Below, piece by piece: positions 1 to 14,169 of a DNA stretch of 14,169 bases. The stretch is from contig JAZDHP010000030.1 of NCBI GenBank assembly GCA_043805855.1, positions 1 through 14,169 of the forward strand. Reading direction: 5' to 3'. The notes beneath the pieces were generated by a model, which saw only the letters and a list, made by a program, of their open reading frames with translations, was not told the origin of the DNA and did not search any database. Position 1 is the stretch's first letter. Each line of letters starts with the position of its first letter. The position numbers were made by a program, and so were the translations under genes. The DNA comes from Candidatus Micrarchaeota archaeon. Lineage in GTDB: Archaea > Micrarchaeota > Micrarchaeia > Norongarragalinales > UBA8480.

Positions 1-2
1 CC

Positions 3-3000
3 AGTTTTACCAGTCCATAAATCTCCACCTAAGTGGAACACAACTGGCTTTGTTTTAATGTCAACAAAAGCATTGTATGGAAACATTGCAAATGGACACG
101 GCTGTGTAGGCGTACACTGCTGGCGACGGCGGAACACTGTGTTATTTAACACGTTTAAAACTTGTGCTTTTGTCCATACCATAGAGTCAGGCTGGTTGTC
201 TACAACGACAATTTTAGTGTCACCATCTTTAACAGGAACAGGTACTGAAGAATCTGGTTTGTAAACTTTAAGCTGTGAATCCATTTCAACGTTAGTTGGC
301 ACACCGTACAAATCTGTTGGTAGCGATTCGTGCGTTACAATTGGCTTGACTGTTTGCGCTGACAAGATTATTGGATTGTCATTTAACTGGTAGTAATTTT
401 CAGTTTCTTCGCTACTGCCTTGGAAAATCGCTACTCGCGAGTTACTCTCGCCTGAATACTGGCGATTGTTTATAATCGCGTGAATGTAAGTTGGCACGAG
501 GTTAAGTTTGTCAATGCCAGGTTCAGTCCAAACTTTTTCTTGCGCGACAACTGCACGGTAAGGTGAATTAAAACTATATAAAGCAACGCCATCTACGTTG
601 TTAGCTACTTGCTGAACATTGCCCGGCGCAAGGTAAAACTTTACGTTTAGCGGGATTTCAATTTGGGTATCAGTACCATACGACATTATAACTAGCGATG
701 CAGCTTCGTCTTTTGTTTTAACTGCGTTTGGGTTCTTTGCAAATAGTGAACATTTGCCTTGCTTTGAAGCGTCGTACTTTAACAACATTAAGTTATCCGC
801 GTAAGGCGTGTACTCTTCTGGCAATTGCAATACAGTCTTTGGATCTTCAACTACTTCAAAACAACCAGTCGGATCAATCAAACGGTAACTTCGCTCTTGG
901 CTTGGCGCTTTAGTGAAGTTAAACTGTAACAACAGTGCATCTGCTGGCAAGAAGGAATCAGCGTAAAAGTCAATTGCTTCAACTGGAGTCGTTGTAGCTC
1001 CATTTCGTAGTGATAGTTCAAGAACAGGCTTTGCTGCGGCTGTATGTTCTGGTATATATGATAAAATGTAGTGGCTTGGCAGTGGAGCTAGTGATACTTC
1101 AGTTTGGGGTAAGCCAACTAAGTTTACTGTGGTTTCCATTTGTTCGCCGCCGTAACTTAGTGCAATTGGATACTCTGGATCTGCTAACTTTGTTGGCCTT
1201 GTTCGTACCTTTCCGCTAACTTCGTAGTTTGTCTTTGAAGTCATTGAATATTTATTTTCAGTATTTTTAACATTGTACGCGGTTAGTTGAGAATCTCTAA
1301 AGCGTTCAATTCCACCAAAGTCAAGATATGGACCTTCTTGGTCTTCAGTTCTCATTATTTGAATGAACGTTTTATCAGTTTGGAAAGTCAACTGTCTTCC
1401 ATTGTCAAGATCAGGATTAAAGTCAATAATTTTATAATTTAGCACAAACTCTATTGGAATCTCGCCAGTGTTTTCGTTGGACAAAATCGCTGGCTTTACA
1501 ATAAACCCTTCTGGCCCCGGGCTAGTGCGACTTTCTTGTTCAAAGCTAAGTTTGAGACAAGCTTGTTGACTGCATTGCACTAAAGTGTTTTCAAGAGGTA
1601 TAACTTTAAAAGTAGAAATGTTTACAGCTGCACCGCATTCACCAGCGCTGCGCGTTTGGCGCAGTTGCCCTAGCGTAGCGTCAGTTGGAGAACGAAGGTA
1701 CGTGTCGTTTGCTAAAATGTTGTAACCGCGGTAAGAGAGATTTAAACGATTTGGCGACGTTGATTTAGTTACCATAAAGGGTATAATCATTTTAAATGAA
1801 GTTCCAGATTCAGTGACGTTTTTCTCGGCGTTTATCCATTTGAAAACTCCAACTTCATTTGCCGCCACTTCACCGCCGCAGCTTGTTGACGAATATGAAT
1901 TGCCTCCTTTTAGCATAACTGGATTAAGTTCGCTTGGATCCATGTAGTTTATTGAATCGCGTTCGTTCAATGGAAAGCCTTTGAAAATAAACGCGTTGTC
2001 GTTTGATAAACCGGATGAATCACTTCCCATACGAAGGTAAACCCCAGCTGCAATTGCGTCGGGATGAACGTTTACAATTGTGAAAACAGCGCGGTAAATT
2101 TCACCTGCTTTTAGAACAGTTAAGTCAGTTGCGTCTGGCGGGTTTATTGGTACTTCAGTAGTTCCGTCTCGCATATAAACTTTGAACGTTCCATCTGGAA
2201 TGACTTGGCTGTTGGAAGTTGACGACATTTCAACTATAACTGGCTCGTTCATTATTCCAACGTCTGGAATAACGTGTTGAACTTTGTCAAAGTAACCTTC
2301 TGAACGCGCAGTTATAGTGTAAGGAATATTAGCTTTCAAACTAACTGGACAACGACCATCAAAGTAACTTTGGCCGTTTTCTAAATCTGGATTTGCCTGC
2401 GGGCAGCCAGTAACAATGACTGTTTGTCCGCGGTATTCATAAGAAACTGTGAATTCAGTTTGTTCAGTTATAGTATCATCTTCTTGCATTTCACCATTAA
2501 CTACAGTGTAGCCAATTGCTTTGAGCGAAAGGTAAGACTCCAAAGGCAATAGTTTAAGCGTTACGTTGTTATTTTCAGGCGAAACAGTTAAGTTTTCATC
2601 GCTGTCAAAAGCACCGTTTGAAAAGTTAACTGCATGGAATAACAATAATTGTAAAGGCATGTTTGCAAATTCTACAAAGCCTGAACGGGCGGCTAATGCT
2701 GGCGCTAAATAGTGGCCGTTTTCTAACTTTACAGTTACGTTTGCACCTGTTGGCTCATTGTAAAAGTCAACTACGTTCACCTTAACGTTAACTGAATTTT
2801 CAGGGGTTTTCTTGGTTAGGTTAACTGTAAATGAAGTGCTAGTTGAGTCTAGAGTTATTTCTGGAGTTGCAAGGCGCACGTGGCTAGCTGAGTAAATTGA
2901 AAAGTAAATTGTCGTTCCAATTTCAAGGTTTGGAATAACTTGAGTGCGAGTAGCGCGGGGAAGTTGCATTAATTGCTTTTGTTCTTCTTGGCCATCAACT

Positions 3001-4163
3001 TTGTAAATAGTAACGTCAGCTGAAATTGAACTTGTCCTGCTAACTGCATCAATCTCTGCTAAGTTGAGAGTTAAGTTAACTGAATTGTTTTCATTTGCTT
3101 TTATCATCCTAATTGTAAAAGTTAAGCCAGGAGCAACGATTTGCGAAGGAGATACTTGTGAAATATAGCCATCTTCAGTTGCATCTACAGCTACGTAAAT
3201 TGTACTTGCGTGTGCAATGTCTGAAAACGTCGCGGTACCGTTTACATTTGTAACATTACTATCTACAACACTATTACCAGAATCTAAAAGGGTAACTGCT
3301 GCGCCTGAAAGCTGTGCGCCGGTTTCGTTAACAACGTTTACAGTTACCAACGCTTCGCCGGCTAGATTTCCCCTTGCGCCGGTTACGTTTGCGCGGTCAT
3401 GCGGGCTAGGTGCGCCGTTAGCTGAATCGCCTAAATCTATATCAAATGAACCGCGAGTAACAGTTAGCTTAACTGTGTGCGTTGCAGCTGCAGTGAAAGT
3501 TTCAGTCTTGGAAGAGTAACCTTGTGCAGTTACAACCGCGCGCACTGATGAACCAAGCGGCGCGTTTAACTGTGCGATTCCGTTTTCATCAGTTCTAGCT
3601 GTTCTAGTTTGTTGACTAACCGTATAAGAAACGCTTGCGCTTTCAATTGGCTCGTCGTCAGAAGTTGTAACTAGTAAATTAACTGCGCCAGCCATGCTTG
3701 TAGTTGCAGTTCGTAGAATAAACGGCGCAACTGGACTTCCAACTATAAAGCTACGAATTTGAACTGCATAGCCTTCTTTTGAAATTGAAACGCTTAAACG
3801 TTTACCTTCTTGCAATCCAGAAAACGAAGCTACTCCATTATCGTCAGTTGTCATAGATGTGTTTAGATCAACGCCAGTTAGGGTTACAAGTGCTCCGGCA
3901 ATTGCTTCGCCGCTTGAAGTTTGCACTTTTAGTTCAACGTTACTAGAAGCTAAACCGAGGTTGGCAAGTATAGCTGGATTAGTAAAGAGAAAAGCGCCGC
4001 CAATAATTAATAGTAAAACAACTGTGAACAACGGCAAAGTGGGAATTCCCTTTGCTTCAATTGCACTTACAAGCGGTTTCAAGTTAAGCCCGTTTTTAGA
4101 GAGCCACTCAATTGCACCGTAGTATTTATCTTCAACAGAATAGTAGATTTCTTTTAATCCCAA
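3..4163 (-). CDS. Giant membrane-anchored surface protein with carboxypeptidase-regulatory-like/prealbumin-type beta-sandwich repeats (3' end beyond the left edge; at least 1387 aa)
   Basis: Manual translation. TTG at 4163 has a GGGGTTGAGG RBS-like tract upstream and an in-frame TGA at 4170-4172. N-terminus MGLKEIYYSVEDKYYGAIEWLSKNG...GIPTLPLFTVVLLLIIGGAFLF (TM helix). Repeats follow: GEAIAGALVTL..TTDDNGVASF..SKEGY, DEPIESASVSY..RTDENGIAQL..AQGY, GAQLSGAAVTL..TNVNGTATF..EDGY. The frame stays open to the edge (...FHLGGDLWTGKT). Many N-x-S/T sequons. Confidence 0.9.
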   Translation of the reverse strand, partial: MGLKEIYYSVEDKYYGAIEWLSKNGLNLKPLVSAIEAKGIPTLPLFTVVLLLIIGGAFLFTNPAILANLGLASSNVELKVQTSSGEAIAGALVTLTGVDLNTSMTTDDNGVASFSGLQEGKRLSVSISKEGYAVQIRSFIVGSPVAPFILRTATTSMAGAVNLLVTTSDDEPIESASVSYTVSQQTRTARTDENGIAQLNAPLGSSVRAVVTAQGYSSKTETFTAAATHTVKLTVTRGSFDIDLGDSANGAPSPHDRANVTGARGNLAGEALVTVNVVNETGAQLSGAAVTLLDSGNSVVDSNVTNVNGTATFSDIAHASTIYVAVDATEDGYISQVSPSQIVAPGLTFTIRMIKANENNSVNLTLNLAEIDAVSRTSSISADVTIYKVDGQEEQKQLMQLPRATRTQVIPNLEIGTTIYFSIYSASHVRLATPEITLDSTSTSFTVNLTKKTPENSVNVKVNVVDFYNEPTGANVTVKLENGHYLAPALAARSGFVEFANMPLQLLLFHAVNFSNGAFDSDENLTVSPENNNVTLKLLPLESYLSLKAIGYTVVNGEMQEDDTITEQTEFTVSYEYRGQTVIVTGCPQANPDLENGQSYFDGRCPVSLKANIPYTITARSEGYFDKVQHVIPDVGIMNEPVIVEMSSTSNSQVIPDGTFKVYMRDGTTEVPINPPDATDLTVLKAGEIYRAVFTIVNVHPDAIAAGVYLRMGSDSSGLSNDNAFIFKGFPLNERDSINYMDPSELNPVMLKGGNSYSSTSCGGEVAANEVGVFKWINAEKNVTESGTSFKMIIPFMVTKSTSPNRLNLSYRGYNILANDTYLRSPTDATLGQLRQTRSAGECGAAVNISTFKVIPLENTLVQCSQQACLKLSFEQESRTSPGPEGFIVKPAILSNENTGEIPIEFVLNYKIIDFNPDLDNGRQLTFQTDKTFIQIMRTEDQEGPYLDFGGIERFRDSQLTAYNVKNTENKYSMTSKTNYEVSGKVRTRPTKLADPEYPIALSYGGEQMETTVNLVGLPQTEVSLAPLPSHYILSYIPEHTAAAKPVLELSLRNGATTTPVEAIDFYADSFLPADALLLQFNFTKAPSQERSYRLIDPTGCFEVVEDPKTVLQLPEEYTPYADNLMLLKYDASKQGKCSLFAKNPNAVKTKDEAASLVIMSYGTDTQIEIPLNVKFYLAPGNVQQVANNVDGVALYSFNSPYRAVVAQEKVWTEPGIDKLNLVPTYIHAIINNRQYSGESNSRVAIFQGSSEETENYYQLNDNPIILSAQTVKPIVTHESLPTDLYGVPTNVEMDSQLKVYKPDSSVPVPVKDGDTKIVVVDNQPDSMVWTKAQVLNVLNNTVFRRRQQCTPTQPCPFAMFPYNAFVDIKTKPVVFHLGGDLWTGKT

Positions 4164-4248
4164 ATTGCCTCAACCCCTTAAGAGCATATCTTATTAATTG
4201 GTTAGCTTAAACATATTTAAAAAGCTCCCTTTAGATGGTGAAAAGCAA
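4164..4248. promoter_or_regulatory. Divergent intergenic region with TATA-like tract and RBSs for both flanking genes
   Basis: 85-bp gap between divergent genes. ATATTTAAAAA at about 4213-4223 is TATA-like on either strand. GGTGA at 4237-4241 precedes GTG 4249, and GGTTGAGG on the minus strand precedes TTG 4163. Confidence 0.55.
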
Positions 4249-6000
4249 GTGAAAACGGTTAATAAAAGTATTGTTTACAAGGCAAGGCAAGAATGCCAAG
4301 AATTGATAGAAAAAACGCTTGAAAAACTTTACAAAATTAAAAAAGAAGCAAACGTTGAAGTGCACTTTGAAAGCAGTAGAAAAGCAGATGCTAGCACGGC
4401 AGTTGCGTTTCAACTAGCACAAGAATTAAAGAAAAATCCAGTTCAAATTGCGAGTGAAATCGCAGCACAGTGCAAGCCAACTAAATTAATCGACTCAATA
4501 TCCGCCCTAGGCGGATTTGTCAACTTCACGTTTTCACAAGAATACTACAAAAACGCAATTGCAGAAAGTGTAGATGTGCCTTTCGGCAGTGCGAAGCCAA
4601 ACGGCAAAGTAGCAATTGTGGAATATTCTTCTCCAAACGTCGGGAAACCATTGCACATCGGACACTGCCGCAGCACAATTTACGGCGAAGTTTTGAAAAA
4701 GCTGCTCATCGCAAATGGTTGGGAAACAACCGGCTCTAACTTCCTCTGCGAAGCAGGCACGCAAGTTGCAAAACTAATCGTAGGAATGAGACACTATGGC
4801 GGCGCTAAGGTAAAAGATGAACGCGAGTTGCTAGACTACTATGTTAGAATAAATAGCGAAATTGAAAAGAACCCACAGTTAGCTGAAGAAACGCGAAGCG
4901 TTTTGGAAAAAATGGAAAGCGGAGATAAAGAAATTGCCGCGGAGCTAAAACACGTGCGCGACTTAAGTCTCCCTGCAGTTCACGAATTGTACAAACAGTT
5001 AAACGTTACATTTGACGAAGAGATTTACGACTCGGATTACATTACGCATGGAAAAGAATTAGTACAAGAGGCAGTTGAAAAGAAAATTGCGTTTAAAGAC
5101 AAAACCGGCGAAATTGTCGGAAATATAGAAAGCACCGGCGTGCCGAATTTAATTATACTACGTTCAAACGGCACGACGTTATACTCGACACGTGATTTAG
5201 GTTTAGCTGAAGCGCGGTGGAAAAAGTACAAGCCGGATTTGTCAGTAATTGTAACCGGCAGTGACCAGAATTTACACTTTAGACAAGTTGTAAAGTTGCT
5301 AGAATTGCTGAAAAGGCCAATTGCTGGGCGAATAAAGCACATTGGCTATGGTTTAATTATGCTTCCAGAGGGTAAATTATCCTCTCGCGCTGGCCGAGTT
5401 GTGTTCTTGCAAGATGTTATAAACGAAGCAGCTGACGCGGCTGAAAAAGAAATTCTAACACGACAACCAGATATTAACAAAAAAGAAGCGAAGCTACGCG
5501 CAAAGGAAATCGGAGTAGCAGCGTTGAAATTTGCACTTCTTAAAGTAAGCGCGGAGAAAAACATCACATTTGACTTTAACAAAATGGTATCCTTCGAAGG
5601 AGACACCGGCGCATACCTACAATATTCACTCGTGCGTTGCAAAAGTATTTTAGAAAAAAGCGAAGCTGAGAAAAAAGAAAACAAAAAGAGCGCAAAATCG
5701 AAGAAAACTAAAACCACACCACATTACGAGTTAAACCAAGAAGAAAAAGAACTACTCATAATTCTATCCGCGTTTCCGCTAGTTGTTGAAAACGCAGCAA
5801 GGAGTTTGGCCCCGCAAGTAATCTGCGACTACTTATTGAAAACGGCGGCTGCGTTTTCTAAGTTTTATTCGCTGCACTCAGTTCTAAATGCTGAAAGCGA
5901 AGAGTTGAAAGCACAGCGGATTGAACTCGTGAAAGCAACTGCCAACGTAATGCAAAAAGGCTTGAAAATTCTAGGCATAACGCCAATGGAAAGAATGTAA
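4249..6000 (+). CDS. argS: Arginine--tRNA ligase
   Basis: Class I HIGH motif VEYSSPNVGKPLHIGHCRSTIYG, LRSNGTTLYSTRDL, VTGSDQNLHF, KMSKS-equivalent KLSSRAG, and FEGDTGAYLQYS. Typical C-terminus GLKILGITPMERM. Start moved from TTG 4198 to GTG 4249 because GGTGA lies 7 nt upstream of it. Confidence 0.97.
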   Translation: MKTVNKSIVYKARQECQELIEKTLEKLYKIKKEANVEVHFESSRKADASTAVAFQLAQELKKNPVQIASEIAAQCKPTKLIDSISALGGFVNFTFSQEYYKNAIAESVDVPFGSAKPNGKVAIVEYSSPNVGKPLHIGHCRSTIYGEVLKKLLIANGWETTGSNFLCEAGTQVAKLIVGMRHYGGAKVKDERELLDYYVRINSEIEKNPQLAEETRSVLEKMESGDKEIAAELKHVRDLSLPAVHELYKQLNVTFDEEIYDSDYITHGKELVQEAVEKKIAFKDKTGEIVGNIESTGVPNLIILRSNGTTLYSTRDLGLAEARWKKYKPDLSVIVTGSDQNLHFRQVVKLLELLKRPIAGRIKHIGYGLIMLPEGKLSSRAGRVVFLQDVINEAADAAEKEILTRQPDINKKEAKLRAKEIGVAALKFALLKVSAEKNITFDFNKMVSFEGDTGAYLQYSLVRCKSILEKSEAEKKENKKSAKSKKTKTTPHYELNQEEKELLIILSAFPLVVENAARSLAPQVICDYLLKTAAAFSKFYSLHSVLNAESEELKAQRIELVKATANVMQKGLKILGITPMERM

Positions 6001-6018
6001 GCGAAAAGAGGGAAGAAT

Positions 6019-6492
6019 ATGAATGCGAAAACAATAGCTATTGCAATAATAATTGTTGCAGCACTTGGTGCAATACTATTTTTAATAGACAGCGGAAGCG
6101 AAATAAAAAAAGCAACGCTGGATACGCATGACTTTGGCACGCCTGCAGTAATACCTTTACTAGCAATACAAGAGGTTAGATGCCAAACTAACTGTAACCG
6201 CACTGAACTAATTGGCTGTAACGAAACAATTGTAGCAACACGAAAATGTACTAGTCAGTTTGCGCCAAATGAAGAAATTAAAGATACCTGTGTTTCATTT
6301 GTTGATAGTTATTCAGAATACGAAGAAATCACGCGAAATTCTAACGAATTACTATTAGGCTTTGATAAGCAAATAATCACTTTGAATGTTTCAATGCCAA
6401 GTTTAACCGGCGTTAAAGAAAAAACAACTGAAATGTTAGATAAACTTGGACTTTGTACCAAAGCAATAGCTAAACTTCGCAATTACAAATAG
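6019..6492 (+). CDS. Hypothetical secreted/membrane-anchored protein (157 aa, 6 Cys)
   Basis: GAGGG RBS upstream, 18 nt after the argS stop. N-terminal hydrophobic segment IAIAIIIVAALGAILFLI. Six Cys and sequons NRT, NET, NVS. No family recognised. Confidence 0.8.
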   Translation: MNAKTIAIAIIIVAALGAILFLIDSGSEIKKATLDTHDFGTPAVIPLLAIQEVRCQTNCNRTELIGCNETIVATRKCTSQFAPNEEIKDTCVSFVDSYSEYEEITRNSNELLLGFDKQIITLNVSMPSLTGVKEKTTEMLDKLGLCTKAIAKLRNYK

Positions 6493-6511
6493 CAAAAATG
6501 TGAGCTAGAAA

Positions 6512-6937
6512 ATGAACAAGAAGCATATTGAAATTGCAGTTACGATTTTACAAAATGCAAATGGTTTATTTTTTGTACACCAACGAAGTGACAGAAAAAA
6601 GTTTTTCCCATCATTATATGGCTTAGGTGCTGGCGGGCAAGTTGAACAAGGAGAAACCTCACAAAAAGCCGTGCAAAGAGAGCTAAAAGAAGAACTGGGC
6701 ATAGACGCTGTTCCAAAGTTTTTATTTACTTTCCAAGTGGAAAGCAAAACAGCCGACAACACAACTGCATTAACAATGCACTATTTTCACGTTGTTTCCG
6801 ACGTTGAACCGAAAACTTGCGATGAATTTCAATGGACTGGCTGGATGAACAAAGAAGAGGTTAACAAACTAGCAACTTCTGGAAAAATGACGCCAGGCGC
6901 AAAAACAGCTTGGGAAAAGTTCAAGCTACTTCTTTGA
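6512..6937 (+). CDS. Nudix hydrolase (YfcD/IDI-fold-like subgroup)
   Basis: Nudix box GQVEQGETSQKAVQRELKEELGI. The upstream HQRSDRKKFFP segment is typical of the IDI/YfcD-like branch. Confidence 0.9.
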   Translation: MNKKHIEIAVTILQNANGLFFVHQRSDRKKFFPSLYGLGAGGQVEQGETSQKAVQRELKEELGIDAVPKFLFTFQVESKTADNTTALTMHYFHVVSDVEPKTCDEFQWTGWMNKEEVNKLATSGKMTPGAKTAWEKFKLLL

Positions 6938-7601
6938 ATCCATTCCAGTAGTTTTTCTCCCTTGTACCGAGGAGTTTTACTGTTTTTCCTTTTACTAACA
7001 CAGCTTGCTTGTCAGTAAGTGCAACAATTGGAAAGTTTGTGCTGCGCGAAGCGTTGTCAATTATAATTTTGTTTTTTTCGACGAAATGGGGACTGATTAA
7101 GAAGTGAACAACTGCCAAGCCTGGTTCTTTTTTTGATAGGCCAAAAGTATCACGCTTTGGATTCTTCCAAAGTGCCATTTCAAGCGACTCACACATTAAG
7201 TAAGTACCTCCGCTTGAACCAACGTACACGATACCGCGCTTGAGTAAACCGTAAAGCAACTTATCAAATCCAGTTTTCTTCACCCAGTGCATGAGAAAGA
7301 AGACGTTTCCACCGCTTACAAAAATTACGTCTTTGTCAACTAGTATTTTCTCCAGCTCTGTGCTTGTCTTGTCACGAATGTCAAGATCTTCAACTTGCGT
7401 TATGCCAGCGTCGAAGAGACTTTGGCGATCAGTAGTCATCCATGATGGTTCTTTGCCATCGGACATTTCAAGTGGTTTACTGTATGCACCAGTGGTGATG
7501 AAAACTGCTTTTATTTCGCCAGCTGGCTTTGGCAAGAGATCACGAAATTGTGACCTTATTTCCGACGCAATTCCAGCAGAAGTTAACAAAATTGTGCTCA
7601 T
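6921..7601 (-). CDS. Peptidase S51 family (peptidase E-like, class I glutamine amidotransferase-like fold)
   Basis: ILLTSAG start, FITT, DVIFVSGGN, nucleophile elbow YVGSSGG (GxSAG-like) and SPHF (catalytic His). GTGA RBS-like tract upstream. Confidence 0.88.
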   Translation of the reverse strand: MSTILLTSAGIASEIRSQFRDLLPKPAGEIKAVFITTGAYSKPLEMSDGKEPSWMTTDRQSLFDAGITQVEDLDIRDKTSTELEKILVDKDVIFVSGGNVFFLMHWVKKTGFDKLLYGLLKRGIVYVGSSGGTYLMCESLEMALWKNPKRDTFGLSKKEPGLAVVHFLISPHFVEKNKIIIDNASRSTNFPIVALTDKQAVLVKGKTVKLLGTREKNYWNGFKEVA

Positions 7602-7635
7602 AACTAATCACACGCGTCATAGCATAAAGATGTTT

Positions 7636-7767
7636 TTACTGAACTGCGTATTTTGTTATTTCTGGCGATTGTGCGTTGTGCTTTTTGCAATAAGCTTCGC
7701 ATTTCATCGCGATGCCGTGCTCCCGGTATTCCAACCCGCACTGCCTACAAGAATATAGTCTGTTCAT
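7636..7767 (-). CDS. Small zinc-finger-like protein (43 aa), below the ORF-track cutoff
   Basis: MNRLYSCRQCGLEYREHGIAMKCEAYCKKHNAQSPEITKYAVQ*, with pattern CxxC-x12-CxxxCxxH. Perfect GGTGA 7 nt upstream of ATG 7767. It fills the gap between two co-oriented genes. Confidence 0.8.
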   Translation of the reverse strand: MNRLYSCRQCGLEYREHGIAMKCEAYCKKHNAQSPEITKYAVQ

Positions 7768-7802
7768 TTTTCATTCACCATAAAATCTATTGCTCATGCT
7801 TT

Positions 7803-8354
7803 TCATAAAACTGGTTTTTCACCCAATAAGCAAACTGAATTACTAATTACTTCATTATAAAACGCATTGTTCTTCTTTTTAACGTCGTGCCATTCGGCGA
7901 CGTTAAATATCTTTAAGTTAACCTCACGCCCGAGCTTCGCGGCTAATTCACCACTTGAAATTTTTGTGCTTGAAGTAATTAACAGAAGGTCATAGTCGCT
8001 ATTTTTATCGTCTTCGCCTTTAGCTGCACTGCCAAAAAGCAAAAAACAATTTAGACCCGCGCTTTTTTTCTCCACTTTTTCAATAACTTTAGAAGAAAAA
8101 ATCTTAGAAAGCGTATACGCAATTTTGTTAGCCTTGAATAATGGAGTTAAATTTGCTTTGAAATAAACTCCATTACTACGCTTACTTCTCACTAACATCT
8201 TTTCACTAGCCAAAAAGTTCAAAGCGCGCAATACGCTTGACGCGCTCATTTTCAATGCTCGCGCCAACTCGCGCAAGTATACTTCTTGATAAGGATTTTC
8301 AAAGAAAAAGCTAAGCACTTTAAACTCGTTCCAATTCTGGTACAAGTGTTTCAC
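7803..8354 (-). CDS. Winged-HTH + minimal nucleotidyltransferase (MNT/MntA-like antitoxin)
   Basis: N-terminal wHTH (VYLRELARALKMSASSVLRAL). C-terminal Pol-beta-type motif LFGS-AAKGEDDKNS-DYD matches GS-x10-DxD exactly. C-terminus FYNEVISNSVCLLG is typical of MNTs. Confidence 0.9.
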   Translation of the reverse strand: MKHLYQNWNEFKVLSFFFENPYQEVYLRELARALKMSASSVLRALNFLASEKMLVRSKRSNGVYFKANLTPLFKANKIAYTLSKIFSSKVIEKVEKKSAGLNCFLLFGSAAKGEDDKNSDYDLLLITSSTKISSGELAAKLGREVNLKIFNVAEWHDVKKKNNAFYNEVISNSVCLLGEKPVL

Positions 8355-8374
8355 AAATAGAACAAAAAACTCGT

Positions 8375-8384
8375 TACTTAAAAA
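8375..8384 (-). promoter_or_regulatory. Putative TATA box for the HTH-MNT gene (leaderless)
   Basis: Minus-strand TTTTTAAGTA ends about 20 nt upstream of GTG 8354. No SD motif is present. Confidence 0.4.
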
Positions 8385-8386
8385 CC

Positions 8387-9304
8387 TTACGCTTTTCCTG
8401 CGCTTCCTAGGAGTTTGATTTTATTTTCAACTACGCGTTGCATTAGTTCAATTGACGGCGGGAGGATTTTCCTCGGGTCGAACTCACGCGGGCTACTCAT
8501 TAACGTTTCGCGAAGCGCGGCTGTAAACGCTAAGCGTAAGTCAGTGCCAGTGTTAACTTTGTTTATGCCGCTTTTAACCGCTCGTTTCAATTCTTTTTCG
8601 TTGACGCCGCGAACTGTTCCAAGAAGCGCTCCAAAGCGTTGCGATAAGTCAATTACGTCGCGGGGAACTGTAGACGCGCCGTGCAGTACAAGAGGCATTT
8701 GAGTTATTTTTTTAATTGCAGTTAAACGCTTTATGTCTAATTCTGCATTTGGATCTGTAAATTTATAAGCGCCGTGCGACGTGCCAATTGCAACTGCAAG
8801 TGCATCAACGCCAGTTAGTTCAACAAACTCTTTTGCTTTTTGCGGGTCAGTTAGAACAATATCTTTAGCTGCATTTTCGCCAGCGCCGCCAATTGTGCCT
8901 AATTCTCCCTCTACACTTATGCCCTTTGAATGTGCTAGTTCAACAACTTGCTTTGTTAATGAAACGTTTTTTTCAAATGGAAAGTGAGAACCGTCGAACA
9001 TTACTGAACTATAACCAGCGGCAATTGCTTTTTTGACCGTGTTTAAATCAGTAGCGTGGTCAAGGTGGAGAACAGCTGGAACTTCCATTGATTCACAGGC
9101 GCGTTTCGCAATGCAAGCGAGGAACTCGAAACCAGCATAGTCTAGCTCATGCTGTGCTGTTTCAATAATAACCGGCGAGTTCTGCGCCTCCGCCCCCAGA
9201 ACAATAGCTTTGGTAATTTCTAAATTACACGTATTGAAAGCACCAACTGCGTAGCCGCCCTTGTCCGCCTTGGCGAGAACTTCTTTTAAAGTAGTTAATG
9301 TCAT
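8387..9304 (-). CDS. fba: Class II fructose-1,6-bisphosphate aldolase
   Basis: YAVGAFN, HLDH (Zn ligands), SSVMFDGS, VEGELG, LAVAIGTSHGAYK, PLVLHGAS, KVNTGTD and FDPRK. Confidence 0.95.
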   Translation of the reverse strand: MTLTTLKEVLAKADKGGYAVGAFNTCNLEITKAIVLGAEAQNSPVIIETAQHELDYAGFEFLACIAKRACESMEVPAVLHLDHATDLNTVKKAIAAGYSSVMFDGSHFPFEKNVSLTKQVVELAHSKGISVEGELGTIGGAGENAAKDIVLTDPQKAKEFVELTGVDALAVAIGTSHGAYKFTDPNAELDIKRLTAIKKITQMPLVLHGASTVPRDVIDLSQRFGALLGTVRGVNEKELKRAVKSGINKVNTGTDLRLAFTAALRETLMSSPREFDPRKILPPSIELMQRVVENKIKLLGSAGKA

Positions 9305-9328
9305 TTAATTTAGCTAACGTTCTTGCGG

Positions 9329-9341
9329 TATTTATATCTTT
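9329..9341 (-). promoter_or_regulatory. Putative BRE/TATA promoter of fba (leaderless transcript)
   Basis: Minus-strand AAAGA-TATAAATA. The TATA spans 9336-9329 and ends about 24 nt before ATG 9304. No SD motif is present. Confidence 0.6.
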
Positions 9342-9351
9342 ATTTACTTGT

Positions 9352-12300
9352 TTAGCGTATATCGCAGTAAACGTGGCACTTAGTTTCTTCTTTGTCTTTT
9401 AAGTAAATGTCTGTAAACGTAGTGAAGTATGTTGCTTCAGTGTCGACTTTTTCTTGTTTGTTTAAATTGCAATCTCCTTCAACGTGACCGCCAAAAGCGC
9501 CATTATCGCACGAATAGCCAGACATGCAAATTGCACGGTCTCCAACTACAGTTCTACCGACAACTGGATAATCTCCTTGTGAAATGTCAAAACTTGGCAT
9601 ATGGCGCCAGTCTCCAATTTGTCCGCTGCGTTTTGACACCCAGTCTATTTTACCCGAGGGAGTTAGCCCAAAAGTAGCTAAGTTTAAATCAACATCTTGT
9701 GACACTCGGCTTATACACGGTAGGTTATTATCCTCTGAGTCGGACGATCTGCCATTGCAATATATTGAATATTGAGTTGGAAAAGCTATTGGCGAGGGGT
9801 TAAACAACGGGCACTTATTTCGCGAAAATCCATATTGTGAAAGCGCCATGTCTCTCAGCAAAACGCCGCTTGGTGATTTTGGCGTGTTTTCTGCAGTTGG
9901 CTGTTCCGGAATATAATCGCGAAGTGAACGCACGCAGTAGCCTGGCGAGCGATCTGGTTCAGTTGCACTGTGTGGTATTGAAGTTGAAAATGTAAAGTAG
10001 CACATTTTCGTTCGGCGATCACCGTTACCAAGCCAACATGAATTTGAATTATCTGAAATTTGTATAAAGCTCTTGGAAATTTCTAAAGGTTGTGCGTTTA
10101 CCTTCCATTTCCATAAACCGCTAGCGCTATCAAGATAATAGGTAAACGTGACAACGTAGTACCCGCGGTCCCAAGTTTTACTGTACTCACACCCACCTTT
10201 GGCTTCGGTTATCTTAAAATGATCTTGCGATAATTCATAACTAAGATGAAGCCCGTATTGATTTTCAAGAACTGACTTCCAATTTAGATTAACAAAACAG
10301 GGGCCACTATAGTCTTCAACACTAGCGATACTATCCGTACACTGAAATTCATTTATAAGGTTAAACACGCGAGTGTACTTGAATTCTTTTACAGGCGTAT
10401 CACTATCACCTATGAAGTATTTGAACGGCGCATCGGTAGTGAATTCATTTTCTCGAGGAGTGAATAATGGAACTGAAACTAATTCAGTTGTATTAACCCA
10501 CCTTTGCGTCGAGCGGCCTGGAACTTCAACTTGCTTTATTTTAGTTTGTGCGTTGCATGCTGGAGTTGGATCACAAACTGGAGAGCGACAGGCGTTGAAA
10601 CAAGGCGTTCCATCTGCATTTTGGCCAGTTGCAGCGTCGCAAGTTGAATCACAAGTAACTCCGTTTTGGCATGGAACGCACGTTTCAGTTCTTGTTGTTG
10701 TGCTTGGCACGGTTTTCATCCAGTCGTTTAAAGTTGGTCTGCAATTTCCAGAGTCAAACGTAAACGGCCCAGTTTCTTGACACCAGTAACTACTTTGGCC
10801 ACTTCGTCTAAACGCAGTTGTTCGCCGTAGTTCATCTGCGTCTCGAATATAAGACAATATTGGCCGCGAGTACCAGCTCGTTCCGTCAAACAAAGCGTCA
10901 GGCTGTACGCCAACGTCGGTTTCAGAAACTACCAAATTACTATCAAGTATTTCCAATTGCATTACGTGGCTTTGTTTAGCAAGTGCAAAAGCTTGGCCAG
11001 GTACATCAGTAAACCCAATTTTATACGTTTGACCATCATTTTGAACTGTTTTAAACCCTAACCTAGTTTCACTATTTGAACGCGAATGTAATTGCAAGTT
11101 ATCAATGACAACTAACAACGACGGGTCAAGCGGATACGTGACACCGTTTGCGCTGTAAGTATCTTGAAGCTTTTTAATTTGCAAGTTGTTTGAACTTACC
11201 GAAGCGGAATTGTGCACTGTTACATTCACTGTAATTTTGTCACTGGCCATTGTGCAGACTAAATTAAGCGAAGCGTTTGTCACGAAAACTTGATTCCCAA
11301 CAACCCCGCCACACTTAGCCGCGTTGAATTTCAACAAGTAAGCCTCATGGTTTTCTTTATAGGGAACAAGAGAAGAATCAGTTTGTTTTTCAAAAGTAAA
11401 ACAATCGCTACGGCCAGCTGGAGTCCAATCCTTTTGTCCTAGTTCATCTATTTTATCCCAATCTGATCTTCCGTCAACCGCGCAGTCTGTTGGCCCAGTT
11501 GCGTTTGAAATGTAAACTGGCACAGCGTCAGCTGGGAAAATTGGATCTACAAAAAGGGAAATTTCCTTGCATCCAATCCAACCACTTTTTCCACCTGAGC
11601 GTAGACGAGTGTCAAAAGAATAGTTGTAAAACGCTTGGTCGCCACAAGGAGTTCCAGAAAGTAAACTCTGCGAAACAATCTCGCGAACTGGATTTACACT
11701 AACTGGAATTGACTTTTCTAAAGTGAAATCGCCAAGTGTTTCGTTTACAAAATTACCAGTTGCCTTCACGGTTATTTCACTACGCTCGCTAGCTCCCCGG
11801 CCGCTTAGGTTAACTTTTACTTCAACTTCGTCCTTTCCATCGCTTCCAAAGTAACTTGCTGGCAAATCTTTTTCAAAAACCCCGCCAACAGGCGCAGGGT
11901 CAATTGTAAATTCTTGTCCTCCAACTTTAAACGCAACTCCAGTGATTGTGAAATACTCCGGGTTTGAAGTGAACTTCACTTTTGCACTGCGAATAGGATC
12001 ATTTAGTTCAAGTTTTGCACTTACTTCTAGCGGTTTTGCAAATTCACTGTCAACTGAAAATCCATTACAATCAAAAGTTGAAAACTTATCCGCGGTATTT
12101 ACTTCGCTTAACACGCCACACGCTTCTGGCTTGTTAATTGTTTCCAGTTCACTTAAAACGCGATCTTGCCTGAAATTTATACCAAGTGAGCCTTGGTCAG
12201 TGCGCTGTTCGTTTGGCGATTCAACGTTATAAAAACTAGAAAGGGTATTGCCATCGCATTCTTTATCATACTTGAGTTCGTTTATTGGAAGGTTTTGGTC

Positions 12301-14169
12301 AAACGGGTTGCGTATAAAGTCGCTTCCGCGTTTAATGAAAGACTTGTAAGCTAGAGTTAAATTTTCATAAGCATCTTGAGATCGTTCCGGCGCTTCTGGC
12401 ACAAAGTAAAACGCGTAACTTTGGCTAAATGCATTTGCAGAGTCGCGCTGGATTGACATTAGCAAACGCTTCCACGAATCTCCAGTTAAATCATTTCCAC
12501 ATCCGCCGCCTGAAGTTGAAGTAGAGCTGCGCACTGTTAAGCCAACTGGCGCATTCACAGCAAGCGGCTTGGGAGAAAAGTCAAACAACGTTGGTTTGCT
12601 TGTTGTATTTGCTGGCGTGAAGAATAAATGTGATTGCTGTGCGTTGACGAAAAATCCAGAAAGCGAAGCAATGTAAACGTGATTTTCTTTCAACACGCCG
12701 TTAACTGGAATTTGTTGGAATGTAACGTTGTCAAAAACGCCGTTTATAACAACACGCGAATCTTGCACTGCACTAATTGGCATCATAGACGCGTTTACTT
12801 CAGTTGCGCTATTCTCTTCAAACACATTGCGCTGTTCGTCGCCAATTGTTCCAAATGAAAACACATAGTCAAAATATAGGTTGCTTGAAAAGTTGACAAA
12901 ATACCAACCGCGAGTTTTCACGGAAACGTTGCACGGCACCGCGCACGTTTGAGAAGAAACGCCGTTGCGCGTTACGTTTACCGTTATTCCAGTTGCGGGT
13001 TGGTTTGTAATTACGTCAAGTGCAGTTAACACAAATTTTGCAAAGCGGATTTCCCACTGTAATATAGTTTCAATTTGTGCTTCGCTAAGCGTAACTTGTT
13101 TTCTGGCAGTTAAATCTCCTGAACTTGCACGGATTTCCACAACTGCATTGCGCTGCAAGTTGGAAAAAACTTGCTGGGAACTCTTCGTTGTCTTTTGTTC
13201 AATTATTCTACCGTCGCTAGTGTAAAGCGTTGCAATACCATCTAAATTATTATTGTACTCGTCGACAAAACGGGCAGTTAAAACTGAAGTGTTTTCCTCT
13301 GCAGCTGGCGCGAGTAAAATTGGAAAAACTTTGACTGGCGAAAACAATTGAGATACGTTTGTAAGAAAACCAGATTTGCGCGAAGTTACGTAGTATTGCT
13401 TGTCAATTGTAAGCGAAATTGTAACGTTTCCACTTGACGGTGAAGTGCCGTTTGTCATTTCAACATTCTGGCTGTCAAAAACTTGAAACGCTACGCCGGT
13501 TACTTTTTGCTGCGAAAGTTGTGAAATGAAAGAAAGCGTCACGTTGGCAGATGGAACTTTAACAGCTTCAATTACAATTTCTTGCAAGTCAGGCGTAACA
13601 GCTAAATCGCTAGTTTTGTTAGAAGAATAGCCGACAATGTTCGCGGCAAAGTAAACGTGTTGGTTCATCACTAGATTTTCAAACAACGCCACTCCATTTA
13701 CAGAATTTCCATCACGCATTTTTGAATTTGTTTCAACATCGTATAAACTAATTGTTCCATTGAGCATAACGCCCGTATCTTTTTCTTGAATTTTAACTTG
13801 AAAAGAACCACGCTGTTCAGCTTCCCCGGCTAAATTTACTCGGCCTCTAAGTGTACCTAAATTATTAGTTCCACGTGGAGAAGATAAAGTGCCAGTGTGG
13901 TTAATTGGCTGTGTTGGCTGCGTTCCTGCCACCGAACGGAGAGAAATTACTAAGCTACTTCCAATTGCCCGCGTTGTTGTTTCAAAACCTTCTTTAGCTA
14001 TTTTCACCTGCAACGCGCGCCCTTTGTCACTAAAGGAAACTTCGCCAGTTGCGTTTGTCAATTGCATTGCAACTTCTTCATTGCTAGCTGCAATTAACTG
14101 CACTGACGCGCCTTCAACAGGAGCACCACTACTAACAACTTTAACGTAAACGCTTTGCGCTGGAGAAAA
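9352..14169 (-). CDS. Giant surface protein with carboxypeptidase-regulatory-like repeats and Cys-rich C-terminus (5' end beyond the right edge; at least 1605 aa)
   Basis: The ORF-track frame is open to the window edge (FSPAQSVYVKVVSSGAPVEGASVQL...), so GTG 14103 is internal. Repeats include GAPVEGASV..TNATGEVSF..AKEGF, VNGVALF..IVGY and SSGNVTI..RKSGF. About 23 N-x-S/T sequons counted. Cys-rich distal third. Stop TAA at 9352-9354. Confidence 0.92.
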   Translation of the reverse strand, partial: FSPAQSVYVKVVSSGAPVEGASVQLIAASNEEVAMQLTNATGEVSFSDKGRALQVKIAKEGFETTTRAIGSSLVISLRSVAGTQPTQPINHTGTLSSPRGTNNLGTLRGRVNLAGEAEQRGSFQVKIQEKDTGVMLNGTISLYDVETNSKMRDGNSVNGVALFENLVMNQHVYFAANIVGYSSNKTSDLAVTPDLQEIVIEAVKVPSANVTLSFISQLSQQKVTGVAFQVFDSQNVEMTNGTSPSSGNVTISLTIDKQYYVTSRKSGFLTNVSQLFSPVKVFPILLAPAAEENTSVLTARFVDEYNNNLDGIATLYTSDGRIIEQKTTKSSQQVFSNLQRNAVVEIRASSGDLTARKQVTLSEAQIETILQWEIRFAKFVLTALDVITNQPATGITVNVTRNGVSSQTCAVPCNVSVKTRGWYFVNFSSNLYFDYVFSFGTIGDEQRNVFEENSATEVNASMMPISAVQDSRVVINGVFDNVTFQQIPVNGVLKENHVYIASLSGFFVNAQQSHLFFTPANTTSKPTLFDFSPKPLAVNAPVGLTVRSSTSTSGGGCGNDLTGDSWKRLLMSIQRDSANAFSQSYAFYFVPEAPERSQDAYENLTLAYKSFIKRGSDFIRNPFDQNLPINELKYDKECDGNTLSSFYNVESPNEQRTDQGSLGINFRQDRVLSELETINKPEACGVLSEVNTADKFSTFDCNGFSVDSEFAKPLEVSAKLELNDPIRSAKVKFTSNPEYFTITGVAFKVGGQEFTIDPAPVGGVFEKDLPASYFGSDGKDEVEVKVNLSGRGASERSEITVKATGNFVNETLGDFTLEKSIPVSVNPVREIVSQSLLSGTPCGDQAFYNYSFDTRLRSGGKSGWIGCKEISLFVDPIFPADAVPVYISNATGPTDCAVDGRSDWDKIDELGQKDWTPAGRSDCFTFEKQTDSSLVPYKENHEAYLLKFNAAKCGGVVGNQVFVTNASLNLVCTMASDKITVNVTVHNSASVSSNNLQIKKLQDTYSANGVTYPLDPSLLVVIDNLQLHSRSNSETRLGFKTVQNDGQTYKIGFTDVPGQAFALAKQSHVMQLEILDSNLVVSETDVGVQPDALFDGTSWYSRPILSYIRDADELRRTTAFRRSGQSSYWCQETGPFTFDSGNCRPTLNDWMKTVPSTTTRTETCVPCQNGVTCDSTCDAATGQNADGTPCFNACRSPVCDPTPACNAQTKIKQVEVPGRSTQRWVNTTELVSVPLFTPRENEFTTDAPFKYFIGDSDTPVKEFKYTRVFNLINEFQCTDSIASVEDYSGPCFVNLNWKSVLENQYGLHLSYELSQDHFKITEAKGGCEYSKTWDRGYYVVTFTYYLDSASGLWKWKVNAQPLEISKSFIQISDNSNSCWLGNGDRRTKMCYFTFSTSIPHSATEPDRSPGYCVRSLRDYIPEQPTAENTPKSPSGVLLRDMALSQYGFSRNKCPLFNPSPIAFPTQYSIYCNGRSSDSEDNNLPCISRVSQDVDLNLATFGLTPSGKIDWVSKRSGQIGDWRHMPSFDISQGDYPVVGRTVVGDRAICMSGYSCDNGAFGGHVEGDCNLNKQEKVDTEATYFTTFTDIYLKDKEETKCHVYCDIR

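Follow-up and report, generated by a model that had tools for sequence, protein, structure and literature searches.

What is the short Cys-rich block in the giant protein encoded at the right-hand end of this locus? The original prediction described it as a hypervariable recognition loop, raised on a stalk and inserted into one of two paralogues. The window (the whole stretch of DNA analysed here, 14 169 nucleotides) contains both genes:

3..4163, minus strand: left giant gene (P0002), 1387 aa, 3' end open, ending ...NNTVFRRRQQCTPTQPCPFAMFPYNAF...
9352..14169, minus strand: right giant gene (P0001), 1605 aa in the window, 5' end open

A further 71 or so N-terminal residues of P0001, comprising the leader and one transmembrane (TM) helix, are encoded on contig C1, whose overlap with the end of the window is 141 nt; the full-length protein has about 1680 residues. 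The Pfam matches of P0001 are to β-sandwich families of the bMG3/CarboxypepD_reg/SpaA-like type and are confined to the N-terminal repeats, outside the module discussed below: bMG3 scores 36.0 bits, above the Pfam cut-off of 34.9, and CarboxypepD_reg 24.8 bits, under the cut-off of 32.3. The NCBIfam search of P0001 gave no match. Lys residues precede the single TM helix, and P0001 is probably a surface protein with an N-terminal leader, one TM helix and the remaining chain extracellular. An extracellular position of the head is suggested, at sequence level, by these Lys residues, by an N-glycosylation sequon at the base of the stalk and by the additional Cys residues of the loop preceding the first anchor, which in relatives always come in pairs. 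There are 36 Cys in the 1605 residues. Sequons are not enriched in the whole protein (23 observed versus 18.0 +/- 3.7 in shuffled sequences). Identification of P0001 as an S-layer protein was considered and rejected, given its 36 Cys and the fact that neither Pfam nor NCBIfam returned an S-layer family.

Anatomy and predicted structure of the module

The module and its surroundings are composed of the following elements:

10804..10860, minus strand: conserved helix ending in TAFRR (aa 1104–1122; AlphaFold2 (AF2) helix 5–23, pLDDT 41–56)
10720..10782, minus strand: Cys-closed loop C1130-x12-C1143, then the first anchor CRPTLNDW (W1150)
10681..10719, minus strand: ascending stalk strand MKTVPSTTTRTET (aa 1151–1163; AF2 strands 52–55 and 58–64)
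10555..10680, minus strand: knob CVPC...PTPAC (aa 1164–1205, 42 aa, 8 Cys)
10501..10554, minus strand: descending stalk strand NAQTKIKQVEVPGRSTQR (aa 1206–1223, 18 residues; AF2 strands 112–118 and 122–125)
10465..10500, minus strand: second anchor W1224-V-N1226-T-T-E-L-V-S-V-P-L (AF2 strand 132–135)
10414..10431, minus strand: APFKYF motif (aa 1247–1252), the next conserved landmark past the stalk

On the minus strand, residues 1150–1224 of P0001 thus read Trp, 13 aa, a 42-aa block with eight Cys, 18 aa, Trp. TAFRR itself is aa 1118–1122 (10804–10818), W1150 together with MKTVPSTTTRTET occupies 10681–10722, NAQTKIKQVEVPGRSTQRW terminates at 10498 and PLFTPRENEF begins at aa 1234. All strings and coordinates originally quoted for the P0001 module are present exactly in the minus-strand translation of 9352..14169. 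The Cys pattern of the knob is C-x2-C-x5-C-x3-C-x12-C-x3-C-x4-C-x5-C. Eight Cys in 42 residues exceed what composition predicts, this density being reached in any 42-aa window in 2 of 5000 shuffles of P0001. The second anchor contains the invariant residues W1224, N1226 and L1230, the conserved sequon W-x-N-x-S/T, which is retained in distant relatives, and a strand that re-enters the body.

The AF2 model of the module, built on an alignment of 11 sequences, has a mean pLDDT of 65.9, with 71–85 for model residues 41–130 and 73–85 in the knob; its pTM is only 0.33. Predicted strands at aa 1151–1154 and 1157–1163 on one side and 1211–1217 and 1221–1224 on the other flank the Cys block. In model numbering (52–55/58–64 against 112–118/122–125) they give residue sums of 176–177, as for one antiparallel ribbon. 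The strands break at Pro on both sides, and the conserved G1218 and R1219 sit at the kink opposite the Pro of the ascending strand. Two base strands (28–31 and 132–135) are also predicted. A separate 606-aa model of the whole C-terminal part is poor (mean pLDDT 40); its best-scored part is a pair of 14-residue strands at aa 1150–1163 and 1211–1224. From the DSSP strings and the matched lengths we infer that the flanking strands pair. With flanks of 13 and mostly 16–19 residues around the block, the stalk-and-knob geometry holds moderately well as a model: an antiparallel two-stranded stalk carrying a knob. Outside topology and even Cys counts indicate that the knob probably contains four disulfides.

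The Cys cluster does not correspond to a known domain in Pfam at E<=1: the search of aa 1118–1605 found no immunoglobulin (Ig) or V-set, metal-binding or knob match, and the 126-aa module has no profile match to the named Cys-rich mini-domains of Pfam (EGF, knottin, granulin, zinc ribbon and others). Comparison of the module model with 48 161 chains gave no compact fold match; several zinc-binding Parkin chains were among the Foldseek rows, at non-significant E values (1.8–8.3). A phmmer search against PDB sequences likewise returned nothing significant, and the protein atlas yielded no usable hit. In the phmmer search, nanobodies and an scFv account for five of the eight rows listed, with E values of only 0.02–0.87, and GATA zinc fingers were touched at E 0.3–0.8.

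The block starts with C-x2-C, and this pair, together with the Parkin and GATA rows, could be taken to mean that the eight Cys bind a metal (zinc or an iron–sulfur cluster) in a metal-stabilized or redox-active mini-domain. We consider this very unlikely. The Parkin and GATA matches are all non-significant, C-x2-C occurs as a single pair with no conserved His, and no metal-binding family was among the Pfam matches. The predicted topology is outside, a conserved N-glycosylation sequon adjoins the block, and the Cys numbers of the variants described below, from 8 to 22, are even, as for disulfide pairs.

Conservation of the knob in the lineage of the window

The family alignment has nine representatives and is shallow (9–11 sequences across the alignments used). 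The eight knob Cys, C1130, C1143, D1174, G1187, N1192, R1219, W1224, N1226 and L1230 are kept in all nine, as are R, P, T and W of the first anchor. In the TAFRR helix, A1119, R1121, R1122 and S1123 are invariant and F1120 is replaced by Leu in two of the nine. Knob length is likewise kept, at 41–45 residues. The knob ranks fourth in conservation among 565 windows of the C-terminal region, and in one close pair dN/dS is 0.096 in the knob versus 0.199 upstream of it. Judging from these comparisons, the knob of this lineage is under purifying selection.

A reverse transcriptase (RVT_1, PF00078) gave no match in the organism's own genome, which is 92 per cent complete; in the control, the same profile matched in 3 of 14 known genomes. 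A blastn search of 10390–10872 against this genome (word size 7) recovered only the module itself, all other hits being at most 50 nt long with E of at least 0.13, so that neither a second DNA copy of the module nor a template repeat was found there.

These results bear directly on the hypervariability originally proposed, by which the knob would be diversified in populations through targeted mutagenesis (for example by a diversity-generating retroelement, DGR) or rapid positive selection. Such a process might produce an exposed tip that is rich in Cys, stays at one site and differs greatly there among relatives. The constant Cys pattern, the conservation rank, the low dN/dS, and the genome with neither RVT_1 nor a second copy make it extremely improbable in this family.

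Relatives across the order

The anchor region was described by a profile of 74 positions (A6), which matches the window at E 9.9e-26. It is found in 43 of the 68 genomes of the window's order, and in 19 of the 22 high-quality ones. Among 401 genomes sampled from the phylum, 32 match, every one from this order; the sampled genomes of other orders gave no match. All ORFs carrying A6 matches are giant (500–3700 residues), in agreement with the original view of the module as placed at a constant position of a surface scaffold. By these sequence data, the module is old and shared across the order. We define the superfamily as TAF[RWK]R[SN] ... C[RKY][PGFHA]-x5-W, 13 residues, a Cys block, a return strand and W-x-N-x-S/T. 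P0001 fits this unnamed, order-specific superfamily by its A6 match and the spacing C-x6-W-x13-C in a giant ORF.

An insertion into one paralogue is therefore not what the distribution indicates, the module being order-wide and missing from the family of the left protein. P0002 shares with P0001 the N-terminal leader, the TM helix and the CarboxypepD_reg repeats (76 bits versus the cut-off of 32.3), and it has a TVFRR motif at nt 126–140; the CRPT..DW anchor, the stalk and the knob are absent from it. The two proteins are paralogous in their N-terminal parts, which are homologous over about 1000 columns (hhalign probability 99.9%, E 3.6e-34), but homology between their C-terminal parts was undetectable (local hhalign probability 0.95%, E 0.058), and BLASTP did not align their TxFRR regions. 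A6 touches the left family weakly and over the helix and TAFRR only (six of six members, E 0.08–0.29 in a six-sequence database). With C-terminal homology undetected and this contact weak, the residue pairing of PFAMFPYNAF with PLFTPRENEF is not established.

From the anchor Trp to the first knob Cys there are exactly 13 residues in 21 of 21 sequences. The same spacing is found in 30 of 30 loci, 12 of which are the same genes as in the set of 21 (these are the best 30 of 59 A6 matches, and A6 itself spans the spacing), and in five of five further paralogues. The return strand has 16–19 residues in nearly all relatives and 21–22 in one lineage. The Cys block, by comparison, ranges from 42 to 325 aa across 29 measured loci, an eightfold size range, the downstream anchors that delimit it being weak in L045, L046, L049 and L050 (E 0.0016–0.034). 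It contains 8, 12, 14, 16, 20 or 22 Cys, and the number is even in 28 of the 29 loci. The second Trp is absent in L032, L043 and L045, and the L040 sequence ends early. There are several giant-protein paralogues per small genome, and tandem paralogues of one genome differ in the block: 276, 150 and 100 aa in G113, 279 and 175 aa in G114, 172 and 219 aa in G056. Beyond TxFRR, then, the Cys pattern is constant within the family, as hypervariability would not have it, and block size differs between lineages and paralogues. The recognition module of the original prediction accordingly stands as regards whole-module differences, from 42 to 325 aa, and not as regards variation within the family.

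Pfam assigned no family to twelve ORF fragments of about 1000 aa with larger knobs; their sole row, a BRCA2 repeat (E 0.0094), was rejected as spurious. A metagenome scan with the single module protein gave 98 pattern matches, none of which was confirmed. A search with alignment A1 returned only three metagenome and three genome loci, with one new module sequence (L019). Locus L017 did not fit the anchor pattern. Searches of one library for Cys-rich surface proteins of DPANN archaea and for ultralong-CDR-like knobs in archaea gave no published account of the module.

The strong conservation of the knob would suit a structural role no less than a binding role. The hairpin and Cys block could be a disulfide-stapled brace packed on the head, rather than a projecting recognition element, and its conservation would be due to its role in holding the head together; the larger blocks would be extra structural subdomains. 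The rank of the knob (4 of 565), purifying selection on it and the base strands that tie the module into the body are all consistent with a brace. An eightfold variation in size, while the connecting strands keep one length, is not expected of it, nor are different blocks in tandem paralogues of one genome. The model is moreover elongated (pTM 0.33), with no compact fold match among the chains compared. A brace appears unlikely to us, if still a serious contender.

Comparison with known systems and possible function

We propose that a giant surface protein of a symbiotic Micrarchaeota archaeon probably displays a small knob, rich in disulfides, on a stalk of two strands. The proposal starts from what is observed: how the sequence is built and conserved, the constant spacing, the tip that varies and the distribution among taxa. 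Prealbumin-like β-sandwich repeats would follow the TM helix and lead to a large C-terminal head, rich in Cys and assigned to no known family. Within the head, the TAFRR helix, the Cys-closed loop and the anchor CRPT-x-x-D-W would lead into the outward strand of 13 residues. The tip would be the 42-residue block with its eight Cys, probably in four disulfides, and the return strand of 16–18 residues would reach the second Trp and then the N-glycosylation sequon. The paired strands may form a ribbon of about 40–45 Å (13 residues at about 3.3 Å each, by textbook geometry) that holds the knob off the body.

Across the order the ribbon has one length, and at its tip relatives carry Cys-rich blocks that span 42–325 residues; the ribbon can therefore be read as a fixed socket and the disulfide-rich tip as an exchangeable working end, used for recognition. 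We lean, by a little, towards this full reading. The tip would most likely bind a ligand on the surface of a host cell or partner, and the knob is a candidate for the site at which the host cell is contacted. As the tip of the window's lineage is minimal and under purifying selection, it would bind a conserved target, with no arms race.

The module is analogous, not homologous, to the stalk and knob of bovine ultralong CDR H3, for example BOV-1 to BOV-7 (Dong et al. 2019, PMC6440498; see also PMC8602281, PMC12371982). The bovine structure is a loop that joins frameworks 3 and 4 of an immunoglobulin VH domain, whereas no Ig match was found in aa 1118–1605 of P0001. An antiparallel two-stranded stalk with a disulfide-bonded knob may have a counterpart in the matched strands predicted by AF2 around the Cys block. 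The bovine knob is diversified somatically in sequence and Cys positions, whereas the archaeal knob is germline-encoded and conserved in its family. Whole-module replacement between lineages and paralogues, up to 325 residues on a stalk fixed at 13, is unlike bovine CDR H3.

Fibrillar adhesins and other giant stalked surface proteins with a binding domain at the tip (bacterial MSCRAMM/SdrD-type proteins, pilins) provide a second comparison, as does SPEARE, a giant protein of Nanohaloarchaeum antarcticus. As in these, a long run of β-sandwiches (CarboxypepD_reg/SpaA/bMG3-like) lifts a distal head, there are several paralogues per small genome and the presumed role is cell–cell contact, here of an obligate symbiont. 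P0001 differs in its N-terminal TM anchor, in a head with no known domain and in a variable element that sits on a hairpin within the head rather than forming a terminal domain. N. antarcticus is the subject of Hamm et al. (2019, PMC6642349). The Micrarchaeota S-layer protein SLP_Mh is described in a preprint as a glycosylated 101 kDa protein with S-layer domains and almost no sulfur-containing residues (Gfrerer et al. 2021, bioRxiv 10.1101/2021.04.28.441871). SLP_Mh and P0001 are both surface proteins from this phylum, and each has a hydrophobic segment near its N terminus; P0001, which contains 36 Cys and matched no S-layer domain, differs from the nearly Cys- and Met-free SLP_Mh. The DGR target proteins of DPANN archaea are surface proteins with a localized variable recognition region. 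P0001 is also a DPANN surface protein, but neither a reverse transcriptase nor a template repeat was found in its 92 per cent complete genome, and its region is conserved in the lineage.

To our knowledge, it is not settled how DPANN archaea recognize their hosts and stay attached to them, and we know of no specificity determinant for Micrarchaeota. If the knob is only a structural brace, the finding is a new conserved domain in an uncharacterized family. If the stalk-and-knob reading is true, it would provide a second, independent natural display scaffold of this type for protein engineering. The module is a concrete, small target, with a conserved socket that a profile search finds easily and a tip that is not the same in different lineages or in paralogues of one genome; several tests are thereby possible, such as the co-occurrence of knob class and host in metagenomes. 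In its widest form, which we regard as doubtful yet conceivable, the idea is that the antibody stalk and knob has a germline-encoded equivalent, which arose in one order of Micrarchaeota. Unrelated disulfide-rich domains of 42–325 residues would be plugged into a universal socket, a rigid β-ribbon of fixed length common to the giant membrane-anchored surface proteins of the order, and the one to four paralogue knobs of each genome would set the hosts to which the cell can attach.

Giant genes of the window and of the genome

The window is the whole of contig C30 in a genome assembly of 1.03 Mb (67 contigs, 92% complete). Two giant open reading frames flank genes for an arginyl-tRNA synthetase, a NUDIX protein, a peptidase S51, an HTH-nucleotidyltransferase and a class II aldolase:

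3..4163, minus strand: left giant frame, protein P0002, 1387 aa, runs off the left contig end
9352..14169, minus strand: right giant frame, protein P0001, 1605 aa, runs off the right contig end

A 157-aa frame that follows argS (6019-6492, plus strand) has no Pfam family, and a 183-aa frame (7803-8354, minus strand) joins a winged-helix region to a nucleotidyltransferase domain of the Pol-beta type. Positions 14029-14169 are identical to positions 1-141 of contig C1. C1 adds about 71 N-terminal residues to P0001, a short Lys-containing leader followed by one hydrophobic helix; on the basis of this 141-nt overlap, and because C1 supplies the missing start of P0001 with its leader and transmembrane (TM) helix, C30 and C1 can be taken to be neighbours.

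The same N-terminal start, about 45 conserved residues and then one TM helix (3954-4163, minus strand, and 14029-14169), is common to five giant genes: the two in the window and others on contigs C5, C57 and C50. Their frames, 1387 to 2790 aa as far as assembled, jointly occupy a notable share of the 1.03-Mb genome. Contig ends cut four of the five, so the assembly apparently breaks where these genes lie. Only P0001 carries the Cys-rich module described below. P0001 was also considered as the Micrarchaeota S-layer protein and rejected: that protein is 101 kDa and, according to the preprint, almost devoid of sulfur-containing residues (Gfrerer et al., bioRxiv 10.1101/2021.04.28.441871).

The original prediction treated the two giant proteins as paralogues. 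Profile–profile comparison of their families gives a probability of 99.9% (E 3.6e-34) over 923 columns, ending near column 1016/1106; the C-terminal parts alone give 0.95% (E 0.058), although TAFRR nonetheless aligns with TAFRR. A 74-position profile of the module's anchors touches 6 of 6 members of the left family, in the helix and TAFRR only (E 0.08-0.29). These comparisons point to a common scaffold and probably a common TAFRR motif, so that paralogy stands for the N-terminal portion and probably for TAFRR, with no significant homology over the C-terminal parts as a whole. The left family has no anchor, stalk or knob. Full-length relatives of P0002 (P0006, P0007, P0009 and P0010) extend about 480 residues past the window edge, P0002's own TVFRR lying at 126-140. 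The extra part includes a conserved Cys-rich stretch of its own, plus a hydrophobic segment rich in Gly and Ala, and this C-terminal region is unrelated to that of P0001.

Anatomy and predicted fold of the module

Each sequence string quoted in the original prediction is present on the minus strand where it had been placed. In the translation of P0001 the module reads as follows:

aa 1118-1122, minus strand: TAFRR
after TAFRR, minus strand: C1130-x12-C1143-RP
10681-10722, minus strand: W1150 and the 13 residues of the ascending stalk
10555-10680, minus strand: knob, 42 aa with 8 Cys
10498-10500, minus strand: W1224, the end of the return segment
10489-10497, minus strand: N1226-T-T sequon (W-x-N-x-S/T), directly after W1224
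from aa 1234, minus strand: PLFTPRENEF

Eight Cys within 42 residues are attained by 2 of 5000 shuffles of P0001. The N-glycosylation sequon after the second anchor Trp is invariant in the close family and retained by most distant relatives; sequons overall are not enriched (23 versus 18 ± 3.7 expected).

Modelling the C-terminal 606 residues with AlphaFold2 (9 sequences) gives a poor result as a whole (mean pLDDT 40). The module scores best in it and shows two strands of 14 residues each (aa 1150-1163 and 1211-1224). The 161-residue module modelled by itself (11 sequences) reaches a mean pLDDT of 65.9, and 71-85 over model residues 41-130. It contains a helix (aa 1104-1122), strands at aa 1151-1154 and 1157-1163 against 1211-1217 and 1221-1224, and an additional strand pair (aa 1127-1130 and 1231-1234). 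The strands match in length, their residue numbers add up to a constant 176-177, and each side is interrupted at a Pro; from these positions we infer that the stalk would form one kinked antiparallel ribbon. Of the predicted hairpin bearing a disulfide-bonded knob, the model predicts the matched strands on either side (pLDDT 71-85); their pairing is suggested by position, and the knob disulfides are putative.

A Foldseek search with the module returned nothing significant. Bovine ultralong antibodies account for 7 of the 22 weak rows, rank 1 (E 1.3, TM 0.10) among them, and Parkin for several more; these rows are a curiosity, not evidence. The module is analogous, not related, to the bovine ultralong CDR H3, whose features we take from PMC6440498.

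Conservation in the close family and variation across the order

A full HMMER search against 1.84 billion representatives yields only nine clusters related to P0001 (three by word-index search). Invariant across the nine-sequence alignment are the eight knob Cys, C1130, C1143, D1174, G1187, N1192, R1219, W1224, N1226 and L1230, and knob length stays within 41-45 residues. The 42-aa knob window ranks 4 of 565 for conservation within the C-terminal 606 residues, and its non-Cys positions lie slightly over the regional average (0.58 versus 0.48). One close pair (loci L003 and L019) gives dN/dS values of 0.199 ahead of the knob, 0.096 inside it and 0.101 beyond it. Neither RVT_1 nor a second copy of the module DNA was found in the window's genome (92% complete). 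The knob had been proposed as a hypervariable loop, an idea meant to fall if homologues shared an invariant loop; in this family they do, with Cys pattern and length constant, and hypervariability is unlikely. The head of P0001 has another place at which homologues differ greatly in length (aa ~1008-1010, window ~11140-11148; columns ~1120-1300 of the family alignment). There, between NGVTY and PLDPSLL, P0004 and P0005 have some 190 additional residues, several of them Cys, and P0001 and P0003 have no insert.

Searched against 401 genomes of the phylum, the module protein matched weakly in 10 further genomes of the window's order, in the first half of the query only. The matched frames keep the anchor TAF[RWK]RS ... 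CRP[TS]-x-x-D-W and the return anchor W-x-N-x-S/T ... P[FY]K[YF]F, and the stretch between is much longer. In all 21 sequences tabulated, exactly 13 residues separate the first Trp from the first knob Cys; the return segment is 16-18 residues (22 in one sequence).

Cys blocks (counterparts of the knob) in the 21 sequences
41-45 aa, 8 Cys: 10 sequences
104-106 aa, 12 Cys: 2 sequences
172 aa, 8 Cys: 1 sequence
210 aa, 22 Cys: 1 sequence
271-290 aa, 22 Cys (23 in one): 7 sequences

The anchor profile matches 43 of the order's 68 genomes (19 of the 22 high-quality ones), at most four times per genome (G198 has four matches) and always within open frames of about 490 to 3700 residues. In the 401-genome sample, all 32 matching genomes belong to the order. 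The spacing C-x6-W-x13-C is found in 30 of 30 among the best 30 of 59 matches, 12 of which are genes also in the 21-sequence table; beyond these, the 13-residue spacing is present in five of five further paralogues fetched. Cys blocks, measured in 29 of the best 30 loci (the sequence of L040 ends too early), span 42-325 residues with 8, 12, 14, 16, 20 or 22 Cys, the count being even in 28 of 29. Downstream anchors are weak in four of the measured loci, and the second Trp is absent in L032, L043 and L045.

Paralogues within one genome also differ. Three giant paralogues in tandem (L051, L042 and L052; G113:C7:5784-20231) each have the 13-residue stalk and a different Cys block (276 aa/22 Cys, 150/16 and 100/12); two other genomes carry 279 aa/22 Cys and 175/18 (G114), and 172 aa/8 Cys and 219/16 (G056). 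No Pfam family was found in any of 12 variant fragments. The 42-aa knob of P0001 belongs to the smallest class seen. Among the loci of the order examined, the stalk is fixed and the tip variable.

Probable location and possible role

P0001 is probably outside the cell: Lys residues precede its only TM helix, which is N-terminal; a sequon is conserved at the base of the stalk; Cys counts are even; and the extra Cys of the pre-anchor loop come in pairs. A metal site is unlikely. The chief rival reading has the module packed on the head as a structural brace. From the fixed stalk, the variable tip and the probable outside location, we favour a projecting disulfide-rich recognition tip on a scaffold of beta-sandwich repeats. 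In the window's lineage the knob would bind a conserved target, since it is itself conserved there.

Stalked surface proteins with a variable tip and stalk-and-knob display are both known; we found no published account of such a module in the literature searched. The module is of real interest for host recognition in DPANN archaea, but the case for it is built from patterns in the sequence and a model of moderate confidence.
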